Assembly (NCBI GenBank): GCA_021513695.1 | Contig: CP084166.1 | Span: forward strand, 960,001-1,024,000 | Length of the DNA: 64,000 nt | DNA from: Candidatus Heimdallarchaeum aukensis | Lineage (GTDB): Archaea > Asgardarchaeota > Heimdallarchaeia > Heimdallarchaeales > Heimdallarchaeaceae | Reading direction: 5' to 3' | Shown here: positions 1 through 64,000 of the stretch, piece after piece | How the letters are laid out: every line of letters starts with the position of its first letter | How positions within the stretch are numbered: position 1 is the stretch's first letter | The notes under the pieces: generated by a model | The model's database searches: none | What the model was told of the DNA's origin: nothing | The model's input: the letters and a program-made list of their open reading frames with translations, nothing else | Made by a program: the position numbers and the translations under genes

Positions 1-1584
1 AAGTAGTGTGAAAATGCTTCATCTGCTAAAAGTTGTAGTTGTTCATAAAGGTTTAAGCTGAACTAAGTAGTGTGAAAATTGTGCTACATATATACACACC
101 TATATCCTGTTTATCGTTTAAGCTGAACTAAGTAGTGTGAAAATATCCTGATAGGTGAGTCCTACAGGAGAAAGAAAAAGTTTAAGCTGAACTAAGTAGT
201 GTGAAAATATCCTGATAGGTGAGTCCTACAGGAGAAAGAAAAAGTTTAAGCTGAACTAAGTAGTGTGAAAATCCCAATAGCATCCTCTTTTATCTGGGGC
301 TTGGTTTATGTTTAAGCTGAACTAAGTAGTGTGAAAATCTGTGATTTCTGCGGAAATAAACATGTGACGGAAAGTTTAAGCTGAACTAAGTAGTGTGAAA
401 ATGCAACTCTTTCCGTCCAGCGCACTAAAGCTGCTTTTGGGTTTAAGCTGAACTAAGTAGTGTGAAAATGTTTTTCATGGTAGCTTGCTACCAAAAATTT
501 ACTTAAAAGTTTAAGCTGAACTAAGTAGTGTGAAAATGAGACTGTTAATAGCGAAGTCAGATTCCTCAAAAGGTGTTTAAGCTGAACTAAGTAGTGTGAA
601 AATTTGTCTTTACACAGGGCATTCTCAGTTCTGGAGGAAGTTTAAGCTGAACTAAGTAGTGTGAAAATCACATAAACAAATTAGAAAGCGAAATAACCAC
701 AGTTGTTTAAGCTGAACTAAGTAGTGTGAAAATCAATATTCTTCATCTTCTTCTAAATCATACAATAGCGTTTAAGCTGAACTAAGTAGTGTGAAAATAG
801 AAAAGAGGAACCGTTGTTCTTAAAGGTAAAAATCGTTTAAGCTGAACTAAGTAGTGTGAAAATAAAGAGTATTGAACTCCTGGTTCAAAACTGATTTTGC
901 AGTGTTTAAGCTGAACTAAGTAGTGTGAAAATTAATTGCTTTTTTGTCTGCATGACTTGGTAATTCAAAGTTTAAGCTGAACTAAGTAGTGTGAAAATTT
1001 CAAGGTGAGACCAACGATCCTGGTTACTTCGGTTGTTTAAGCTGAACTAAGTAGTGTGAAAATAATATGTAATTAAATAAGTTTTTATTGTGGTAAAATG
1101 TTTAAGCTGAACTAAGTAGTGTGAAAATACATTAAGAAAACGCTTACCATCTAAAGAAACAATCGTTTAAGCTGAACTAAGTAGTGTGAAAATTCATAAG
1201 TTGACCAATATTCAGAAATTACATAACGTTTAAGCTGAACTAAGTAGTGTGAAAATGAAAGCGTTTAGAATTGGTGGCGGTTCTGGTTGCAGGTTTAAGC
1301 TGAACTAAGTAGTGTGAAAATTACTGGGCAATGGAAAAAAGCTGTTGCCGCATTCAAGTTTAAGCTGAACTAAGTAGTGTGAAAATTAACTCACTCGCTC
1401 ACCCTCAGAGAGAGCCACAAACGTTTAAGCTGAACTAAGTAGTGTGAAAATTAATTTACGTCATGACTATGATGCGACCCCCAACGAGGTTTAAGCTGAA
1501 CTAAGTAGTGTGAAAATATTTGACTACTAGGTTTAGGTTTGAATATGAACCAGAGTTTAAGCTGAACTAAGTAGTGTGAAAAAA
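1..1584 (+). CRISPR. CRISPR array: 25 direct repeats (first one partial at the window edge) of the 29-bp unit GTTTAAGCTGAACTAAGTAGTGTGAAAAT, with 24 spacers of 34-40 bp. The last repeat (1555-1584) is degenerate (GAAAAAT).
   Basis: Seen directly: perfectly conserved 29-mer at regular 64-69 bp spacing (e.g. 51-79, 116-144, 180-208 ... 1489-1517, 1555-1583). The array continues beyond the 5' window edge. Orientation is inferred from the GTTT...GAAAAT repeat ends and from the degenerate repeat sitting at the 3' side. Confidence 0.97.
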
Positions 1585-1606
1585 TAGATTGCCGATTAAA
1601 TTTTCT

Positions 1607-2407
1607 TTATTTGTAGAACAAATGTGAAATTGAACAATAATATCTTTTCAATTCAATTAATTCTTTTTCACTTTGTAATTTATTTTTCTGCTTTTCTATT
1701 TCAGAAAAAACAAATTCTACATCCTCAACATCTGTAAGATCTAATATATTCATTATTGTTTCATTTACTATTCTATCCCAAACTGTTATTCTTTTTATGC
1801 ACTTGTTAAAGAAGTTGCTAATTGGATTTTGAAGATTAATCAATTTTCTTAATTCTATTAATGAAATTAATTGTTCATTCTCAAAATTCTTTAGATATCT
1901 TCTATTCATTTCTATTATAACTTCAATAATAGCTTTGATATTCTCTTCATTTATTTTATTTCCTCTTGATTCTTTTATTTTCGTCTTTTTATAAGAATTC
2001 ATCAGTAGATTAACCACAGTTACTAAATGTAAATCAAATTCCTGATTAATCGTTTCTTTTTTGTCTATTAACAAGTCTCTTGCTTTTAGGCCAAGCATCC
2101 AGGAAAAAAGTCCACTTAATTGTGAATTTACTAATAATTTACTATTTTCTTGTGATGTTTTAATTTCTCTAAGTTTGTCTTGATAGAAGGGATTAAACAT
2201 ACCAAAAACGTGAGATACAATCAAGTTGTCAATAAAGAAAGATTCAATTTGTTTTTTAATTTCTTTCTCTTCTGGATTTTTTGAACTTTTTTTCATCTTT
2301 TCAGCTATTTTTTTTAAATCAGTAAAATAGTCACATAATTTCTTATTTGAACTAGCCAAAAATTCGAAATCACTATTACCCATATCGTTAATATATCTCT
2401 TCAACAC
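1607..2407 (-). CDS. Hypothetical protein (266 aa) whose stop lies 22 bp from the last CRISPR repeat. No recognisable Cas motifs.
   Basis: Long ORF with protein-like composition. Adjacent to the array and convergent with it. Confidence 0.5.
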   Translation of the reverse strand: MLKRYINDMGNSDFEFLASSNKKLCDYFTDLKKIAEKMKKSSKNPEEKEIKKQIESFFIDNLIVSHVFGMFNPFYQDKLREIKTSQENSKLLVNSQLSGLFSWMLGLKARDLLIDKKETINQEFDLHLVTVVNLLMNSYKKTKIKESRGNKINEENIKAIIEVIIEMNRRYLKNFENEQLISLIELRKLINLQNPISNFFNKCIKRITVWDRIVNETIMNILDLTDVEDVEFVFSEIEKQKNKLQSEKELIELKRYYCSISHLFYK

Positions 2408-2761
2408 ATCACATCCTGCCTAAAAGAAAGATTTCGTGTATTTCCTGTTTGTTTTAACTGTTTTGATTTAACAATAGGCTTTTTCGTGATCAGAGAATTT
2501 CTTATCATTTTTTTCACTTTAGGAATGATGATTAATATTGATTAATAGATTGAATCTTTTTTATCTTATATTTATTAGATTTTATTTTTCCTAAAAAGTT
2601 ATAAAATTCACACTAAAAATTATAACTTTGTGTTCTCTCTTTCCTGTTGTTAAATACACATTTTTGCTCCAAAGCGAATTATTTTATTCCAAACGGCTAG
2701 AAACAGAAGGTTAATTTCGTTTAAGAAAAGTTCTTAATAGGTTGAATTATTTAGTGTTTAG

Positions 2762-4246
2762 ATGGTTGATTTTGGTCTTATTGATCTTCAAGAAGCAATG
2801 AATGAAGCTGAGACCATATTAGGTGACAAATATACTTATTTTCAGTCATTAATTACAAAATATTCTGTAAAGCCAAGCAAGCCATTTTGGGATATAATTA
2901 TTTTTCTTACAGGTTTAAAGGTATACAAAGATACTGAACTATTTAACAAATGGATTAATTTTTGGAACAAGTATTCAGTATCAAGAAAATACAAGAACCT
3001 TATTTATCAGCCTTCTGCTTCTTTTTCTCCTTTCTTAACTGAAGAAGAAGCAGAAAAAAAGTTCACTAAACTGCTGAAAATGCTTTATAACCGCGATAGT
3101 GAACTTACCGAAGATCAACTTTGGACTTTATTTTTTTCTCTTTTTTATAAGCTTCGAAATGCAATTAAACCTAAATTCAGTAAGGTTGAATTTAGAGTAT
3201 TTCTAACTATTCTTAGCGAACAAACAACTATTCTTTCTACCCTCAACAAAAGTTTGATGATGGCAAAATCCAATCTTTCTGCATACATAAAAAGAATTAG
3301 AGAGAAAAAAGTTATTTTCGAAGGTTTTTTACTAAACCTAAGAAAATTTAACCTAAGTATTTTCTATTCAAGGATTAAATATCCTTTGTCATGTAATGAA
3401 AAAATTACTAAAATTATTCCTAGAGGAAAATTCTTAAGAAGAGTTTATGAGGGTCATATTGCATGTAATTATACTTTTCTGAGCTATTTAGCACCAAATT
3501 TAGATGAAATTAAAAAAGAATTTCTAAAAAACAAAAAAGAGATTTTGGAAGTTATTCCAAATGCTGAAATAGATTTTTTTAGAAGTGATAGAAATAGTAG
3601 ACTATATTCTTTCAATTACAGTAATTATGATTTCAAAAAGGGAAAATGGAATTTTGATATAGATGACATAAATTATAATTTATTTTGGCTTAATAATACA
3701 AAGAATAGCAAAACAGACAATTTAGTTAAGATAATTGAAAATTTTCCTTCTAACGAAGATTATGAACTAAAATTTGATAAAGAAACACTAGACATCCTAA
3801 GGTTTTTCTACTTAAATCCACAAAAGTCAGTTTCACAGATTATTGAAGAAATGGATGTAAGAGAAAGCAAAATAAGAAAAGCTATCAGTGACTTTGAAGA
3901 AAATCAAATTTTAAGAGCGAGAGTGAACCCTGCACCAGTATTTGGTTTGTCTAACATTATTCTCTATATTAAAGAGAAAAAAGACAAATTGAGAAAAATA
4001 CATGAAGAGCTTTCTTTTTTCCCAGAAGTTTATAGTGAACCTTTAGTTAATATCGAGACACAAGAGGAAGAGCTAATGATTATTGTAAGAGCTCCTGAAG
4101 CAATAACATTTCAAGTTGTAGAAGCTCTTTATCAAAAATATGAAAAAAAGATAGTGGGTTTATTCCTTATTGATCAAATGTACTCAACAAGGCAGGATCT
4201 TCCTCTAGAGAACTTTGATACTTTATTTAAGAGATGGAAAATATAA
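2762..4246 (+). CDS. Hypothetical protein (494 aa) with a probable C-terminal winged-helix DNA-binding region (…LDILRFFYLNPQKSVSQIIEEMDVRESKIRKAIS…).
   Basis: Long ORF divergent from 1607..2407. Contains one Rx4H (RVYEGH) string; this is not diagnostic on its own. Confidence 0.5.
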   Translation: MVDFGLIDLQEAMNEAETILGDKYTYFQSLITKYSVKPSKPFWDIIIFLTGLKVYKDTELFNKWINFWNKYSVSRKYKNLIYQPSASFSPFLTEEEAEKKFTKLLKMLYNRDSELTEDQLWTLFFSLFYKLRNAIKPKFSKVEFRVFLTILSEQTTILSTLNKSLMMAKSNLSAYIKRIREKKVIFEGFLLNLRKFNLSIFYSRIKYPLSCNEKITKIIPRGKFLRRVYEGHIACNYTFLSYLAPNLDEIKKEFLKNKKEILEVIPNAEIDFFRSDRNSRLYSFNYSNYDFKKGKWNFDIDDINYNLFWLNNTKNSKTDNLVKIIENFPSNEDYELKFDKETLDILRFFYLNPQKSVSQIIEEMDVRESKIRKAISDFEENQILRARVNPAPVFGLSNIILYIKEKKDKLRKIHEELSFFPEVYSEPLVNIETQEEELMIIVRAPEAITFQVVEALYQKYEKKIVGLFLIDQMYSTRQDLPLENFDTLFKRWKI

Positions 4247-4493
4247 TCCAAAAGTAAGATTATTTTGAACCATTTTTTAGGAATAAGAAAAAATGGTTAT
4301 AGATGTAAAAAAAATCGGTAGATGTATGAAATATACTTTTCACAAGTTTTGTGATGGAAAATATAGGTATCACATCATTTACTTGTAGATCATTTGTCAT
4401 ATTTACTTGGTTCCTAAATTAATAGAGTAAACATTCGTTGTTTTTTTATCCAAAAATTATAATAATGCTTTCTTTATTTTATAAGTGAAAAAA

Positions 4494-5351
4494 ATGAGTG
4501 ATGATAATAATTTTTCTTCTGATTTAAATAATGCCGATAGTGATTTTCTTTTTTCTTCCTCTTCTTTTGAGTCAAACCTTATTAATGGTGAAAAGGTCTT
4601 TAACGATTTTCTTATTCCTTATCGAACTATTTCTTTTTTTGGTCTTGTAGTCTTGACTTTATCCTTTCTTTTGCCTTTGATAGTTATTTTAGTTGTTCAG
4701 TTTGGTACTGATTTTTCTAGAGCTGTTAAATACACTATTGATGTCATAATGGGTTTGTGGCTATTTTTCACTTTCTTGTTTTTCTTTTTCATTGGTTCAA
4801 GTAATCAACGACTTATTATTACTAACTTTCGTTTAATTTGCATTAGAGAGTATTTTCCTTTTTTCTTTAAGAAGTTTAGAATTCTCAAGGAATGTTCTAC
4901 TGATATTAATAGTGTTACTCTTGTTGAGCGCAAAAAGTTTTCTCGTCCTGAACCTTTTATGTTTTTCACTGGATTGTTGATGTTTTTTGTTAGTTTATTA
5001 CTTTTTATTTCTATTAAGATTGTTGAGCAGTTCAACATTTCTTCTTTCATTCAATATAAGAAAACCATTCTTATTAGTAGTTCAATACTTTTGATTCTTT
5101 CTTTTATGCTTATTATTTATGCTATATTCTTTTTCTCCAAGAATATTTACAAACTAGCTTTTTCCATTGGTCAAACTTATCCTCTACCGCCTGTTATTGA
5201 CAGATTATTTTCAAGGAGTTTGAAAGCTGGTTATTGGGTAATTTACGGTTGGGAAAAAGATTCAAAAAGGATGTATGAAGAAGCTCCTCAAATACTATTT
5301 TCTCTTAAATTTGATAAGCATCTTCAACAGAATAATTTGAAGGAGCATTAA
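4494..5351 (+). CDS. Polytopic membrane protein, unknown function.
   Basis: Several long hydrophobic segments. The ORF-track start at GTG 4485 is probably the SD-like GGTGA-type motif ahead of ATG 4494 (MSDDNN…). Confidence 0.5.
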   Translation: MSDDNNFSSDLNNADSDFLFSSSSFESNLINGEKVFNDFLIPYRTISFFGLVVLTLSFLLPLIVILVVQFGTDFSRAVKYTIDVIMGLWLFFTFLFFFFIGSSNQRLIITNFRLICIREYFPFFFKKFRILKECSTDINSVTLVERKKFSRPEPFMFFTGLLMFFVSLLLFISIKIVEQFNISSFIQYKKTILISSSILLILSFMLIIYAIFFFSKNIYKLAFSIGQTYPLPPVIDRLFSRSLKAGYWVIYGWEKDSKRMYEEAPQILFSLKFDKHLQQNNLKEH

Positions 5352-5789
5352 TTTTTTTTATTACTTTCAACAAGTGGGACTTTTTTAACTAACTTACTAG
5401 CATAATAATTTTTTACTAACTTATTTTTCACTTATAATTCTTATTCTTCTCCTTTTTCTTTACTTTTTTCTTTCTTTATCCTTCTTTATTAATTTCTGTT
5501 AGTACCGACAATTCTTTAACCACATTATTAATTTTAAAAAATGGAATATGAATTCTTAAGCTTCCAAAATGGATCTTTATTTAATGAGACTCACTGTTGT
5601 AGAAATTTAATTTAAAACTATGACTTTTGTACAGAAACTTTTTTTACGAAGTTTTGGGTGTACACCTATTGCTAAGTTTTTTCCTGTTTGCTTCTTACTT
5701 TGCTGTTTCTTTGATTGAATTATTCCTATGCTTTTAATTCCTATTGTTAAGGAGTAATAACAGGAGAAGCTCTTGCGTGAGGGAATAAG

Positions 5790-6053
5790 ATGTCACAAGC
5801 AAAATTTCGTATTTATTGGAAGTCCTATTATCCTGAACGCATTACAGAGGAGTACATCAAAGCTGATAATCCTTGTCACGCTTTACTCTTAATTCGTGAC
5901 AAGTTCTTTGCTGAACATTCTGACGATATTTATTGTGCTTATGTATTTAGTCTACAAGTGAGAAAGGAAGGTTGTTGGGCTGATTGGACTTCTGAGAATG
6001 GTTTAGACATTACTACTCTTGCTGAAGAATTAGAGCTATTTACTTACTCTTGA
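5790..6053 (+). CDS. Small hypothetical protein (87 aa).
   Basis: ORF with balanced composition and no recognisable motif. Confidence 0.3.
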   Translation: MSQAKFRIYWKSYYPERITEEYIKADNPCHALLLIRDKFFAEHSDDIYCAYVFSLQVRKEGCWADWTSENGLDITTLAEELELFTYS

Positions 6054-6198
6054 TCTTGGTTCTTGTGTTGACAAGTAAAATATTCATAATTGTGCTTTCT
6101 ATGATGACTGAATAAAGTCCGATTGATTGAATTCTTCGTTGCTATTAAAGTTCTTTGATTTTGTTTAATTTTCTTTTCTTTCTTTTTTCTTTTATTCT

Positions 6199-7230
6199 TT
6201 ATTTTTCTTTCTTTGCTTCGTCTTTTGCTCTGTTTTTTGTTTTTATTTTATTTGTTCGTTCTGTCTCTATTTCTTTTTCTTCTATTTTTTTACTTTTATC
6301 TAGTATAATTATTATTACTCCTGCTATTATTCCTATTCCTCCCAGAATGTAAGATAGTGTTATTGGTTCTTTTAGTATTATTGCGCCTAGTATTATTGCG
6401 AACACTGGTTCATCTAGTAGTAGTAATGAGCTTTTTGATGACTCTTGATATTTTGCTGAGATCATCAACAGTCCATATGGTATTACGCTTCCTGCTAGTG
6501 CGAATCCTATTCCTATTAGTATTATTTTTGTTTTCATTATATTTTCTATTTCCATTTTTGCTAACTCTTCTGGTAGGGGTAGTATTGAGAACATTATTAG
6601 TAGAGGTAGAGCTATAATTATTGCCCATGATATCACCCAAGCTATTGATAGGGAATAGGGAACGTTTTTTCTTTTTTCTGCGCTTGCTCTTCCTACTAAA
6701 AGGTAGAAAGCGTAGAACAGTCCATTTAGTATTGCTAGAGTTGTTCCAACTATTGATGACATAAATGACTCCCATTTCCACACTTCTGTCAATGTGATTA
6801 ATCCTGCTGTTGCTACTATTATTGCTAGTATTTTGCTTTTTGTTATCCTTTCTTTTAGGAATATCCTTCCCAGTATTAGTGTTATGAACGGGTGTATCTG
6901 TATTAGCAGTGCTGCTTCTCCTGCTGGTGTTCCTACTGCTATTGAACTTAGGTAAACAACTATCATCATTACGAAGATTAAACTTTGTAACAGGTATGTT
7001 TTCTGATTTGTTAGCTTAATCGAGTTCTTTACTTGTTCTTTGTTTTTCTTTAATGTGTAGAAAACTATTATTCCTAACCCAAATATCGAACCGAAGAATA
7101 TTCTTAGCAATGATTGTTCTATACTTGAAACATTCAGATCTCTTAATATTGCTGAGATTACTGGTATTGAACCAAAAAATAGTCCTGCTGTGATTGATGC
7201 TAAATATGAAAAATTAGTTTTTTTATCCAT
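6199..7230 (-). CDS. DMT-superfamily (EamA-like) transporter, about 10 TM, with a Lys/Glu-rich C-terminal tail.
   Basis: Two repeated 4-5-TM halves of hydrophobic helices typical of EamA. The T/C-rich plus-strand stretch 6155-6350 is the antisense of its K/E tail. Confidence 0.65.
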   Translation of the reverse strand: MDKKTNFSYLASITAGLFFGSIPVISAILRDLNVSSIEQSLLRIFFGSIFGLGIIVFYTLKKNKEQVKNSIKLTNQKTYLLQSLIFVMMIVVYLSSIAVGTPAGEAALLIQIHPFITLILGRIFLKERITKSKILAIIVATAGLITLTEVWKWESFMSSIVGTTLAILNGLFYAFYLLVGRASAEKRKNVPYSLSIAWVISWAIIIALPLLIMFSILPLPEELAKMEIENIMKTKIILIGIGFALAGSVIPYGLLMISAKYQESSKSSLLLLDEPVFAIILGAIILKEPITLSYILGGIGIIAGVIIIILDKSKKIEEKEIETERTNKIKTKNRAKDEAKKEK

Positions 7231-7445
7231 TCTGGTTCGGGGTGTTTTTCTTTTTCACATTTATCAATCTTTACTCTTTCTCCATTCAATTTTCTATTAT
7301 TTATTCTTTCTTTTTTTCTCATTCTTTTCTGATTTTTACTATTTTTTCTATCAAACTTATCTATCAAACTTTTCTATCAAACTTTTCTATCATTTCTTAT
7401 GCAGCTTTTTCATAATTTTCTTAAATTGAAATTTTTCTTTCTCAT

Positions 7446-7904
7446 ATGGACTGCAGTTGGTGCAATTTAGATAGTTTTTCTGACTATTTCATTTACGACA
7501 GTGAATATTTCAGCGTTTATCTTTCTGAAGATCAAAGTCTTTTAGGTAGACTTATCTTGGTTCTTAATCGTCACGCTTCTTCTTTAAGTGATTTGACTCA
7601 TGAAGAAATACATGATTTTCTTTCTAATGTTAAAATCATTGAAAAAACTTTGACTAAAGCCTTTGGTACAACTATGTTTAATTGGAGTTGTTTGATGAAC
7701 AATTCTTTCAAAAAGCAACCTAGTTTTCCTCATGTCCATTGGCATTGTCGTCCTCGTTATGCTCACGATGTTTCTTTTACTGGTTTAGTTTTTTCTGACC
7801 CTGATTTTGCTCATCATTATAATAACAAAAGAAAACTTTTTGTCTCTCCTGAGGTTCGACAATCTATTATTTCTGCCATCCGAGACAATCTCTCTTCTGT
7901 CTAA
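7446..7904 (+). CDS. HIT-family (histidine triad) protein.
   Basis: HxHxHxx motif 'HVHWHCR' in the C-terminal half of a ~150-aa protein, as in HIT hydrolases. Confidence 0.6.
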   Translation: MDCSWCNLDSFSDYFIYDSEYFSVYLSEDQSLLGRLILVLNRHASSLSDLTHEEIHDFLSNVKIIEKTLTKAFGTTMFNWSCLMNNSFKKQPSFPHVHWHCRPRYAHDVSFTGLVFSDPDFAHHYNNKRKLFVSPEVRQSIISAIRDNLSSV

Positions 7905-8057
7905 TTTATAGAAATTATTTTTTCTCTTCCTTCTTCTTTCCTTCAGATATGTTTGTACTTTACTTCTACTTTTTTTTGTTTCTTTCTTTCTTCCTTCCAC
8001 TTGTTTAAACATATAACCTTTTCTTATTTTATTTTGTAAGGCATTTTATCATTCTAC

Positions 8058-8066
8058 TTTTTATAT
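8058..8066 (+). promoter_or_regulatory. Possible archaeal TATA box (TTTTTATAT) upstream of the surface-protein gene.
   Basis: TATA-like octamer in the upstream intergenic region. AT-rich background gives low specificity. Confidence 0.2.
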
Positions 8067-8187
8067 TCTAGGCCCACCTAATCCATTTGCACTTTTTTTC
8101 GAAACGCTTTTAAACATGCTCAAATATTTTTCATTGATTGAAGAATCTTTCTTCGGTCATAATAATAACAAATTAGAAGGAATTATT

Positions 8188-10281
8188 ATGAAAAAAAGAA
8201 TGTTAATAACAAGCATTTTCATTTTTGCCTTTTTAGTAGCAGTTATTCCTTTAACTGCAAATGCTAAAGTCCTTTCTACTAGAGCTACAAAGGATTTGGG
8301 CGGTGGAGATGCTTATAACGCATATAGTGCATCTGATTATGCAACCCTTATTAGTACACCTATTTCGGGTTACGGAGATATTTACTATTCCAGTGATCAG
8401 TATGATCAATACAAAGTAGCAGTAAGTTCAGGAGATCAAGTAACGATTGAGTTTACTGCCCCTAGTGGAGCAACAGGAATTGATCTTCCTGTTTATGACA
8501 CTGACAAGTCTCGAATACTCATTCGTTACAACATCCAGACTTTCTCCGAGACTGTTACTGCTTCTGGCAACGGTTACATTTACTTTACTATAGATGCAGA
8601 CACTTATGATGATAGAGGTACTTATTATCTCAGTGTTTCTAAATCTGGAGCAGTTGACACTACTCCACCTACTGTAAGTATTACTGACCCTGCTGATGGA
8701 GCAACTGTTTATTCTGCAGATGTCACTGTTTCATGGACTGGTTCTGACAATGTCGGCATAGACTATTACGAGGTCAGAATTGATGGTGGTTCATGGATCA
8801 ATGTCGGAACATCTACAAGCTACACCTTTACTGGTTTAGCTGACGGTAGTCATACTGTAGATGTTAACGCTTATGACGCTGCAGGAAATGTTGGTTCTGA
8901 CAGTGTAACTTTCACTGTTGATACCAGTGCTCCTCCTACTGAGTATACTTTCACTGGTTCACTTAGTGCTGGACAGGACAGTACTCAACACACCTTTAAC
9001 GTTCCTTCCAACACCATTAAGATCGAGGTTCAGCTTCAAATGCCCAGTGGTGCAGATTACGATTTAAGCCTTTGGGACTCTAATGGAGCTCGAACTGGTG
9101 GTTGGACTTCAACTGATAGTAGTACTAAAACAGATATTGCCAACAGTGATTATTCTGGTTATTCTGCTGATCCTGAGTGGGTTACTGTTGATCCTCCTGC
9201 TGTTTTTGGTACCTGGAAGACTGGTTGTTATGCTTACAGTGGTTCTGGTACTTACACCATCACTGTTACTCTAACGCTCAGTGGTCCAGATACTACTGCA
9301 CCTACTGTTACTATAACTGACCCAACAGATGGTTCTACAGTTAATTCTGCTGATGTTACTGTTTCATGGACTGGTTCTGACGATGTTGGTATTGACCACT
9401 ATGAAGTCAGAATCGATGGTGGTTCATGGATCAATGTTGGAACATCTACAAGCTACACCTTTACTGGTTTAGCTGACGGCAGTCACACTGTAGATGTTAA
9501 TGCCTATGATGCTGCAGGTAACGTTGGTTCTGACAGTGTGACTTTCACTGTTGATACCACTACCAATCCTGTTGAAAAATGGGCAGTTATTGTTGGTATT
9601 AGTGACTACAAAGCTATTAGTGATCTTTCTTACTGTGATGAGGATGCAACTGACTGGTATTATCAACTTACCAGCAGTCAAATGAGTTATGACCATATCA
9701 CTGTTTTAGGAGATGGATATTCTTCTAACTATCCTCAATGGGATGGCTATGCTACAGAGTACAATGTTAAACAAGCTTTGAACAACATGGTTAATTCTGC
9801 TGACTCTAATGACATTATAGCTTTCATCAGTTCTGGTCATGGTTCGGGTAATGGTGCAGGTTCTTCATACTTGTGTATGTGGGACTGCAGTTCAGGAGAA
9901 AACGGAGAAGATGGAAATCTCTATGACACTGAATTAGCAGCAATTCTTGACGGAGCTGTTGCTGACAGGATTTTCGTCTTCTTAGACCATTGTTACAGTG
10001 GTGGTTTTGGAGACGACCTCATGAATATGCCTAACAAAGACCGTGTTTACCTAACAACAACCTGTACAGAAAATGGTTATGGTTATGATGACTCCACTCA
10101 TCAAAATGGTGCTTGGACTTACTACTTCCTAGATTACTCTTGGCAGCAACATTTCGGTGGTGCAGCTAATGTTGCTATGGAAGACATCTTCGACTATGCT
10201 TTAGCTGCTTATCCATACAGTGGTGGAGACACTCCTCAAGAGTTCGATGGAAACACAGGTGCGTACTTCTACCTGGCATAA
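8188..10281 (+). CDS. Secreted multidomain protein. It has a signal peptide, two tandem near-identical Ig/FN3-like domains and a C-terminal caspase-like (clan CD; C13/C14-type His-Cys dyad) peptidase domain.
   Basis: MKKRMLITSIFIFAFLVAV signal, preceded by AGAAGG. Repeated motif 'TxPTVxITDPxDGxTVxSADVTVSWTGSD' twice. 'SSGHG' plus 'LDHCYSGGFG' His/Cys dyad. The ORF track starts at 8116, but Met at 8188 with an SD is the more likely start. Confidence 0.7.
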   Translation: MKKRMLITSIFIFAFLVAVIPLTANAKVLSTRATKDLGGGDAYNAYSASDYATLISTPISGYGDIYYSSDQYDQYKVAVSSGDQVTIEFTAPSGATGIDLPVYDTDKSRILIRYNIQTFSETVTASGNGYIYFTIDADTYDDRGTYYLSVSKSGAVDTTPPTVSITDPADGATVYSADVTVSWTGSDNVGIDYYEVRIDGGSWINVGTSTSYTFTGLADGSHTVDVNAYDAAGNVGSDSVTFTVDTSAPPTEYTFTGSLSAGQDSTQHTFNVPSNTIKIEVQLQMPSGADYDLSLWDSNGARTGGWTSTDSSTKTDIANSDYSGYSADPEWVTVDPPAVFGTWKTGCYAYSGSGTYTITVTLTLSGPDTTAPTVTITDPTDGSTVNSADVTVSWTGSDDVGIDHYEVRIDGGSWINVGTSTSYTFTGLADGSHTVDVNAYDAAGNVGSDSVTFTVDTTTNPVEKWAVIVGISDYKAISDLSYCDEDATDWYYQLTSSQMSYDHITVLGDGYSSNYPQWDGYATEYNVKQALNNMVNSADSNDIIAFISSGHGSGNGAGSSYLCMWDCSSGENGEDGNLYDTELAAILDGAVADRIFVFLDHCYSGGFGDDLMNMPNKDRVYLTTTCTENGYGYDDSTHQNGAWTYYFLDYSWQQHFGGAANVAMEDIFDYALAAYPYSGGDTPQEFDGNTGAYFYLA

Positions 10282-10311
10282 CCTTTTTCTTTTTTTCTTT
10301 TTTCAGAGATT
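10282..10311 (+). terminator. Oligo-T tract (CCTTTTTCTTTTTTTCTTTTTTC) right after the stop codon. Possible archaeal intrinsic terminator.
   Basis: Seen directly; archaeal RNAP terminates at T-runs. Confidence 0.3.
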
Positions 10312-10486
10312 CCTTCGAAAATCTCTTTTTTTTCCTTTAATTTTAAGTAAATCTACATGTTTTCAAAAAATATGGATAAAGATTACCAGAAACACATTAT
10401 TGTTTTAGTTTCAAACAGATCAGAATAATTCATTTATTAAAAAAAAGAATAAATAAAGAATCTATTTCTTATTTTCTTTATTTAGT

Positions 10487-10693
10487 TTATTTTTCTGTTA
10501 TCCACATTTTATTGAAAGCTTTTCTTGTTGTTAGAATACTTGCTCCTATCCACGTTCTGTGCATTCTATCTGTGGTTGCTGTAATTCTTACAACTGCATT
10601 TTTTGGTGCAACTTTTTTCAATTCATAATCTATTCTTTCTCTCATTCCAGGTATCATTGAACTTCCTCCACATAAGATAACATTAGGCCACAA
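10487..10693 (-). pseudogene. Orphan C-terminal fragment of an actin-family gene (about 65 residues, lokiactin/actin-like). The rest of the gene is absent.
   Basis: Translation NVILCGGSSMIPGMRERIDYELKKVAPKNAVVRITATTDRMHRTWIGASILTTRKAFNKMWITEK aligns residue-by-residue with the actin C-terminus ([65 protein letters not shown]). It starts on TTG with an in-frame stop two codons upstream. Only ~240 nt separate it from the next gene, so a full ~1.1 kb actin cannot be present. Confidence 0.6.
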
Positions 10694-10930
10694 CAGTTAT
10701 TCTATTTCTTTACATTTTTGTATAGTTTAAACTATTTCTTCAACTAAGCCTTTTTTCTTTTCCTTTTCGCTTTCTTCAAACAATATTTCTGGTGCAAGAA
10801 ACTTTTCTTTGCTAATTGTATACACAAAGAAAGGAGAATTTTTGTGAAAAGGTTTTTGGAAAAGCAGTTTATCAATACAAGGAACCAAGTTTAGGAGTAG
10901 TTAAATGAAAAAAAAAGAAAAAGGAACACA

Positions 10931-11152
10931 CTATTCTTGTTTAACTGTAGATATCTTGAAAACTGTATATAATCCACAGTAACCTGTAATCCCAGTAATC
11001 AACGAGATTAATCCCACGATCAACAATATAATTAACAAGACCAAGTTTATTGGGGAGCTAAGTACAAAGTAGAAAACTATTGCCAAAACAGTTAGAATTG
11101 TTCCTAAAGCTACTCTTATTATTCTATCAGTTTTTCCTTCATTTACTTGCAT
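10931..11152 (-). CDS. Small two-TM membrane protein, DUF2892/YgaP-like (…GYCGLYTVFKIST).
   Basis: 73 aa with two hydrophobic helices and a C-terminal 'CxLY…ST' motif reminiscent of DUF2892. Confidence 0.45.
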   Translation of the reverse strand: MQVNEGKTDRIIRVALGTILTVLAIVFYFVLSSPINLVLLIILLIVGLISLITGITGYCGLYTVFKISTVKQE

Positions 11153-11307
11153 AGTGATTTAAAGTTCTTCAAAAGAGTATAAATATGTTAGTTATTTACA
11201 AAATCCTCGAATTAGCAGTAAAACAAATATAGATGCAAAAATCTGCCTGTTTTTAAGATATCTTAAATGTTCTGAGAGGGTAGTGTCTAGTTTTCTTCCG
11301 ACAAAAA

Positions 11308-12135
11308 TATTTGTGGGGACTCTAATAGTAAGATATGAACATTCAAAAACTATCTACTCTTTTTAAGAGATGCAGAGTCCCCAAAAAGATAATAATAAAA
11401 GTTTTTTATGAATATATTGGTTCAAAGAATGGTTTGAGGACAGTAGCATGGAAGAATGGTTTAACACACCAAACATTATGGTATTGGGTAAAGAAGTTCA
11501 GGCTCTTTAGGAAAAGTTTACATAGAATTGTAGCAGAGAGAGGGGGAATACCAGAGATTATAGTAGTTGATGAGACGGAGATTAAGACCTCTCAAGGCTC
11601 AATGTATATGTGGTTCGCGTTAGATCCTTACAACAAGACTTTACTGGGTTTTAGTATTACTAAAGGACGGAGTAATCTTGAATGTTTACTAACTTTCCGT
11701 TATTGGCTCAAATGTTGGGGTTTTAAGCCCCGTATTGTCGTTACAGATGCAGGGGTATGGTATCCTGCCTTACTTCGTCTAGGTATCAAAATCTCCGTTA
11801 TCAAAGGTGGTTTACGCTCCTATATTGAACGTTTTAATGCTACTCTTAAGAGTTATCGTTGGTTTCATTCTATTCTCCACTGCACTTGTCCTATCCGTGC
11901 CGTCTATGGCTCTACTCATCTTTCTGGTTTTCTTACTCTCTTTATGCTCCATTATAATTTCGTTCGTCCTCATCAGAGCTTGGGACATCCTCCCCTTAGT
12001 TCCTTTTTACCTAGGAGGTGGTATAAAAACTAGACACTACCAAGAAAGCAGGTCCAAAAATTAATTTTTATTAATGTGGGGGTTTATGTCGGAATTATGA
12101 ACTATTTTCAGATTATAGACCCCCACAAAGTAAGA
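11308..12135 (+). mobile_element. IS6-family-like insertion sequence (~0.83 kb), a single DDE transposase gene flanked by imperfect terminal inverted repeats.
   Basis: Left end TTTGTGGGGACTCTAATAG (11310-11328) versus the reverse complement of the right end CTTTGTGGGGGTCTATAATC (12112-12131). An internal transposase ORF lies between them. Confidence 0.6.
11335..12033 (+). CDS. DDE transposase, IS6-like (VDETEIK … VVTDAGVWY … ERFNATLK motifs).
   Basis: DETxIK and ERFNxxLK strings are characteristic of IS6/IS26-type transposases. N-terminal HTH-like region. Confidence 0.65.
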   Translation: MNIQKLSTLFKRCRVPKKIIIKVFYEYIGSKNGLRTVAWKNGLTHQTLWYWVKKFRLFRKSLHRIVAERGGIPEIIVVDETEIKTSQGSMYMWFALDPYNKTLLGFSITKGRSNLECLLTFRYWLKCWGFKPRIVVTDAGVWYPALLRLGIKISVIKGGLRSYIERFNATLKSYRWFHSILHCTCPIRAVYGSTHLSGFLTLFMLHYNFVRPHQSLGHPPLSSFLPRRWYKN

Positions 12136-12372
12136 AAATTCATATCATTAATGAACCTTTCCTTAAGAAACTGGTGAAAAATGGACCGAGAGAAAGTAAG
12201 AGAGGGAGAAAGAGAATAGCAGAAAGGTGGGTAATACTGGCTTTAGCAATCATTGCTAGAATAGAAGTACAACTACTTTTTACTTTTTCGGACCGTTTAT
12301 TAGGTGAAAAAGAATTTTTGGACATGCTTAATAAGAAAAAAGAAAAATTAATTATTTAATATGTTTATTTTG

Positions 12373-14013
12373 TTATTCTTTTTTAGTCCATACATCAATT
12401 ACATCTTTAGATTTCTTGAGAGTTAAAGCGTAAAAGATAACTGCCAAAAAACCAAAAGAACCTGCAACTATCCAGAAAACATAAGGTTTTTGCATCTGTA
12501 TGTCTGTTCTTACATTCAATTTTATTTCTGTTACATCATGTATCCAGGATTTCCCATCTGAAACAGCTACTTTAATGTAATATGAACCAGGTTCTACACC
12601 ATCTAGATCCCACAAGAATGAAGAGTTGTTAACATTTGTTGCTAAAAGATCCCAATATATTCCATCTTGAGAAACAAAAATAGAAGCATTAAGTTTGTCA
12701 TTATCTTCATCTGATGCAATCCATTGAATAGTATAGTTATCAAATACTTGATTAGGGTCTGAAGGGTTTTTTACCTCAATATTAGGCAAATTATTAGTGT
12801 AAGTCAGTTGAGGATTTTCTGCAAGAAAAAGTAACGATGGAAAAATCAATTCACAATTACTAATCACTTCATCAGCATCTGGGTTAAAATAATCAGTCCA
12901 ATAAGAGTAACTGTTTGTTCCAAAAGTTTCAATTGTGAAGCTCTTAATGTTGTGATATAAATAAGAATAGTCTCCCCATTCTCCAGAAGTTATATAGCCA
13001 TAAATTGTATCATTCCATAGGGGAAAATTAAGGATCTCTTGTAATTCAAGTAATAGAGCGTTGAACTCTTTTTCATCTTTTTCTGGTAATGAACCATTAA
13101 TTCCCCAAGGTGCTATTATTGCTTCAACACCACTGTGTAAACTTACAGCAAAATTAAAAGAATGATTATACATGAAATTACGTAATGCTCTTGTTTCTGG
13201 TTCACTGAAGGGATAAGCGCCATGATATGTGTCATCTCTCCTAAATGGAGAAGCACCTTGGTCGCCCCAAAAAGCTCCATAATTCCTATTTAGGTCTACT
13301 CCTCCTGGTCTGTCTTCTCCAATGTACCCGCTTCCGTCAATGTCTTTTTCTTCGATGTCAGAGCTGTTTGTTTCAGTGTTCCAGAAATATACTCTCTCCT
13401 TTTCATCGTCTAAACTTCCATCAAGATCGTCATCAATTGGAGCCAAGTTTTTGCGTTGTTCTGGATACCAGTGTAAAATAGAGATACCATCAGGATTAAG
13501 CATGGGAATTACATAAATTTCTGTACTTTGAAGTAAGTAGTCAAAAATTGAATCATAAATTGTGTTAAATATAATCCAATCAATAAAGTATAGTGCATTT
13601 TCAACAGTAATTACTTCTCTAGCATGATGAGCTGCAACAATGTAATACTCAGTTTTAGCAGAAGTAACAGTTTCATCGGTTAAACGAACAGCCCAGATAG
13701 TTCTGTTTTCCCAAGTCTTCCCAATGGAAAAAACTTCCACTAATTCAGGAAAAGAATTATTCAGAATAATGAGTTTATTTGTAACTTCAGTGTAATTATG
13801 ATATGGTCCAAGTGATTCTCCCCAATAAACAAAATCTTCTCCTGGTATGTCAGAGGGAGCATTAGAAAACTCGTCCCAAATCCAAGAATATTCTGGTTCT
13901 TCTGCTAAATAAACATACTCTGGAGTATTCTTAGCAGAAATTGAAGATATTAAATGTGAGTTTAAGAATAAAACAATTACAATTAAGGAAATAACTTGAT
14001 ACTTTTTCATCAT
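12373..14013 (-). CDS. M14-family zinc carboxypeptidase with a signal peptide and a C-terminal TM anchor.
   Basis: '…YIVAAHHAREVIT…' (the HxxE/HAREW-type zinc-binding region of M14). N-terminal signal. C-terminal hydrophobic helix plus a KKSK tail. Confidence 0.65.
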   Translation of the reverse strand: MMKKYQVISLIVIVLFLNSHLISSISAKNTPEYVYLAEEPEYSWIWDEFSNAPSDIPGEDFVYWGESLGPYHNYTEVTNKLIILNNSFPELVEVFSIGKTWENRTIWAVRLTDETVTSAKTEYYIVAAHHAREVITVENALYFIDWIIFNTIYDSIFDYLLQSTEIYVIPMLNPDGISILHWYPEQRKNLAPIDDDLDGSLDDEKERVYFWNTETNSSDIEEKDIDGSGYIGEDRPGGVDLNRNYGAFWGDQGASPFRRDDTYHGAYPFSEPETRALRNFMYNHSFNFAVSLHSGVEAIIAPWGINGSLPEKDEKEFNALLLELQEILNFPLWNDTIYGYITSGEWGDYSYLYHNIKSFTIETFGTNSYSYWTDYFNPDADEVISNCELIFPSLLFLAENPQLTYTNNLPNIEVKNPSDPNQVFDNYTIQWIASDEDNDKLNASIFVSQDGIYWDLLATNVNNSSFLWDLDGVEPGSYYIKVAVSDGKSWIHDVTEIKLNVRTDIQMQKPYVFWIVAGSFGFLAVIFYALTLKKSKDVIDVWTKKE

Positions 14014-14110
14014 TTGTTTTTTATTTCCAACGCTTAAAAATTATTTGAAAGATTTGAAAAAGACCAATTTTTTTGTTCTCTTTTCGATATTTTTCATTTT
14101 AGACGAAGAG

Positions 14111-14124
14111 AAAGTTTAAATAAG
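14111..14124 (+). promoter_or_regulatory. Possible BRE/TATA element (AAAGTTTAAATAAG) about 45 bp upstream of the first tusA.
   Basis: TATA-like motif at a plausible distance from the start. Low specificity in AT-rich DNA. Confidence 0.25.
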
Positions 14125-14165
14125 GGTTGTGCATAATTGTGTCATAATCAAGAATAATTCATAAG

Positions 14166-14414
14166 ATGAAGAAAATGAGTAAGGAAAAAATCTCAATATC
14201 AATAGATGCAAGAGGGAGTCATTGCCCTGGACCAATGATGGAATTAATTAAAGCCATAAGACAGGCAGAAGTTGGAGAAATTGTTGAGCTTTTGAGTTCA
14301 GAGGAAGGATCTTTAAGTGATATTCCTGCATGGATTGAAAAAGCGAAACATGAACTTGTTGATATGATAAAAGAAGACGGTTATAATCGTTTTCTAGTCA
14401 GAAAAACGAGGTAA
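14166..14414 (+). CDS. tusA: TusA-like sulfurtransferase (SirA/YedF family).
   Basis: Conserved 'CPGP' (SHCPGPMM) active-site motif in an ~80-aa protein. Confidence 0.8.
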   Translation: MKKMSKEKISISIDARGSHCPGPMMELIKAIRQAEVGEIVELLSSEEGSLSDIPAWIEKAKHELVDMIKEDGYNRFLVRKTR

Positions 14415-14420
14415 AGATTA

Positions 14421-15563
14421 ATGAATAAAATTATAGTCATTGGTGGAGGATTTTCAGGTCTTACTATAGCTAACAAACTTGCAAAAAAAGCTAGAAAATA
14501 CAAGTTAGACATAACTCTGATCGAACCAAAAGACCATAATTTTTACGAGCCAGATCTGATTTTTTATGCATTTAACAATAAGAAACTGTCCAAGTTATAT
14601 AAACCGATGCATAAACTCGTGAGGAAAAGAGTTAATCACATTGGGATGCGGGCTAAAAAGGTCGAGACAGAGAAAAAGAAAGTAATATTAGAAGATGGGA
14701 CAGAGTTAGATTACGATTATCTAGTTCTTGCTACTGGAGTTAAATATATAGAAAAAGATTTCAAATATAGTGAACAAAAACACATTCATCACTTCTATAG
14801 CCCACCAGCAACAGAAAAGTTTAGACAAATGATAAAACGTTTTAAAGGAGGAACAATTGTTATCTCACCATCAACTGTGCCCTATAAATGTCCTCCAGCT
14901 CCTGTAGAATTCACTTTTATGTTAGATTCTTATTTAAAGAAAAGAAAGTTAAGAGACAAAGCAACGATAAAGTTTCTCTATCCTCTTTCTGTGCCTTTTA
15001 CAGTTAAAGAAGCTGCTGTTGTGGTAGCTGAGATGTATAAAAAAAGAGGAATAGAATTTGTTCCTTACTGTAATTACGAAAAAGTGGATATTGAGAACAA
15101 AAAATTCATCTCTTTTGAAGGAGAAGAGATAGAATACGATGAACTTGTACTGCTACCCATACATGAAGGTCAAGATATAATCAAAGAATCAGGTCTGGGA
15201 GATAAAGAAGGATATGTTCCTACAGACAAATTCACACTGCAAGTGAAAGGGCATCCAAATATATATGCTATCGGTGACTGTACAGATCTACCTACTTCTA
15301 AGGCTGGAGCAGTTTCTCATTATTCTGCACCTACTATCGTAAAAAATATTATTAACCAGATTAAAGGAAAAGAAGCTTCAGCAAAGTATAACGGAAAGAC
15401 AATTTGCTTCTTAGTAACTAGTTATCAAAAAGCAATGATGTTGGACTTTTCATATAACCATCCTTCAAGAAAGTATGGATTAATTCCAATGAGAATCTAT
15501 ATGCTCTTTAAAAGGCTATTTAGGTTCTTGTATTTTCATATATTAATTAAAGGAATAATATAG
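14421..15563 (+). CDS. FAD-dependent pyridine-nucleotide-disulfide oxidoreductase, sulfide:quinone oxidoreductase (SQR)-like.
   Basis: N-terminal Rossmann 'VIGGGFSGL'. 'YKCPPAPVEF' resembles the SQR/flavocytochrome cysteine motif. Second GD motif 'AIGDCTD'. Confidence 0.6.
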   Translation: MNKIIVIGGGFSGLTIANKLAKKARKYKLDITLIEPKDHNFYEPDLIFYAFNNKKLSKLYKPMHKLVRKRVNHIGMRAKKVETEKKKVILEDGTELDYDYLVLATGVKYIEKDFKYSEQKHIHHFYSPPATEKFRQMIKRFKGGTIVISPSTVPYKCPPAPVEFTFMLDSYLKKRKLRDKATIKFLYPLSVPFTVKEAAVVVAEMYKKRGIEFVPYCNYEKVDIENKKFISFEGEEIEYDELVLLPIHEGQDIIKESGLGDKEGYVPTDKFTLQVKGHPNIYAIGDCTDLPTSKAGAVSHYSAPTIVKNIINQIKGKEASAKYNGKTICFLVTSYQKAMMLDFSYNHPSRKYGLIPMRIYMLFKRLFRFLYFHILIKGII

Positions 15564-15572
15564 GTGAAAAAA

Positions 15573-15812
15573 ATGAGTGAAAATAAAATCACAAAAATAT
15601 TAGATGTAAAAGGGCTTAACTGTCCTTTACCAATTTTAAAAACAAAAAAAGCTATAAACGAAATTGAAGTTGGAGAAATAATAGAAGTTCTTGCCACTGA
15701 TCCAGGTTCAGTAAATGACTTTCAGGCATGGATTGAATCAACTGGACACGAACTAGTGGAATCTGCAGAAGAAAATGGCATTTTCCGCTATTTAATTAAA
15801 AAAACAAAATAA
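15573..15812 (+). CDS. tusA: TusA-like sulfurtransferase.
   Basis: 'LNCPLP' motif. SD-like GGTGA before ATG 15573 (the ORF track begins at GTG 15564). Confidence 0.8.
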   Translation: MSENKITKILDVKGLNCPLPILKTKKAINEIEVGEIIEVLATDPGSVNDFQAWIESTGHELVESAEENGIFRYLIKKTK

Positions 15813-15823
15813 AGGTGAAAAAA

Positions 15824-16297
15824 ATGAGTGAAAAAAAGAAAAAAATAGCTATAATTGCTTCTAAAGCCAATTTAGCAGATGCTTACCCTCCTTTTATCTT
15901 AGCGTCTACAGCAGCTGCAATGGATTATGAAGTATCAATATTCTTTACTTTCTTCGGTCTTAATTTGCTTAAGAAAAAAGGATTGAAGAAAGTTAAGATT
16001 ACTCCTGTAGGAGAAACTGCAATGCCCATGCCTATTCCACAAATAGTTGGAATGCTTCCTGGAATGACTGACATGGCAACAGCAATGATGAAAAATTGGA
16101 TGAAAAAGGCCAATGTGGTCTCTTTAGAAGAGTTAAGAGAATTATCTCTAGAAGCTGGAGTAAAAATGATTGCTTGTCAAATGACAATGGACGTAATGAA
16201 AGTTAAAAGAGAAGAATTAATTGATGAAATAGAGGTTGGAGGAGCTGCCACTTTCCTACAATTTGCATCAGAAGCCGACATTACTTTATACATTTAA
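15824..16297 (+). CDS. dsrE: DsrE/DsrF-family sulfur-relay protein.
   Basis: ~155 aa; 'IAIIASK…' DsrE-like fold signature and the 'IACQM' cysteine region; paralogous to 17564..18001. Confidence 0.65.
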   Translation: MSEKKKKIAIIASKANLADAYPPFILASTAAAMDYEVSIFFTFFGLNLLKKKGLKKVKITPVGETAMPMPIPQIVGMLPGMTDMATAMMKNWMKKANVVSLEELRELSLEAGVKMIACQMTMDVMKVKREELIDEIEVGGAATFLQFASEADITLYI

Positions 16298-16317
16298 CCT
16301 AGTTTGAAGTGATAAGG

Positions 16318-16695
16318 ATGTCTGAACAAAAAAAGAAGATGATTATCGTTGTTACTAGAGGAGAAGAAAGTAAAGAAACCTTAGAACCTCCTCTTCATAT
16401 TGCAACTATGGCTGCTCTGTTAGATGCAGAAGTAAAGATGATATATACTGCTAAAGCCGGACTACTATTAAAGAAAGGTGTACCAGAAAAACTAATTCCT
16501 CAAGAAGGAAGACAACCATTGATAGAAACAATTCGAGAAGCAAAAGAAGCAGGTGTTCAAATATACGTATGCACCCCAGTGCTAGAATGGAATAAACTTA
16601 ATAAAGATGATTTCATAGAAGAAATAGATGGAATTGTCGGAGCAATGACTTTAGTTAAAGAGTCACTTGAAGCTAACTCGACAATATCATTCTAA
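16318..16695 (+). CDS. DsrE/DsrF/DsrH-like small protein.
   Basis: ~125 aa; 'MIIVVTRG…YVCTPVLE' resembles DsrE-fold proteins. Confidence 0.5.
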   Translation: MSEQKKKMIIVVTRGEESKETLEPPLHIATMAALLDAEVKMIYTAKAGLLLKKGVPEKLIPQEGRQPLIETIREAKEAGVQIYVCTPVLEWNKLNKDDFIEEIDGIVGAMTLVKESLEANSTISF

Positions 16696-17120
16696 TGAAG
16701 TGGAAAATAATGTCTCTCTCACTTAACTCGCTGTTATCCAAAGATATTACCTGCTTTGATGTAATAAAGAATCTTTTTGCCTTAACTGATAATGAAATTG
16801 ATGTTTTAGCTTGTATTAACCACCTTCAACCAGTAAGCATAGCTAGAATTACAGAAATAATACCCAAAGATAGAGCCACTATATCAAGATCTATCTCTAG
16901 ATTAATGAGCATCGGAGTTGTACGGAAAGAAAAAGAAAATTTGGAGAAAGGAGGATACCAATTTCTGTATAGTAGCTTACCTATGAACGAATTAAGAAAA
17001 TTTGTAAAAAGTACCTTGAATGCAATAATTGAAAATATGAGTATCGCAATGGATAACTTAACAAAAGAAAAATGTGAAGAAAAATTCCAAGAAGTAAAAA
17101 GGAAATACAGCAAAAAATAG
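16695..17120 (+). CDS. Winged-helix (MarR/TrmB-like) transcriptional regulator.
   Basis: '…VSIARITEIIPKDRATISRSISRLMSIGVVRKE…' HTH plus wing. Confidence 0.5.
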   Translation: MKWKIMSLSLNSLLSKDITCFDVIKNLFALTDNEIDVLACINHLQPVSIARITEIIPKDRATISRSISRLMSIGVVRKEKENLEKGGYQFLYSSLPMNELRKFVKSTLNAIIENMSIAMDNLTKEKCEEKFQEVKRKYSKK

Positions 17121-17236
17121 ATTTCCTTTAACAATTTTCCTTTACATTTTTGTTGGTTAACGTTTTATAAAATAGTTATCCTTTTCATTTTATAGATAAA
17201 AGAATTCAAAAAAACTCTTATATTAAATCTTTTTTT

Positions 17237-17521
17237 TTGAGTAAACAAGAAAATAGTGTGATAATAATGACAGAAGTAGATCTAAATAAAATCAAAGCGC
17301 ATCATATTGTAGATGCTAGAGGTTCAGCATGTCCTGGACCATTATTAGAAGCAAAGAAAGGAATCTCAAAGGTTCCCAAAGGAGGAGTCCTTGAAGTTCA
17401 ATCTAGCGACCCTGGTACAAAAAATGATCTTCCTGCATGGTGTAGACGAGCAGGACATAAATTTTTGGGCGTTTTAGAAGCAGATGGATATGATAGAGTT
17501 TTCATTCAAAGACTAAAATAG
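17237..17521 (+). CDS. tusA: TusA-like sulfurtransferase.
   Basis: 'SACPGP' motif. Confidence 0.8.
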   Translation: MSKQENSVIIMTEVDLNKIKAHHIVDARGSACPGPLLEAKKGISKVPKGGVLEVQSSDPGTKNDLPAWCRRAGHKFLGVLEADGYDRVFIQRLK

Positions 17522-17526
17522 AATAT

Positions 17527-17545
17527 TCCTTTTTTTATTAAATTT
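17527..17545. terminator. T-run/A-run between convergent tusA and dsrE-like genes. Possible bidirectional terminator.
   Basis: CCTTTTTTTATTAAATTTTAAAAAAAA lies between two convergent stops. Confidence 0.25.
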
Positions 17546-17563
17546 TAAAAAAAATAAAAAGAA

Positions 17564-18001
17564 TTATATTAAGATATTTGCTTTTGCTTTTGTTGCTGCT
17601 TCAATATATGAAGCTATACCAGAAATTTCATCTACAAGATCAGAGAAATCATCTTCTGGGATATCAAAAAGTGGGATCATGTTAGAACAAGCAATTATTT
17701 TAACATTTCCTGACTCTTTTGCTTTCTTAAGAGCTGCTCTCCAATTACCTAGTCCTTTTTCTTTCATATTTTTGCGCATCAGTTCCTCATAAGGTTGTCC
17801 CTCTATACTTACTGGAAAATGATCTGGTGCGCCTTTTCTAAAAGCATGAGTTCCCCAAAAAGCTAGAAAAATATGTACATCATAATCCATTGCAATAGCT
17901 CCATTTGTTATTGTTGCAAGAGCTATGAGTTTTTCTTCTGTTCCAGAGGTTACCATTATACTAAATAATTCTCTTTCTTCTGACATAATAAACCACATCA
18001 C
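17564..18001 (-). CDS. dsrE: DsrE-family sulfur-relay protein.
   Basis: '…IIACSNM…' active-cysteine region; global similarity to 15824..16297. Confidence 0.65.
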   Translation of the reverse strand: MMWFIMSEERELFSIMVTSGTEEKLIALATITNGAIAMDYDVHIFLAFWGTHAFRKGAPDHFPVSIEGQPYEELMRKNMKEKGLGNWRAALKKAKESGNVKIIACSNMIPLFDIPEDDFSDLVDEISGIASYIEAATKAKANILI

Positions 18002-18210
18002 ACTGGTTGCGTGTCCAGATTCACAACTGGCATTTTAAAGATTTTGTAGTTTTTATAACAATAAAAATATTTTTTAATAGATTACGAATTGTTTTTTATA
18101 ATAAGCTCTTTTTATAATTGGCTTTTATCTTAACATATATGCTTTTTTAGTTTATTATCGCTCTATAATTTAAAAAAAATTATTATATCTTTTAAAAATT
18201 TTATTCCAAC

Positions 18211-18630
18211 ATGCAACAAAATGCAAAAAGACAAAAAATTAAAACCAAGAAGATTCTGATTATAACAACAAACGATATTTCTTATCTTGGTGCAGACACA
18301 GCAGGACAGCAACATCTAAAGTATTCAGAAGATGCTCTGATAATACGTGTTCCTGATCCTGTAATTTTTCCACCTGATTTTTATGTGAGAACATTAGAGA
18401 AAGGATTTGGGGGGATAATTGTAGCTTCTGCTGGTGATGAATCTCCTTTCTTGAATTCTCATGCCAGATTAGCGAAGAATATTGATGCTGCTTATAAAAT
18501 AATGAATGAAAAAGGAATTGACACAAAAAGGCTTGTTCTTACAGCCATTTGTAGCATTTGTGCAGGAAGTTTTATCAAAGCTGTTAACAACATGACTAAA
18601 TATTTAGACAGTGTTCATGAGCAAGAGTAA
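18211..18630 (+). CDS. MvhD/FlpD-like protein (hydrogenase delta subunit family). It has few cysteines.
   Basis: '…YLGADTAGQQHLKY…IIRVPD…' matches the MvhD core (…SYGGADTAG…IIRV…). Only a CxxC ('ICSICAG') remains. It sits immediately upstream of hdrA, as mvhD often does. Confidence 0.5.
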   Translation: MQQNAKRQKIKTKKILIITTNDISYLGADTAGQQHLKYSEDALIIRVPDPVIFPPDFYVRTLEKGFGGIIVASAGDESPFLNSHARLAKNIDAAYKIMNEKGIDTKRLVLTAICSICAGSFIKAVNNMTKYLDSVHEQE

Positions 18631-18643
18631 AGAGGAGAGATAA

Positions 18644-19927
18644 ATGAAAAATTATGATGCTTTAGTGATTGGAGCAGGGATCTCTGGTATTCAGACTGCG
18701 TTAGATCTAGCAGAACAGGGATTTAAAGTATTAATGATTGATAAAAAGAAAAGTACGGGAGGAGTAATGATTCAATTAAGTAAAGTTTTTCCGACTTTAG
18801 ATTGTGCATCTTGTATTACTACTCCCAAGATGAGTGAAGCGAGTAATCACCCAAATATAGAAACATGGACATTAAGTGAAGTTACAAGCATTAGTGAAAA
18901 TAACGGTTCTTATGTAGTAAATATACTCAAACACCCGCGATATGTAGATCTTGTAAAATGTACTGGTTGTGGAATATGTGAAGAAGTTTGTCCTGTAATA
19001 GTTGAAGATGAATATAATGAATACTATGGAATAAGGAAAGCTGTGGGTGTACCCTTTGGCACTGCAATTCCTCAAAAGGCAGTGTTAGAACCAGAATATT
19101 GCATTTTTTGTGGGGCTTGTGCGAAAAAATGTCCTACACAAGCAATTGAGTATGATCAAGAGCCAGAAAACATAGAAGTTAAAGTAAAAGCTGTAATTGT
19201 TGCTACAGGTTTTGAACAAACGCCAATAAAAGAAGAATATGGGGGAGGACGGTATAAGAATGTAATCAATGCCCTTACTATGGAAAGGCTTTTAGCTCCA
19301 ACAAGTCCTTTTGGTGGAGTTTTTCGCCCAGGAGATGGCAAGAATCCCTATTCTATTGCTTATATTCAATGCGCTGGTTCAAGAGATGCGAGTATTGGTG
19401 TTCCTTATTGTTCTAGAGTCTGTTGTATGTTCGCAGTGAAACAAGCCATGTTACTCTGCGGAGCAGCACCTTTAGCTGATATTACAATCTACTATATGGA
19501 TATCCGAGCTTTTGGTAAAAGGTATGAAGAGTTCTTCCAAGAAGCAAGAGAAATGGGTATAAATTTTGTTAAAGGTAAAGTCGCAAAAATAGAAGAACTG
19601 GAAAATGGTAATCTTAAGCTTAGAGTAGAGGTTCAAGAAGAGGAAGATTATGGAGTTAAGGAAATAGAACATGAACTTGTTGTTTTATCATCTGGAATGC
19701 TTCCCGCTTGGAAACCTGAAAAAGTGAGAGAAATATTACCGCTTGAAATCCACAAGTATGGTTTTATTAAAAGTCTACAACCACATGTAAATCCGTCTCA
19801 AACTAATTTAGATGGAATATTTGTTTCAGGAACAGCTATGGCCCCAATGGATATTGTAGATTCAATTTATAGCGGTAGTACAGCAGCAATGAAAGCTGCT
19901 TTGTACATTAAGAAAATTAAGGAGTAG
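18644..19927 (+). CDS. hdrA: HdrA-like FAD/FeS flavoprotein (heterodisulfide reductase subunit A family).
   Basis: 'DALVIGAGISG' FAD motif; two CxxCxxCxxxCP ferredoxin motifs; HdrA signature 'CAGSRDxxxxxxxxCSRVCC'. Confidence 0.8.
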   Translation: MKNYDALVIGAGISGIQTALDLAEQGFKVLMIDKKKSTGGVMIQLSKVFPTLDCASCITTPKMSEASNHPNIETWTLSEVTSISENNGSYVVNILKHPRYVDLVKCTGCGICEEVCPVIVEDEYNEYYGIRKAVGVPFGTAIPQKAVLEPEYCIFCGACAKKCPTQAIEYDQEPENIEVKVKAVIVATGFEQTPIKEEYGGGRYKNVINALTMERLLAPTSPFGGVFRPGDGKNPYSIAYIQCAGSRDASIGVPYCSRVCCMFAVKQAMLLCGAAPLADITIYYMDIRAFGKRYEEFFQEAREMGINFVKGKVAKIEELENGNLKLRVEVQEEEDYGVKEIEHELVVLSSGMLPAWKPEKVREILPLEIHKYGFIKSLQPHVNPSQTNLDGIFVSGTAMAPMDIVDSIYSGSTAAMKAALYIKKIKE

Positions 19928-19930
19928 ATC

Positions 19931-21958
19931 ATGATGTCAGAGAAAGTGAAAATCGGAGTTTATGTTTGTCATTGCGGCTTCAACATAGCTGAAATGGTAG
20001 ACGTAAAAAAAGTTGCTGAAGTGTTGGGAAAAGAAGAAGATGTGGAAGTTGCAAAAGATTTTATTTTTATGTGTTCTGACGCTGGGCAAAAGATGATTGA
20101 AAATGATATCAAAGAAAAGGGAATAAATAGGGTTATTGTTGCATCATGTTCTCCACTATTGCATGAAAAAACATTTCAAGGTGTTTTGGAGCGTGCAGGG
20201 CTAAATAAATTCCTCTTTGAACACATAAACATTAGAGAGCAAGTAAGTTGGGTAAGTAAAAACAAAGAGTCGGCTACAGAAAAGGCTATTCGTTTAATTA
20301 GAGGAGGAATAGCGAAAATACGGAAACAACAAGCTCTTGAACCAATTCTAAAGAAAGTGACTAAAAGTGTAGCAGTTATAGGAGGAGGAGTTGCAGGGCT
20401 AATTTCAGCAAAGAATTTGGGTGAAATGGGCGTTGATGTAACATTAATAGAAAAAAGTCCTTTTATTGGAGGAATGGTTGCAAGATGGGATAAATTGTTT
20501 CCAAACGATGAAAATGCTCAAGACATAGTTCGTAAACTAATAGAAGAAGTAAAAGATAATAAACATATACGGATTCTTACTAATTCTCAGATAGTGGGAG
20601 GAAAAGGGAGTTTAGGTGGATATTCTGTCACAATAGAGACAATTTCCAGAGGAATCAAAAGACTTCCAGAGAATATAGAAAACATTCTTTCTTCTTGCCC
20701 CATAGAAATAGACTCTCCTGAATCTTTTGGGTTAGAAAAAAGAAAAATTGTTTACAAACCAGAATACATATGCTATCCTGAAGAATATGCCATAGATTGG
20801 GATAATCTATCTGATGCAAAAGAACTAGAGAAATACAAAAAATGGGTTAAAGAGTCTAATCTTGAAGAAAAATTTGAATTAGAAAAAACAGTAACAAAAG
20901 AAGAAATTAATGTGGGAGCAATAATATTCGCTACTGGTTTTGAACCTTATGAACCTTATGAGGGAGAATATGGGTGGAAGAAGCATCCAAATGTTGTTAC
21001 TTTGCCACAATTAATAGAAATTCTAAAAAGAGTAGACAAAAATCAAACTCATTTCGTTTATAATGGGAAGGAAATTAAATCTGTAGCCTTTATTCATTGT
21101 GTTGGAAGTAGACAAATAGAAGGAGAAGATATCCCAGGACCTGATGGAAAGCTAAATACTTACTGCTCACGATATTGTTGTAATGCTACTATACATACAG
21201 CCAATGAATTGAAGAAACTTTACCCAAATTTACACGTTTATGAATTCTATCGTGATATTCGTACATATGGTCTTGACGATGAGGATATGTATACTAAAGC
21301 TTCCAAGAACGATGTTATATTTTTGAGATTTAACAATGAGTATAAACCAGAAGTTCAGATTTTAGAGAATGAAAAGTATAATTTTGTTATATCTGTAAAA
21401 GATCAATTAAGTTACTACGAAGAAGTTGACATACCAGCGGATATGGTAGTGTTAAGTGTTGGAATGGTTCCTCCACAGATAGATGATCTAGTATCTATTT
21501 TCACTGTCTCAAGAGGAAATGATGGTTTCCTACTTGAAGCTCATCCAAAACTAAAACCTGTTGAAACTTCTTCTGGTATTTTCCTTGCTGGAACAGCGCA
21601 AGGACCTATGAATGCAAGTGAAGCTGCTGCAGGAGCTACAGCAGCTGCAGTTAAAGTAGCAGCAGTGGTTTCTAAAGATGAGCTAGCTTTATCTCCATTT
21701 ATTGCTCGTGTTGACATTACAAAATGTGATGCTACTGGAAAATGTGTTGAAGTGTGTGAATATAATGCTATTGAAGTAACTGAGGTTGAAGTCGAAAAAG
21801 GAAAAGTGGAAAGAAAAGCGCAAGTTAATCCTACTTTATGTGTAGGAGGAGGAACATGTGTAAGCGCATGCCCTAACCAAGCTATTCGCATTGTTGGATG
21901 GACGAACGAGCAAATTGAAGATATGATTACTGCGATGATCAAGGAGGTTAAAGAATAA
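19931..21958 (+). CDS. hdrA: HdrA-like paralog (675 aa) with an N-terminal Cys-rich domain and C-terminal 2x[4Fe-4S] domain.
   Basis: 'VAVIGGGVAG' FAD motif; 'CVGSRQ…CSRYCC' HdrA signature; C-terminal 'CxxxGxCxxxCE' / 'CVGGGTCVSACP'. Confidence 0.75.
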   Translation: MMSEKVKIGVYVCHCGFNIAEMVDVKKVAEVLGKEEDVEVAKDFIFMCSDAGQKMIENDIKEKGINRVIVASCSPLLHEKTFQGVLERAGLNKFLFEHINIREQVSWVSKNKESATEKAIRLIRGGIAKIRKQQALEPILKKVTKSVAVIGGGVAGLISAKNLGEMGVDVTLIEKSPFIGGMVARWDKLFPNDENAQDIVRKLIEEVKDNKHIRILTNSQIVGGKGSLGGYSVTIETISRGIKRLPENIENILSSCPIEIDSPESFGLEKRKIVYKPEYICYPEEYAIDWDNLSDAKELEKYKKWVKESNLEEKFELEKTVTKEEINVGAIIFATGFEPYEPYEGEYGWKKHPNVVTLPQLIEILKRVDKNQTHFVYNGKEIKSVAFIHCVGSRQIEGEDIPGPDGKLNTYCSRYCCNATIHTANELKKLYPNLHVYEFYRDIRTYGLDDEDMYTKASKNDVIFLRFNNEYKPEVQILENEKYNFVISVKDQLSYYEEVDIPADMVVLSVGMVPPQIDDLVSIFTVSRGNDGFLLEAHPKLKPVETSSGIFLAGTAQGPMNASEAAAGATAAAVKVAAVVSKDELALSPFIARVDITKCDATGKCVEVCEYNAIEVTEVEVEKGKVERKAQVNPTLCVGGGTCVSACPNQAIRIVGWTNEQIEDMITAMIKEVKE

Positions 21959-22260
21959 TGTCTGAAGAAAAATATGATTATCGAACAGCCCTAAAAAAGC
22001 TGAAAGAAAAAATGGGTGGAACAAAAGCTGAATTGTTAGAGAGAAACAAGCAAAGAAACAAAGACAAGAAACTAGTGGTACAAGCAATTAAGGAGGGTCT
22101 TTCAACTGTTCCTAAGGTTGCAGAGAAAACTGGTCTTCCAACAGATAGGGTGTTTTCTATAATTAACCAACTAGTAAAATATGAAGGGCTTGTGATGAAA
22201 GACAAGCGAAGCGAATATCCTGTGTATGGTTTTGTAGAAGAAGGTGAAAAAGATGAGTAA
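21958..22260 (+). CDS. Small winged-helix-like protein (100 aa).
   Basis: '…GLSTVPKVAEKTGLPTDRVFSIINQLVKYEGLV…' HTH-like. Confidence 0.4.
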   Translation: MSEEKYDYRTALKKLKEKMGGTKAELLERNKQRNKDKKLVVQAIKEGLSTVPKVAEKTGLPTDRVFSIINQLVKYEGLVMKDKRSEYPVYGFVEEGEKDE

Positions 22261-23473
22261 TATTACAGTTGATCTAAATCTAATTAAAGAAATTAAAAAA
22301 TATGGAGCATTTGATGTCTCTGCTTGCTTTAACTGCGGAACATGTACAGCAATTTGTCCTTTGACTGATGAAGAAGGTAATTTTCCAAGACGTATTATTA
22401 GATATGCACAATTAGGTCAAAAAGAAAAACTTGAAGGTTCAAAAGAGTTATGGTTATGTTATTACTGTGGTGAGTGTTCTGACACTTGCCCTCGTGAAGC
22501 AGATCCAGGAGAGTTCATGATGTCAGCAAGGAGATATGCAATAGCTAGTTATGATCCTACAGGTATCTCCAAACTTCTTTACAAATCTAAACTTTTTTCT
22601 GGTTTTATGGTCGCTTTAGTAGCATTTTTGGTAGGATTGGCTTTTTACATTGTACGTGGAAATGAGGTACACGCAGATTCTTTGCTTTTTGAAATCGATC
22701 CTGCTTATATTCATTGGGGTGGTTATGCTCTTATGGCATTTTTAGCCATAGTTGTAGTTGCTGAACTGTGGAAAATGACGACTAGGATTTATAAGAAGGA
22801 AAAAGAAAAACTGGAGAAAGAAGGAGTAGAAATAGATGAGAAAATTTTTCCAAAGCTTGTTAGATGGGTGAAAAATGCGTTTAACATTGTATTTGTTGAA
22901 TTTATAGCTCAAAAAAGATACTTTAGAAGAGAAAAAGTTGAAGAAGAAAAATGGATTTTTTCTAAATGGTTTATTCACTTAAACATAGTTCTTGGTTTTT
23001 CTGGATTATTTGTGGCAACTGCACTAGATTTCTTTTTAGATATTATAAACGTAAAGAAAACTCCAATCGGTGCAGTACCTTTATTCTATCCCACAAGATT
23101 GTTAGGAACAATTGCTGGATTAATGTTACTATATGGAATAATTCTCGCTTTCTTCTTTAGACTTAAGAAACAAGACTCTTCAAGAGAACATTCACGATTT
23201 TCTGATTGGTTTCTTTTATCCTTGCTTTTTGGACTAGCTGTTTCAGGATTTATACTAGAAATTCTAGTCTACTTTCCTTTAGCTAATGAACAATTTGCTT
23301 TCTGGACTTTTATTGTGCATGTGGTTTTTGCTGTAGAGATGATTATTTTTGCACCATTTTCAAAACTTGCTCATCTTATGTATAGAACCTATGCTCTTTG
23401 GATTTACAAAAATTTACAAACAGCACCCAAAAAATATCCAGAAATAGCTGATCTAATAATATATGAAGATTAA
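22253..23473 (+). CDS. HdrC-like 2x[4Fe-4S] ferredoxin domain fused to a polytopic His-rich membrane domain (HdrE/NarI-like cytochrome b candidate).
   Basis: 'CFNCGTCTAICP' and 'CYYCGECSDTCP' followed by ~5 TM helices containing conserved-looking His. SD GGTGA before ATG 22253. Confidence 0.6.
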   Translation: MSNITVDLNLIKEIKKYGAFDVSACFNCGTCTAICPLTDEEGNFPRRIIRYAQLGQKEKLEGSKELWLCYYCGECSDTCPREADPGEFMMSARRYAIASYDPTGISKLLYKSKLFSGFMVALVAFLVGLAFYIVRGNEVHADSLLFEIDPAYIHWGGYALMAFLAIVVVAELWKMTTRIYKKEKEKLEKEGVEIDEKIFPKLVRWVKNAFNIVFVEFIAQKRYFRREKVEEEKWIFSKWFIHLNIVLGFSGLFVATALDFFLDIINVKKTPIGAVPLFYPTRLLGTIAGLMLLYGIILAFFFRLKKQDSSREHSRFSDWFLLSLLFGLAVSGFILEILVYFPLANEQFAFWTFIVHVVFAVEMIIFAPFSKLAHLMYRTYALWIYKNLQTAPKKYPEIADLIIYED

Positions 23474-23497
23474 AGAGAAAATCTTTTTCTCTTTTTT

Positions 23498-24217
23498 TTA
23501 GAATTTTCCAAGATAATTTTCAATTTCTGGAACTTCTGACAATTTGGAAGAAGGACCAAAAAATAGTGTTTCTCCCCTATTTAGAAACAGAACATTGTCA
23601 GACCAATTTTCAATTAATAATCGTGAATGACTAGTAAAAATTAATGTCTTACCTTTTTCAATCACATCTTTTTCCAAAATTTCCTGCAAGGATTTTCTAG
23701 TTGGATAATCAATATTAGCAAAAGGTTCATCCAAAACAATTATTGAAGGATCCATAACTAAAACTCCTGCAATAGCTACTCTTTTCCTTTGCCCAAAAGA
23801 GAGTCTGAAAGGAGAATGATCCTTATATTCTCTTAAATCCACAATTTCCAAAGCTTTTTCTACTTTTTCTTCCACTTCTTCTTCAGTAAAACCTAAATTC
23901 CTAGGCCAAAAGGCTACATCTTCATATACGCTTGCAGAAAAAACTTGTGAATCAGGGTTTTGAAAAACGAATCCTACTCTTTTTCTAATTTCTTTAATTG
24001 TTTCTCTATTTAATTCAAGTTCTTGAACCTTTATTCTTCCTTTCTGGTGAAATTCAAGTCCAAGTAGTAATCTTAACAGAGTTGTTTTACCAGCTCCATT
24101 ATTTCCACAAATAGCAAATTTTTCTCCAATATTAATTGTAAAAGAGAGATTCTTTAACGCAAAAGATTTGTCTGGATACTCAAAGTGAACGTTTTCAAAA
24201 ACTATTTCATGATGCAT
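23498..24217 (-). CDS. cbiO: ECF-transporter ATPase (CbiO-like).
   Basis: Walker A 'GNNGAGKTTL'; ABC signature 'LSFGQRKR'; Walker B 'IIVLDEP'. Confidence 0.8.
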   Translation of the reverse strand: MHHEIVFENVHFEYPDKSFALKNLSFTINIGEKFAICGNNGAGKTTLLRLLLGLEFHQKGRIKVQELELNRETIKEIRKRVGFVFQNPDSQVFSASVYEDVAFWPRNLGFTEEEVEEKVEKALEIVDLREYKDHSPFRLSFGQRKRVAIAGVLVMDPSIIVLDEPFANIDYPTRKSLQEILEKDVIEKGKTLIFTSHSRLLIENWSDNVLFLNRGETLFFGPSSKLSEVPEIENYLGKF

Positions 24218-24984
24218 TTTTGAATAATACCTCCTGATATTAGACTAAAAAGAGTACTAATGAAAATGAGAAAAAGAAAATCTGCAATTGTTACTCTTTC
24301 TCGTTTTATAAGTAAATTATCTTCTAAACCTCGAAGAACCATTGCTTCGTAAACCTCTGTTCCATGTTTAATAGATTTTATAAGAATCCCACCCATCAAA
24401 GCCGCAGCAGCTTGAAACTTCCTTTTTCTTGATGCAGAATCTAATCCTCTCATCTTTTGAGCTGTTCTAATGTTTTCTCCTTCTTCAACAAGAAGAGGAG
24501 TATAACGCAACATAAGTAAAATGATAGTAACAATAATATTAGGAATAAAAAGACTGCGAAGACTCTGAATAAATTGTTGCATTGTCACACAAGTCGTATA
24601 CAGAGTAATTACAGAAACAGAGAAAATACCTCTAACCCAGATAAATAGAGCTCTATTTAATCCGTCGGAATAAATCTCAAAATTAATACCAATAAAGGAA
24701 TTTGAATAAATTACTTCTCCAAGTTTTAGAAATAAAGATGGAATACCTAAAAAGAAAATTAAAACTGAAGCTGGAATTATAAGCCTAATAGTTCTTACAA
24801 TTGAAGCTTTTATTGACAAAAAGAAAATTAAGGCTCCTAAGTAAATAATAAAAATGTTAAACAAATTGTTACTTAATAAAAATAAAACGATTACTAATAT
24901 GGTAAAGATAAGTAGTGCAACAGAAGAGAATATTCTCTGATTTTTCTTATCACTAAATGGAAATAAAAATTTTGTATTGTTCAT
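24202..24984 (-). CDS. cbiQ: ECF-transporter transmembrane T component (CbiQ-like).
   Basis: ~260 aa with 5-6 TM, overlapping the ATPase gene start (operon coupling). Confidence 0.65.
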   Translation of the reverse strand: MNNTKFLFPFSDKKNQRIFSSVALLIFTILVIVLFLLSNNLFNIFIIYLGALIFFLSIKASIVRTIRLIIPASVLIFFLGIPSLFLKLGEVIYSNSFIGINFEIYSDGLNRALFIWVRGIFSVSVITLYTTCVTMQQFIQSLRSLFIPNIIVTIILLMLRYTPLLVEEGENIRTAQKMRGLDSASRKRKFQAAAALMGGILIKSIKHGTEVYEAMVLRGLEDNLLIKRERVTIADFLFLIFISTLFSLISGGIIQKCIMK

Positions 24985-25051
24985 CGCTTATTCTCTTTTT
25001 GCTTATAAAGAAAAAAAAATAAAGAGTTATTAACTCTTACTTTTTTTAAGA

Positions 25052-26053
25052 TTATTCACCTTTTTCTTGGACAGCTTTTTGTCCTTTTTTGAATTTATAA
25101 AGCCTGAATCTGTAAAGTAAGTAGCTAAATCCAATTAGTACGAAGAAGAGTATGATCATTACAATTGCCATAGCCAAGATATCCCAACCTAACCCTTCAG
25201 GAAAGCCAAATATTCCGGATTCAAGAACTGTAACATCGATACCATTTTCAGAAAGAACTTCAAAAGTTTTCTCTAGTCCATCAGGATTACTGCTGGCTAC
25301 TATACCAAAAATAGACATTACGGCAAAAGAAGCAAAAGTAGCAATACCCGCCCAAATAGGTATTCTAAATTTGGGTTCTGCTTCTTCAGTTCTTTTGGTA
25401 AAGAATAAGGCACTTCTTGCATCTTCGAATAAACTTGGTTCTGCTCTGAAAACAAAGAAAACTATAGCAAAAGTGATTAAACCCTCAGCTACCCCAATTA
25501 TTGAATGTAAGATTAGCATCCATGAGAATATTAGACCTGCAGCTGCACTCTGAGCAAGAGTAAGCTCAATTGAAGCAAATAAAGCCATACATATTGTTGA
25601 AAAGAAAGCAGCGATTCCAGCAGCAATGGCAAACTTCTTTCTATCTTCCTTCCATTTATCAGGTAGGAAATAGTAAATTGCATAAGTAGTAAAAGCACCT
25701 ATTATAGCCATGTTAATAACATTGGCACCATAAGCTAAGAAACCTCCATCTCCAAACATTGCTTGAACAATGAGTATTGAAGAGATGATGAGTATACCAA
25801 CCCATGGGCCAACAAGCGTCGTAGCTAAAGCTGTTCCTATTAAATGTCCGCTTGAACCAAAAGGAACAGGAAAGTTAAACATCTGTGCGGCGAATAATCC
25901 TGCAGCTAAAACTCCTACTAGAGGAATTTGCTTCATCGTTAATCTTGATCTACTTTGCCATATGGCAACTAGTATCATGATTACGGCAATAACTAAATAG
26001 ACAATTGCTTGTCCTATCGGTAAGATTCCATCAGGCATGTGCATGAGTAACAC
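25052..26053 (-). CDS. cbiM: CbiM-like cobalt/nickel ECF substrate component with a C-terminal PDGLE-domain extension (CbiM-CbiN-like fusion).
   Basis: N-terminal 'MHMPDG' (CbiM/NikM hallmark); C-terminal '…SNPDGLEKT…' PDGLE motif after an extra TM. Confidence 0.75.
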   Translation of the reverse strand: MLLMHMPDGILPIGQAIVYLVIAVIMILVAIWQSRSRLTMKQIPLVGVLAAGLFAAQMFNFPVPFGSSGHLIGTALATTLVGPWVGILIISSILIVQAMFGDGGFLAYGANVINMAIIGAFTTYAIYYFLPDKWKEDRKKFAIAAGIAAFFSTICMALFASIELTLAQSAAAGLIFSWMLILHSIIGVAEGLITFAIVFFVFRAEPSLFEDARSALFFTKRTEEAEPKFRIPIWAGIATFASFAVMSIFGIVASSNPDGLEKTFEVLSENGIDVTVLESGIFGFPEGLGWDILAMAIVMIILFFVLIGFSYLLYRFRLYKFKKGQKAVQEKGE

Positions 26054-26165
26054 CTTTTTTGAATTCGTGTTACCAGATTTTATCTAATATATAAATCTAT
26101 TGGAAAAGAGTAGAGCAAAGAGAAAAGAAAAAAAAATAAATAAAGTTGAAAAATAGAACAAAAAT

Positions 26166-26471
26166 ATGAACGGTAAAACAAAGATCATTGCAGAACTAGT
26201 AATCTCTCCTGTGGGCGAAGGAACTAGCCTTTCAAAATATGTTAAAGAAGCAGTAAAAGTAATTGAATCGTTTCCTAATATAAGAGTGGAACATCATTCT
26301 ATGGGGACAAATATTGAAGCTGATGATATAGACACAATTCTTGAAGTTACAAAAAAAGCGCATGAATCTCTATTCAAAATTGGCTGTCAAAGAGTAGTAA
26401 CGACATTAAAAATAGATGACAGAAGAGATAAACCCAGAAAAATGGAAGATAAGGTAAAAGCATTACATTAA
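26166..26471 (+). CDS. MTH1187/YkoF-family (UPF0045) small protein.
   Basis: ~100 aa; 'ISPVGEGTSLSKYV…' pattern typical of this family. Confidence 0.5.
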   Translation: MNGKTKIIAELVISPVGEGTSLSKYVKEAVKVIESFPNIRVEHHSMGTNIEADDIDTILEVTKKAHESLFKIGCQRVVTTLKIDDRRDKPRKMEDKVKALH

Positions 26472-26861
26472 TTATTTTCTATAAGCATTAATAATAGGCT
26501 GTAGAATATTGCTAATTCTTAACTCGATAAGATTAATCAACTCTTCTAATTTTTTCTTTCCTTCTTCAGTGATTTGGTATAATCTTGTTTTTCTTTTATC
26601 CTCTGTTAAAACAGAAATAACTAGGCCCTCTTTCTCTAATTTTCTCAATTCAGGGTATAAAGTACCCGATTTCAATTTAACAAGATCATTTGTTAAACTT
26701 CTAATGCTTTTAATTAAAGAGTAGCCTGATGAATTAGGTTTTTTTTGTAAACAAATAAGAATAAGTGTCCTTGTGATTGGTAAACTTTCAATTGTTTTAA
26801 ATTTGGACAATAAAGATTTTTGCCCATCTTTTTCTATGTGCTTTTTTTTCATTCTCTGCAA
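26472..26861 (-). CDS. PadR-family transcriptional regulator.
   Basis: '…GYSLIKSI…LKSGTLYPELRKLEKEGLV…' PadR winged-helix signature. Confidence 0.7.
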   Translation of the reverse strand: MQRMKKKHIEKDGQKSLLSKFKTIESLPITRTLILICLQKKPNSSGYSLIKSIRSLTNDLVKLKSGTLYPELRKLEKEGLVISVLTEDKRKTRLYQITEEGKKKLEELINLIELRISNILQPIINAYRK

Positions 26862-26911
26862 CTCAGTATTATTTGTGATTATAAAGAAGGTAAAAAAAAT
26901 TTTGTGGTTAA

Positions 26912-27391
26912 TTAACTAACTGGGATTCTTGCAATTAAACCACTTAAAACAAGAACAGTTATTCCGAAAATAATATTCACGATAAGAAGAACAAAGTTTA
27001 GTTTCTCAGTTGTCTTTTTGTTTTTAAAGGATATTTTCTTAATAAATATGCTCCTGAACAGCGCTGTTATTACCATAAGTAATACAATTATGTGCTTAAT
27101 TGATAGCATTACCCCATAGTTTGTTGAAAAACTCATTAGACCACTGAAATTTGGAGATGCCTTTCCTAAAGGTAGTCCAGTTATAATTAACCCTATAATG
27201 CTAATGTATGTGGTTATACTAAGTTTCTTCTTTATATTTTCTAATAGTTTCTTTCTTTCTTGTTCTTTTTCAATTGTTTTTCTTACAGCAGGTAAAACCG
27301 CAAGAAACAGAGCTAACATTCCACCTATCCACATAGCTGTAAATAAATCGTGTAATGCCGATATTATTCCCATAAATACCCAACTTGCCAT
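26912..27391 (-). CDS. Small 4-TM membrane protein, co-oriented with the PadR regulator.
   Basis: Hydrophobic helices; no catalytic motif. Confidence 0.4.
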   Translation of the reverse strand: MASWVFMGIISALHDLFTAMWIGGMLALFLAVLPAVRKTIEKEQERKKLLENIKKKLSITTYISIIGLIITGLPLGKASPNFSGLMSFSTNYGVMLSIKHIIVLLMVITALFRSIFIKKISFKNKKTTEKLNFVLLIVNIIFGITVLVLSGLIARIPVS

Positions 27392-27560
27392 AAAATCACC
27401 ATGTTATGTTGTTAATCAACATGTAGGGTCTCTACATATAAAGTTTACTCTTAAACGCTTGAATGATGAATGGAAGAAAATTGTAAATCTGAAAAATTGT
27501 TTTAAAAAATCCAATTTTAAGATAAATCTAAAAAAGAAAAAGTTAGAGAAAAGTTAAGTT

Positions 27561-28085
27561 TTAAAGTGTTTTTCTCTTTTTTCTAAGGGTAAGTAACCCA
27601 CTAACAAGTAGTAGTCCCGATAGAGTAATGATAAGGGTATATCCTGGTACTTTTGAAGTAAGAACTAGACTCAGTACAATTGTTACATTGACTTCTCCTG
27701 TTGATATTGCTCCATTAGAAGTGATGTTTGCATTTTCTATCACAATGTAACGAACAACATCTTCTGTTTGAGTGATGTTGAATTCTATCAGTGAGGTATT
27801 AGTATATAGGTGTTCAGCTGTATACGCTGTTGGGTTACCATGAAATGTAGAATTGTAGTTTAGAAAATTCTCTTCATCTAATATTAAAAGGTCGATATTT
27901 TGTGTGCTGTTTACTTTAAGATGGTAAGTATTGTCTTTTTCTATTACTGCTCTTAATCCGTAGTAACTATCTTGAGGCATAGCTTCTGTATTATTGAACA
28001 GTTCTCTTTCAAGTGCGAGAGCAGGCAAAGCGCTAATTAAAACAATGAACCAGCTTATAATTAGAATTTTTATTTTTTTATTCAT
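27561..28085 (-). CDS. Secreted protein with a PGF-CTERM-like sorting signal variant (VPGY + TM + RKKRK).
   Basis: N-terminal signal peptide. C-terminus '…KVPGYTLIITLSGLLLVSGLLTLRKKRKTL'. Confidence 0.5.
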   Translation of the reverse strand: MNKKIKILIISWFIVLISALPALALERELFNNTEAMPQDSYYGLRAVIEKDNTYHLKVNSTQNIDLLILDEENFLNYNSTFHGNPTAYTAEHLYTNTSLIEFNITQTEDVVRYIVIENANITSNGAISTGEVNVTIVLSLVLTSKVPGYTLIITLSGLLLVSGLLTLRKKRKTL

Positions 28086-28095
28086 TTTTATCCCT

Positions 28096-29514
28096 CTAGT
28101 AATTTCTTGCAGCTCTTTCTGGTTTGACTAAAGCGATAATTGCCAAACCAATGATCAACATTAAGCCTATGAATAGTAGTGCTAATGCATATGTCTTATA
28201 GTTCCATGTCCTATAGAATATCAAAAATGTAGCACCCCATATTAAAGGTCCAACAGCGGAACTAAGTTTACCACTGAATTTAGAAAAGCCAAAGTATTCT
28301 CCAAACTTCTCCTTTGGTGCAAGCGTCGCTATCATAGCTCGTTGACATACCCATGTTCCTCCAAGAGCTGGACCTGCTAACACTCCCATCAAGATTATCA
28401 TTATAAAAGGAAAGTTAGCACCGATTTCTACTGGAGACCATAACATTATTCCTACAAATCCAATTATGACAGCAGCAATCCAGAGTCCACCAACCAAGAA
28501 AAATGCATTTTTAGCACCTTTTTTATCTGCAAACATACCTACAAAGTAAGTAAATATTACTGCAGAAATTGTAGAAAGCACGATGAATACCATTCCAAAC
28601 GTCTCTGACATTAATAGTCCATCTCTAACAATTGGAAACATATATGCAACTATTACATTTGCAGCATCGACGAATAAGAAGTAACCAATAATGAAAATGA
28701 ACATCTCTCTGTGGGTCTTGATTTCCTTGAATGTTGTCTTCAGTTGTCTAAATGCTTGTTTTATCAGTTGCATCGTAGGTGGTTTTTCACCTTTTTTCTG
28801 CCTTTCTTTAACAAATAAGAAAGGTATTGCAAATACAAGAAACATACCCATAGCGATCAAAAATGGCCAAGGTACTCCATAATAACCATATTGTAACTGT
28901 ACTGGAGGCTTGTAAGAGGCAATTTCAGCTACTTTGGGTAATTGACTTATTGGCGTTCCCCATATGCCTTCACAAATAATCATAACAGGTAAAGATAGTA
29001 AAGTACCAAAGTATCCAAAAGCAACACCAAAGGCTCCAACTTTACCAACATCTTTAGGTGCAGCTATAAATGCTAACATTGCATCGTAGTAAGCAAGACT
29101 CCATTGATAACTAACGTTCGCAATAACATAAAATATCAGTACTAGTGTTAAATTGTGCCAAAAGCCTAAAAGGCTTGCAAATAAGAGTATTGCAAATGTT
29201 AACCCTACTACAAATGGTTTTCTTTTTCCTGCTGAATCGCTAACAGCTCCCATCACAGGCATGCTAAAAGCAATTATGATTTGCATCGCAGCAACAACAC
29301 CACTAAAAATAGCATTAGCTTTATCGTAACTAAGACCGTTTTCAAGTTGTCCAACGATTAAAACGTAGCGGTTGATTATTAGTGAAACAATAACCATACT
29401 GTATATAGTATTTGCCAAATCATACATGCTCCATTTAAAAACATTAAGCCAAGAAGTGTTAGATTCTACCTCCACTTCTGTTTCTAGCGAAGTAACTTTT
29501 TTTTCATTTGACAT
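28096..29514 (-). CDS. MFS transporter (12 TM).
   Basis: 472 aa with two 6-TM halves and a basic loop between them. Confidence 0.7.
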   Translation of the reverse strand: MSNEKKVTSLETEVEVESNTSWLNVFKWSMYDLANTIYSMVIVSLIINRYVLIVGQLENGLSYDKANAIFSGVVAAMQIIIAFSMPVMGAVSDSAGKRKPFVVGLTFAILLFASLLGFWHNLTLVLIFYVIANVSYQWSLAYYDAMLAFIAAPKDVGKVGAFGVAFGYFGTLLSLPVMIICEGIWGTPISQLPKVAEIASYKPPVQLQYGYYGVPWPFLIAMGMFLVFAIPFLFVKERQKKGEKPPTMQLIKQAFRQLKTTFKEIKTHREMFIFIIGYFLFVDAANVIVAYMFPIVRDGLLMSETFGMVFIVLSTISAVIFTYFVGMFADKKGAKNAFFLVGGLWIAAVIIGFVGIMLWSPVEIGANFPFIMIILMGVLAGPALGGTWVCQRAMIATLAPKEKFGEYFGFSKFSGKLSSAVGPLIWGATFLIFYRTWNYKTYALALLFIGLMLIIGLAIIALVKPERAARNY

Positions 29515-29754
29515 GACTGTTTTTTTTATTACTGATTTATAAAAATTGTCGCTATCTTTGTTAATTTCTAAATGAATATTTCTTAATTAATTTGGTTATT
29601 TGTTATTAGTTGAACTATGAATTTCTAACTTTTATTATCGATTATTTCTATGCAAGTAAATTTCAAAAAAAGATACAACTATAATATTGAAGTAATTAAT
29701 AGTTGTTTAGTATTTTTTTCTGATTTTCTACTTTTTTCAATTTATTATTTCTAA

Positions 29755-31119
29755 TTAAGGTAAATGGTGATTGTAGAAAGGATCTACCTCTGTGTATTTT
29801 TCTCCGTCATAAATGAAAAATTCTGAATGAACATCATGAATTTCATCATATTGCTGGAAAAGAGGAGAAGTAGCAAGTATACTCCACTTTTTAGCTATTT
29901 CTGGATGAACAAAAATTATTTTGTTTGTCTCTTCATATCTTTTAATTGCTTCACAGAGAGATAAAGAAGCTGCCAGTGTTATCGCTGTTGGACTTCTTCT
30001 GAAGCTTGAATGATTCCAAAATTTTGTATTTTTTACAATAGTTTTCCTGCTTTTATCAGGATAAATATCCTTTGAAATTTTAGAAAGATCGATCAATTTG
30101 TTCAATAATTCTCTGTAATTTTTCTTGCTAAACTGGTATTTTGTACTAATGTCAAAGACAGTGAATCTAGCATCTAAAAATTCTGGTAATTCTTTTGCTG
30201 CACTTATAACATAATAATTTAATTCAAATTTTGATTGTTGTTCCAGAAGTTTATCAAGTAATTTTAGATCAATATCTACTTCATCTATAAAAATTACTGT
30301 TTTGTCAAATTTCATTTTTTCTGCTACCCATTTAGAAACATTTTCAGCCTTATTTGCTTCAATTTCTTCTTCATCTACATAGTTTCCTTCTTCGTCTTTC
30401 CAGAATTCAGTTCGATAAATAAAGGGTAGATTCTTTCTTTTACATTCTTTAATTAAAGAGTAAACTATCTGTGTTTTGCCTGACCCACCGTATCGACCAT
30501 AAATATGGACATATTTTTTTGGCTTTTTTCCCTTTAGTAATTTGTTAAATTCTCTTTCTATCTTTCTAGTTATTTTATGTTTTATTGTGAACTTATGTCT
30601 AGCCCAACAGATTGAAGGATCAACTAAAGGTAAAAAATTGTTGTACTTTTTAGCTATATTTTTTGCTTCCTCACGAGTTAGGCCTAGATGAAAAGAAAGT
30701 AGCTTTTCTTCATCGTAAGGAAGAGGTTTTTTTTCTATAATGTCTTCTCCATAAAGAAGTTCTTTTGTTTTATTGAGATTAATCATATCTTCTGGAAGAA
30801 GGAATCTTGGGTTAAAAAGATTGATTTTCCACAAGTCTGATTCTTTTATTATATATCCACGAGAAAAAGAATTAGCAATTTTTACTCCATCAGGCCAACC
30901 AAATTGGTCTTGTATTTTATCGTAGATATAGTCTATTTTCCTTAATTTTTTCTCTTTTACTTTGTCATTAAATATTAAAACTAGTCCTTCTCTATCTTTT
31001 AGAATAGTATTAAATCTGCTTATTTCTCGCTTAAAAGAATAAATGGCTGTGAGATTATTATTGTATGTTCTTACTAATTCATCAACAAGTTTTGTTTTAG
31101 CCAAATTTTCCTCATTCAT
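29755..31119 (-). CDS. P-loop NTPase (AAA-like) of unknown function.
   Basis: Walker A 'GRYGGSGKTQ' and Walker B 'VIFIDEVD'. Confidence 0.5.
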   Translation of the reverse strand: MNEENLAKTKLVDELVRTYNNNLTAIYSFKREISRFNTILKDREGLVLIFNDKVKEKKLRKIDYIYDKIQDQFGWPDGVKIANSFSRGYIIKESDLWKINLFNPRFLLPEDMINLNKTKELLYGEDIIEKKPLPYDEEKLLSFHLGLTREEAKNIAKKYNNFLPLVDPSICWARHKFTIKHKITRKIEREFNKLLKGKKPKKYVHIYGRYGGSGKTQIVYSLIKECKRKNLPFIYRTEFWKDEEGNYVDEEEIEANKAENVSKWVAEKMKFDKTVIFIDEVDIDLKLLDKLLEQQSKFELNYYVISAAKELPEFLDARFTVFDISTKYQFSKKNYRELLNKLIDLSKISKDIYPDKSRKTIVKNTKFWNHSSFRRSPTAITLAASLSLCEAIKRYEETNKIIFVHPEIAKKWSILATSPLFQQYDEIHDVHSEFFIYDGEKYTEVDPFYNHHLP

Positions 31120-31308
31120 TTGAATTCACTAATTATTGTTAAATTAGAAGTAAAACAACCCCTAAATAACTCTTATTAAAAGATCTCAATTTTCACTAAA
31201 AACTTATTGCAAATTAATAGTGACTTTTTCTATAAATTATATCACAAACCTTCTATATCTATTTCTTTGAAATAAAAAAATACTTAAATCAATCCTTAAC
31301 TTTTTTTT

Positions 31309-32646
31309 ATGCACATTTACGACGCAAAAGATGAGCAATCCTGCTTTTACTGTAGGAAGATAAATGAATACGAAAAGGATTATCCAATACGAAAAGGAGT
31401 ATTCACATTAGATAATTATGTTTATCGATGTCCTTTACACTCTCAATACAAATGTTCTAAATGTGGAGAATTTCACCATTTTAATTGGATGTATTATTGT
31501 CCTGAAGAGAAAAAACTTTTTTGTGGTTCATGTAACCCACCTACGTTACATCCTGTAGAGTTTTTTGATAGAACTTATGCGTATAAATTCAAGTGCACGA
31601 TTTGTGGTGAAGAGCATTTTGATTTGTATTTTGAAGAATATAAAGGAACCCACCCTTTTGAAATAAACCAAACAGAAGCTTTAGAGACAATAATAAGTGA
31701 TGTGAAACAATTACCGCATTGGAAACCTAAACAAGTAAGAGAAGGAAAAAAAATAAGCATAGAAGATGTAATTAGTAAGAACAAATTGTTTAAAGATCTA
31801 AAAAATGAATTTCATATTGGCTCTCTTGGAATTTATTCTGAACGAGAAGATATTGATCAGATTAACTTTGATGATACAAAGAATAAATGGGAACAGAATG
31901 CTGAAATTTGGATATCAGCGTATGATACAATGTCTGAACAAGATGAAGGAGATTTAAATAGACAATTAGTGATTGATCCTGTTTTAATGAATCTTATAGG
32001 AGATGTAAAGGGTCTTTCAATCTTAGATGCTGGATGTGGAAATGGATATTTAGCTAGAAAACTAGCAAAGCTAGGAGCTAAGGTTACTGGAGTAGATTTT
32101 TCAAAGAATTTTATTGATTATTGCAAAAGTAGAGAAGAGCAAGAGAAACTAGGATGCAAATTCTTTACTGCTTCGTTAGATGATTTGAGTATTTTTGATG
32201 AAGAGAGTTTCGATCTAGTTGTATCAAATATAGTTTTTATCGATGTAAAAAACTATGAACAATCCTTTTCAGAGATCAGCAGAGTATTAAAACAAAATGG
32301 AAGGTTTATCTGGTCAAATCTTCATCCATGTTTTGGAAGAATAAACCAATTTAACATGAAATTACCTTTTGATAATCCGAGAAATGAAGATAAAATAATT
32401 ATTTTTGACCGTTATTTCGATTCTAGAGCTAAACTTATCTCGTGGGGAAAAATAAAACCTATTTGGCAATTTGAAAGAACTTTGACAGAGTATTCTAAGG
32501 CTTTAAAAAATGCAGGATTTGTAATAACAGAAATAGTAGAACCTAAACCAGAAATAGAAAAAATACAGAAACACCCAAAATTTCTAGCTTTTGAATATGA
32601 GAGAGCTCCAACTTTTATAATCTTTGAATGTCAAAAAATTAAATAA
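31309..32646 (+). CDS. N-terminal multi-CxxC zinc-finger domain fused to a class I SAM-dependent methyltransferase.
   Basis: Six or more CxxC pairs in the first 110 aa. Motif I 'ILDAGCGNGYLARKLAKLGAKVTGVDFS'. Confidence 0.6.
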   Translation: MHIYDAKDEQSCFYCRKINEYEKDYPIRKGVFTLDNYVYRCPLHSQYKCSKCGEFHHFNWMYYCPEEKKLFCGSCNPPTLHPVEFFDRTYAYKFKCTICGEEHFDLYFEEYKGTHPFEINQTEALETIISDVKQLPHWKPKQVREGKKISIEDVISKNKLFKDLKNEFHIGSLGIYSEREDIDQINFDDTKNKWEQNAEIWISAYDTMSEQDEGDLNRQLVIDPVLMNLIGDVKGLSILDAGCGNGYLARKLAKLGAKVTGVDFSKNFIDYCKSREEQEKLGCKFFTASLDDLSIFDEESFDLVVSNIVFIDVKNYEQSFSEISRVLKQNGRFIWSNLHPCFGRINQFNMKLPFDNPRNEDKIIIFDRYFDSRAKLISWGKIKPIWQFERTLTEYSKALKNAGFVITEIVEPKPEIEKIQKHPKFLAFEYERAPTFIIFECQKIK

Positions 32647-32807
32647 TCTTAAAACAAAGTCTTTTTTCATTTTTTTAACAGTAACTTACAACTAAATCAG
32701 ATATTTTCTTCAAAATGTCCTGTGTTGCACTCTGTTTCGTTATTAGTTAAACTATTGGCGGAAAAAGGTAAAAGTAACATTAAAAAAAGTTAAACATACG
32801 ATAGAAA

Positions 32808-33065
32808 ATGAATATGAAAATGAAAATTGTAGAATGGAAATGGACTATACTTTCTGTTTTAATTACAACAATTTCCTTAATTTTAACAATAGTTTACGGC
32901 TTTCCATTTTTATTTCTAATGATTTTTCCTCCCCTATTCTTAGGAAGAAAAAAATGGAAATTTTACGAAGAAGAACTAGTTGGGCAATACTGTGAGAATT
33001 GTGGATACCAATACCAAGGTTTTGAACAATACTGCCCTATATGTGGTTTTAAGAAAAATAAATGA
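32808..33065 (+). CDS. Small membrane protein with a C-terminal zinc ribbon (CENCG…CPICG).
   Basis: TM segment plus CxxC…CxxC. Confidence 0.4.
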   Translation: MNMKMKIVEWKWTILSVLITTISLILTIVYGFPFLFLMIFPPLFLGRKKWKFYEEELVGQYCENCGYQYQGFEQYCPICGFKKNK

Positions 33066-33085
33066 ATAAAAAAAAGAAGGGAGAA

Positions 33086-34231
33086 TTAAAGAATTTGTGT
33101 AATGTTTTTTTCTACCCATTCAATAGGTTGATCGAACACTTCTTCTTTTCCTGCTTTCCATGATTTTGTTTCTGTATCAAAGTTTTTGTGATAAAACCAA
33201 TAGAGCATACTGTGGATATGATCCAGATGGTAATACTCAAGTTTGTCACATATCCCCCATAATAGATTGCTAAAAGCAGATGTATATACGGGAGGTAAAT
33301 TAAGTCTCCATAAAAACCCATCTTCTAGAAGAACAAATCCTGAATCAAAGGGAACCGGTGAATCATGAAGTAATTTGTAAAGTTTAAACTTGACTTCATC
33401 TGAACAATAAGCTCTAAACATTATTAGATCAACAAATTGAACTTTAGCTCTCCTATAGCCTAATCTGTATTCTTTGATTACATTATCGTTGAGAAATTTT
33501 ATTCTGCGAGTAATTGTAGCAGGAGAAACAGAAAATTTATTTGCTAATTCAATTTTTGAAAATTCTCTAGCATCCTTTGTTAACTGACGTAGTAATAAAA
33601 GGTCGATTTCAGTTAGTTTTTCCATCACATTTTTACATTGGTGAGGTTGATAGTTGTTTTCAAAAGACATGGTTAAGAAGTGCTTAAACCAAGAACCTAG
33701 GTTTATTTTTCCATCTTCAATTTGCCAGACCCATTCTCCTTTGTCATTGTCATAAAAAGTGAAATCAGGAAAATTGCTGTGGTGATAATCTAGTGAAGGA
33801 AGAGTATTGAAGCTGTCAATTATATTGAGTTTCATTAGTTCTGTAAAAAGATCTTCCAAATATCTGTATGCAGACTGAGGAATGTTGAATTGCAAAAAAA
33901 GTCCTTGTCTACTACCAATAACCCTGTTTCTGTAACTTGTGAAATTATGAAAATCGGCAAGTTTTTCCAAGAATTTTATATTAGATAATTTATTTGATTC
34001 GACAAAAACACTGTAGGTTTTAAGACCTATTGAATCCACACAAATTCTGGCTTGAACACTTTCTAACCCAGCTTTATTTCCAACTTTTTTACCAATATAC
34101 CCTTCAGAGACTAAAATATTATAATGTGCTTTAGCTGTTTTATCTGTAATTCCTAATGCACTAGCTATTTCAGTGAAACTAGCTAATGGATTCTTCTGTA
34201 AATACTGAAATTCTTTGAAGTACGGAATCAT
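33086..34231 (-). CDS. Dual-HTH regulator (two Lrp/AsnC-type HTH-like segments).
   Basis: 'SFTEIASALGITDKTAKAHYNILVSEGYI' and 'LLRQLTKDAREFSKIELANKFSVSPATITRRIKFL'. Confidence 0.45.
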   Translation of the reverse strand: MIPYFKEFQYLQKNPLASFTEIASALGITDKTAKAHYNILVSEGYIGKKVGNKAGLESVQARICVDSIGLKTYSVFVESNKLSNIKFLEKLADFHNFTSYRNRVIGSRQGLFLQFNIPQSAYRYLEDLFTELMKLNIIDSFNTLPSLDYHHSNFPDFTFYDNDKGEWVWQIEDGKINLGSWFKHFLTMSFENNYQPHQCKNVMEKLTEIDLLLLRQLTKDAREFSKIELANKFSVSPATITRRIKFLNDNVIKEYRLGYRRAKVQFVDLIMFRAYCSDEVKFKLYKLLHDSPVPFDSGFVLLEDGFLWRLNLPPVYTSAFSNLLWGICDKLEYYHLDHIHSMLYWFYHKNFDTETKSWKAGKEEVFDQPIEWVEKNITQIL

Positions 34232-34281
34232 CTATTTTGTCTCCTAACAAGGTTAATAATAAAGTTGAGAAAAATTAATTT

Positions 34282-34740
34282 TTAAATAACTCTTATACCA
34301 ACGTATGGATCTCCTTCACTTCCTCCAGGGGGGTCAAAAATCATTATGTCAGTTACCGATAACCATCCATTGTTATTGGTTATGATAGAAGCTTCAACTA
34401 TATAGTCTCCAGAAACAGTAGCATGATTATAGAAAATAACTTCAAATCTTAATGATTTCAAGGAAGTAAATACGTGATACATAACTGTACTTTCTTCATT
34501 AATGGGGTTAGTTAGCGTCACTACTAAATAGTATTTTTCAGTGGTTGAACTTGTATCTACATTAACTGTTAAGTAAGTATAAATGTCAGTATCGATATAA
34601 TACGCGTCATCAATTATAATTTCATGTACATCAACAGAAAGTGTTCTCACAGATGCTGCATCTACTGCAGCGATTTGAGAAATAAAAAATAAACTAGAGA
34701 TCAAAAGCAAATATGAGAGCAATTTATATTTACTATTCAT
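34282..34740 (-). CDS. Small secreted protein (signal peptide), unknown function.
   Basis: N-terminal hydrophobic signal; beta-rich composition. Confidence 0.4.
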   Translation of the reverse strand: MNSKYKLLSYLLLISSLFFISQIAAVDAASVRTLSVDVHEIIIDDAYYIDTDIYTYLTVNVDTSSTTEKYYLVVTLTNPINEESTVMYHVFTSLKSLRFEVIFYNHATVSGDYIVEASIITNNNGWLSVTDIMIFDPPGGSEGDPYVGIRVI

Positions 34741-34824
34741 ATGAAAAAGAAAGTTTTTTATTATAAAAATTTTTCCGAAAAATTTACTTTCAATTGAATA
34801 AGAAAAAAAGAAATTTCTATCTCG

Positions 34825-35625
34825 TTAGAGATAGAAGAAAACTCCGGTATCGCCATCAAATTCTTGAGGTGTATCTCCACCGTCATAAGGATAAACGGAT
34901 AGAGCACTATCAAAAGTCTCTTCCATTGAAGCTGAACCACCATATATTCCAATAAGAGTGTATTCTAAGAAGTAATAGGTCCAAGCTCCATTTTGATGAG
35001 TAGGATCATCATATCCGTATCCATCGTCGGTGCAGGTTGTGGTCATATACACCTTAGCAGCATTAGCGTTTTCCATAACTTCATTCATACCGCCACTGAA
35101 GCAGTGATCAAGGAAAATGAAGGTGTTACTTACAGATGGGGCCATCATATCTTTAAGTTCTGAGTCATAAATTAGACCATCTTCTCCATTTTGACCAGCA
35201 CTTGTGTCCCACATGCATAATGCTTGAACATAGACACGAGTCCATCTGCTTCTTCCACCAATGTTGACCTCTGTTCCATGACCTGAACTTATGAATGCTA
35301 CGATATCGTTTTCGTCAGCTTGTGCAAGTATGTTTGCCCAAGCAGTTTTTACGTTATATTCTGTGGCTAATCCATCATATTGTGGATAATTTGCAGGATT
35401 GCTATCTCCTAATAATACTATTTGATAGCCTAATCCATTTAAGTAATTATACCAATCGGTAGCATCTTCATCGCAGTATGATAAGTCGCTAATTACGTCA
35501 TAGTCGCTTATACCGATAATAAGAGCATATTTGTCAACAGGATCAACTACAGCTTTTGCTGCTGTTATTGATGTAAACAATACCATCAAACCGATAAAAC
35601 CCATAAGGATTGTTTTTCTTTTCAT
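34825..35625 (-). CDS. Secreted caspase-like (clan CD) peptidase, paralog of the C-terminal domain of 8188..10281.
   Basis: Signal peptide. 'YALIIGISDYDVISDLSYCDEDATDWY', 'FISSGHG', 'FLDHCFSGG' collinear with the domain in 8188..10281. Confidence 0.65.
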   Translation of the reverse strand: MKRKTILMGFIGLMVLFTSITAAKAVVDPVDKYALIIGISDYDVISDLSYCDEDATDWYNYLNGLGYQIVLLGDSNPANYPQYDGLATEYNVKTAWANILAQADENDIVAFISSGHGTEVNIGGRSRWTRVYVQALCMWDTSAGQNGEDGLIYDSELKDMMAPSVSNTFIFLDHCFSGGMNEVMENANAAKVYMTTTCTDDGYGYDDPTHQNGAWTYYFLEYTLIGIYGGSASMEETFDSALSVYPYDGGDTPQEFDGDTGVFFYL

Positions 35626-36033
35626 TTGTTATCACTTGGGTTAAACCCAATTAAATTCGATTTTTTTAATTAATAAAGGTTATGAAAAAAATCAGAAAAA
35701 GCAAATTAAAAATTCCGAAAAATATTATATATCTTTCTTTTTTCAATATTCTGAAGAAAATAATAAAAAAAGGTAAAGTAAGGCAAAAAAATAGAAAAAA
35801 GAAGGAAAAGTGATGTCAGAAAAAACAGAAATTAACAAATTTACATAGAAATTTTCTTATTTAGTGTAAGTAATGCAAATGAGAATTGAAATGAAACGAA
35901 GTTAAATTGTTAAATTAGCTTAAAGAACATATTTGTAAATTAATGAAGAAAGGTGTATCCGAAAAATAAAACTTTTGAAATAGTGCAAAAACGTACAGAT
36001 AAACTATTTAAACAGATTTTTTAATATTAATTT

Positions 36034-36765
36034 ATGTCTCATAATTTTCAGTTTTTAACTTGGGAAGATGTAAAGAATCTAGATAAAGAGAAAACAGTTA
36101 TACTTCTTCCTTTAGGAAGCATTGAACAACATGGACCTCAAAATCCTATAGGGACTGATTATCTTATTTCTTCATATATTGCAGAAAAGTCTTCAGAAAA
36201 AAACCCGATGGCTTACTGTTTACCTCCAATACCTGTAGGTGTTTCTTCACATCACCGTAACTTTCCTGGAACTTTATGGTTCAGTCCAGAAGTGTTTAGA
36301 TCTATAATTAAAGAAATATTTCTGGCTCTTAAACACCACGGATTCAAGAAAATTATCGTTGTAAATGGACATGGAGGAAATACTGCTTCAATAATGGAAG
36401 TTATTGGAGAATTTAATGATAAACATGATTTTGTCTCCCTATTGTTTGAGTGGTGGAAAGATGAAAAGATATTAGAAGAAGTTATAGGTCATTCACAAGT
36501 TATCCATGCAGATGAGGTAGAAACTTCTGTAATCTGGGCTGTTAATGAGGAATACGTGAAGAAAGAGAAATTTGAAAATTTGACTTCATCTCCAAAGTGG
36601 GGAAGATATATTGGTGATCTATTTCTTTCTTCTCGGACAGACCAATTCACAGAGAGTGGTATTGCTGGGGCTTTAAATAACATTTCTCGTGAGAATGGTT
36701 TGAAAATATTAGAAGAATGTATAAAGAAACTTGATAGACACATTGATCTTTTAAGTAAGTACTAA
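36034..36765 (+). CDS. Creatininase-family amidohydrolase (archaeal ArfB/MptB-like).
   Basis: 'LLPLGSIEQHGP…' and 'VVNGHGGN' motifs. Confidence 0.7.
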   Translation: MSHNFQFLTWEDVKNLDKEKTVILLPLGSIEQHGPQNPIGTDYLISSYIAEKSSEKNPMAYCLPPIPVGVSSHHRNFPGTLWFSPEVFRSIIKEIFLALKHHGFKKIIVVNGHGGNTASIMEVIGEFNDKHDFVSLLFEWWKDEKILEEVIGHSQVIHADEVETSVIWAVNEEYVKKEKFENLTSSPKWGRYIGDLFLSSRTDQFTESGIAGALNNISRENGLKILEECIKKLDRHIDLLSKY

Positions 36766-36825
36766 TTTTTTACTTTTTTTTAAAGGTAAATAGGATGATT
36801 CTCTTTTTCCGAAATTCGAAATTAT

Positions 36826-36960
36826 AGGAAAAGGGGAAAAAAGAAGAGAAGAGGAAAAAAAGAAGAAGAAAGGAGAGGGGAGGAGAGAAGAGGAGTGGAG
36901 TGAAGATGAGGGTTTTAAATAGGGAAAAAAAGTAAGATAAATGAAAAAAAATGAGGAAAA
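36826..36960 (+). repeat. Polypurine tract: 70 nt of pure A/G (36826-36895), continuing purine-rich to about 36960, immediately upstream of the TnpB-like gene.
   Basis: Seen directly (GGAAAAGGGGAAAAAAGAAGAGAAGAGGAAAAAAAGAAGAAGAAAGGAGAGGGGAGGAGAGAAGAGGAG). Confidence 0.8.
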
Positions 36961-38208
36961 AGGTGTGGCGAACTGAGGAAATATGGGTGAAAGATTCGAT
37001 CACTCTAAAACAGTTAGCACACAAGGTAAAAAACTTGTATAATCAAGCAAATTACATTATTAAGTATCAGTTAAGAAGAAGTAAATATTTCACAAAAGAG
37101 TTTGAACTAATGAATATTTTAAGGTATCACCCCGACTTACACAGCTTTACCTGGTCATACGGCACAACAGACGATAAAGTTTCTATGTTTAGCGTGGAAA
37201 GGGTATTTTAGGTCTTTAGAAGAATGGAAAAAGGAACCAGAAAAGTTTAACGGTAAACCTCGTCCTCCAAGATATAAGAAGAAAGAGGGACTAGGTATAA
37301 TCTATTTTACTAACTCTCAAGTGAAAATTAAAGAAGAAAAAGAAAAAGAAAAGAAAAGTAAAGGTAAATTCTTTATCTCTTTTCCTAAACGTGTAGGACT
37401 AAAGATAGTTACAAGACTCGACCCTTCAACTAAAGTGAAGTTTGCCCGGCTCATACCTATGGGAACGAAGTTTAAATTAGAGATAGTTTACGAGAAAGAG
37501 ATAGAAGAGCTAAAAGAACGACCAGCAGAAAGAGTTTTAGCTCTTGTTCTGGGAGTGAATAACCTTGTAGCTGGTTTGACCACTATTCCTGGTGAAAAAG
37601 GCTTCCTGATAAATGGTCGGCCCATTAAAGCTGTTAATCAGTGGTTCAACAAACGTAAAGCAAAATTACAGTCAATCTATGACAGACAAGGGTTAACCAC
37701 TTGGGGAAGAAAAATGCTCACCCTCCAGTTAGAGCGAATGTGTAAAATAGCTGACTATTTCCATAAAGCAAGTAGAAAAATAGTAGACTACTGTTTAGAA
37801 AAAAACATTGATACAATAGTTATAGGTTATAACCCCCGATGGAAACAGAAGGTTGATATGGGTAAAAAAAATAACCAAAACTTCGTTTTTATCCCCTTCA
37901 AAACCCTCATTGATAAAATCACTTACAAAGCAGAAGAAAAAGGAATAAAAGTTATTCCTACCAAAGAATATTACACTTCTGTCTGCAGTTTCTTGGATAA
38001 TGAAGAGATAGCTTTTCACACTCATTATGCTGGTAAAAGGATCCACCGTGGACTGTTTATCAGTGCCCAAGGATTAAGAATTAACGCTGATATCAACTCT
38101 GCAGGTAATATCGGTCGCAAAGTATTCCCCACGTTATTCTCTGTTATGTCTAACTACGGGATAGTCTGGGGTGCCGTGGTTCACCCTGTCCGTTGGAAAA
38201 TAAGTTAG
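36951..38208 (+). pseudogene. tnpB: TnpB-like (IS200/IS605 OrfB family) gene interrupted by a +1 frameshift near the C4 run at 37130-37133. RuvC-I Asp and RuvC-II Glu appear substituted.
   Basis: Frame 0 carries the N-terminal segment. Frame +1 from ~37122 reads '…YTALPGHTAQQTIKFLCLAWKGYFRSLEEWKKEPEKFNGKPRPPRYKKK…', the classic TnpB helix. Downstream: '…NADINSAGNIG' RuvC-III. Zn-finger cysteines are largely absent. Confidence 0.65.
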
Positions 38209-38375
38209 CAAGTTAAGTTAGTCCAGCTCTTACGCTGTTCTTTCTCTTTCTTTATTTTTCGACCGACTAAACTTACTACTTCTTCCGATTTTTAATCAAA
38301 ATCGGAATTTGGGAAAAGGTAAACCATAAAACTTAAAACACCCTTTTTTTTGCTTGCTTATCTTAAGGTGTTTAA

Positions 38376-39662
38376 ATGACTGAACAGTTGGATCTCTCTT
38401 TGGTATATACTCCTAAAGAACAATATCTTACTCTAATTGGGGTAGTTATGGCTTGGATGTTTGATGCAGCAGATTTTTTGCTGTTGACATTCTTAATTAT
38501 ACAAATTGGAGAAGATTTTGGGATAGACTCTCATACAAAGAGCTGGTTATTAGGATTGCAGTTACTGGGTACAGGATTAGGAGGATTACTTTTTGGTTAC
38601 TTAGGTGATATTTTAGGAAGAAAAAGAACTTTGATTTTTGTTATTAGTATATATAGTATTTGTACAGCAGCAACAGCTTTCGTATGGACTATTGAAGCTT
38701 TATTTGTAGTTCGGATATTAACTGGATTTGGTGTAGGAGGAGTATGGGCTTTAGGTTCAAGTCTTATTTCAGAAATATGGCCAAAAGAAAAAAGAAATGT
38801 AGGAATAGCAATAACACAAGCAGGATGGCCTTTAGGTGAACTGATCGCTGCTTTAATTGTATCATTTATTGTTCCAGTTTTTGATGCTTCACATGTTGTT
38901 GTAGGCTCAAAAGTATTGCATGGATGGAGAATGGCTTTTCTCTTTGGGGGTTTAGCACTTTTTAGTGCATTATTTATTCACCTTTTTGTTCCAGAATCAA
39001 AGGGGTGGAAGAAAAAACAATCCTTAAAATTGAAAGACAGAGGAGAAAATAATCTAGAAATAAGAGTTTTCAGGGAACTTTTCTCTAAAAGATTGTTCAA
39101 AACGTTTCTTTTAGGTTTATTATTTGGTATTACTGGAATGATGACTTTCTATTCAATAAATTCATGGCTACCTGAATATTTCCAAAGAAATGGTTTAAAA
39201 CTGAAAGATTCTGCTTTAATGATCGGTTTATTTTGGGGAACCTCTGGATATATTGGACATGTGCTTTTTGGATTTATATCAAATAAAATAGGTAGAAAAC
39301 CTACTTTTATTGGTTATACTTCTTTGGTTGTATCTTCTGGAATCATAATGTATCTCTGGGTAACTGAAACATGGGCAAAATATTTAGGTTTGGCCTTATT
39401 TACATTTGGTTGTGGATACTTCTCAAGTTTTGGTGCAGTGTTCAGCGAGATTTATCCAACTGAGGTGAGAAGCACAGCTTCATCAATCTCATATAATGGA
39501 GCTAGAGGTTTTTCATTAGTTGCACCTCCATTGGTCATTTGGGTAGGAGACGTCTTTAATAACATGGGTGCAGGCTTAATGGTTGGTGGATTCTTTGTTA
39601 TTTTAAGTTCTATAATATTGTTCTTTCTTCCAACAAAAGAAGGACAAGATATTATAGACTAA
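38376..39662 (+). CDS. MFS transporter.
   Basis: 428 aa, 12 TM; 'GxLxDxxGRKR'-like motif 'GDILGRKRT'. Confidence 0.7.
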   Translation: MTEQLDLSLVYTPKEQYLTLIGVVMAWMFDAADFLLLTFLIIQIGEDFGIDSHTKSWLLGLQLLGTGLGGLLFGYLGDILGRKRTLIFVISIYSICTAATAFVWTIEALFVVRILTGFGVGGVWALGSSLISEIWPKEKRNVGIAITQAGWPLGELIAALIVSFIVPVFDASHVVVGSKVLHGWRMAFLFGGLALFSALFIHLFVPESKGWKKKQSLKLKDRGENNLEIRVFRELFSKRLFKTFLLGLLFGITGMMTFYSINSWLPEYFQRNGLKLKDSALMIGLFWGTSGYIGHVLFGFISNKIGRKPTFIGYTSLVVSSGIIMYLWVTETWAKYLGLALFTFGCGYFSSFGAVFSEIYPTEVRSTASSISYNGARGFSLVAPPLVIWVGDVFNNMGAGLMVGGFFVILSSIILFFLPTKEGQDIID

Positions 39663-39835
39663 TTTTTTATTTTTTAAATAACTATTAAGAGACTGTTAGG
39701 AATAATTGTATTAACTTTTTGGCATATTCGTTTAAATAGATTATTTAAGTTCAATTTAATCTCTTTTTCAAAAAACTTTGCTTAATTCAAACGAAAAAAT
39801 TCTTAAATACTTCATAGATTTTAGTCTTGTTGAAT

Positions 39836-41539
39836 ATGAGTACGCTAGATGAAGTTCCACAAGAATTAATTGAACAAAGATTAAGATATGAAGCATTAGG
39901 ATTAAGTATCAATACAGGAAATAAAATTGCAAGCTGGTTGAAAGTTTTGTATACTTTTTGCTTGATTATACTTTTGCCTACTTTACTATTACTATCTGAT
40001 CCATTAAAGGATAATGTCACATACATGTACCAGGCACTAGGTATTGGATTCAGAATCTTGTTAGCTTCAATGATTATTTATTTTATTTCAAAAATAGCTC
40101 CACTTCTTTATGCAGCTAAAAATGATTATAATAAATTGTTAAGTACAGTAGGCTACAATGACCCTGAAAAAAATACTAAAGATGAGGTTCAATTAGTTAG
40201 AAGGAAGTTTGTTATCGATTACATTTACTTAATATCTTTAATATCTGTTCTTCTAAGCGTGTTTGTAGTTAATAACAGAAACAATATTGCTTTTATTATA
40301 GGTCATGAAGTAATTGTTTTTGTTATTCTTGTTGGATTAATTCTAATTTGGAAATTTTGGTTGTATAAAGATTCTACAAAAGTGCCCTTTTTAGGAGGAC
40401 GGTTACTCGTTTTGTCTTTCATTCCTTTAGTAACCGTTTGGGGAATTGAAATATTTATAGAATTTTTCAGTACTCTATCAAAACCAAGATTTGATTTTAA
40501 CAGGCTACAATTAACTTATTCATTAGTTTATCCAATTGTCTTCATTTTGATATCAGTTGCTGTTTTAATTTCTACAAAGAAAACAAAAAGAGAAAAGCTA
40601 GCATTAAGAAAAGAGAAAGATTATGAAATTACTCGTAAGTCAAAGTTTATTGAAGATAAAAATGTATTAAGCAAAGCCTTTTTCAAAATTGAAACAACAA
40701 TATACAAGATAAAGTCAACTTTTCGAAAAGAAATGGACGAACAGAAACTTGAGAAAAAACTGGATAAAAAACCAAGTTATATACTAGTCCAAAGTATTTG
40801 GATTGCATTGATTCTTTCCTTTATACCTCTTTCAATTCTGATATCATGGAACCTTTTCCCGCATGATGGAATCTTTATGATTGTTTCTGTTATAACAGCA
40901 TATGTTTATTCAATGGTTAAATATCATCGCTATGACATAGATGTAATAGGATATATAGAGAAAAAAGCAGAAAAAGAACCTCCATTACTCAGAAAACCAG
41001 AAATTTCTTCACAACTATTTCAATCTCTCTCATTAGTTAGTGTAGTATTTATTGTAGCAATTATGATCGTAGGACCTATTATTACAAAAGGAGATTACTC
41101 TGGTTTTAACGGAATGATTGTTACTGCATTCTCCTGGATCAGTGTTATTCTTTCGTTTCCTCTTTCTATTAGACTTATGTACTTCTTGAAACAAGGATTT
41201 GATGAAACTAGAAGAAAAGAAGATACTGCACTTCCTCTACAAACTCTTCTACCTATATTAATAATGGAACTTGCATTAGTAATCGGAATGTTTGCAGCAC
41301 ACATTTATGTGCCAAATTTTGGGATACAATTTCTAGCTAACATCTCTTTCTACTTGATTTTATTAATTATATTCTTAGTTCTAGTTATTCCTATTTCATA
41401 CATTCTTGTAGTACCATTTGCAAAAGATGATAAACAATACCAAATTATTACAATAGGTTTCTATGCTTTGCTATTCTGTTCTATTATGGGTTCATTTGTT
41501 TGGTTTATTTTTGATGTTATAATAGGACAATTTTCTTAA
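39836..41539 (+). CDS. Large polytopic membrane protein upstream of the ABC-2 transporter pair.
   Basis: More than 12 hydrophobic segments. Confidence 0.45.
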   Translation: MSTLDEVPQELIEQRLRYEALGLSINTGNKIASWLKVLYTFCLIILLPTLLLLSDPLKDNVTYMYQALGIGFRILLASMIIYFISKIAPLLYAAKNDYNKLLSTVGYNDPEKNTKDEVQLVRRKFVIDYIYLISLISVLLSVFVVNNRNNIAFIIGHEVIVFVILVGLILIWKFWLYKDSTKVPFLGGRLLVLSFIPLVTVWGIEIFIEFFSTLSKPRFDFNRLQLTYSLVYPIVFILISVAVLISTKKTKREKLALRKEKDYEITRKSKFIEDKNVLSKAFFKIETTIYKIKSTFRKEMDEQKLEKKLDKKPSYILVQSIWIALILSFIPLSILISWNLFPHDGIFMIVSVITAYVYSMVKYHRYDIDVIGYIEKKAEKEPPLLRKPEISSQLFQSLSLVSVVFIVAIMIVGPIITKGDYSGFNGMIVTAFSWISVILSFPLSIRLMYFLKQGFDETRRKEDTALPLQTLLPILIMELALVIGMFAAHIYVPNFGIQFLANISFYLILLIIFLVLVIPISYILVVPFAKDDKQYQIITIGFYALLFCSIMGSFVWFIFDVIIGQFS

Positions 41540-41563
41540 CTTTCTCTTTTTTTTGTGATTTGA

Positions 41564-42313
41564 ATGACCTATATGATAAAGACACTAAATTTGACAAAAT
41601 CATTCAAAGAAAAAGTAGCTGTAAATAACATGAACTTACTTGTACCAAAAGGTACTATATATGCTCTTCTTGGACCTAATGGGGCAGGAAAAACAACCAC
41701 TATTCGTTTACTTTTAGGTTTGTTAAAACCTGATTATGGAAAAATCGAAATAAATAACATTGATGTTGTATCACAACCTAAGGAAATAAGAGGAAAAATA
41801 GCCCTATTGCCCCAAATATCTGCTGCATACCATGATCTGACTCCAATGCAAAATATAAAATTCATACTTGAGTTAAATAATATTCAGTTTGATGAGGTAA
41901 AAGCGGAATTAAACTATTATTTGAGAAGGTTAGAAATAACAGCTGATCTTCTTCTAAAACCTTTCTCCAAACTATCAGGAGGAGAACAAAGAGCTATTTC
42001 TTTTATCATGACCATTATACTAAATAAAGACTTTCTTATCCTAGATGAACCTACAAGTGGGCTCGATATCTCTAGAGGAAAATATGTTCGCGAAATAATT
42101 CTTGATCTCGCGAAAAAAGGAAAAACGATAATGTTATCTTCCCATATTATCTCAGATTTGGAAGAACTGGCAGAGTATTGCGGTATAATGAAAAATGGTT
42201 TTCTCACTTTCCAAGATAAAAAAGAGAAGCTTATAGAGAAGTATGCTCCGAACACTGAAGATTTCGAAGAAGCTATTATACAAGCATTTAGAGCTCCTAT
42301 AAACGGTGAATAA
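41564..42313 (+). CDS. ABC transporter ATP-binding protein (ABC-2 type).
   Basis: Walker A 'GPNGAGKTT'; signature 'LSGGEQRA'; Walker B 'FLILDEP'. Confidence 0.8.
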   Translation: MTYMIKTLNLTKSFKEKVAVNNMNLLVPKGTIYALLGPNGAGKTTTIRLLLGLLKPDYGKIEINNIDVVSQPKEIRGKIALLPQISAAYHDLTPMQNIKFILELNNIQFDEVKAELNYYLRRLEITADLLLKPFSKLSGGEQRAISFIMTIILNKDFLILDEPTSGLDISRGKYVREIILDLAKKGKTIMLSSHIISDLEELAEYCGIMKNGFLTFQDKKEKLIEKYAPNTEDFEEAIIQAFRAPINGE

Positions 42314-43541
42314 GATGAAAGAAACTAAAAAGACTTTGAAGAAAAAATTAAACTTACAACAATTTAAGGCAATTTTAAAGAAAGATTTATCCTTACTATT
42401 TAGAAAAAAAATAGCTTTCTTCATATTTGGAGGACCGTTCTTATTAATGTTTTTTATGTTTATAATCCCAACTCTTTTTTCGACTTCTACTCAATTGAAT
42501 CTTCTGATATATAATGAAGATCAAGGATACATGGATCAAAATATAGGGGACTTAATAGTTCAATCATTAAATCTATATTATTCATCAAATGATTCTCTTG
42601 TATCAGTAATTTTGGTCGATAATTACTCTGCAATTTTAAAAACAGAAGACCTGGGATTATATATTCCCTCGAATTTTTCTACTCTCGCATTTTCTTCATC
42701 ACCAAGTTTGTACATAGTTGATACCCTACAAACAATCACTTCTCAAACGCAAATATCAATTATCTACAATATTTGTCAGAAAGTCATGACCACTGCTATA
42801 GCAAATAGATCTATTCCTGACATTCAAACTGTTCAAGTTTCTCCAGTTTCAGGAACAGGAGAACAAAGTCTAAGCGTTAAAGCTTCAATTGTCGCGTATC
42901 CTCTGGGATATATGATCTTTTTACTGATTGCATTGAACTCTTCATCAAATAGTCTAATAGGTTTTGCAAGAGAAAAAAGAATGCGAACTATGGAAATAAT
43001 GCTAGCATATACAATAAACCATCGTTCTCTCATTATCTCAAAAGTAATTACTGGCGTAGTAGCTTCTGTAGGGTCAACACTCTCTTATTTTCTAGGAGTA
43101 GGAGCTGCAGCATTAATTATTAATAGAAACTCTGAAACTAATTTCTTTGATATCTTTTCTTTAAATCTTAACTTGCTCAATTTTTGGGATATTCTTTTGG
43201 TAATATTGAGTGTAATTGTTGCTCTATTTCTTTCTACTTTAATGACTATGGCCGTTGACTGTAATTTAACAAGAGAAGCTAGTGAAAGATTAAGCCCTTT
43301 GATATCAATAGGCTTTAGTTTCTTCTTCTATTTCTTGATAATTGTAAATCCTTTTGCTTTTTCAACAGCGTTGATGATTAATCCTTTTTATTGGCCATAT
43401 AGACTTGTACTACTAGTAGTATCAAAGAAATTCACCATAGAGGTGATAATATATATAATTGAAATCATATCATTAACTTTCATACTAATATATTTTGCAA
43501 CAAGAGGAATTGAAAAAGAGAAAAACTTATACTTAGAATAA
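42306..43541 (+). CDS. ABC-2 family permease.
   Basis: N-terminal TM, large extracytoplasmic loop, C-terminal cluster of TMs. Overlaps the ATPase stop. Confidence 0.6.
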   Translation: MNKMKETKKTLKKKLNLQQFKAILKKDLSLLFRKKIAFFIFGGPFLLMFFMFIIPTLFSTSTQLNLLIYNEDQGYMDQNIGDLIVQSLNLYYSSNDSLVSVILVDNYSAILKTEDLGLYIPSNFSTLAFSSSPSLYIVDTLQTITSQTQISIIYNICQKVMTTAIANRSIPDIQTVQVSPVSGTGEQSLSVKASIVAYPLGYMIFLLIALNSSSNSLIGFAREKRMRTMEIMLAYTINHRSLIISKVITGVVASVGSTLSYFLGVGAAALIINRNSETNFFDIFSLNLNLLNFWDILLVILSVIVALFLSTLMTMAVDCNLTREASERLSPLISIGFSFFFYFLIIVNPFAFSTALMINPFYWPYRLVLLVVSKKFTIEVIIYIIEIISLTFILIYFATRGIEKEKNLYLE

Positions 43542-43547
43542 GAAAAG

Positions 43548-44024
43548 TTACTGAATATTTTTCCAAATAATCCAAATTAGGCCATTTAAAGCTGAAACCA
43601 TTGCAAAGCTGACAAATATGATGAAAAGAACATCAATAAATTGCTTCCTGAAAATCGATAGTTTACCTATAGAATTATCCTCCTTTTCTGGGGGAGTAAC
43701 CTTTTTTCTGTTTGTAGAAGCATAGAGTTCTACTAAACCACCAAAGATAGTATTACTAATTGCAATGAATATGTCAACACTCTCTTTAATGCCTTGAGAA
43801 AAACGTAATAGAGAGTAGATAACAGCAAACATGAAAAATGCACTAGACGCAATCATAGGAATGATATAGAACCTGGGGTATTCATACCAATATGAAACTA
43901 GTTCATTTGAACAGACAGGACAATCATGCTTTTCAACAATGTCTTTTTTTCTTGTAAATAGTTTGAATAGAAAAACCTCTTTTTTGCAACTAGTACAGTA
44001 GTGTTTTCGTTCAAGGAAAATCAT
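43548..44024 (-). CDS. Zinc-ribbon plus membrane protein.
   Basis: 'CTSCKK…CPVCSN' followed by TM helices. Confidence 0.4.
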   Translation of the reverse strand: MIFLERKHYCTSCKKEVFLFKLFTRKKDIVEKHDCPVCSNELVSYWYEYPRFYIIPMIASSAFFMFAVIYSLLRFSQGIKESVDIFIAISNTIFGGLVELYASTNRKKVTPPEKEDNSIGKLSIFRKQFIDVLFIIFVSFAMVSALNGLIWIIWKNIQ

Positions 44025-44146
44025 TATAATTCTGCTTAAAATTGAATATAAAAATTCATCGATTTTAAGTTTAATTTGCTTTGCAAAACTTTTTAAATGT
44101 TCTTAAGTCGATGTTTTCAGTATTGTATACGTAAGAGGTTTAATAG

Positions 44147-46624
44147 ATGAAATTTACAAATCGGTTACAAGTACTGATTAATTCTGTAATAATTTTAAGT
44201 TTAATAACAGTAGGAATGGTTACATCTTCTGCAATTCAGATCAATTCAGAAGAGAATTCTTCTGTTAGAGAAACAATTACTGAGGATACAGTCTGGGAAG
44301 GTATAACAATCTACATTAATGAATCAATGCTTTTCAATGCCAAATTAACAATATCTAACTCAATTGTAATTTTTAAAGCAAATGCTACAAATGAGGTTAT
44401 TTTAGAAATAGGGGATACTTTAAACATAACTGACAGTCAAATATTAGCAGATGATCCTGATTACAACGGAAAAATCAAAAGTTTGCTCGGAGAAGAAATA
44501 ATTATAAGTAATTCTGAAATAAAGAATATAGATATTAGCGTCAATAGTGCAGAAGTGACTATAATTGACTCAGTTTTTGACAACTGCTATGAAGTAAAAT
44601 TCTTGACATTGCCAGAAACAAGTATTATAGCAAGAAACACTTTCAAGAATAATGAAACAGGATTATCACTTACTTACTCTCCAATAGAGTTAATAAATAA
44701 TACTTTCGAGAACTTAGATATAGGTGTATCAGTATCCTCTAGCGAAGGTATTTTGATTAAAGGAAATTCCTTTACCAACATTGCAGAAACTGCTATTTAC
44801 CAAACAAAACAGGGTGCAACAATAGAAAATAATGAGTTTACTGATGTTAATCGTGGAATAACCATTCAACAATCCAAAGCTGTATTAATTAAAGAAAATA
44901 CTTTTGAAAAATCTTATACAGCTATCATGACTCTAGACTCAAGCTATGTTACTATATCTACAAACAGTTTCGCAAACAATGAATTTAGTATTGACATGTC
45001 TGAAACTTATTATTCTGAAGTTTCAGATAACACAATAGAAAACACAACTGAAATAGCAATGCAAATACTAGAGTCAGATTATGTTGATATTCTAAATAAT
45101 GAGATAACTAATAGTTCAATTGGAATAAAATTAAATGAAAATAGAGCTTCTGCAATTCAATATAACACAATTACAGATGCTTTACTTTCCATTGATATCG
45201 AACATTCAAGATCCATCGATGTGATAGCAAATACAATTATAAACTCTGAAACAGCAATGTATATCGAAGATTCAGACAAAGCAACTTTAACTGCAAATGA
45301 TATCTTGACTTCCAATATTGGTATATCCATTTGGTCTTCAACTTCTCCTGCATTATCAAGTAACAAAATACTTGATACTAATATAGGAACAGAGTTGATA
45401 CTTGTTTCAGAAGGGTTATTACTAGGAAATGAATTTACTAACTCTCAAATGGGTATTTATGTTGTAGATACCAGTGAAACAAAGGTTGTAGATGGAACAT
45501 TAGTTAATGTTGCAGATGGTATAAAAATAGTCGAAAGTCCTAATTTTGAAGTAAGTGGAAACACTTTTGAAGACATTTCTGGAGATGCAGTAATTTTTGA
45601 TGATAGCAATGACTCTGTTGTTTATCATAATAACTTTTACAATATTACTGGTAAATATGGTAGCATAATTGATTGTATTGTTAACTTTGAATACGAAGTT
45701 TCTAATGGAACAATTCACGGTAACTACTATGAAGGAGTAGACGAAACATCAGTCTATATTGACACAGTCACTTATGAAGGAAAAGAAATTGAAATCTATG
45801 ACAATCATCCATTGACAGAAAAATACACTGTTCCTCCAGCAATAAGTGTTGTAGAAAGAGATGTACAAGATCCTGATGACACAATGATCGTAAATGTCAC
45901 AGCACAAATCTATAAACCATCAGAACTTTCAATTTCAGCATACTTAGATTACATGTCAAACTTTGATGATGATTGGACATCAGTTGAAATGACAATTGTA
46001 TCTTCTGTTGGTCAAATATACATCTATCAATCTTCTATACCTAAATTAGACTACGGACTTGAAATAACCTACAGGATTAGAGTAGTTTATGAATCTGAGT
46101 CTACTATATCAAGCAATTATACATATGTTGTCGAATACTCTGATGAAACACCTATCATCATTAATAATCCAACAGTAGTCGTAAGAGCTGAAGGTTCAGA
46201 TAAATTTACTTACACAAGTGTATACTATGATCTATACTATATAGTTGTGCAAGTTAGAGTAAAGAATCAAACAGCTAATCTCGCAAAAATAGATGGAAGA
46301 GATTATGTCAATATCTCATGGACATTAATAACAAATGAAGGAAATGAAACACATGATAACATAATGTTCTACAACACCACTACAGGAGTGTTCGAACTAG
46401 AATTAGGAAAGTTTACAGCCAATTCTAACATTACTTATCGAATATATGCAGAAGACGAACTAGGTAATTCAAGATGGACATTAGAAACCTATGAAATACA
46501 CATCACCTCTGAAACTACTGAAGAAACAGGTTTCGATAGCGTTACATTAATAGGAATAACAGCAAGTTTATTCATAATTCAAACTATAGTTGTTATTCAA
46601 AGAAGAAAAAGACAAGAAAACTAA
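44147..46624 (+). CDS. Surface protein with right-handed parallel beta-helix repeats (NosD/pectin-lyase-fold-like) and a C-terminal TGF+TM+RRKRQ anchor.
   Basis: Repeated 'NxFxNxxxGIxI…' ~22-aa units. Signal peptide. C-terminus '…TGFDSVTLIGITASLFIIQTIVVIQRRKRQEN'. Confidence 0.6.
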   Translation: MKFTNRLQVLINSVIILSLITVGMVTSSAIQINSEENSSVRETITEDTVWEGITIYINESMLFNAKLTISNSIVIFKANATNEVILEIGDTLNITDSQILADDPDYNGKIKSLLGEEIIISNSEIKNIDISVNSAEVTIIDSVFDNCYEVKFLTLPETSIIARNTFKNNETGLSLTYSPIELINNTFENLDIGVSVSSSEGILIKGNSFTNIAETAIYQTKQGATIENNEFTDVNRGITIQQSKAVLIKENTFEKSYTAIMTLDSSYVTISTNSFANNEFSIDMSETYYSEVSDNTIENTTEIAMQILESDYVDILNNEITNSSIGIKLNENRASAIQYNTITDALLSIDIEHSRSIDVIANTIINSETAMYIEDSDKATLTANDILTSNIGISIWSSTSPALSSNKILDTNIGTELILVSEGLLLGNEFTNSQMGIYVVDTSETKVVDGTLVNVADGIKIVESPNFEVSGNTFEDISGDAVIFDDSNDSVVYHNNFYNITGKYGSIIDCIVNFEYEVSNGTIHGNYYEGVDETSVYIDTVTYEGKEIEIYDNHPLTEKYTVPPAISVVERDVQDPDDTMIVNVTAQIYKPSELSISAYLDYMSNFDDDWTSVEMTIVSSVGQIYIYQSSIPKLDYGLEITYRIRVVYESESTISSNYTYVVEYSDETPIIINNPTVVVRAEGSDKFTYTSVYYDLYYIVVQVRVKNQTANLAKIDGRDYVNISWTLITNEGNETHDNIMFYNTTTGVFELELGKFTANSNITYRIYAEDELGNSRWTLETYEIHITSETTEETGFDSVTLIGITASLFIIQTIVVIQRRKRQEN

Positions 46625-46632
46625 AAAGTCTC

Positions 46633-46670
46633 TCTTTTACTTTTTATTTCTTTTTTATGTTTTTGAAAAA
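46633..46670 (+). terminator. T-rich tract after the beta-helix protein gene. Possible terminator.
   Basis: CTCTCTTTTACTTTTTATTTCTTTTTTATGTTTTTG. Confidence 0.2.
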
Positions 46671-46773
46671 GTTTTATATTTATTTCAAACTCTTTAAATA
46701 AAACAGTTTATAAACAACACCGACATTTTTAATATTGAAACTTCAAAAATTAAATAAGAAAAGAGGAAAAGTA

Positions 46774-47448
46774 ATGAAAAAAAAATTTATTATGATTTTT
46801 TTGTTTATAGCTATTATATTTAGTTCAGTTCCCTTTTTGGCAAAAGGAGAAACGAAAACCGAAACTGTATTGGAAGAATATAATATAATTTTTGATTGGG
46901 GATATGTTTATTATTTTACAGAAACAACTCCTGCAAAGCAAACCGAAGTTACTCTTGAAATAAGTAGTGATCAATCTCTCATTTTCTTTGTATGCAATAA
47001 GGAAGACGCAGAAAACTACGCAAATGGTGAAGAAATAGATGTATATTATGTTAACTATGATGTGTCAGTTACAACATTAACTTTTGTTTTGGATGAAAAA
47101 AGAACCTATGACTTTGCTTTTGATAATACAAACTCAGAAAATGCTGCAGCTAACATCGATTATGTTATTATTACCTTTACTTATGAAACATCAAGCAGTG
47201 GATGGATAGTATGGGTTATTATCCTTGCAGCAGTAATTGGTTTTGTAATCTTAATTGTTAAAAAACGCAGCAAACCTACTGCAGAAGGGTACATTCAACC
47301 TTCACAATATACTGCCTATGAACCTCCTTCAACAGTTCAACAAACCTATCAACAACCAGTGACGCCGTCTAATTATTGTACAAATTGTGGAGCAACAAAT
47401 GAAGAAAACGCAATGTTTTGTACTAACTGTGGAGCAAAACTAGTTTGA
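46774..47448 (+). CDS. Membrane-anchored protein with a C-terminal double zinc ribbon (CTNCG…CTNCG).
   Basis: Signal/TM, Thr/Gln-rich linker, 'YCTNCGATNEENAMFCTNCGAKLV'. Confidence 0.45.
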   Translation: MKKKFIMIFLFIAIIFSSVPFLAKGETKTETVLEEYNIIFDWGYVYYFTETTPAKQTEVTLEISSDQSLIFFVCNKEDAENYANGEEIDVYYVNYDVSVTTLTFVLDEKRTYDFAFDNTNSENAAANIDYVIITFTYETSSSGWIVWVIILAAVIGFVILIVKKRSKPTAEGYIQPSQYTAYEPPSTVQQTYQQPVTPSNYCTNCGATNEENAMFCTNCGAKLV

Positions 47449-47573
47449 TTGTTGTAAGAAAGTGATGAATAATGTTTCCACTTTTTCTTTTTCTTGAACT
47501 AAAAATTTCTAGTAAAATAAAAATAGATTTTATTACTATACAAAACTCTTTAAATGTTTAAATAATTCAAGGG

Positions 47574-48323
47574 ATGAGGAAAATGGGTCATTATGTACCA
47601 AAAAGAAGAAAATTCATCGATCGTAGGAATTTAGTTCAAAATATAGTTTTAGGAGTAGTATTAACAGCATCGGTTGTATTAGGTTTTATTTCAGGAAATC
47701 CCCTTTTTAAAATAATCGGATTTATTATTATTGCAATACTCACGGGGACATTCTTCTCTGGAGTTATGATCCGCTTTTTGACAGGAAGAGGATATGCTAT
47801 AGCTAGTGCTATAAATGAACTATTGTATATTTTTGTAGCTATACCAATAATTGTGATGGCTGCGACATACTTACCTGTTAGTATATATCTAACCTTTTTC
47901 GGAACTCAATGGTCATCACAAATCTTGATTGGAATATTTTTTATTACTGGAATGTTAATGTTAGGTTCCATTCTCTATCTAATTAAAGGTCATCTTAGAG
48001 ATAAGAAAATGGGTTTATTTAGCTACATAGCCTATTTATTTGATTTTGAAAAAAGAGCTCAAGAAAGAATAAAACAAAAAGAAAGAGTGAAAAGAATTGA
48101 TGAATTCTATGCTGGATTTCATCAAATAGAATCTGCTGTAGCTGCTAAAATGGAAAAAAGAATGACTGGTTTCCAAGAGTTTGATTGGAAAGCAAGATTG
48201 AACGAGACTCCAGAATGGATGAAAGAACAAGAGCAGGAACAAGAGCAAGAGCAAGAGCAAGAACAAGAGCAGGAACAAGAGCAAGAGCAAGAGCAAGAAC
48301 AAGAGCAGGAACAAGAAAATTAG
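47574..48323 (+). CDS. 4-TM membrane protein with a C-terminal (EQ)n tail.
   Basis: Hydrophobic helices; C-terminus EQEQEQ…. Confidence 0.5.
   Translation: MRKMGHYVPKRRKFIDRRNLVQNIVLGVVLTASVVLGFISGNPLFKIIGFIIIAILTGTFFSGVMIRFLTGRGYAIASAINELLYIFVAIPIIVMAATYLPVSIYLTFFGTQWSSQILIGIFFITGMLMLGSILYLIKGHLRDKKMGLFSYIAYLFDFEKRAQERIKQKERVKRIDEFYAGFHQIESAVAAKMEKRMTGFQEFDWKARLNETPEWMKEQEQEQEQEQEQEQEQEQEQEQEQEQEQEQEN
48224..48317 (+). repeat. Imperfect hexanucleotide microsatellite (GAACAA/GAGCAA/GAGCAG)n encoding about 17 EQ dipeptides.
   Basis: Seen directly. Confidence 0.9.
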
Positions 48324-48393
48324 ATATACTTAAGCTTAAAGCAGTTCTAAAAAAATAGTATAAAAATATACTTTATAAACTAAATTAATTTTT

Positions 48394-49050
48394 TTGATTA
48401 AAATGATTAAAGTTGTTATTTTTGATTTTGATGGGGTAATTTCTGATTCAAAAAGAGCATACGCTCTGCAAATGCAAGAAACAATAAAAAAGATTTCAGG
48501 AAAAGATATCTCTATTTCAGAGTTTGATAAAAGGGGAGGAAATACTGATCAAATAGACGATTTCAAGCATTTGTTACAAACAGAAGATAGAAGTGTTCTT
48601 GATAAAGCGTCAAAAATATATCAAGAATTAACTGTAAAATATAAAAACATGCGTAAACTTTATCCTGGAGTGAAAGAAACTCTGAAGAAAGTTAGAGAAA
48701 TGTGTAAAATAGCAATTGTGTCAAGAAAAGAACAAAATAGGTTAATTGAATGGATCAATTTTTATTCTATTGGTGAACTCATAGATAAAGCAATAGGAAC
48801 ACTTGACCATTCTAAAGCTCCAGCAATTAAAAGAGTTCTTGAAGAGTTCAATTGCCAACCAGAAGAAGCTCTAATGGTGGGAGATACTGCATTTGATATT
48901 GTAAGTGCAAAAGAAGCAAAGGTTAGAAGCGTTTTAGCAAAGTATGGAACAACAATGTATGAAGAAGCTGTTGAACAAAAACCAGACTTTATTATTGACT
49001 CAATAAGCGAAATTATAACATTAATAAATCAGCTAAATAATGAAGAGTGA
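48394..49050 (+). CDS. HAD-superfamily phosphatase.
   Basis: Motif I 'VIFDFDGVISDS'; motif III/IV 'VGDTAFDI'. Confidence 0.7.
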   Translation: MIKMIKVVIFDFDGVISDSKRAYALQMQETIKKISGKDISISEFDKRGGNTDQIDDFKHLLQTEDRSVLDKASKIYQELTVKYKNMRKLYPGVKETLKKVREMCKIAIVSRKEQNRLIEWINFYSIGELIDKAIGTLDHSKAPAIKRVLEEFNCQPEEALMVGDTAFDIVSAKEAKVRSVLAKYGTTMYEEAVEQKPDFIIDSISEIITLINQLNNEE

Positions 49051-49093
49051 ATTCCAAAAGTAACTTTTTAAATATCCCAATACATTTCTTTTT

Positions 49094-49891
49094 ATGAAAA
49101 TTGGCTTCTTTCAATTTGAACCTAAATTTTTAGATGTAGAAGAAAATATAAACCAGATTATATCTGAATTAGAAAAATCTCAAACTTTTGATTTGATAGT
49201 TTTACCAGAGTTAGCTAATTCAGGTTACCTCTTTAAGAAAAAGGAAGAGTTAGAACAAGTAGCTGAAGAAATACCTGGGGGAACATTTGTTTCACATTTA
49301 GAAAGCATTTGCAAGAGTAAGAATGCATATATTGTTGCTGGAGTTGCAGAAAAAAAAGGTTCAATATTCTTTAATTCTTCAGTGTTAGTTGGTCCTGAAG
49401 GGTATGTTTCTACTTATAGGAAGTTACATCTGTTTGATAGAGAGAAACTGTTTTTTGAACCAGGTAATAAACCGTTAGAAGTCTATGATATTGGAAAAGC
49501 CAAAGTGGGATTAATGATTTGTTTTGATTGGATATTCCCTGAAACAGTTAGAGTCCTTGCTCTAAAAGGTGCTGAAATCATATGTCACTCTGCAAATCTT
49601 GTTTTACCGTACAGTCAAACAGCAATGTTAGCACGATCAGTAGAAAATGCAGTCTTTACAATAACAGCAAATAGGATTGGAACAGAAAAAAATGATGAAC
49701 TTATCTTAAGTTTTACAGGACAAAGCCAGATTACATCTCCAAAAATGAAAACTCTAGCTAAAGCAGAAAAAGATACAATAGAAATAAAAATTGTTGAAAT
49801 AGACCCTGAATTGGCAAAAAATAAGTGGATAAATGAAAGAAATAATTTATTCGAGGATAGAAGAGTAGATTATTACGCAATTTTAACCTAA
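49094..49891 (+). CDS. Carbon-nitrogen hydrolase (nitrilase superfamily).
   Basis: Glu-Lys-Cys triad context: 'VLPELANSGY', 'YRKLHLF', 'MICFDWIFPE'. Confidence 0.75.
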   Translation: MKIGFFQFEPKFLDVEENINQIISELEKSQTFDLIVLPELANSGYLFKKKEELEQVAEEIPGGTFVSHLESICKSKNAYIVAGVAEKKGSIFFNSSVLVGPEGYVSTYRKLHLFDREKLFFEPGNKPLEVYDIGKAKVGLMICFDWIFPETVRVLALKGAEIICHSANLVLPYSQTAMLARSVENAVFTITANRIGTEKNDELILSFTGQSQITSPKMKTLAKAEKDTIEIKIVEIDPELAKNKWINERNNLFEDRRVDYYAILT

Positions 49892-49947
49892 AAATAATAA
49901 AAAAAACATCAAAACCTTTTTTAAATTTTAGTAGATTATAATTAGTT

Positions 49948-50841
49948 GTGAGGATTATGAGTGTTGAAGAGTATTCAGGTAAAGACAGAGTTAATTTGGA
50001 GTACCTTGTGAAAGTGATTGATGATTTAATTAAAAAAACAAATCTTATTGAGAAAATGTTAACTGATGAAAAAGAGGGTAGAATTAATCAATATAAAGAA
50101 TTAACAAAGAAAATTGAAAAAAGTGAAAAAGAAACTAAAAGTATTAACACTCAACTGTCAAATTTAAAAACAAAACAACTGTCAAGCCTTTCTAAAGAAA
50201 TTGAAGATTCAAAGAAGGCGTTATTAATTATAAAAGAAAGAATTGATGAAAAAGATAAAGATATTGAAAATCTTGAGATGAAAATTAGTGAAGTAAACAA
50301 ACTGTTTGAACAGTTTAAATCTAATCTAAACGAAGAAAAACAGATCAGAGAAGAAAAAGAACAAGAAATACAAGAGCTAAAAGAAAAGAATAGCGAACTA
50401 AGCATAAGGTTAGAAGAAAAAGAAGAAAGACTGAAACAACTTGAGAATGAATTAACAAAATTAAAAGAACAACTAGGTTCATTGAAAGATAAAAAAGAAA
50501 ATCTTACTTCTAAAATTGAGAAATTAAAGGAAGAAAAGAAAGAACTAAACGAAAAATTGAAAGAAATCGAAAAAGAATATAAAAACTACAAAGACAATAT
50601 GGAACCAGTAATTGCTCAAAATACACATATTAAAAAACTACTTGACGAGAGTTTACAAGGAAAAATATATCTTTACTTACTAGAAAAATATCCAAAAACA
50701 TCAAATATTGATGATATAGCGAAAGAAATAGACTCTCCTGCTGTGAAAATAAAGTCAGAAATACTAGCAATGCAAGAAATGGGTGTAATAAGATACAATA
50801 CTGATACAAGAGAAGTTTTTATCACAGAAAAAAAAGTCTAA
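49948..50841 (+). CDS. Coiled-coil protein with a C-terminal winged-helix-like domain.
   Basis: ~200 aa of heptad-like K/E-rich sequence, then '…YLYLLEKYPKTSNIDDIAKEIDSPAVKIKSEILAMQEMGVIRYN'. Confidence 0.45.
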   Translation: MRIMSVEEYSGKDRVNLEYLVKVIDDLIKKTNLIEKMLTDEKEGRINQYKELTKKIEKSEKETKSINTQLSNLKTKQLSSLSKEIEDSKKALLIIKERIDEKDKDIENLEMKISEVNKLFEQFKSNLNEEKQIREEKEQEIQELKEKNSELSIRLEEKEERLKQLENELTKLKEQLGSLKDKKENLTSKIEKLKEEKKELNEKLKEIEKEYKNYKDNMEPVIAQNTHIKKLLDESLQGKIYLYLLEKYPKTSNIDDIAKEIDSPAVKIKSEILAMQEMGVIRYNTDTREVFITEKKV

Positions 50842-51107
50842 GATATTTTTAGTTAATTTTTTTATCATTCTTTTATTTGAAAAAATAAGTAATACAAAAA
50901 AGAAAATGTATTACGACTTGTTTTTGATTTATCAACTCTAAGCCTATTTAAAAAAATCTTTTAATTAGGAAAAACTATTTTAATGGAATAAAGTGCTTTT
51001 TCAAAAAACTATGTAGTTGAGTGTGGTGCATATAAAATAAATATTTGTGGAGTAACTTTTTACTTTTGTGCATGGTAAGGTTTATAAAAATTTAATAAAA
51101 AAATAAC

Positions 51108-51368
51108 TTGATGATGCAAACGAAGTTTCCTATTCCTTACTCAACGGACAGTGAAAGAGAAGAATTTATTGATCATATGTTTTGCCCTATTTGTAAACTG
51201 TCAAGCAAAAAAGATATTGTCTCTAAGTCCGAGTTAGAAGAGCAAAGAATTACCTATATTGTATTCACTCTTCGTTGTGATAACTGTGATAAACTGTATG
51301 AAGTAACTTTTTTTGACGAAAATCAAATAGATTCAATTGAAAAATTGAAAACTTATTCATTTTATTAA
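51108..51368 (+). CDS. Small zinc-ribbon protein (CPICK…CDNCD).
   Basis: Two CxxC pairs in 86 aa. Confidence 0.35.
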   Translation: MMMQTKFPIPYSTDSEREEFIDHMFCPICKLSSKKDIVSKSELEEQRITYIVFTLRCDNCDKLYEVTFFDENQIDSIEKLKTYSFY

Positions 51369-51613
51369 CTTCTAATTTTATTCATATCTCTAAATCTATT
51401 AAGTTGTTCTTCATCATAGAATTTCAAAGGAAAAACTACAAAAAAATAATTTCACCTGATAATGGTCAAATTAAAGGTGTAGTTCTCTTCTTCTTTCTTT
51501 TTTGTTGTAAACAACAACAATGATTACTTGTTTTACACTTTGGACAATACATTCTGATCTTTAACTATATGAATTTTTCATTTGTTCCTTTATATGTTTA
51601 AGTAAACACAAGC

Positions 51614-52264
51614 TTATCTCCAGTCAAAATAAACTGAACTAAACTTTTCTGGAATTTCGATATTGTTAAGTAAAATAATGTCGAAACTTAATTTCTTAGG
51701 GAAAAATACAAAGTTAGCTTTTTGTAAAGGCTTAGAGTTATAATACGGAATATAAGGAGATTGTAATCCAACCCATCCTTTTGCATTACTTGTTTCTGAT
51801 AAGTACAGACTTAAATCTTTTGCTTCTTGTATAGATAGGTTTTTTATGTGGATAATGTCGATCCAACCAAAGGGAATAGAATTCCCAAAACCTGCTAATT
51901 GAAATTCCCAAGCAAGCATGAATCCTTTAACTTCTTTATTTTTTTCATAAATAACACAATTAGTAATTGGTTGTTCTAGTAACCATTTAAAATCTTCAAA
52001 GTTTGGCTCTATAGATGCGTTAAAATCTTTAGTTAGATTAGTAATCAACTCAAATAAAATAGGGATATCATCTTTTCTAAATTTCCTAAGATTTGCTCTG
52101 TTTTTTATTTTCTTATTCTTTTCTTTCAATTTGAAAAAATATTTTTCGTAAAATTTTAGTTTAACAACTTTTGAAACCTTTTCTGAATTGAAAACCCTAA
52201 TGATGAACTTGTTAGTTTCATATGGACGAAAAACTTGAAAACTTTTTTCTCTAGCAACTGACAA
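51614..52264 (-). CDS. Hypothetical protein (216 aa).
   Basis: ORF with protein-like composition. Confidence 0.4.
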   Translation of the reverse strand: MSVAREKSFQVFRPYETNKFIIRVFNSEKVSKVVKLKFYEKYFFKLKEKNKKIKNRANLRKFRKDDIPILFELITNLTKDFNASIEPNFEDFKWLLEQPITNCVIYEKNKEVKGFMLAWEFQLAGFGNSIPFGWIDIIHIKNLSIQEAKDLSLYLSETSNAKGWVGLQSPYIPYYNSKPLQKANFVFFPKKLSFDIILLNNIEIPEKFSSVYFDWR

Positions 52265-52345
52265 AGCTGTATCAATTCCATGTTGTAGGTTTTTTGGGCT
52301 TAATTCCTAGAGAATTTAGGATAAAGAAAGAAACTTACAAATTTG

Positions 52346-52699
52346 CTATTCCTGCTTGGTTAGCTGTACATCACCAACATAGAAGAAAAGGTTTAGCAAA
52401 AATGATGGGCAAAAAGATGCTTGAGATTGCTCAACAGGAATCATTTGATGGAGGTCTTGCTTTATTTGAACCAGAACAACATCGTTTGTTTTCTTGTAAA
52501 CAGCTCTAACAAAATAGTTTTTCTTAACTGTTGGAGAACCAAAAATTAACTTTATAGTTTTACCAGAAAAAAGAATAGAAGCTCCTTCTTCAATAGCTGC
52601 AGGGTCAGATAAGAAAGATTCAGAGAGTAGATCAGCTATTTTATTGTATTCTTTTTCTTCCAGCGTATATTGTTCTATTAGATAATCCTCATTATTCAT
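52346..52699 (-). CDS. Hypothetical protein, with its start placed at MNNEDY.
   Basis: The protein-like portion begins at 52699. Its 3' third overlaps a plus-strand ORF carrying a GNAT-like motif, so the extent is uncertain. Confidence 0.3.
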   Translation of the reverse strand: MNNEDYLIEQYTLEEKEYNKIADLLSESFLSDPAAIEEGASILFSGKTIKLIFGSPTVKKNYFVRAVYKKTNDVVLVQIKQDLHQMIPVEQSQASFCPSFLLNLFFYVGDVQLTKQE

Positions 52700-52920
52700 C
52701 TGTTTCAAAAACTTGAAGTTGTTTTTATTTTTTTCTCGATTTAAGAAAAAAGAGAAGTCAAAGATTTTTACAATTGAACAGTAATAGTCTAAGTTCGACA
52801 ATAATAGTCTATATCCGATAGTAATAATAAACACTTTATTAATACAACGATAAATTGAAAAGTTTTATATTTGTGTGTTATTTTATTAAAGTGGCAAAGA
52901 AAAATAAAGGAAGAAGAAAA

Positions 52921-53361
52921 GTGATTGAGTCAGTCTATATTATTTCCCGAACAGGATTACCTTTACTTTATGTAGATTTTGTTTCACAAGAAGATGATGT
53001 AGATGCCGTAACTTTATTTTCTGGAATAATTTCAGCGATACAAGTAGCAATGGCTGAAATTGATGTAGGTGTTCCGTCATTCTTTGATACAGAAAAAAAT
53101 GAAATCTTCATGAATGTAACAGAAAAATTTGCTATTGCTGTAGTAAAAAACCAAGAACCAATAGATAGAAATGAAATGAATAAACTAATGGATCAAATTC
53201 AAACCCTAGTATCATTTGATCAAGAAGTGGAAGATTTTAGTACCATTAGTGATGAAACAAAAAATAAAATTTCCAAAAAAATAAGGGAAATAGTTAATAA
53301 CTGGGAAGACTATATTAGCGAGAGAGAAGCAACAAAAAGAATAACGGAATCATTATGGTAA
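52921..53361 (+). CDS. Roadblock/LC7 (MglB-like) domain protein.
   Basis: 'VIESVYIISRTGLPLLYVDF…DAVTLFSGIISAIQVAMAEIDVG…EIFMNVTEKFAIAVVKN' follows the roadblock beta-alpha-beta-beta pattern. GTG 52921 is the likely start; the ORF track gives 52855. Confidence 0.55.
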   Translation: MIESVYIISRTGLPLLYVDFVSQEDDVDAVTLFSGIISAIQVAMAEIDVGVPSFFDTEKNEIFMNVTEKFAIAVVKNQEPIDRNEMNKLMDQIQTLVSFDQEVEDFSTISDETKNKISKKIREIVNNWEDYISEREATKRITESLW

Positions 53362-53378
53362 AAAGGTGAAAAATACAA

Positions 53379-54122
53379 ATGGTTGTCTGGCAAAATAAAA
53401 TTCCAATAAGTTCTATAATCTTTGAACTAGTGGTTGTTATTGCGCTAACTTTTATGGTAATAACAATTTTTGCAAGGTATTTTGCAAAAAGAAAAAAACC
53501 TGTGTTATATCTGGCTTTAGCATACCTGTTTTACGATCTTGCAACTTTAACAAGCTGTATCGGTCGGTGGTTAGGTTATTTCTCTTCAATTCCCTATACC
53601 GAGTTCTCATATACTGACTTTACAACCTTATTTGCATATGTGCTAATGGCTATAGCGAACGTATTTATTGCTGCATTTATTGACACAATATTTATTCAAA
53701 AAGGAGTAGATTTTGTCGCATTCTTTGCTATATTGAGCGGAATAATAATAGGTATGATAGTCCCTATACTGAATTTTGAATGGGGAAACATGAGATCACA
53801 TGTCTTAATAGTATCTTACCATTTAATACTTTCAATATTAATATTTCTAATACTAGCAATTGTGTCTTTAAGAGAAGCTAAAATGAATAAAAAGAAAATA
53901 GCAAAAATAGGTTTCGCTCTAATTGGAACCTATGCTATATTCATGATTCTATTATTTGTTTCATTTACATCAGATTCACTGCTTATAACTTATGTAGACG
54001 CATTTTCAAAGGGATACTCTCCTGCATATTACTTTGGATGGACACTTTTAGTTATAGGATCAATAATAGGTTATCTTGGACTAATTATGCCTAAATGGTT
54101 CGTAAAGATGCTTAAGTTATAA
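53379..54122 (+). CDS. Seven-TM membrane protein.
   Basis: Seven hydrophobic helices of ~20 aa counted by eye; 4-nt gap to the roadblock gene. Confidence 0.5.
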   Translation: MVVWQNKIPISSIIFELVVVIALTFMVITIFARYFAKRKKPVLYLALAYLFYDLATLTSCIGRWLGYFSSIPYTEFSYTDFTTLFAYVLMAIANVFIAAFIDTIFIQKGVDFVAFFAILSGIIIGMIVPILNFEWGNMRSHVLIVSYHLILSILIFLILAIVSLREAKMNKKKIAKIGFALIGTYAIFMILLFVSFTSDSLLITYVDAFSKGYSPAYYFGWTLLVIGSIIGYLGLIMPKWFVKMLKL

Positions 54123-54239
54123 TTAAATTAAATAAAATATAAAATCACTTTTTTCTTTTTTTTTAATATTACTTCATTATTCATGAGTTGAAATTTTACT
54201 TAATTTCTTCAGGACTCTACCCAACCAGTCAACAAACAT

Positions 54240-54400
54240 ATCGAAAGTTGTGAGGACTGGGTTAAGAGAACATGAAAGACACAGTCTTAATTAAGTTCTC
54301 TAGGGGGTTCATCTCCTGATTCCGGGCACTCATCACTCCCACAGGGAAGACCGGGTGTCGTAGGAATGAAACCTACGTCTTTAAGCATCTAGCTCAAGAC
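54240..54400 (+). ncRNA. Candidate structured ncRNA: a GC-rich island (~55% GC against a ~30% background) with hairpins. Identity and strand unknown.
   Basis: GC count of 39/70 for 54291-54360. Hairpins CGTAGG-AATGAA-ACCTACG (54359-54377) and GACTG…CAGTC (54255-54285). No ORF. Confidence 0.3.
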
Positions 54401-54593
54401 ACTATATAAATGATAATTGATTATATAAAGACAGCTGAAAAGTCTTGACACTCCCCCATATCGTGTAATCTTTCTAATAACTCCACAAACTAAAAATTTA
54501 GTTCTTTACGTAAAAAAGTATTTCATCTATATTTGTGTTAAGCAAAAATGGTTGATGAAACATATTCTTTATAAAAGTTAATGTGAAAGATAA

Positions 54594-55313
54594 ATGCGTA
54601 ATGTGGGTTTTATGAACAAATCATCCGTGAAAAGAAATTTAATGATTGTAAGAGAACAGGATGTTGTTGTTACTGGCGGTGTGGTTTTTATTGGAGATGG
54701 ACATACTGGCAAAACGCATACAGCTCTTAATCTTGTAAGAAATAAGGATAGATATAAGAAAACAGACTTGATCTCGAAGTCAATAAATGTAGAATTTGAC
54801 TATTTTGTTTATCAATCTAATTACCAACAGTATAAATTTACAATAAGTGCACAATTGTTTATATTTCCCGGGCAAAAAGGACGAGCGAAAAAAGGAGAAG
54901 GGTTAGCATTTGAGGATGCTCTAGACCTGTATTTTGATGTTAGAACGGTGAAAGAGGTTATTGTTCTAATACTAACTTTCAATCTTACAGATATAGCTAC
55001 ATTTCAAAACTTAGAATATTGGGTTAAAACAGCTATAGAGAATAATTTAGTCTCAGAAGCAACTAACATAATTTTGTTAGGTACTCACTACGATAAGAAA
55101 TCAAACATTGCTGTGAATGAAACAGATATTATACATGGAAAAAAATTTGTTCAAGAACAAATTGCTAATGAATTGAATATTGATTTTCCTCTGAAACAGA
55201 TCACTGAAGTGAATATATCAAATTTGACAGAAGAAGGTATCGAAAATTTAATTGGAGCGATTATAGACGCTTTTTTCAACGTTTTTAATATAGATGAGTT
55301 TAATTTAATTTAG
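54594..55313 (+). CDS. Divergent small GTPase (Ras-superfamily-like).
   Basis: P-loop 'GDGHTGKT'; G3-like 'IFPGQ'; G4-like 'LLGTHYDKK'; G5-like 'ISNL'. Confidence 0.6.
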   Translation: MRNVGFMNKSSVKRNLMIVREQDVVVTGGVVFIGDGHTGKTHTALNLVRNKDRYKKTDLISKSINVEFDYFVYQSNYQQYKFTISAQLFIFPGQKGRAKKGEGLAFEDALDLYFDVRTVKEVIVLILTFNLTDIATFQNLEYWVKTAIENNLVSEATNIILLGTHYDKKSNIAVNETDIIHGKKFVQEQIANELNIDFPLKQITEVNISNLTEEGIENLIGAIIDAFFNVFNIDEFNLI

Positions 55314-55334
55314 AAATAAAAAAGGTAAAAAGAA

Positions 55335-58300
55335 ATGAAGTTTCAAAAGCATATAATAATCACAATAAATTTTTTATTAATTTTACAGTCATTGTTATAT
55401 ATTCAAAATATTAGCAATTCACAAAAAGATAGACAGAATATTACTCAGATTATCCCAGGAAACATTGAAAACAATCAACAAGAGAGTATTTATCATTCAG
55501 ATGTTTCCTCAACAAATGTACATACAACTCTTACTCAAGGAACAAACAAAACTTTTGGTTTCTTTACGCAAGATAGCTATGTAAATTTAGATTCTGATGG
55601 AAATGTGTTTCAATGGGAAAAGTATGATGTTGTAAAAGATACAGGTGATAATAGTGTTTATGCTGATTTTGCAATGGATTACTCTTATTCTTATACTTGG
55701 CCAAGTTCTCCTAATAGCTATGTTCCATTAATTGATATTGAAACAGGAACACAACTAGCTTCAACCTTTAGTCCTCCTTTTTCAGAGACTACTTATCTAT
55801 CAGGAAAAGTTTACTTCTTAACATATATTTCCACTTATGTATCAAGTTTTACCATTACTTTAACTCTCAGAATTCGATTGTGGTTATATAATCCTAATGA
55901 TGGAGGACTTACAGAAATTTTAACTATCGAATCTGTTCTTCCCGATAATTCTGATTTAACACAACGTGTTTATTCTTCAACTTTAGAAGATAAAGTTACC
56001 ATCCCCTCAGGTTATAGATTAAAAGTAACTTATGAAGCAAAAACGAGCAGAATAGATAGAGCTGCTTATGTTCATCTTGAAACTGGAGAATATTCAGATG
56101 GTGACCAAGTTAACTGGCAGATAAATGACGCAGAGTATTCTAACACTTATACTTTAAATGACGTTACTTCAGCTCTAGGTGTACAGTTGTATATGTATGA
56201 TGAAACATATCCTACTATTTCAATTTCTGGAGCAGAAAACAATACGATTTATTACGATACTAATGAAATAACAATCAGTACATCTGGAGCAGTAAGTAAT
56301 TCCTACAAATGGGACAGTAATTCATATACTGCTTTTGATCCTCCTGTGAATACAACTCTCCCTTCATCAACAGGTTGGCATTATTTGTATATTCAAGCAC
56401 TAGATGAATATGATAACAAAAATGAAGTAGTATACAAAATAGGCTATGAAAGTTCTAGCATAGTTTTACATAATGCAAACAATAATTCTTTAGTTCCAAA
56501 TAATTTTCTTCTTAACTTTAGTTTGTCTGGATACGATTCAGCGCAATATGCTTGGGATAGTGGAGGAAATTATACTTTTTCTGATCCTTATGACATTTCA
56601 GTACCAGATTTCTCAGGAGAGCACACACTCTATATTTATACAGTAAGCAGCTTTGGAGAAAATAAAACTGTTTATGTTTTTGAAGTTGATAACAGCCCGC
56701 CCTTAATCTCCTTAAGAGACTTAAGCAACGATACTACACAACCTACAAACAAGAAAATTGAACTGAATATTACAGATCAAACTTCAACTATTGAAGTTCT
56801 ATATAATTGGGATAATGTTGCTAATTCAACCTGGAGCCCATTAGAAGGAACAATCTACCAAACTTTTGCTCCAGATACTGATGGTTTTCATTGGCTCAAT
56901 GTATATGCAAACGATAGTTTTGGTCATATTATTGATGTACATTACAGATTTAATATTAGTTCAGACTATTTGCTGGTAGAATTAAGAACAATGATAAATG
57001 ACAGTTATTATTACGGAGGAAACACAGTTGAGGTTACGATTACAGGTACAAATGGGACAATAAAGTATCAGTGGGACTCAAATGGATTCAAAGATGGGGT
57101 AACAGTTGATTCAATCTTGTCTTTATCAGGTTCAGAATCATTACCGAAAGACCTTGGAGTGCATTATCTTACAATAATAGTTGGAGATGTAGATGACAAT
57201 CCCAAATCAACTTTGTTTAAATTTACAATTGACCAAGAAAATCCTGTAGTTTCTAATTTTGGAAATTACAATAATTCAAGATTACACAGTTCCACAATAA
57301 TTGATCTTGAAATAACAGATAATTTTACTTTAAGTAGTGAAATAGAAGCATGGGTATCAATAGATGGAGGAGGAAATATATCTTTTACGTATCCCTATGA
57401 TATTAAAATATCTTCTTTAGAAGATGGAGTTCATAATATTACTGTTTTTGCCTTTGATATTGCGCGAAATAATGTTTCTTGCTTAATAATTTTTGAAATT
57501 GATACGACAGCTCCAGAAATAGATATTGTTTCCATTCAAGGGTTAGAAGTTTCTTCTAGCGGTGTTTCATATATTCCCGGAAATGCAGCAATTGAATGCT
57601 CTTTTGTTGATGCAGACCCCGAAATTTATCACTTTTATTCATGGAATAACTCAGCTTTTACACTATTTGCTGGAAATACTTTTAATTTACCTGATACTGA
57701 TGGAAACGCAACCCTACGCATTTTAGCTAATGATACATTAGGAAATGAGAAAATTTTAACATTAGATCTTTTTATAGACACTACTCCTCCTCAATTGTCT
57801 ATACTGTTTCCTAATAACTACTCTAAAATCAATGAAGCGACACCTTTATTGTTTTTTGCTAATGATAGTGCAAGTGACACCATTTCTTCAATTTCTGCAA
57901 AATGGGACCAATTTCTAGAAGGAAAAATAGACCTTTCTCCACCTTATTTTACAATTTATTTATCAAGTCTTAAAAAACTCTATGAAGAGTTATCAGTTGC
58001 AGAGTTATATATTGATGCAAAAGATATTCTAGGAAATAATTTTACGTATATTTATTCATTTAATCTTGATTTTTCTCCGCCTTCCTACAATTTAGTAGGT
58101 GCCCAAAATAATACTTTTGTAAGAAGTGATACAATCCTTCAATTTGAAAATTTAAGTAATGACTTAATGAAGTTCGTTTATTATTGGGATTCTAATGATA
58201 TATCTATCTTAGATGATCCGTGGACTATATCAATACCAAATAATGATGGGGTACATAATCTTACAGTAATTCTTTACGATAACACAGGTGAGGGATATTA

Positions 58301-59942
58301 CCCAAATTGGGTTAAATCATTTTACACTTTTGTTGTTGATGATATTGGGATTGAAATTACTAGTCCGTCAAGTTTTTCCAATAATACAGAAGTTGGAATT
58401 GTATATAAACAATCATTTACCTTTTCTGTTGATGTCTACGATACAGCAGACAATCAAATTATAGATAATCTTAATTTTGTAATTTTAAACAATACACTGA
58501 ATCTAGAAATAGAGAATGAAACCTTAGATGGAAAAACATATACGATAACCATTCATGGTACAAATGTTGGATCAACAAGATTAATTTTTCAGTTTTCTAA
58601 GGGAAATTCGAATAAACATCAAATTGTTGTTCCTCTTACGATTGAAAAGAAAGAAGGAACAGTTTCATTGTTAGGGACAAGCGTCTTAAGCGTGATATAT
58701 GAAGAAAATTTCACTATAATACTGAATTTAGAGGATGAAAACTCTAATCTTTTAAATATTACCCGGGTGACTGTTAATGGTAGTTTAGTGAGCGATTTTA
58801 TCTATTTAGATGAATATCATGCTATACAATTTAATTATTCTTCAAGAGAAACAATAGGAAAAGGAGAATATAATCTGTTAGTTAATATTGAATCTAATTA
58901 TTACTATGGAGAAAAAATAATTGGCATTGAGGTTAAACCTATCCCTATTATTCTAAGTTTATCAGTCTCAAGTTATACTGTAATTGAAGGTTCTCAAGTT
59001 GCAATTACAGGAACTCTTACTTTTACAAATGGGACTCCGATACCTTCTATAACTCTATACTTTTCTATATATATAGTCTATAAGAATCAGTCCAATAATA
59101 ATGTCATGGCTCTGCCTTCAGAATACGGAAGTAAGGTTGTTTTCTCAGGATTAACTAATTCCTCTGGACAAGTAACGATTGCTTTTGAAATGACTTCAGA
59201 GATAGATTATATTTCAGTTGATTGTTCTTTTGGAGGGAGTAATATCTTTGACACAGTTTACTATGAAATGGAGGAATATATTTATTCTATACCTACTCCA
59301 AAACTTCCAACTTGGATATTATACACAATAATTGGTGGAAGTATTATATTGGCAGCAATAATCTCCTTTGTTGTTTATAAGCTTACTAGACCTAAACCAT
59401 TTGATGAGATATTAAATTCAATTTCTGATAATGATATCGTGATGAACATGACCCGTATCTGCCCTGGTGTTGTTCTATCAATCTTTGATCAACGCAAAGG
59501 TGCAATTCCATTAGTGTCTGATCATTCATTGGATTATAGTTACAGTGGAAGAATTAGGATAGGGCTTGAAAACTTTATGTTGAAAATTTCAGATCAAGCT
59601 TACTCTTCATTGGGCTTTGAAGAGCACCATTCTGGGCGTAGAACAGGAACAATTACTCTACCAAATGAAGGACTTGTAGGTTTTATTCATGGGATACAAT
59701 TGGAAAATAAAGCTGCGAGAGGAGGTTTTGAAAACCTTTCACTTATTGTGCTTGTAGAAAATGAGTACGGGACAATGTTACTTAGTTATCAAGAATACCT
59801 GTATCCCTTAATTGATGAGTTAATTTCCATGCTAAAAAATAAGAAACCGTTGGAGGATATTGAAGAACAATTATCGAATATACGTAGTCAAGCAACAAAA
59901 ACAGTTTTAGCTTCATTAGAATATGAAAATGCAATGTCTTAA
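55335..59942 (+). CDS. Giant (1535 aa) type-I membrane protein. It has a signal peptide, at least 7 extracellular Ig-like repeats each with a W-D-S motif, a single TM (59310-59390) and a ~180-aa cytoplasmic roadblock/longin-like domain.
   Basis: Repeated '…Y(K/A/Q)WDSN…' modules; TM 'WILYTIIGGSIILAAIISFVVYKL'; cytoplasmic '…ICPGVVLSIFDQRKGAIPLVSD…LSLIVLVENEYGTMLL…'. Confidence 0.6.
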   Translation: MKFQKHIIITINFLLILQSLLYIQNISNSQKDRQNITQIIPGNIENNQQESIYHSDVSSTNVHTTLTQGTNKTFGFFTQDSYVNLDSDGNVFQWEKYDVVKDTGDNSVYADFAMDYSYSYTWPSSPNSYVPLIDIETGTQLASTFSPPFSETTYLSGKVYFLTYISTYVSSFTITLTLRIRLWLYNPNDGGLTEILTIESVLPDNSDLTQRVYSSTLEDKVTIPSGYRLKVTYEAKTSRIDRAAYVHLETGEYSDGDQVNWQINDAEYSNTYTLNDVTSALGVQLYMYDETYPTISISGAENNTIYYDTNEITISTSGAVSNSYKWDSNSYTAFDPPVNTTLPSSTGWHYLYIQALDEYDNKNEVVYKIGYESSSIVLHNANNNSLVPNNFLLNFSLSGYDSAQYAWDSGGNYTFSDPYDISVPDFSGEHTLYIYTVSSFGENKTVYVFEVDNSPPLISLRDLSNDTTQPTNKKIELNITDQTSTIEVLYNWDNVANSTWSPLEGTIYQTFAPDTDGFHWLNVYANDSFGHIIDVHYRFNISSDYLLVELRTMINDSYYYGGNTVEVTITGTNGTIKYQWDSNGFKDGVTVDSILSLSGSESLPKDLGVHYLTIIVGDVDDNPKSTLFKFTIDQENPVVSNFGNYNNSRLHSSTIIDLEITDNFTLSSEIEAWVSIDGGGNISFTYPYDIKISSLEDGVHNITVFAFDIARNNVSCLIIFEIDTTAPEIDIVSIQGLEVSSSGVSYIPGNAAIECSFVDADPEIYHFYSWNNSAFTLFAGNTFNLPDTDGNATLRILANDTLGNEKILTLDLFIDTTPPQLSILFPNNYSKINEATPLLFFANDSASDTISSISAKWDQFLEGKIDLSPPYFTIYLSSLKKLYEELSVAELYIDAKDILGNNFTYIYSFNLDFSPPSYNLVGAQNNTFVRSDTILQFENLSNDLMKFVYYWDSNDISILDDPWTISIPNNDGVHNLTVILYDNTGEGYYPNWVKSFYTFVVDDIGIEITSPSSFSNNTEVGIVYKQSFTFSVDVYDTADNQIIDNLNFVILNNTLNLEIENETLDGKTYTITIHGTNVGSTRLIFQFSKGNSNKHQIVVPLTIEKKEGTVSLLGTSVLSVIYEENFTIILNLEDENSNLLNITRVTVNGSLVSDFIYLDEYHAIQFNYSSRETIGKGEYNLLVNIESNYYYGEKIIGIEVKPIPIILSLSVSSYTVIEGSQVAITGTLTFTNGTPIPSITLYFSIYIVYKNQSNNNVMALPSEYGSKVVFSGLTNSSGQVTIAFEMTSEIDYISVDCSFGGSNIFDTVYYEMEEYIYSIPTPKLPTWILYTIIGGSIILAAIISFVVYKLTRPKPFDEILNSISDNDIVMNMTRICPGVVLSIFDQRKGAIPLVSDHSLDYSYSGRIRIGLENFMLKISDQAYSSLGFEEHHSGRRTGTITLPNEGLVGFIHGIQLENKAARGGFENLSLIVLVENEYGTMLLSYQEYLYPLIDELISMLKNKKPLEDIEEQLSNIRSQATKTVLASLEYENAMS

Positions 59943-60049
59943 CAAATTTTTTATAGAAAAATAAAACTAATGCTTTTTTTATTTTTTATTTGCACCTAGG
60001 AAAATGTTATTTATTGTTAACGAACTATTGGTATAATAGGAGAAGCAAT

Positions 60050-61462
60050 ATGTCTTATCTTTTAGATGAGTTAAAGAGGAAAAAACAAGCTGAAACCGAC
60101 GAAACCATTGATAAAATACTTCTAATGGGACTTCAAGAAGCTGGAAAAACAGCTATTAAAGATGTTGTTTTTTTTGATAAAGATCCTGAAGAAGTTGTAG
60201 AATATATGGCAACAACTCATTATCAAAGACAAATCATTGGAGACAAAAAAAAGAATTTACTTATCGATTCAGGAGGACAAGAAACTTACTGGAACGAAGC
60301 AGTAACATATTTTCGCTACTTGATTTTTTCTAATGCTAAAATCCTTATTTGGGTGGTAGATTTAACTCATCCTGAACTTTTTGATGAATCAGAAAGAAGA
60401 TTTAGCTTCACAATTAGACAATTTAAGAAAGAGAACAAAGATGGAAAGGTCTATGTTTTTTGTCATAAAGCTGATGTTGTTGAACCAGAAAAACTAGATG
60501 CAGTAGTTGAGCATGTAAAAGAACTGTTATCTGATCCCAAATTTGAGATTGAATTTAAAATTACATCAATATTCAAAAAAAATGAGTTAAAGCAAATAAT
60601 GAATAAAATTCTCGAAGAATCTTCAATTGATCAAGAACAAATAGAACTTGTCACTGATGTTGAAAAGAAAATTGAAGAAAGCCCTGAATTTGTTAAATTT
60701 CTAGAAGAACATAAAGCAGATCCACGAGTTAAAGAACTCATGGAATATATTAAACCTCAACCAAAACAATATTTACCTTCATTTGGGAAAGTAGAAGTAG
60801 ATGTGAACCTTGAAAATTATGGTATTATTGAAATCATTATACTTGATAAAGAAACATTGAAGCCAGCAATAGGAGCTTCATCACATATCATCTCTAATAA
60901 AAAACAATCATTTGAATATATTCTGGCTCTTAATTATTTTAAAAACTTAATAAAATCAAAAGAACAGAAAATTGAAGCTCTTGGAAGTACCTTTAGTTAT
61001 CCTGAAGGTGAAGTTCATGCATTGATTTTTAATTTGAAGAATAGTTACATTATAATTACCTCATTTAATGAAATAGATGAAAACATAAAAAAGGAATTAT
61101 ACAAATTTATTCTCAAATTTTCAGATGAAATGGTAAAAGAAAAATCACTCGTTAAAGAAGAAAGCATTTCTAAACCCCCTAGTATAGCAACTGAACAAAG
61201 CGTTGAAATAGAACAATCAATAGCCCAAGAAGTGAAAAAAGATGAAAAGAAGGTTTTTGCAGAAGAAGTTTCTTCAACGCAAAAAGAAACTTTAGTCAAA
61301 GAAGATGAAGAACAAAAACAAATGATAAAACAAGTCTCCTCTGAAAAAGCTAAATTAGAAGAAAAGAAAAATGGAGTAGGTTTAGATATTACAGAGAGAG
61401 ACATAACTAAAATAGCTAAATTTCTATATGATCAGCTGGATAAAGAAAAAAAAGAAGAGTGA
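60050..61462 (+). CDS. Rag/Gtr-like GTPase with a C-terminal roadblock-like domain and an acidic/lysine-rich tail.
   Basis: G1 'GLQEAGKT', G3 'DSGGQE', G4 'CHKADV' (HKxD as in Rag/Gtr), 'ITSIF' after the G domain. CRD '…YGIIEIIILD…VHALIFNLKNSYIIITSF'. SD AGGAG before ATG 60050. Confidence 0.7.
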   Translation: MSYLLDELKRKKQAETDETIDKILLMGLQEAGKTAIKDVVFFDKDPEEVVEYMATTHYQRQIIGDKKKNLLIDSGGQETYWNEAVTYFRYLIFSNAKILIWVVDLTHPELFDESERRFSFTIRQFKKENKDGKVYVFCHKADVVEPEKLDAVVEHVKELLSDPKFEIEFKITSIFKKNELKQIMNKILEESSIDQEQIELVTDVEKKIEESPEFVKFLEEHKADPRVKELMEYIKPQPKQYLPSFGKVEVDVNLENYGIIEIIILDKETLKPAIGASSHIISNKKQSFEYILALNYFKNLIKSKEQKIEALGSTFSYPEGEVHALIFNLKNSYIIITSFNEIDENIKKELYKFILKFSDEMVKEKSLVKEESISKPPSIATEQSVEIEQSIAQEVKKDEKKVFAEEVSSTQKETLVKEDEEQKQMIKQVSSEKAKLEEKKNGVGLDITERDITKIAKFLYDQLDKEKKEE

Positions 61463-62686
61463 TTAAACTGGTCTACTTTTTCCAATACTTCTGTATTCAC
61501 AGTTATTGTCAAGAAGAATTGGAATCTCTCTCATTTCAGTTATACATTCATGAATTGGGTATAATTCTATAGTTGTAGTACCAAATCCTTTCTTAATTTG
61601 AATTGCATGCTCAAAATTATCAGCATTCTCTAAAGCTACCTCTAATATTGATTTATGTAATTCTCTTCCACAAATGTCACATTTAAAGTAAATTTGCTTA
61701 TTGATCTTGGTTTCTAATTGTTCTTTGTTTAATATGTTATGAGATTCGAAAAAGGTAATCAATTTATCTTTAACCTTTATTTTAGCAACAGAGATGACTT
61801 CTTCTGTTTTGAACATTTTTCTCATTTGATCACAAATTTCATGAAAAGTAGAAATCTGCTGATTTAACTGTTCTTGCGAAGAAAAAACTGAAGTAATGAC
61901 AAGGTCTTCTTCGATTTCTCTAATAAATATCCTTGAGTCACTCAAAGAAAAGACAATATAATTCAAATCAAGACTAGGTGAGTAGATCTTAACTAGTTCA
62001 GAGCGTAATCTGGAAAGATTGAGATTAACTTCTTTTTCTGGTTCAGAGTATAAAACCAAACCTTTGGAAGTTGATAGGGTTAGAAGATTTAGATTATATT
62101 CTGATACTATCTCTTGAATGTTAGAAGCTTTTGTTAGGTCTCTAGGATAAACAACAGAAAAAATTCTTTGCATTGCATCCCATATATTCTCTTCAAAGAT
62201 AGAAGTTTCATAGATTTCAGAATTGGGATACTTGCTCAACTCAAAAATATCTTTAATTGAACGTGTAATAGCAGCCCTTTTGTCAACAGGAACAACATCC
62301 ATTTTATGGGCGAAAACATAGATTCTAGCGCTAGAACCAATTTTTTTAAGATTATCCAAAGTAAGATCAAAATAATATTTAGAACGCATGATGTTAGAAG
62401 CATCAGAAATATCAACAACATAAATCAAAGCTTTAAGGTCACTAAAAGTTCTTTCAGTATATTTCTCAAAAAGCTCATTTAAATAAGAAGATTGACCTCC
62501 TACATCAACAAGATTAATAGAACTTCCTGCAAAATTGAAAAGCTTACGATTAATTCGAACTGTAGCAGGATTAAGAGAAGTTGCTTGAGGAGCAAAGCCT
62601 TCAAAAACAACTTGACGAATAGAAGTTTTACCAGATTGAGATAACCCCAGAATAACAATTTTTGATTGAAGTGAACGATCATTCAT
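61463..62686 (-). CDS. Rag/Gtr-like GTPase with a C-terminal roadblock-like domain and a terminal zinc ribbon.
   Basis: G1 'GLSQSGKTS', G3 'LVDVGGQ', 'LIYVVDI', G4 'AHKMDV'. '…YETSIFEENIWDAMQRIFSVVYPR' parallels RagA '[21 protein letters not shown]'. 'CDICG…' zinc ribbon. Confidence 0.8.
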   Translation of the reverse strand: MNDRSLQSKIVILGLSQSGKTSIRQVVFEGFAPQATSLNPATVRINRKLFNFAGSSINLVDVGGQSSYLNELFEKYTERTFSDLKALIYVVDISDASNIMRSKYYFDLTLDNLKKIGSSARIYVFAHKMDVVPVDKRAAITRSIKDIFELSKYPNSEIYETSIFEENIWDAMQRIFSVVYPRDLTKASNIQEIVSEYNLNLLTLSTSKGLVLYSEPEKEVNLNLSRLRSELVKIYSPSLDLNYIVFSLSDSRIFIREIEEDLVITSVFSSQEQLNQQISTFHEICDQMRKMFKTEEVISVAKIKVKDKLITFFESHNILNKEQLETKINKQIYFKCDICGRELHKSILEVALENADNFEHAIQIKKGFGTTTIELYPIHECITEMREIPILLDNNCEYRSIGKSRPV

Positions 62687-63344
62687 TATATAATAATTAA
62701 ATCATACGAACTTAAAAAAGTGATTATTATCAAATTTATTTTGCAAAAAAAAGTAATTTCTATTATTCTTTATGCTAAAGGGTATTTGGAAATAAAACAT
62801 GCTTATTACACCCTATTCAAAAATTCAAACTAGTACTTAAAATAACTAAAATAATTTTAGTAAAAGTGAATTTAACATCTATCTAAATCTTAATAAAATT
62901 TTAACATTGTTTGAATTCGGTGGCAAAAAATGGGTGAATACGTTTGTCTACAAAGATTTTATGAATAATAAAGTATTCTCACTTAGCAGACCCACTAAAA
63001 AGCCACAGCAGTATTTTTCTAGCTACTTGGAGTTAATAGGTAATACACCTTTAGTTTTTTTGAATAAGGTGAGTAAAGCTATTAACCACGAACTCTATGA
63101 TTTACTTTTTTACGTAAAGTTTTTCGCGCTCTGTCTTGCAAGAGAGAAAACAAGTAAAAGTTTAATCTCTTGAACTCAACCAAGCCATACAATGCTATGA
63201 AGAGGATGAGACAGACATCATACACGAATCGTGGGAATCATAAAGAAGAAAAGAACTAAAAACTCTTTTCTTCACTCCACGAGAGACAAAAAGAAAGAAA
63301 GATTTCCTCCTCCTACAGGAGAGAATTTGTCCTTTCGTTTTTGT

Positions 63345-64000
63345 CTACTGGGACTGCAACCAATGGCTGAGCCCTAGGCAAACAGTGAAATGGGTAGAAC
63401 TGTATCTTTGACCAGTGAGGTAATCAGTGATAGTGTTTCCTTGAGGACTGAAAAGAGCACCAAGGAACTTACGAGCGATATTCATTGCTCCTGTGAGGTC
63501 AGAGTGGAAAGTGTAATTGCAAGAAGAACAATGAACTAAACCTCTTACTGGACGGACAACTTTCCTTCCACAACGAGCACAGTGAGAAGATGTCCCTTTT
63601 TCCTCTATCGTTAATATTCGGTGAGGGTCAAAACCTCTTAATATTAGTGCCCGACGGAGAAGAGTAAGAACAAGGTAAAAATTCCACTGATGAAGTTTCC
63701 TGCGAAACTTACGAGTACTTTTACCTTTCTCTTTTCCTTTCTCCTCGCGAACATGTTTAGGGTAACCTACAACGACGAAAAGGTCATACATTCGCGCATA
63801 GGTCTCTATCGTCTGCACAACCTCACTTACAAATTGGTAAATATAGGCTCGTTTAACGTTTCTATATCTTCTTCGAAGAAGACTAAGAAAACGATAAACT
63901 TGATGTTTTTTACCCGACTGGTCGTTTAAAGCTGCTTTTCTCTGAAGACGGGAAAGTTTGACTTTATATCGATGGTTGACTCTATTCCACTGTTTGGTAT
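63345..64000 (-). CDS. tnpB: TnpB-like (IS200/IS605 OrfB family) protein, C-terminal ~215 aa. The gene continues past the 3' window edge.
   Basis: Minus-strand frame is open to the window end ('TKQWNRVNHRYKVKLSRLQRKAALNDQSGKK…'). Zinc finger 'CARCGRKV…CSSCN'; RuvC-III-like 'SDLTGAMNIA'. Confidence 0.65.
   Translation of the reverse strand, partial: TKQWNRVNHRYKVKLSRLQRKAALNDQSGKKHQVYRFLSLLRRRYRNVKRAYIYQFVSEVVQTIETYARMYDLFVVVGYPKHVREEKGKEKGKSTRKFRRKLHQWNFYLVLTLLRRALILRGFDPHRILTIEEKGTSSHCARCGRKVVRPVRGLVHCSSCNYTFHSDLTGAMNIARKFLGALFSPQGNTITDYLTGQRYSSTHFTVCLGLSHWLQSQ

What the first reader, a model, noticed from the sequence alone, without database searches (positions are those of the whole stretch)
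54240..54400. GC-rich island in an AT-rich intergenic region: candidate structured RNA
Over about 160 nt the GC content rises to about 55%, while the surrounding DNA is about 30%. The segment contains perfect hairpins (CGTAGG/CCTACG with a 7-nt loop; GACTG…CAGTC) and no ORF. In AT-rich archaea such islands nearly always mark stable RNAs. Strings like ACAGGGAAGACCGGGUG loosely recall RNase P / SRP-type conserved regions, but I cannot assign a family. Its position inside the GTPase island is notable.
Basis: seen in the sequence. Interest (0 to 1): 0.5.

Follow-up and report, generated by a model that had tools for sequence, protein, structure and literature searches.

The report
Structured core of a mobile MITE
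The GC-rich island is not a housekeeping RNA gene: it is the strongly conserved, self-folding centre of a ~345-bp non-coding jumping element (a MITE) that inserted here in one Heimdallarchaeum lineage and has the same ends as TnpB-carrying insertion sequences in these genomes.

Summary
The island exists, but it is less GC-rich than reported. GC is 46.6% over 54240-54400. The 100-nt peak of 53% is the highest in the window and the only strong peak outside an open frame or the CRISPR array. No Rfam family and no tRNA matches it.

In the sister genome, Ca. Heimdallarchaeum endolithica, and in an outgroup, the spacer runs straight from window 54184 to 54522. So 54185-54524 is an insertion, flanked by a duplicated AT.

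Four more copies were found (83-93% identity): three dispersed in H. endolithica and one on a metagenome contig. One of them interrupts an IS605 tnpA gene. All have imperfect terminal inverted repeats matching the ends of Asgard TnpB-only insertion sequences, one of which lies at window 63097-64000.

The GC-rich core (54209-54401) is the most conserved part: 11% variable columns against 33% in the right arm (p=1e-5). It folds better than shuffled sequence (z -3.3 on +, -2.4 on -). It is non-coding and unrelated to the interior of the TnpB element.

Verdict: a new MITE family whose core is probably an element-encoded structured RNA. The strand and the role are unresolved, and five near-identical copies give no covariation.

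The parts
54183..54184 (.). Left copy of the duplicated target dinucleotide AT
   Evidence: The empty site in L002 (ATTATTC-AT-TTATG) and in outgroup L006 has one AT. The filled site has AT on both sides. All 5 copies are bounded AT...AT.
54183..54208 (+). Left terminal inverted repeat (LE-like): ATGAGTTGAAATTTTACTTAATTTC. It includes the small hairpin GAAATT/AATTTC (54190-54207).
   Evidence: It aligns with the LE of the TnpB insertion sequences: L020 ATGAGTGACTTTTTTACTTAAATTT and L019 ATGAGTCTATTTTTTACGTAATTT. It is inverted-repeat related to the right end, 14 of 21 positions (sequence).
54209..54401 (.). The predicted + strand fold has four parts:
- a multibranch domain 54209-54319, with closing helix 54209-14/54314-19, helix 54219-22/54305-08, hairpin 54225-30/54255-60 and hairpin 54265-71/54295-301;
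- hairpin 54325-31/54353-59, with inner stem 54337-40/54344-47;
- hairpin 54360-64/54372-76;
- hairpin 54378-82/54396-400.
   Evidence: - 21 of 192 columns vary, against 33 of 99 in the right arm (Fisher p=1e-5).
- Fold z is -3.31 (+) and -2.38 (-).
- No compensatory pairs.
- No Rfam or tRNA hit.
- Not coding.
54402..54500 (.). AT-rich variable right arm. It contains a TATA-like box at 54422-54429, which reads TTTATATA on the - strand. The window copy lacks about 33 nt, present in the other four copies, near 54472/54473.
   Evidence: Alignment A2. No fold signal, z 0.02. The TATA box lies about 22 nt from the edge of the invariant block at 54401 (sequence). The Logan contig L014 starts at 54474.
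54501..54526 (+). Right terminal inverted repeat (RE-like): ...CTTTACGTAAAAAAGTATTTCAT. It includes the right AT (54525-54526).
   Evidence: 21 of 23 positions are identical to the RE of the TnpB element at window 63119-63097. It is also similar to the REs in L002, L019 and L020...AAAAAGTAAATCAT.
63097..64000 (-). 3' part of a TnpB-only insertion sequence: tnpB 64000-63348 (cut by the window end), then a ~250-nt structured 3' region, then the RE ending at 63097. Its ends match those of the MITE.
   Evidence: tblastn gives 79% identity to the L002 TnpB and 89% to the H. aukensis TnpB P0010. Pfam domain Cas12f1-like_TNB. The 3' region shows 7 compensatory pairs between two copies.

Best explanation
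Window 54183-54526 is one copy of a previously undescribed miniature inverted-repeat transposable element (MITE) of Heimdallarchaeum.

Shown:
- It is a lineage-specific insertion.
- It has at least 5 dispersed copies, 344-381 bp long, with no coding capacity.
- It has imperfect terminal inverted repeats and a 2-bp AT duplication in a loose C-AT-G target.
- Its ends are homologous to those of the Asgard-specific TnpB-only insertion sequences present in the same genomes.
- Its interior is unrelated to that of those insertion sequences.

Inferred:
- A still unidentified transposase moves it in trans, the same one that moves the TnpB elements. TIRs plus a TSD suggest a DDE-type enzyme.

The GC-rich island is the element's central module.
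- Shown: it is the most conserved part, more so than the inverted repeats, and it folds significantly better than shuffled sequence.
- Inferred, about 55-60%: it is transcribed as a stable structured non-coding RNA that benefits the element. The transcript would start either at the internal TATA box on the - strand (TSS near 54400, running out through the left end into flanking DNA) or run on the + strand, which is the tnpB-sense orientation.
- The strand is unresolved.
- The specific role I think most likely is a trans-acting partner RNA for an element-encoded protein such as TnpB. That role is only about 15-20% likely.
For: Insertion:
- The spacers of L002 (H. endolithica; neighbouring protein 91% identical) and outgroup L006 lack 54185-54524 and keep a single AT.

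Repeat family:
- Three more copies lie in CP084167.1 and one in a JGI metagenome.
- Logan contigs break at 54210, 54474 and 54498, as expected for a repeat.
- The covariance model recovers exactly the five copies.

Mobility:
- The L017 copy splits codons 2-3 of an IS605 tnpA gene.
- In the reciprocal case, the TnpB insertion sequence in L002 is inserted at an AT that is unoccupied in the window.

Shared ends.

Core constraint:
- Variable columns are 11% against 33%, p=1e-5.
- Fold z is -3.3 and -2.4, against 0.0 for the arm.

Not coding:
- The substitution pattern of the 33-aa ORF.
- No protein homologues of any reading frame among 5.8e9 proteins.

Literature:
- A MITE interior unrelated to its partner IS is part of the classical definition (PMC3119063).
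- TnpB genes inside transposons with inverted terminal repeats are known (PMC10691335).
Against: - None of the 66 predicted pairs shows a compensatory change. The copies are 91-99% identical in the core, so the structure rests on thermodynamics alone.
- Substitutions that keep pairing as G-U occur on both strands (54225 favours +, 54228 favours -), so the strand is undecided.
- There are no expression data.
- No autonomous partner with a transposase was found. All TnpB elements inspected are TnpB-only.
- The TATA-like box occurs in AT-rich DNA and is mutated in 2 of 5 copies.
- High core conservation could instead reflect a DNA-level function.
Confidence: 0.8

Rival explanations
1. The element is a guide-RNA-only element, analogous to PATE or ORF-less HEARO elements. 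The core would be the scaffold of an omega-RNA-like guide. It would be transcribed from the internal - strand promoter, read out through the element end into flanking DNA, and be used in trans by the Asgard TnpB to cut vacated sites and so retain the MITE.
For: - The ends are shared with TnpB insertion sequences.
- A consensus TTTATATA box sits about 22 nt upstream of the conserved block, on the - strand.
- Conservation runs uninterrupted from there to the very tip of the element.
- There is no oligo-T terminator before the end (sequence).
- PATEs that carry only an omega-RNA used in trans are documented (PMC10055086).
- Rfam also fails to recognise the TnpB element's own structured 3' region, so the lack of an Rfam hit is uninformative.
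Against: - The core has no sequence or covariance-model similarity to the 3' region of the co-resident TnpB elements.
- No reading frame of the core resembles a TnpB C-terminus.
- By end polarity the RNA would leave through the LE-like end, opposite to canonical omega-RNAs.
- Insertion sites share only C-AT-G, with no 4-5-nt TAM.
Confidence: 0.17
2. The core works as DNA, not RNA. It would be a cluster of protein-binding sites, for the transposase or a host factor, or another cis element needed for transposition. The predicted RNA fold would be a by-product of inverted motif pairs.
For: - The pentamer AAGAC/GTCTT occurs 6-7 times per copy against 0.8 expected. Several of the predicted stems are made of these motifs.
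- The same AAGAC motif sits in the RE region of the TnpB elements.
- No covariation was found.
- Both strands fold about equally well.
- Other transposon families use multiple internal end motifs, for example IS607 (PMC6188088).
Against: - The motif explains only about 35 of the 193 conserved nucleotides.
- The TnpB elements that share the ends lack the core, so it is not required by the shared transposase.
- GC enrichment and long-range nested helices (54209-14/54314-19) are not expected for simple binding-site arrays.
Confidence: 0.2
3. The island is a free-standing host structured RNA gene (RNase P, SRP, C/D-box sRNA, intron-containing tRNA or another stable RNA) that happens to lie next to the GTPase gene.
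For: It is a GC island in AT-rich intergenic DNA, and its fold z-score is significant.
Against: - It is absent from the orthologous locus of the sister species and of the outgroup.
- It is multi-copy, with TIRs and a TSD, at unrelated loci.
- No Rfam or ARAGORN hit was found even at E<=10.
Confidence: 0.02
4. The core is a captured or decayed fragment of a higher-GC gene (Pack-MITE-like) with no function. It would look conserved only because the copies are young.
For: Copies are 83-93% identical overall. Several frames stay open for 33-37 codons.
Against: - Within the same copies, the arm and the TIRs have diverged three times more than the core. Youth alone cannot explain that.
- No protein homologue was found for any frame.
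- No rRNA or ncRNA fragment was detected.
Confidence: 0.05

Closest known systems
Prokaryotic and archaeal MITEs (for example Haloquadratum and Sulfolobus MITEs; definition in PMC3119063)
   Same: It is small (344-381 bp) and non-coding. It has terminal inverted repeats related to those of an IS in the same genome. It has a short target duplication and is multi-copy. It shows strain-specific insertions, including insertion into another mobile element. Its interior is unrelated to the partner IS.
   Different: The partner elements identified carry only TnpB, not a transposase. The interior holds a ~190-nt GC-rich module that is better conserved than the TIRs and has a significant fold. The TSD is AT in a C-AT-G context, not the TA of IS630/Tc1-type MITEs.
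PATEs and omega-RNA-only derivatives of IS200/IS605 (PMC3119063, PMC10055086)
   Same: It is a protein-less element linked through its ends to TnpB-carrying elements. It has subterminal palindromes (GAAATT..AATTTC; TTTACGTAAA). It carries a structured non-coding module that could be read out into flanking DNA.
   Different: It has TIRs and a 2-bp duplication, whereas PATEs have neither. It has no specific TAM. The core is not derived from a tnpB 3' end or from the partner's omega-RNA region.
TnpB genes embedded in TIR (DDE-type) transposons (PMC10691335) and the Asgard large TnpB family (480-600 aa)
   Same: The elements that share ends with this MITE have symmetric ends and encode a Cas12f1-like_TNB protein. 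Their homologues are confined to Heimdall- and Thorarchaeota.
   Different: The MITE itself encodes no TnpB. No DDE gene was seen next to the TnpB copies inspected.

Membership tests
MITE | Short (under ~600 bp) and without coding capacity | tested here: met
   Copies are 344-381 bp. The longest ORF is 33-49 aa and is not conserved as protein. No protein homologues were found.
MITE | Terminal inverted repeats | tested here: met
   ATGAGTTGAAATTTTACTTAA pairs with TTACGTAAAAAAGTATTTCAT, imperfect at about 14 of 21 positions, and is conserved in all 5 copies.
MITE | Target-site duplication, shown against an empty site | tested here: met
   AT occurs once in L002 and L006 and twice in the window. 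The same holds for the related TnpB insertion sequence, L002 against window 52280-81.
MITE | Multiple dispersed copies with unrelated flanks | tested here: met
   Five copies next to unrelated genes. Repeat-type contig breaks.
MITE | TIRs match an autonomous element that supplies the transposase | tested here: inconclusive
   The ends match TnpB-only insertion sequences. No transposase gene was found in the four insertion-sequence copies inspected.
PATE / IS200-IS605 omega-RNA-only derivative | No TIRs and no target duplication; insertion 3' of a fixed 4-5-nt TAM | tested here: not met
   TIRs and an AT duplication are present. The 5' flanks are TTCAT, GATAT, TCCAT, CCGAT and ACTAT.
PATE / IS200-IS605 omega-RNA-only derivative | Interior derived from the tnpB 3' end or omega-RNA of a parent element | tested here: not met
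   No similarity was found by blastn, Smith-Waterman (z<=2.1), the covariance model or tblastn.
Rfam families (RNase P, SRP, C/D-box sRNA, ribozymes, group II intron) and tRNA | Covariance-model or ARAGORN match | tested here: not met
   There are 0 hits at gathering score over the whole window. Only chance hits appear at E<=10 on two copies. There are 0 tRNAs.
Functional structured RNA (generic) | Compensatory base changes supporting the helices | tested here: inconclusive
   0 of 66 pairs have double changes. The copies are too similar (core 95% mean identity) for the test to have power.
CRISPR repeat mimic / solitary repeat unit | Similarity to a resident CRISPR repeat | tested here: not met
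   The best local match to the window's repeat is 7 nt, p=0.9. No spacer of the array matches the element.

The most novel reading that the evidence does not exclude
The core is a new class of mobile, promoter-equipped structured RNA of Asgard archaea: a protein-less transposon whose only cargo is a ~220-nt RNA that reads out into flanking DNA and serves in trans as guide or partner for the Asgard-specific large TnpB nucleases. This would extend the 'guide-only element' idea from IS200/IS605 to TIR-type transposons in the closest archaeal relatives of eukaryotes (a Fanzor-like context).
Probability: 0.15. Interest if true: 0.65.

Novelty: new member of a known kind. Interest (0 to 1): 0.36.

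Why it matters
The result corrects a tempting reading, that a GC island in an AT-rich archaeon marks a stable host RNA. Here the island is the cargo of a transposon.

It adds an unannotated MITE family to the repeat-rich Heimdallarchaeum genomes, and it defines the ends and the AT target duplication of their abundant TnpB-only elements.

If the core is an RNA used by TnpB or by the transposase, these elements would be a compact natural system for studying RNA-protein partnerships of TnpB/Fanzor-like nucleases in Asgard archaea.

Practically, such elements break assemblies and sit at synteny breakpoints, so annotating them improves comparative genomics of this clade.

Tried and rejected
- Rfam at gathering score and at E<=10 on the window copy, a second copy and the TnpB 3' region gave only chance hits.
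- ARAGORN found nothing.
- A phage database blastn gave only chance hits.
- Four IMG/VR scans, with three core blocks and the TIR, found no copies.
- An exact look-up of the 33-aa ORF found nothing.
- A search of 5.8e9 proteins with concatenated six-frame peptides, meant to fish out miscalled ORFs on other copies, found nothing.
- A hammerhead-like GUGAUGA and k-turn or C/D motifs on the - strand were rejected, because the key positions vary between copies (G/T at 54334; ATGATAA against ATGAGAA; CTGA against CGGA).
- Group II domain-5 resemblance of hairpin 54265-54301 was rejected: it has a triloop, no AGC triad and no Rfam hit.
- An IS110 bridge-RNA idea was rejected, because the insertion sites share only C-AT-G and the partner elements encode TnpB.
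- An IS607-type origin is unlikely. That family lacks TIRs and uses a GG core (PMC6188088).
- An attempt to fix the strand from G-U against C-A substitutions gave one case each way.
- Searches for an autonomous partner through TnpB homologues and their contigs found only TnpB-only copies.
- A comparison between the CRISPR spacers or repeat and the MITE was negative.

Full report
**Observation.**
The spacer between a 247-aa membrane-protein gene (53379-54122, +) and a Ras-like GTPase gene (54594-55313, +; Pfam Ras and Roc) contains a GC-rich stretch. The 100-nt maximum of 0.53 is the highest in the whole window (mean 0.316, sd 0.06). Almost every other peak of at least 0.44 lies inside a long open frame. 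The exceptions are two small ORFs and a CRISPR array. The quoted hairpins and strings are present. A 220-nt segment folds better than dinucleotide shuffles on both strands, with z -3.31 (+) and -2.38 (-). The adjacent AT-rich 124 nt do not (z 0.02).

**Not a known RNA.**
No Rfam family reaches its gathering score anywhere in the window. At E<=10, only chance matches to eukaryotic snoRNA, lncRNA and miRNA models appear, on the window copy and on a second copy. ARAGORN finds no tRNA.

**It is an insertion.**
The flanking membrane protein is 91% identical to one of Ca. Heimdallarchaeum endolithica and 68% identical to one of a Heimdallarchaeaceae MAG. In the H. endolithica locus (L002), the spacer matches window 54123-54184 and 54522-54556 directly abutted. 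The outgroup locus L006 also lacks the segment. The junctions compare as follows:
- Window: ...ATTATTC-AT-[GAGTTG...GTATTTC]-AT-CTATATTTGTG
- Empty site: ...ATTATTC-AT-TTATGTTTGTG

So 340 bp were inserted, with duplication of AT.

**It is a repeat family.**
A 21-mer from the core hits three further places in the H. endolithica chromosome. A 19-mer hits one JGI metagenome contig. All five copies align end to end at 83-93% identity and are 344-381 bp long. The window copy lacks about 33 nt in the right arm. All five are bounded by AT...AT. Their flanks are unrelated genes: FAD oxidase/GCV-H and BacA, a thioredoxin-reductase-like gene, and an aminotransferase. The L017 copy sits between codons 2 and 3 of the Y1 transposase gene of an IS605 element. 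Removing it restores MPSGYDANLTNVHFIGYHFVWCPKYRRKVL.... Logan assemblies of the same project break at 54210, 54474 and 54498. Those are the positions expected for k-mer graphs entering a repeat and its deletion variant.

**Ends and partner elements.**
The right end, CTTTACGTAAAAAAGTATTTCAT, is 21/23 identical to the right end of a TnpB-only insertion sequence. The 3' part of that element lies at window 63097-64000 on the - strand. Three more copies of that insertion sequence (L002, L019, L020) show these features:
- LE = ATGAGT(G/C)..TTTTTTAC(G/T)TAA..
- RE = ..AAAAAGTAAATCAT
- They are flanked by AT on both sides.

The window provides the empty site for the L002 copy, CAATTCC-AT-GTTG. The MITE's left end, ATGAGTTGAAATTTTACTTAATTTC, is LE-like and its right end is RE-like. 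The window + strand therefore corresponds to the tnpB sense orientation. The pooled targets read roughly C-AT-G.

The TnpB proteins are 480-600 aa with a Cas12f1-like_TNB domain. They form a family confined to Heimdall- and Thorarchaeota, and some sources label them TnpB/InsQ. None of the inspected copies has a neighbouring transposase. TnpB genes inside transposons with inverted terminal repeats have been reported for DDE-associated lineages (PMC10691335). IS607 lacks TIRs and uses a GG core (PMC6188088), and IS200/IS605 elements and PATEs lack TIRs and duplications (PMC3119063), so those families do not fit.

The interior of the MITE shows no similarity to the interior of the TnpB element. 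This holds for blastn and for Smith-Waterman against shuffles (z<=2.1). It also holds for the covariance model R1 and for tblastn of 127 proteins. That matches the classical definition of a MITE (PMC3119063).

**The core.**
Variable columns across the five copies, by segment:

| Segment | Variable columns | Note |
|---|---|---|
| Core 54209-54401 | 21 of 192 | |
| Right arm | 33 of 99 | plus 37 gap columns |
| Left TIR | 7 of 26 | |
| Right TIR | 9 of 25 | |

The core-against-arm comparison gives Fisher p=1e-5. Youth of the copies therefore cannot explain the conservation; the core is under constraint in the lineage of active copies.

It is not coding. The only ATG-initiated ORF (33 aa, - strand) accumulates 6 nonsynonymous, 2 synonymous and 1 nonsense change. 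No reading frame has a homologue among 5.8e9 proteins.

The predicted + strand structure is well defined, with the MFE nearly equal to the centroid:
- a four-helix multibranch domain at 54209-54319;
- three hairpins at 54325-54400.

In that model, 14 of about 22 variable sites fall in unpaired positions, which make up about 40% of the sequence. In the - strand model, 11 of 22 do (my count).

No pair shows a compensatory double change. Single changes that keep a G-U pair occur once for each strand (54225 for +, 54228 for -).

On the - strand, a consensus archaeal TATA box, TTTATATA at 54429-54422, lies about 22 nt upstream of the sharp edge of the invariant block at 54401. It is intact in 3 of 5 copies and has one mismatch in the other two. 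Conservation then runs to the very tip of the element, and no oligo-T run intervenes. This would give an RNA that reads out into flanking DNA.

The pentamer AAGAC/GTCTT occurs 6-7 times per copy against 0.8 expected and forms several stems. A DNA-level role as a binding-site cluster therefore cannot be excluded.

**Interpretation.**
I am confident (about 0.9) that the island is the core of a MITE that inserted here. I am fairly confident that it is mobilised by whatever moves the TnpB elements that share its ends; this is an inference from the shared TIRs and the shared AT duplication.

That the core is an RNA is the best reading (about 0.55-0.6), but it rests on fold statistics, GC enrichment, differential conservation and a plausible promoter. 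It does not rest on covariation or expression.

A guide-RNA-only element analogous to PATEs (PMC10055086) is attractive but weakly supported (about 0.15-0.2). The core does not resemble the TnpB element's own structured 3' region, which does show 7 compensatory pairs between two copies. The RNA would also exit through the LE-like end.

**Comparison and novelty.**
This is a new family of a known kind of element. Its unusual points are the TnpB-only partners with TIRs and an AT duplication in Asgard archaea, and a structured core that is better conserved than the transposase-binding ends.

Noticed in passing
window 1-1585: A CRISPR array runs off the window start. It has at least 24 repeats of (G)TTTAAGCTGAACTAAGTAGTGTGAAAA(T) with 36-42-nt spacers, two of them identical (144-180 and 208-244). 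Its GC-rich spacers make the second non-ORF GC peak (1323-1496). No spacer matches the MITE, the TnpB element or any fetched locus.
   Followed up: partly
window 63097-63347 (- strand); L002 2541-2784; L019 3961-4199; L020 7059-7308: The ~250-nt region between the tnpB stop codon and the right end of the Asgard TnpB element is conserved and structured. It shows 7 compensatory pairs between two copies (alignment). It has no Rfam match. It is a candidate omega-RNA of this TnpB family.
   Followed up: partly
window 52280-52482: An N-myristoyl/acetyltransferase-like gene is broken by an inversion of ~200 bp relative to H. endolithica. The inverted piece is bounded by ATGTTG (52280-85) and CAACAT (52477-82). 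Its left breakpoint is exactly the AT where the sister genome carries the TnpB insertion sequence. This suggests a transposon-mediated rearrangement at a palindromic AT core.
   Followed up: partly
window 54556/54557: Synteny with H. endolithica ends about 30 nt past the MITE. The GTPase gene, the 1535-aa protein gene (55335-59942) and everything up to the window end have no counterpart in the sister locus, which continues with beta-propeller genes. The MITE sits at a rearrangement boundary.
   Followed up: no
L017 3700-6000: A complete IS605-type unit (Y1 tnpA plus a 403-aa tnpB, with GC-rich LE and RE hairpins) has its tnpA inactivated by the MITE copy. This is a mobile element inserted into another mobile element, as described for haloarchaeal MITEs.
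   Followed up: yes
window 54183-54526 and all copies: The pentamer AAGAC/GTCTT is about 9-fold over-represented in the element, 6-7 occurrences against 0.8 expected. It forms the arms of several predicted hairpins. One AAGAC also lies in the RE region of the TnpB elements.
   Followed up: partly
window 52855-54122; L008 and L012 3549-4738: A Roadblock/LC7-like gene (weak Pfam hit) followed immediately by the 244-247-aa multi-pass membrane protein gene is a conserved pair across Heimdallarchaeia.
   Followed up: no

Follow-up and report, generated by a model that had tools for sequence, protein, structure and literature searches.

A receptor-like protein of Candidatus Heimdallarchaeum aukensis with predicted Ig-like repeats and a predicted folliculin-type longin tail, encoded among Ras-like and Rag-like GTPase genes

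The window analysed here, a stretch of 64,000 nucleotides from Candidatus Heimdallarchaeum aukensis (GenBank assembly GCA_021513695.1, contig CP084166.1, positions 960,001 to 1,024,000, forward strand), contains a block of four genes: a divergent Ras-like small GTPase, a large receptor-like protein and two Rag-like GTPases (Table 1). The open reading frame of the receptor-like protein has exactly the limits given in a preliminary description of this DNA, made from the sequence alone. The Ras-like gene ends 21 bp before the receptor start; its product keeps the P-loop, has a G3 motif without Asp (x-P-G-Q) and carries LGTH as G4. Both downstream genes can be assigned from their sequences to the Rag/Gtr GTPases, on account of Gtr1_RagA matches above the cut-off, G4 motifs of the HKxD type and their pairing. 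The best PDB matches of Rag-like 1 (G4 HKAD) are RagA/Gtr1, followed by RagC, and its gene may in fact begin at the ATG at 60050. The spacer between receptor and Rag-like 1 is T-rich and holds a TATA-like element, so that co-transcription of the two genes is not established.

Table 1. Genes and protein features of the block, in window coordinates
Feature	Position	Strand	Description	Basis
Ras-like small GTPase	54594..55313	+	239 aa, divergent, first gene of the module	Pfam Ras E 2.5e-6, above cut-off
Receptor-like gene	55335..59942	+	1535 aa, ATG at 55335, stop ends at 59942; predicted type-I, cytoplasmic longin tail	
Signal-peptide-like N-terminus	55335..55412	+	aa 1-26, MKFQK, then hydrophobic stretch	hydropathy; predicted
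Jelly-roll beta-sandwich	55518..56201	+	aa ~62-289, N-terminal, candidate ligand-binding head	
Ig-like repeats	56199..58358	+	aa 289-1008, eight in tandem, ~90 aa each	repeat HMM; Pfam Big_13; model
Membrane-proximal beta-rich region	58359..59312	+	aa 1009-1326	weak Pfam matches: Big_3_5 E 0.05, Big_5 E 0.12
TM helix	59313..59381	+	aa 1327-1349, single, followed by KLTRPKP	Kyte-Doolittle peak 2.38
Cytoplasmic domain	59382..59939	+	aa 1350-1535, 186 aa; two juxtamembrane helices, then complete longin domain	
GP-motif hairpin	59484..59510	+	F1384-D-Q-R-K-G1389-A-I-P1392, between b1 and b2	family consensus FDQxxGPxP
Candidate arginine finger	59715..59735	+	A-R1462-G-G-F-E-N, b4-b5 loop	invariant Arg; hhalign
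Rag-like GTPase 1	59990..61462	+	490 aa, acidic low-complexity tail	Pfam Gtr1_RagA E 1e-23
Rag-like GTPase 2	61463..62686	-	407 aa, convergent with Rag-like 1, G4 HKMD	Pfam Gtr1_RagA E 2e-32; PDB Gtr1 E 1e-23

Hydropathy analysis of the receptor reveals two hydrophobic segments only, at aa 5-26 and aa 1327-1349. The first lies in a signal-peptide-like N-terminus, whose charged-then-hydrophobic character is shared by 13 of 14 full-length homologues; the second is the single TM helix, which had been correctly placed before an intracellular domain of about 180 residues. Every related gene whose open reading frame reaches upstream of its longin domain, distant members included, encodes a TM segment (score >2.1) about 20 aa ahead of that domain. 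Moreover, N-glycosylation sequons are enriched in the ectodomain only (39 observed, 22.8 +/- 4.0 expected). A type-I topology with the repeats outside, as was initially suggested, is supported by this enrichment, by the signal-like N-terminus kept in homologues and by the positive charges after the TM, and the reversed orientation is not borne out. Homologues of 1450-1640 aa have been found in Heimdallarchaeia, with identities of 25-43% in the ectodomain and 49-59% in the longin tail. When searched as a whole against Pfam, the 1535-aa protein gives nothing at E <= 0.1, Robl_LC7 (PF03259) included.

The extracellular portion had been described as an array of Ig-like modules of about 100 aa, each of them with a W-D-S motif. 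The internal repeats match one another down to E 2e-10 in piecewise BLAST, and an HMM seeded from six W-D-S-anchored units delimits eight units (289-380, 371-460, 452-548, 543-641, 645-730, 730-823, ~825-916 and 912-1008), somewhat shorter than was proposed. The unit at 645-730, which lies outside the seed, scores E 9e-9, and that at ~825-916 is weak (E 5e-4). The motif, in the form Y-x-W-[DN]-[SN], is present in six of the eight units rather than in each, and an A-x-D-x-x-G-N-like motif occurs in all eight. The Ig-like nature of the repeats, of the Big_13 type, is supported by sequence and model: segment 642-1008 matches Big_13 (PF19077) with E 5.1e-7 and 30.6 bits (cut-off 27), the homologue P0047 likewise exceeds the cut-off (31.1 bits, E 3.5e-7), and repeat 1 is modelled as a seven-strand sandwich with PKD, FN3 and Ig domains as structural neighbours. 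The membrane-proximal region, conserved among homologues (E 1e-17 to 1e-64), probably comprises about three further Ig-like modules, judging by its sequence. The ectodomain folds of the family are Ig, PKD and CBM-like, and one match is an archaeal S-layer protein. A disordered linker (aa 27-61) precedes the jelly-roll domain.

The cytoplasmic tail is modelled with a pLDDT of 92.5, in accordance with the folded beta-alpha-beta domain that had been expected, and disorder is not borne out. Its elements follow the order b1 b2 a1 b3 b4 b5 a2 a3 with a five-stranded sheet, and the receptor ends right after a3. Foldseek matches of the tail include a Loki longin, GATOR1, the active FLCN GAP complex, FNIP2, Lst4, Npr2 and C9orf72-SMCR8, and there are no roadblock proteins among the top 50. 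According to the model, the tail is a longin domain of the folliculin/NPRL2/SMCR8 type, with folliculin, FNIP/Lst4, NPRL2 and C9orf72/SMCR8 as its closest solved relatives. Roadblock/LC7 domains show the order alpha-beta-beta-alpha-beta-beta-beta, with the N-terminal helix over the sheet and no C-terminal alpha2-alpha3 pair. A roadblock/LC7 domain like those of LAMTOR2/3, MglB or the Rag C-termini is ruled out by the longin order, the structural neighbours and the lack of a Robl_LC7 match; of the roadblock or longin fold first envisaged, the longin alternative has thus held and the Ragulator/LAMTOR/MglB-type roadblock has not. Pfam Folliculin (PF11704), NPR2 and NCBIfam models do not match the tail, and a PDB sequence search is also empty. 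Alignment with the folliculin family profile by hhalign gives E 4.6e-4 and 3.2e-4 at probabilities of 33-39% over 62-65 aligned columns, and likeness to folliculin at the sequence level is marginal.

A GP motif adjoining an arginine finger is reported to be specific to GAP longins (PMC12290439). The hairpin of the tail lies at the location of this motif, the end of the b1-b2 loop as given in the same work; its F, Q, G and second P are invariant family-wide, even in members 18-27% identical, and its first Pro is replaced by Ala in the receptor studied here and in about a quarter of the homologues (G-A-x-P). The arginine finger of such longins is expected in the b4-b5 loop, as in FLCN Arg164, NPRL2 Arg78 and SMCR8 Arg147. 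R1462 sits in model loop 110-116, is invariant in all 50 copies (44 loci) and in a broad alignment, and falls in three hhalign comparisons on FLCN Arg164, the catalytic finger of folliculin (PMC9473554). Conservation among these 50 copies is highest for the patterns FDQxxG(P/A)xP and R-G-G-x-E-N, and both are kept in the Hodarchaeota and Kariarchaeaceae members of 18-27% identity. Every paralogue, tandem copies too, retains the Arg. The tail appears, from these alignments, to carry both hallmarks of GAP-type longins where eukaryotic longin GAPs have their catalytic pocket.

The family comprises about 130 sequence clusters, found in Heimdallarchaeia only, in which a TM and a longin tail are borne by surface proteins of 300-5800 aa (the largest has 5809 aa) and the tail stands invariably at the extreme C-terminus behind the TM. 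No prior description of this architecture or of its synteny was found in the literature. The position of the receptor gene between a small GTPase and a Rag-like pair, already pointed out for this window, recurs elsewhere: the order Ras-like GTPase, receptor (1-3 copies), Rag-like 1 and convergent Rag-like 2 is kept in 28 of 41 related species-level loci. Among the Rag-linked loci, all 16 with enough upstream sequence have a Ras-like orthologue as the gene directly before the receptor (E 1e-64 to 1e-77), and in 27 of 28 the last receptor copy is followed after 25-107 bp by a Rag-like 1 orthologue; in L040 its usual place is occupied by the Rag-like 2 gene. The convergent Rag-like 2 orthologue follows Rag-like 1 in at least 19 loci with enough flanking sequence, and the metagenome loci L001-L003 also link the receptor to Ras-like and Rag-like genes. 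Genes beyond the four-gene block are not conserved among related loci, and there is no conserved partner longin gene nearby. A GTPase neighbour is absent in 12 of the 41 loci and in a whole distant branch (L044-L046), which implies that the tail either does not require a linked Rag or works in trans. Whether Rag or the Ras-like GTPase is the partner of the tail cannot be read from synteny.

From sequence and models, the protein is best read as a type-I receptor or adhesin whose arginine-finger longin would regulate the GTPases encoded next to it, with a GAP function towards the Rag-like pair as the most probable mode (probability roughly 0.5). The analysis shows the architecture, indicators of topology, the class of fold, the conserved motifs and the synteny; from these we infer GTPase binding, GAP catalysis, substrate identity and regulation of the tail by the ectodomain. 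A stalk made up of about eight Ig repeats of the Big_13 type and of membrane-proximal beta modules would display a jelly-roll head outside the cell, while the longin tail would keep the adjacent GTPases at the membrane and speed their GTP hydrolysis via R1462. Its substrate would most likely be the neighbouring Rag-like heterodimer; the Ras-like GTPase encoded upstream may be a further one. Through engagement or clustering, the ectodomain may thereby control which nucleotide the Rag-like pair carries, a form of outside-in signalling, and the several receptor paralogues of a genome, tandem and unlinked, may feed into a single Rag-like pair.

Folliculin (FLCN, yeast Lst7) together with FNIP (yeast Lst4) constitutes a longin-DENN GAP for RagC/Gtr2, and eukaryotic longin GAPs are longin-DENN heterodimers with the Arg in one subunit only. 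The receptor has neither a DENN domain nor a distinct Arg-less partner subunit; moreover, its longin forms the C-terminus of a surface protein that crosses the membrane once, whereas FLCN is soluble and recruited to lysosomes. The lack of DENN, the Arg present in all paralogues and the G-A instead of G-P in this copy speak against a GAP. The NPRL2-NPRL3 (Npr2-Npr3) pair of GATOR1/SEACIT, a longin GAP for RagA/Gtr1, is a weaker structural match than FLCN, and GATOR1 is soluble and requires DEPDC5, whereas the receptor tail is part of a membrane protein. In Asgard archaea, NPRL2-like longins were reported earlier as fusions to two-component domains, not as surface receptors, and FLCN/SMCR8-type longins of Heimdallarchaeia, with both motifs and an equal structural arrangement, have been described recently (Traffic 2025, PMC12290439). 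That study asks whether Rag or Arf-related GTPases are the partners of these longins; it presents no TM/ectodomain architecture or gene neighbourhood (the word 'transmembrane' occurs 0 times), and its 15 proteins may include the receptor family. In the Lokiarchaeota Roadblock-Longin protein (PDB 8yqg), 12-17% identical, the longin has a roadblock domain as its fusion partner instead of a TM and ectodomain, and the PDB sequence search gives no match between this protein and the receptor tail.

Ragulator (LAMTOR1-5), the EGO complex and bacterial MglB share the fold superfamily of the tail and act as membrane-proximal platforms for Rag or MglA GTPases. Folliculin and GATOR1 are regulators (GAPs) of Rags, whereas Ragulator is a passive tether, and most longin and roadblock platforms act passively or GEF-like (TRAPP, Mon1-Ccz1, Ragulator). 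In line with this, the tail might be a platform that recruits the Rag-like dimer by domain packing, non-catalytic or GEF-like. Such a role is considered unlikely, because the element order and nearest neighbours of the tail are those of GAP-type longins, not of roadblock proteins, and because a passive scaffold needs neither the GP-type hairpin nor the Arg aligned with FLCN Arg164, both invariant down to 18% identity. Longin order, hairpin and invariant Arg make folliculin/GATOR1 a better analogy than the Ragulator-style one drawn in the preliminary description.

Regulation of the upstream Ras-like GTPase instead of, or besides, the Rag-like pair, with the Rag-like dimer as downstream effector or platform, would have a parallel in C9orf72-SMCR8, whose targets are Arf/Rab. 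Linkage to the receptor is no looser for the Ras-like gene than for the Rag genes (16 of 16 loci, and a 21-bp gap in the window), L026 retains the Ras-like gene and the receptor with no Rag within 10 kb, and the G3 motif without Asp is compatible with partner dependence. This reading is nevertheless judged improbable: the structurally closest eukaryotic relatives, FLCN and NPRL2, act on Rags, and the reduced locus L002/L003 has the Ras-like gene broken into fragments and an intact Rag-like 1 beside the longin protein. It is very unlikely that the receptor has a primarily structural or adhesive role at the cell surface, in association with the S-layer or in cell-cell contact, with a tail used for sorting, anchoring or attachment to the cytoskeleton and with neighbouring GTPases that are no direct partners, since gene order is kept despite ectodomains of 25-43% identity and non-conserved flanking genes, and the tail is far more constrained than the ectodomain, with catalytic-type residues kept; huge and highly variable ectodomains (up to 5809 aa), the Ig, PKD and CBM-like folds with their S-layer match, and the 12 loci and distant branch without a GTPase neighbour would agree with it.

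Folliculin switches off Rag GTPases in the human nutrient-sensing pathway, and a longin tail with Rag-like neighbours in most related genomes hints at an archaeal precursor of that pathway with a direct connection to the cell exterior. It is tentatively proposed, as a possibility with somewhat less than even odds, that Heimdallarchaeia possess outside-in signalling at the plasma membrane, in which Ig-repeat receptors contain a folliculin-type longin with an arginine finger and by means of it directly set the nucleotide state of a Rag heterodimer; the lysosomal Rag-FLCN/GATOR1 nutrient sensing of eukaryotes would then go back to a one-polypeptide system at the cell surface, with many paralogues converging on one Rag pair. 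Plexins are single-pass receptors with an intracellular GAP domain that regulates a small GTPase. Their catalytic fold is RasGAP-like and not a longin, so that the likeness is one of analogy alone, without homology; the logic is shared, namely Ig-type domains arrayed outside the cell, a single TM, and a GTPase-regulating cytoplasmic domain whose evolution is much slower than that of the ectodomain.

Longin-type GAPs (folliculin (FLCN), GATOR1 and C9orf72-SMCR8) are, like the Rag GTPases, among the core components of eukaryotic lysosomal nutrient signalling. GAP-like longins are also known in Asgard archaea, from which NPRL2-like and FLCN-like proteins have already been reported; the sole Asgard FLCN-like operon then found, in the same comparative-genomics survey, held a non-Rag GTPase and no Rag (bioRxiv 10.1101/2020.10.19.343400). 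Furthermore, the small GTPase genes of strain MK-D1 generally lie outside operons with longin or roadblock genes (PMC10933270), and the GTPase partners of the Heimdallarchaeia longins bearing a GP motif and an arginine finger were explicitly left open in a 2025 study (PMC12290439). The module formed by the receptor, a Ras-like GTPase and two Rag-like GTPases supplies the missing genomic link, a folliculin-type longin beside a Rag-like pair in a conserved block, and does so in an unexpected format, in that a giant surface receptor carries the longin as its tail on the cytoplasmic side. The literature searched, which was incompletely covered, describes neither a transmembrane Ig-repeat receptor ending in a longin nor its conserved linkage to a Rag-like pair. 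The transmembrane longin receptor and its Rag synteny thus appear to be new, with the caveat that the 15 Asgard longins of PMC12290439 may include members of this family.

The window is AT-rich (G+C approximately 30%), and the receptor reading frame proposed in the preliminary description was borne out in limits and length; a 179-aa fragment from a Candidatus Heimdallarchaeaceae archaeon MAG is 99% identical to its C-terminus. Hydropathy analysis shows two hydrophobic segments only, a signal-like one at aa 5-26, following MKFQK, and a strong transmembrane (TM) helix at aa 1327-1349, directly followed by KLTRPKP. A charged and then hydrophobic N-terminus is common to the full-length homologues. 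N-glycosylation sequons are enriched before the TM helix (39 vs 22.8 ± 4.0 in shuffled sequences), with no such enrichment in the tail (2 observed vs 1.5). These indirect indicators, N-terminus, TM helix and sequons, are all consistent with a type-I topology that would leave most of the receptor outside, and they agree with the earlier placement of the repeats outside the cell and of a single TM helix before a cytoplasmic tail.

Self-BLAST of the whole receptor gave the identity match only and no internal repeats; the repeats were resolved instead by piecewise BLAST, with internal similarity down to E 2e-10, and by a repeat HMM seeded with six W-D-S-centred segments. The HMM delimited eight tandem units of ~90 aa, together spanning aa 289-1008, including a non-seed unit at E 9e-9 and one weak unit at E 5e-4. 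Thus, the W-D-S modules initially described are real tandem repeats, of ~90 rather than ~100 aa and with W-[DN]-[SN] in only 6 of the 8 units. Their Ig-like nature is supported by a Big_13 match above the gathering score on segment 642-1008 (Pfam, E 5e-7, 30.6 vs 27 bits); Pfam and NCBIfam gave no match on the whole receptor, and aa 1009-1326 yielded no more than weak Ig-like hints. The region aa 27-380, modelled from an alignment of 15 homologues, reached a pLDDT of 85, with its first ~35 residues disordered. The ectodomain thus comprises Ig-like repeats, probably topped by a binding head. Ectodomains differ across the family, one member carrying Laminin_G_3 and DUF2341, and within the close subfamily identity is 49-59% in the tail and 25-43% in the ectodomain; such a contrast between a changing exterior and a constant interior marks a family of sensors or receptors.

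The tail has 43 close homologues (44-66% identity), all from Heimdall-labelled MAGs except one in a Thor-labelled bin, and its strongly conserved blocks include SIFDQxKGPIPL, NFLLKIxDQAYSSLGFEE and ARGGFENLSLIVL. From this 43-homologue alignment AlphaFold2 gave a highly confident model (pLDDT 92.5, pTM 0.89), in which two juxtamembrane helices precede the element order β1 β2 α1 β3 β4 β5 α2 α3, that of a longin and not of a roadblock domain. Independently, a Foldseek search with the model again retrieved the GAP-longin set, with no roadblock protein among the top 50. The roadblock/longin-like domain announced in the preliminary description was therefore assigned to the right superfamily and has a confidently predicted fold, but a LAMTOR/MglB-type roadblock was not matched: judged by the predicted structure, the tail is specifically related to the longins that belong to the three longin-GAP complexes of eukaryotes, rather than to Ragulator (Lst4 is taken here as the orthologue of FNIP, and Lst7 as FLCN). 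No Pfam or NCBIfam model covers the tail, the NCBIfam search with the tail alone being likewise without a match, and all database entries of its homologues read 'hypothetical protein'. In the PDB, neither phmmer with the tail nor a search with the family profile gave a relevant match, the sole one being spurious and to the TM helix; the link to folliculin therefore rests on fold comparison and on a marginal profile-profile alignment.

The signatures of GAP longins are a GP motif at the β1-β2 turn and an adjacent arginine finger, both of which occur in some Heimdall longins (PMC12290439). In the receptor family the β1-β2 turn reads FDQxxG(P/A)xP and the β4-β5 loop A-R-G-G-x-E-N. None of the 50 copies from 44 loci departs from F, Q, G, the second P or the Arg, and these residues are equally invariant in a broad alignment including members only 18-27% identical. 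The adjoining RRxG block, in contrast, is not conserved in the distant branch, and in the copy in the window, as in about one quarter of the homologues, the GP motif has Ala where its first Pro would stand. Comparison with a single human FLCN sequence, 92-95% identical over its full length to annotated folliculins, was weak (E 0.16) and placed R1462, the candidate arginine finger, on the LARGF arginine. Two profile-profile comparisons with an alignment of 18 folliculins reached E values of 4.6e-4 and 3.2e-4, at a probability of 33-39%, and both set ARGGxEN on ARGFQR, that is, R1462 on FLCN Arg164, experimentally established as the catalytic finger (PMC9473554). Taken alone, this sequence link is marginal; fold match, invariance pattern and sequence together make a persuasive case, short of proving activity, that the tail has the same kind of active site as folliculin.

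The neighbourhood was scanned in one genome per GTDB species (41 loci), the window proteins being searched against all ORFs of these loci. In 28 loci an orthologue of Rag-like 1 follows the last receptor copy on the same strand within ~110 bp (L040 is a rearranged exception), and a convergent orthologue of Rag-like 2 comes next in 19 loci whose flank is long enough. Upstream of the receptor, an orthologue of the 239-aa Ras-like GTPase is present in 16/16 Rag-linked loci with sufficient sequence on that side. The same gene order was found in three metagenome loci (L001-L003). No other window neighbour recurs in any of the 41 loci, so the conserved unit consists of exactly four genes. Four loci (L013, L024, L027 and L029) have two or three tandem receptor genes upstream of a single Rag-like pair, all copies keeping the GP-type hairpin and the Arg; such copies could conceivably pair with each other, in the way that FLCN heterodimerises with FNIP. 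In two of the metagenome loci (L002 and L003) the module is reduced, with the Ras-like gene in two fragments upstream, Rag-like 1 intact downstream and Rag-like 2 as a fragment of 83 aa, and may represent a system in decay or one pared down to a minimum.

Features of the window and of related loci
Feature	Location	Strand	Description
Beta_helix/NosD-type protein	window 44147-46624	+	825 aa
168-aa protein	window 52855-53361	+	weak Robl_LC7, E 0.007; beta-beta-alpha-beta-beta-beta pattern
247-aa protein	window 53379-54122	+	multi-pass membrane protein, directly after the 168-aa protein
Ras-like GTPase	window 54594-55313	+	module gene
Receptor	window 55335-59942	+	1535 aa; longin tail
Receptor-Rag-like 1 spacer	window 59943-59989		47 bp, T-rich, runs of 6-7 T, TTTATA-like element
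Rag-like 1	window 59990-61462	+	module gene
Rag-like 2	window 61463-62686	-	module gene, convergent
157-aa ORF	window 63345-63818	-	Cas12f1-like TNB (TnpB zinc-finger) domain, Pfam E 1e-9
Reduced module	L002 and L003 9337-13164		258-aa protein: short ectodomain, TM and longin
Locus without Rag	L026 4806-10579		Ras-like gene; receptor in two ORFs (609 and 1006 aa); Rag-like gene absent from the 10 kb downstream
Beta-helix protein	L028 13137-14333	-	beside unlinked receptor paralogue
Distant-branch block	L044 1-13519		Hodarchaeota/Hodarchaeales, Kariarchaeaceae (three blocks); no nearby Rag-like gene
Distant-branch block	L045 1-14605		as above
Distant-branch block	L046 2219-27261		as above

Receptor paralogues without a GTPase neighbour occur, unlinked, at 12 of the 41 loci, near which only ABC transporters, PadR, beta-helix proteins and a housekeeping DRG-like GTPase were found, with no alternative GTPase partner; by isolate names, each genome has one Rag-linked locus and one to three extra receptors. 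An exhaustive profile search with the longin tail (1.84 billion cluster representatives, E < 1e-3) matched 131 clusters, from fragments to proteins of 5809 aa, with the domain at the extreme C-terminus in 131/131, and retrieved no eukaryotic protein. A TM helix lies 25-30 residues ahead of the longin domain in all sampled distant members, those named being Heimdallarchaeota, Hodarchaeales or Kariarchaeaceae. The distant-branch block comprises a giant protein (2352-5809 aa in L045 and L046; at least 1964 aa in L044, where the contig start cuts the gene), another protein with a longin tail (~1550 aa) and one of ~960-1000 aa; in L044 the Arg is kept in both longin tails.

Both Rag-like proteins exceed the Pfam Gtr1_RagA threshold; assignment to RagA-like and RagC-like types was tried, and Gtr1/RagA was the best PDB match for both. 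The Rag-like 1 ORF opens at TTG and its earliest ATG lies 60 nt downstream; Rag-like 1 may be transcribed from a promoter of its own, and its product may be shorter than the listed 490 aa. Given the T-rich spacer with its TATA-like element, receptor and Rag-like 1 may or may not be co-transcribed. The Ras-like GTPases of the module (window and orthologues in L005-L042) conserve the P-loop, lack the Asp of G3 DxxG, which reads I/F-x-P-G-Q, and have LGTH at the expected NKxD; they may be atypical switches.

Beyond the demonstrated receptor architecture, fold class, motif conservation and synteny, a mechanism can be proposed in which the tail would contact the co-encoded GTPases at the membrane, with R1462 serving as arginine finger, and ectodomain engagement, for example clustering or dimerisation, would control its activity; the best structural match of the tail was itself solved as a dimer. 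By analogy, the substrate is most likely to be the Rag-like pair, because the closest structural relatives, FLCN and NPRL2, are Rag GAPs. One main rival is that the real substrate is the Ras-like GTPase: synteny fits both equally, and L026 is the sole locus, among those with enough downstream sequence, to pair a Ras-like gene and a receptor without a Rag.

The other main rivals dispense with GAP activity. The tail could be a non-catalytic, Ragulator-like tether, as the preliminary description proposed; the roadblock relatives of such a tether are missing from the top 50 fold matches, and the catalytic-type arginine is invariant. Alternatively, the receptor could be mainly a structural adhesin, with its tail serving some other purpose, a reading to be set beside the same invariance and the Rag linkage. 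To our knowledge, all longin GAPs have a DENN domain and an Arg-less partner, whereas the Heimdall receptor tail is without either; this difference, the Rag-less paralogues, the marginal folliculin sequence link and the T-rich receptor-Rag-like 1 spacer count against the favoured GAP reading. The question of the partner is now directly testable, since three or four small recombinant proteins suffice. If the GAP reading is true, Rag regulation by longin GAPs would be older than eukaryotes, and its first site would have been the cell surface, not an endomembrane.

Finally, some other genes of the window deserve mention. The 168-aa protein was considered as a partner longin of the tail family and rejected, with no detectable relation (hhalign E 0.13) and no PDB match; neither it nor the 247-aa protein is conserved beside the module in the 41 loci, and both were discarded as parts of the system. 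The 157-aa ORF just past the Rag-like pair is apparently what is left of a truncated TnpB of the IS200/605 type. A beta-helix protein is encoded upstream in the window, and such proteins recur by unlinked receptor paralogues at L018, L028, L041 and L043.

Follow-up and report, generated by a model that had tools for sequence, protein, structure and literature searches.

In eukaryotes, nutrient sensing at the lysosome centres on the Rag GTPases and on longin GTPase-activating proteins such as folliculin and GATOR1. Each Rag protein forms an obligate heterodimer with a paralogous partner; Rag is switched off by folliculin, which acts on RagC through Arg164. The eukaryotic longin GTPase-activating proteins are themselves heterodimers of two different longins, with DENN or other domains.

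Tran et al. (2024, PMC10933270) have described Rag-like GTPases of Asgard archaea that carry fused roadblock or longin domains, so a Rag-like pair with roadblock domains is, by itself, an already known kind of protein in these archaea. The same study modelled several different homodimer arrangements of Asgard Rag-like proteins, and predicted that the products of a gene pair in Lokiarchaeota strain MK-D1 form a heterodimer via their roadblock domains, like Gtr1/Gtr2. Crystal structures are known of LokiRagO (8yl2, a homotetramer) and LokiRagM (8zla and 9m28, a monomer); our literature search found no paper for either. Heimdallarchaeia have 'FLCN/SMCR8-type' longins with a Gly-Pro motif and an arginine finger, represented by 15 reference proteins, and these two features are reported to be specific to longins with GTPase-activating function (2025, PMC12290439). 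That study states that most longin and roadblock modules are exchange factors or scaffolds, and asks whether Arf-related or Rag/Gtr GTPases partner the Heimdallarchaeial longins. According to Liu et al., an Asgard folliculin-like module may serve as an exchange factor; a conserved Asgard folliculin-like operon has been described, and its GTPase is noted not to be a Rag. Asgard Rag-like GTPases and folliculin-like longins are each known, and the connection between them has been left open in these papers.

We analysed a window of 64,000 nucleotides from Candidatus Heimdallarchaeum aukensis, in which two genes for Rag-like GTPases, A and B, lie just downstream of a gene for a giant protein with a longin tail (Table 1). 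We did not find this context, an A/B pair beside a longin-tailed giant, reported in the literature. The sequence-only reading of this DNA had placed two adjacent ORFs at 60050-62686, and both were found there. They form a convergent pair on opposite strands, with stop codons touching at 61462/61463; an operon reading of the pair was rejected for this reason. Around the cluster, a search for promoters and terminators of bacterial type gave counts at the level of shuffled sequence and is ill-suited to an archaeon, so no operon call is made from it. Scans of the window for tRNA genes and Rfam families found nothing. The ATG start codon of A fits the N-terminus MSYL, which is invariant among its orthologues. 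In public records the two proteins go by the names 'ADP-ribosylation factor-like protein', '50S ribosome-binding GTPase' and 'signal recognition particle receptor subunit beta'.

Table 1. Features of the cluster, with positions in the window and the evidence for each.
Feature	Position	Strand	Evidence
Divergent Ras-superfamily small GTPase, 239 aa	54594..55313	+	Pfam Ras 2.5e-6; 21 nt upstream of giant gene
Giant gene, 1535 aa	55335..59942	+	
Giant, N-terminal signal or anchor and ~1300-aa Ser/Thr/Asn-rich ectodomain	55335..59303	+	no Pfam match; sequon count
Giant, single transmembrane helix, residues 1324-1350	59304..59384	+	only segment with Kyte-Doolittle mean >1.8 over 19 residues
Giant, cytoplasmic C-terminal longin domain of folliculin/NPRL2/SMCR8 type, residues 1351-1535	59385..59939	+	
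ORF A, 470 aa	60050..61462	+	
A, Rag-type GTPase domain, residues 1-195	60050..60634	+	Pfam Gtr1_RagA 84.4 bits, residues 22-177; RagA/Gtr1 2e-11 (solved structures)
A, conserved linker/insert, residues 196-245	60635..60784	+	conserved block in A alignment; missing from B alignment
A, conserved C-terminal domain, putatively roadblock-like, residues 246-366	60785..61147	+	conserved-block pattern
A, Lys/Glu-rich low-complexity tail, residues 367-470	61148..61459	+	composition
ORF B, 407 aa	61463..62686	-	
B, Rag-type GTPase domain, residues 1-180	62147..62686	-	Pfam Gtr1_RagA 112.8 bits, residues 9-210; Gtr1 1e-23, RagA 9e-22 (solved structures)
B, C-terminal roadblock domain, residues 181-293	61808..62146	-	predicted structure and Foldseek
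B, long connecting helices, residues 294-330	61697..61807	-	model helices 294-315 and 321-327
B, Cys-Cys-His-Cys zinc module and conserved C-terminal tail, residues 331-407	61466..61696	-	invariant residues; strand-rich model, pLDDT about 60-82

Both proteins contain GxxxxGKT at G1, DxGGQ at G3 and, at G4, HKxD in place of NKxD. The motifs of A are GLQEAGKT (residues 27-34), DSGGQ (73-77) and CHKADV (138-143, with HKAD at 139), followed by TSIF at 172; those of B are GLSQSGKT (14-21), DVGGQ (61-65) and AHKMDV (126-131, with HKMD at 127), and the segment ETSIFEENIWDAMQRIFSVVYP occupies its residues 160-181. Every motif quoted in the sequence-only reading, from the HKxD and DxGGQ signatures to the TSI segment, is present. 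All G motifs of A are invariant in an alignment of 40 orthologues, and the G motifs of B are likewise invariant among its own.

We are confident that A and B belong to the Rag family and that their nucleotide-binding motifs are intact. Gtr1_RagA (PF04670; cut-off 22 bits) is the top Pfam match of both, far above chance (E = 1e-23 for A and 2e-32 for B), followed by Arf at 42.9 bits for A and 47.8 bits for B. Among solved structures, Gtr1 and RagA rank first for both proteins and RagC and Gtr2 next; the match of B to LokiRagO reaches only 1e-15. The Rag/Gtr-like assignment made from the sequence was thus borne out, and the outcome named beforehand as speaking against it, best profile matches to generic Ras, Arf or MglA families, did not occur. 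The possibility that A and B are generic small GTPases of Arf, SR-beta, Ras or MglA type with a superficial likeness to Rag, which the public names and the second place of Arf in Pfam might suggest, is extremely improbable, and the Arf/SR-beta annotation was rejected: Gtr1_RagA outscores Arf by 41 bits in A and by 65 in B, B scores 81 bits to RagA, more than the 65 bits of human RagC, the model of B aligns with Rag chains through the roadblock domain, and HKxD is found in both proteins. A bacterial MglA/MglB module was also rejected, since Pfam and the solved structures yielded no MglA signal for either protein, B carries its roadblock domain as a fused part, and MglB appears only at Foldseek rank 49, among the weaker structural matches of that domain.

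A and B are clearly distinct paralogues, as had been proposed, with 30% identity between their GTPase domains. The proposed analogy to RagA-like and RagC-like halves is not supported as orthology: both score higher to RagA/Gtr1 than to RagC/Gtr2. In a crude neighbour-joining tree with only three eukaryotic Rag sequences, rooted on Arf1 as outgroup, bootstrap values were 63% for B with RagA/Gtr1, 18% for A with RagC and 32% for eukaryotic monophyly.

According to its predicted structure, B has the full Rag architecture of a GTPase domain directly followed by a roadblock domain, to which a zinc module is added. Residues 184-291 of the model are arranged as α-β-β-α-β-β-β-α. In a Foldseek search, the model aligned over ~300 columns, covering the GTPase and roadblock domains, with Gtr1, RagA and RagC (E down to 3e-16), and the best 45 matches were all Rag/Gtr chains aligned over ~300 columns. 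The roadblock domain alone matched Roadblock3 of Lokiarchaeota strain MK-D1 (9jue) as well as MglB. At the level of sequence, the match of B to Gtr1 extends to residue 213 and that to Gtr2 to residue 239. The 'zinc ribbon' noticed earlier at the C-terminus of B is a conserved Cys-Cys-His-Cys site, because C336, C339, H379 and C381, located in CDIC (336-339) and HEC (379-381), are invariant in 33 orthologues. The C-terminal tail that accompanies it, LDxNLEYRRYxKSRPI, is nearly invariant.

The architecture of A is less readily assigned. Its linker/insert, putatively helical, has no counterpart in the B family. The conserved blocks of residues 246-366 look like β-β-α-β-β-β-α in the alignment, a pattern by which this domain is putatively roadblock-like. 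Comparison with the B roadblock domain using hhalign gave no significant match in local or global mode (E = 0.18-0.63); nor was there a significant match to the longin profile in profile-profile comparisons of both modes, or anything meaningful in a profile search of solved structures and a member-by-member search of Pfam. The roadblock domain of B itself misses the longin profile, and profile-profile comparison is therefore too insensitive at such divergence. Thus, of the C-terminal roadblock domains originally assigned to both proteins, that of B is upheld by the model and Foldseek, and that of A lacks a profile match. The long K/E-rich tail ascribed to A is there (about residues 366-470), with 20 Glu and 19 Lys in 105 residues. 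It ends in a conserved motif, GLDITERDITKIAKFLYDQL (residues 444-463, bases 61379-61438). The length and sequence of the tail vary among orthologues; the terminal motif [FS]xxD[IV]xxxAxFL is kept, and is duplicated in the longer ones.

The giant protein encoded upstream of A appears to be a glycoprotein-like single-pass surface protein with a cytoplasmic longin tail. This folliculin-like tail, which the sequence-only reading of the pair did not mention, is the most informative part of the region. It contains 39 N-x-S/T sequons, compared to 22.6 +/- 4.2 in shuffled sequences, with enrichment in the N-terminal part only, and its ectodomain has no match in Pfam. Orthologues are 30-38% identical over ~1200 aa. 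No further domain follows the longin. When its alignment was used as a profile against solved structures, designed helical bundles were the only matches, and a fold comparison was needed. The model of the domain has a pLDDT of 92 and ranks first in structural similarity a homodimeric longin from Lokiarchaeota (8yqg), by analogy with which the giant's longin could possibly homodimerise. The closest eukaryotic folds are folliculin, Lst4/FNIP2 and NPRL2, all from catalytic GTPase-activating complexes, and judging from the model the closest eukaryotic structural relative is folliculin. Public sources label all homologues of the longin tail 'hypothetical', with no Pfam domain.

Within the longin family, G39, P42, R112, G113 and G114 (domain numbering) are invariant across two tiers of homologues. 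Domain residue 39 corresponds to Gly1389 (bases 59499-59501) in FDQRKGAIP, the Gly-(Pro) motif, which sits at the hairpin joining strands 1 and 2 (residues 28-35 and 39-47 of the model). Position 40 is proline in 22 of the 26 aligned sequences and alanine in the window's protein and three orthologues. Arg112, or Arg1462 of the full-length protein (bases 59718-59720), lies within an ARGG sequence in the loop between strands 4 and 5. The hhalign register places it on folliculin Arg164, in an alignment that is not significant by itself (E = 0.044). Folliculin (PF11704) is the only recurrent Pfam match of the family: 11 of the 26 members match weakly (best E = 0.0013), and the window's longin scores 13.9 bits, below the cut-off of 23.3.

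The association of A, B and the giant is conserved in divergent genomes. A lies next to B in all 21 species-level loci with enough flanking sequence, 20 of them convergent and one rearranged, and the longin-tailed giant adjoins the pair in 20/20 loci with enough flank. Even in the rearranged locus, where the gene order has changed, the same four genes are still together. The orthologues of A and B share contigs and have consecutive locus tags. We found the A/B family only in genomes of the Heimdall group (Heimdallarchaeia-type). Two paralogous giants, more distantly related and ending in the same longin tail, were checked, and no Rag genes adjoin them. The fourth gene encodes a divergent Ras-like protein with only weak Sec4, Cdc42 and Ran matches among solved structures, a G1 motif of GDGHTGKT and degenerate G3 and G4; it precedes the giant gene in 12 of the 14 related loci whose flanks are long enough, which makes it frequent but not universal. 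Inspection of the conserved cluster alone revealed no Ragulator/Ego-type anchor, GATOR complex or TOR kinase, and no DENN domain (Pfam) or second longin gene. B is encoded on the strand opposite to A, and ~100 nt separate A from the giant gene, so co-transcription of the cluster is at most putative. From the conservation of the arrangement, we consider it likely that A, B and the giant are functionally linked.

What the cluster does can be approached from its parts. On balance, we lean towards a membrane-anchored, folliculin-like regulator of the Rag-like A/B pair. The C-terminal domains of A and B would hold the two proteins together, as in Gtr1-Gtr2 and RagA-RagC; the longin, anchored in the membrane and probably dimeric, would activate the GTPase of A or B via Arg1462, comparable to folliculin Arg164 acting on RagC; and a Rag-type switch on the inner side of the plasma membrane would in this way respond to events at the cell surface.

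Whether A and B form a heterodimer is, by analogy with known Rag proteins, evenly balanced in our estimation. It is not a given, considering the Lokiarchaeota Rag-like GTPases of known structure, one a homotetramer (8yl2) and the other a monomer (8zla and 9m28). The two proteins could instead act in the same pathway individually or as homo-oligomers, with adjacency reflecting shared regulation only. These structures are consistent with such an arrangement, as are the homodimers modelled by Tran et al. (2024), the convergent genes, which are not co-transcribed, and the C-terminal domains, which have no detectable similarity to each other. We nevertheless regard this alternative as unlikely in view of the one-to-one co-occurrence and adjacency of A and B in every testable genome (21/21), including the one with the rearranged locus, the obligate heterodimers formed by all known eukaryotic Rag proteins, and the Gtr1/Gtr2-like heterodimer predicted for the MK-D1 pair.

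That the longin tail is a GTPase-activating protein for A or B is a tentative assignment, again by analogy. Counting against it are the Gly-Ala in place of Gly-Pro in the window's giant; the sub-threshold Folliculin score, the hhalign E-value and the fruitless profile search of solved structures, which bear on the folliculin reading as a whole; and the heterodimeric nature of the eukaryotic longin GTPase-activating proteins, with their DENN or other domains, when the conserved cluster has neither a second longin gene nor a DENN domain. An exchange factor or membrane scaffold, in the manner of Ragulator, TRAPP, Mon1-Ccz1 or the DENN longins, would agree with the Gly-Ala and with the missing DENN domain and second longin: this is what most longin and roadblock modules are (PMC12290439), and an exchange factor is what Liu et al. 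proposed for an Asgard folliculin-like module. The client might also be a Ras-like GTPase, given the gene located 21 nt upstream of the giant and found in 12 of 14 loci. We find an exchange factor, a scaffold or a Ras-like client rather improbable, because the nearest eukaryotic folds of the longin tail are those of catalytic GTPase-activating complexes, because the position that hhalign aligns with the arginine finger of folliculin is an invariant arginine, and because the Rag pair is tied to the giant more consistently (20/20 loci) than the Ras-like gene (12/14).

The proposed membrane-anchored folliculin-like regulator and its Rag-like pair can be set beside the described systems as follows. 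With the eukaryotic Rag/Gtr proteins (RagA/B-RagC/D; Gtr1-Gtr2), A and B share the G3 and G4 signatures of the GTPase domain, the roadblock domain directly after it (in B), the encoding of two distinct paralogues together and the association with a folliculin-type longin. They differ in the zinc module of B, in the post-GTPase insert and long acidic/basic tail with terminal motif of A, and in that both are nearer to RagA/Gtr1 than to RagC/Gtr2, their heterodimer being putative. Like the Asgard Rag-roadblock proteins (Tran et al. 2024; LokiRagO, LokiRagM), they combine a Rag-type GTPase with a C-terminal roadblock domain (a putative one in A), but they constitute a separate family, encoded by convergent genes instead of an operon, with a zinc module on B, a tail on A and an invariable link to a membrane-anchored folliculin-like longin. 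Unlike the longins of folliculin (FLCN-FNIP; Lst7-Lst4), GATOR1 NPRL2-NPRL3 and C9orf72-SMCR8, the longin described here is the cytoplasmic tail of a single-pass protein of 1535 residues, has no DENN domain or evident second longin partner, and falls below the Pfam threshold. It shares motifs and lineage with the Heimdallarchaeial longins of PMC12290439, where gene neighbourhoods and membrane-anchored giant proteins are not discussed. The bacterial MglA-MglB polarity switch resembles the present system in using a roadblock-fold dimer as the regulator of a small GTPase, and MglB is among the weaker structural matches of the B roadblock domain; there, however, the roadblock protein is separate from the GTPase, whereas in B the two are fused.

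The conserved cluster ties a Rag-like pair to an arginine-bearing folliculin-like longin, and so offers a concrete, testable answer to the question of which GTPases partner these longins. It suggests that the ancestral module belonged to the plasma membrane, where the tail of a surface protein carried it. In its most complete form, the proposal is of a Heimdall-group, plasma-membrane forerunner of the folliculin-Rag module, in which the longin arginine finger of a giant glycosylated receptor would set the nucleotide state of a Rag-like heterodimer; we hold this form to be doubtful. If it is true, Rag GTPases would have come under the regulation of longin GTPase-activating proteins before eukaryotes and lysosomes existed, and this regulatory pairing would have been wired first to the cell surface, not to an internal organelle. 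The link between folliculin and Rag may thus predate eukaryotes.

The two adjacent GTPases A and B are encoded by open reading frames (ORFs) that converge tail to tail with abutting stop codons, in a window of about 30% G+C in which scans found no tRNA genes and no Rfam matches. B shares 99% identity with a 'Candidatus Heimdallarchaeaceae archaeon' protein, which makes the source a Heimdall-group Asgard archaeon. Every motif quoted for A and B in the sequence-only reading was found at its expected position, and profile searches bore out the assignment to the Rag/Gtr family: the best Pfam family is Gtr1_RagA for both (84.4 bits for A and 112.8 bits for B; cut-off, 22 bits), with Arf as a distant runner-up (43 and 48 bits). 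NCBIfam returned only a generic small-GTPase domain, below threshold, for A and B. Across 33 orthologues of B and 40 of A, no G motif varies, the switch-II glutamine included, and for this reason both proteins look, from their sequences, like working GTPases.

Features of the window (coordinates in the window)
Feature	Coordinates	Strand	Length	Remark
OrfB_IS605/TNB protein	37321..38208	+	295 aa	
Right-handed beta-helix/NosD-like protein	44147..46624	+	825 aa	
Coiled-coil protein	49948..50841	+	297 aa	crescentin/tropomyosin-like matches below threshold
Small protein	52855..53361	+		weak Roadblock/LC7 match; longin/roadblock-like sequence pattern
Polytopic membrane protein	53379..54122	+		follows small Roadblock/LC7-like gene; just upstream of Ras-like GTPase
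Divergent Ras-superfamily GTPase	54594..55313	+		conserved upstream of giant protein
Giant protein	55335..59942		1535 aa	
A	60050..61462	+	470 aa	
Terminal motif of A	61379-61438			residues 444-463
B	61463..62686	-	407 aa	
Repeat	63097-63241		~145 nt	just 3' of TnpB fragment
TnpB/Cas12f-like TNB-domain fragment	63345..63818	-	157 aa	adjoins B

Both A and B lean to the RagA/Gtr1 side. Among solved structures, the first matches are to Gtr1/RagA (2e-11 for A, 1e-23 for B) and the second to RagC/Gtr2 (4e-9 and 1e-11). B scores 81 bits against RagA and 87 bits against Gtr1; as a yardstick, human RagC scores 65 bits against RagA. A reading of A as the RagC-like half of a pair found no support in a small neighbour-joining analysis with three eukaryotic Rag sequences and Arf1 as the outgroup, which is too crude to decide: B grouped with RagA/Gtr1 in 63%, A with RagC in 18% and A with B in 6%, and the eukaryotic sequences were monophyletic in 32%.

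A and B align with each other only in the GTPase domain (hhalign probability 99.5%, ~30% identity). A C-terminal roadblock domain had been proposed for both, and the proposal holds for B. In the AlphaFold2 model of B (pLDDT 71), residues 184-291, following the GTPase domain, have the helix-strand-strand-helix-strand-strand-strand-helix topology of a roadblock. The top 45 Foldseek matches of this model are all Rag/Gtr chains, from eukaryotic Rag and Gtr proteins or from Rag-like GTPases of Lokiarchaeota. Alignments to full-length chains cover ~300 columns (GTPase and roadblock domain) with E down to 3e-16; next in rank are stand-alone roadblock proteins (MglB and, from Lokiarchaeota strain MK-D1, Roadblock3, 9jue). 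Beyond the roadblock region the model has long helices and then a small strand-rich module, in which C336, C339, H379 and C381 are invariant. The tail of B, LDxNLEYRRYxKSRPI, is nearly invariant among orthologues.

In A, the GTPase domain is followed by a conserved insert of ~50 residues that B lacks, and then by a conserved block of ~120 residues, whose sequence pattern suggests strand-strand-helix-strand-strand-strand-helix. Profile comparisons of this block with the B roadblock domain, solved structures and Pfam gave no match, and a roadblock domain in A is putative. The Lys/Glu-rich tail described for A does lie beyond the block. Its length differs greatly between orthologues, most of which have 550-690 residues, and it is unconserved except for a short motif, [FS]xxD[IV]xxxAxFL, which always closes it and is duplicated in longer orthologues (alignment A2). 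The motif looks like a docking helix.

Directly upstream of A lies the gene for a giant surface protein, whose ORF gave no match in a Pfam search. The protein opens with a signal-like segment at its N-terminus, and ~1300 Ser/Thr/Asn-rich residues follow, with 39 N-x-S/T sequons compared with 22.6 +/- 4.2 in shuffles. One transmembrane helix (residues 1324-1350) separates these from a C-terminal domain of 185 residues. The C-terminal domain has a confident AlphaFold2 model (pLDDT 92, pTM 0.89) with the strand-strand-helix-strand-strand-strand-helix-helix topology of a longin. Folliculin is its sole recurrent Pfam match, below threshold every time. Between orthologues the domain is 50-61% identical; more distant copies, with 25-30% identity, form the extreme C-terminus of other proteins as long as ~2600 residues (P0217-P0258). 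G39, P42, R112, G113, G114 and N117, within FDQxxGPxP and ARGGxEN, are invariant over both tiers. Because longin tails with the same invariant residues end many other proteins, they suggest a wider family of surface proteins; in public sources all homologues are 'hypothetical' and lack a Pfam domain. In two loci of distant members (L033, L034), giant ORFs stand in arrays, with no Rag gene among them. An hhalign register with the folliculin sequence (checked against chain 6ulg_L), not significant by itself, places the invariant Arg112 (Arg1462 of the giant protein) on folliculin Arg164.

A scan of one genome per species yielded 28 loci, each in a Heimdall-type genome bin, a few of them under other labels. 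These loci were surveyed by tblastn; counts refer to those with enough flank. A directly adjoins B in 21 of 21 loci (20 convergent, one rearranged), the giant ORF is directly upstream of A in 20 of 20, and in 12 of 14 the giant gene is preceded by the gene for the Ras-like GTPase. In L030, the locus that diverges most, the order is A(-), Ras-like(+), giant(+), B(+), the four genes still being together despite rearrangement. Gene calls on three contigs are consistent with this picture, and A and B orthologues have consecutive locus tags on common contigs. Some cluster members come from records labelled Thorarchaeota, Bathyarchaeia or Zixibacteria (L014, L022; P0167), which are likely binning or labelling errors; elsewhere the labels are Heimdall or unclassified.

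The Ras-like GTPase has a normal P-loop (GDGHTGKT) and degenerate G3 (FPGQ) and G4 (THYD) motifs. tblastn of related loci found neither the small Roadblock/LC7-like protein nor the polytopic membrane protein in any of them. The beta-helix and coiled-coil proteins lie upstream of the cluster, and no link to it was seen. In L004, a 98-99% identical strain contig, an 87%-identical copy of the repeat (11227-11371) lies exactly between the A and B stop codons, unlike in the window, and a full 485-residue TnpB occupies the place corresponding to the fragment. The repeat probably represents a small mobile element or else the terminal part of the IS605-type element.

Our analysis shows two Rag-family GTPases in tightly conserved adjacency with a surface protein whose cytoplasmic tail carries a folliculin-like longin. 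By analogy with eukaryotic systems, A and B would pair via their C-terminal domains. They may instead not heterodimerise, since Lokiarchaeota Rag-like structures are a homotetramer (8yl2) and a monomer (8zla, 9m28). Longins with GTPase-activating function are distinguished by a Gly-Pro motif and an arginine finger, and such longins occur in Heimdallarchaeia (PMC12290439, 2025). The longin tail, probably a dimer like the Lokiarchaeota longin 8yqg, would stimulate GTP hydrolysis on A or B via Arg1462. It may instead promote nucleotide exchange or serve as a scaffold, or it may act on the Ras-like GTPase, whose gene lies 21 nt before the giant gene. With A or B as the client, a Rag-type switch on the inner side of the membrane would respond to the state of the large extracellular domain. 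More speculatively, the motif that closes A and the conserved tail of B could be docking elements.

In Lokiarchaeota strain MK-D1, many Rag-like GTPases have a fused roadblock or longin domain, and for one operonic pair a heterodimer of the Gtr1/Gtr2 kind has been predicted (Tran et al. 2024, PMC10933270). Lokiarchaeota Rag-like GTPases also have crystal structures, with release dates in 2025-2026, and a preprint nests both eukaryotic Rag lineages, which predate the last eukaryotic common ancestor, among Asgard Rag/Gtr sequences. The Rag-like roadblock pair is therefore an already described type in Asgard archaea and by itself not new. Folliculin-like and NPRL2-like Asgard longins were reported by Liu et al., who state that the GTPase of their conserved operon is not a Rag. 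The partner GTPases of Heimdallarchaeia longins were posed as a question, apparently without discussion of gene context, since the words operon, synteny and transmembrane do not occur in that paper (PMC12290439). As far as we searched, the conserved coupling of a Rag-like pair to a membrane-anchored folliculin-like longin is unreported in the literature.
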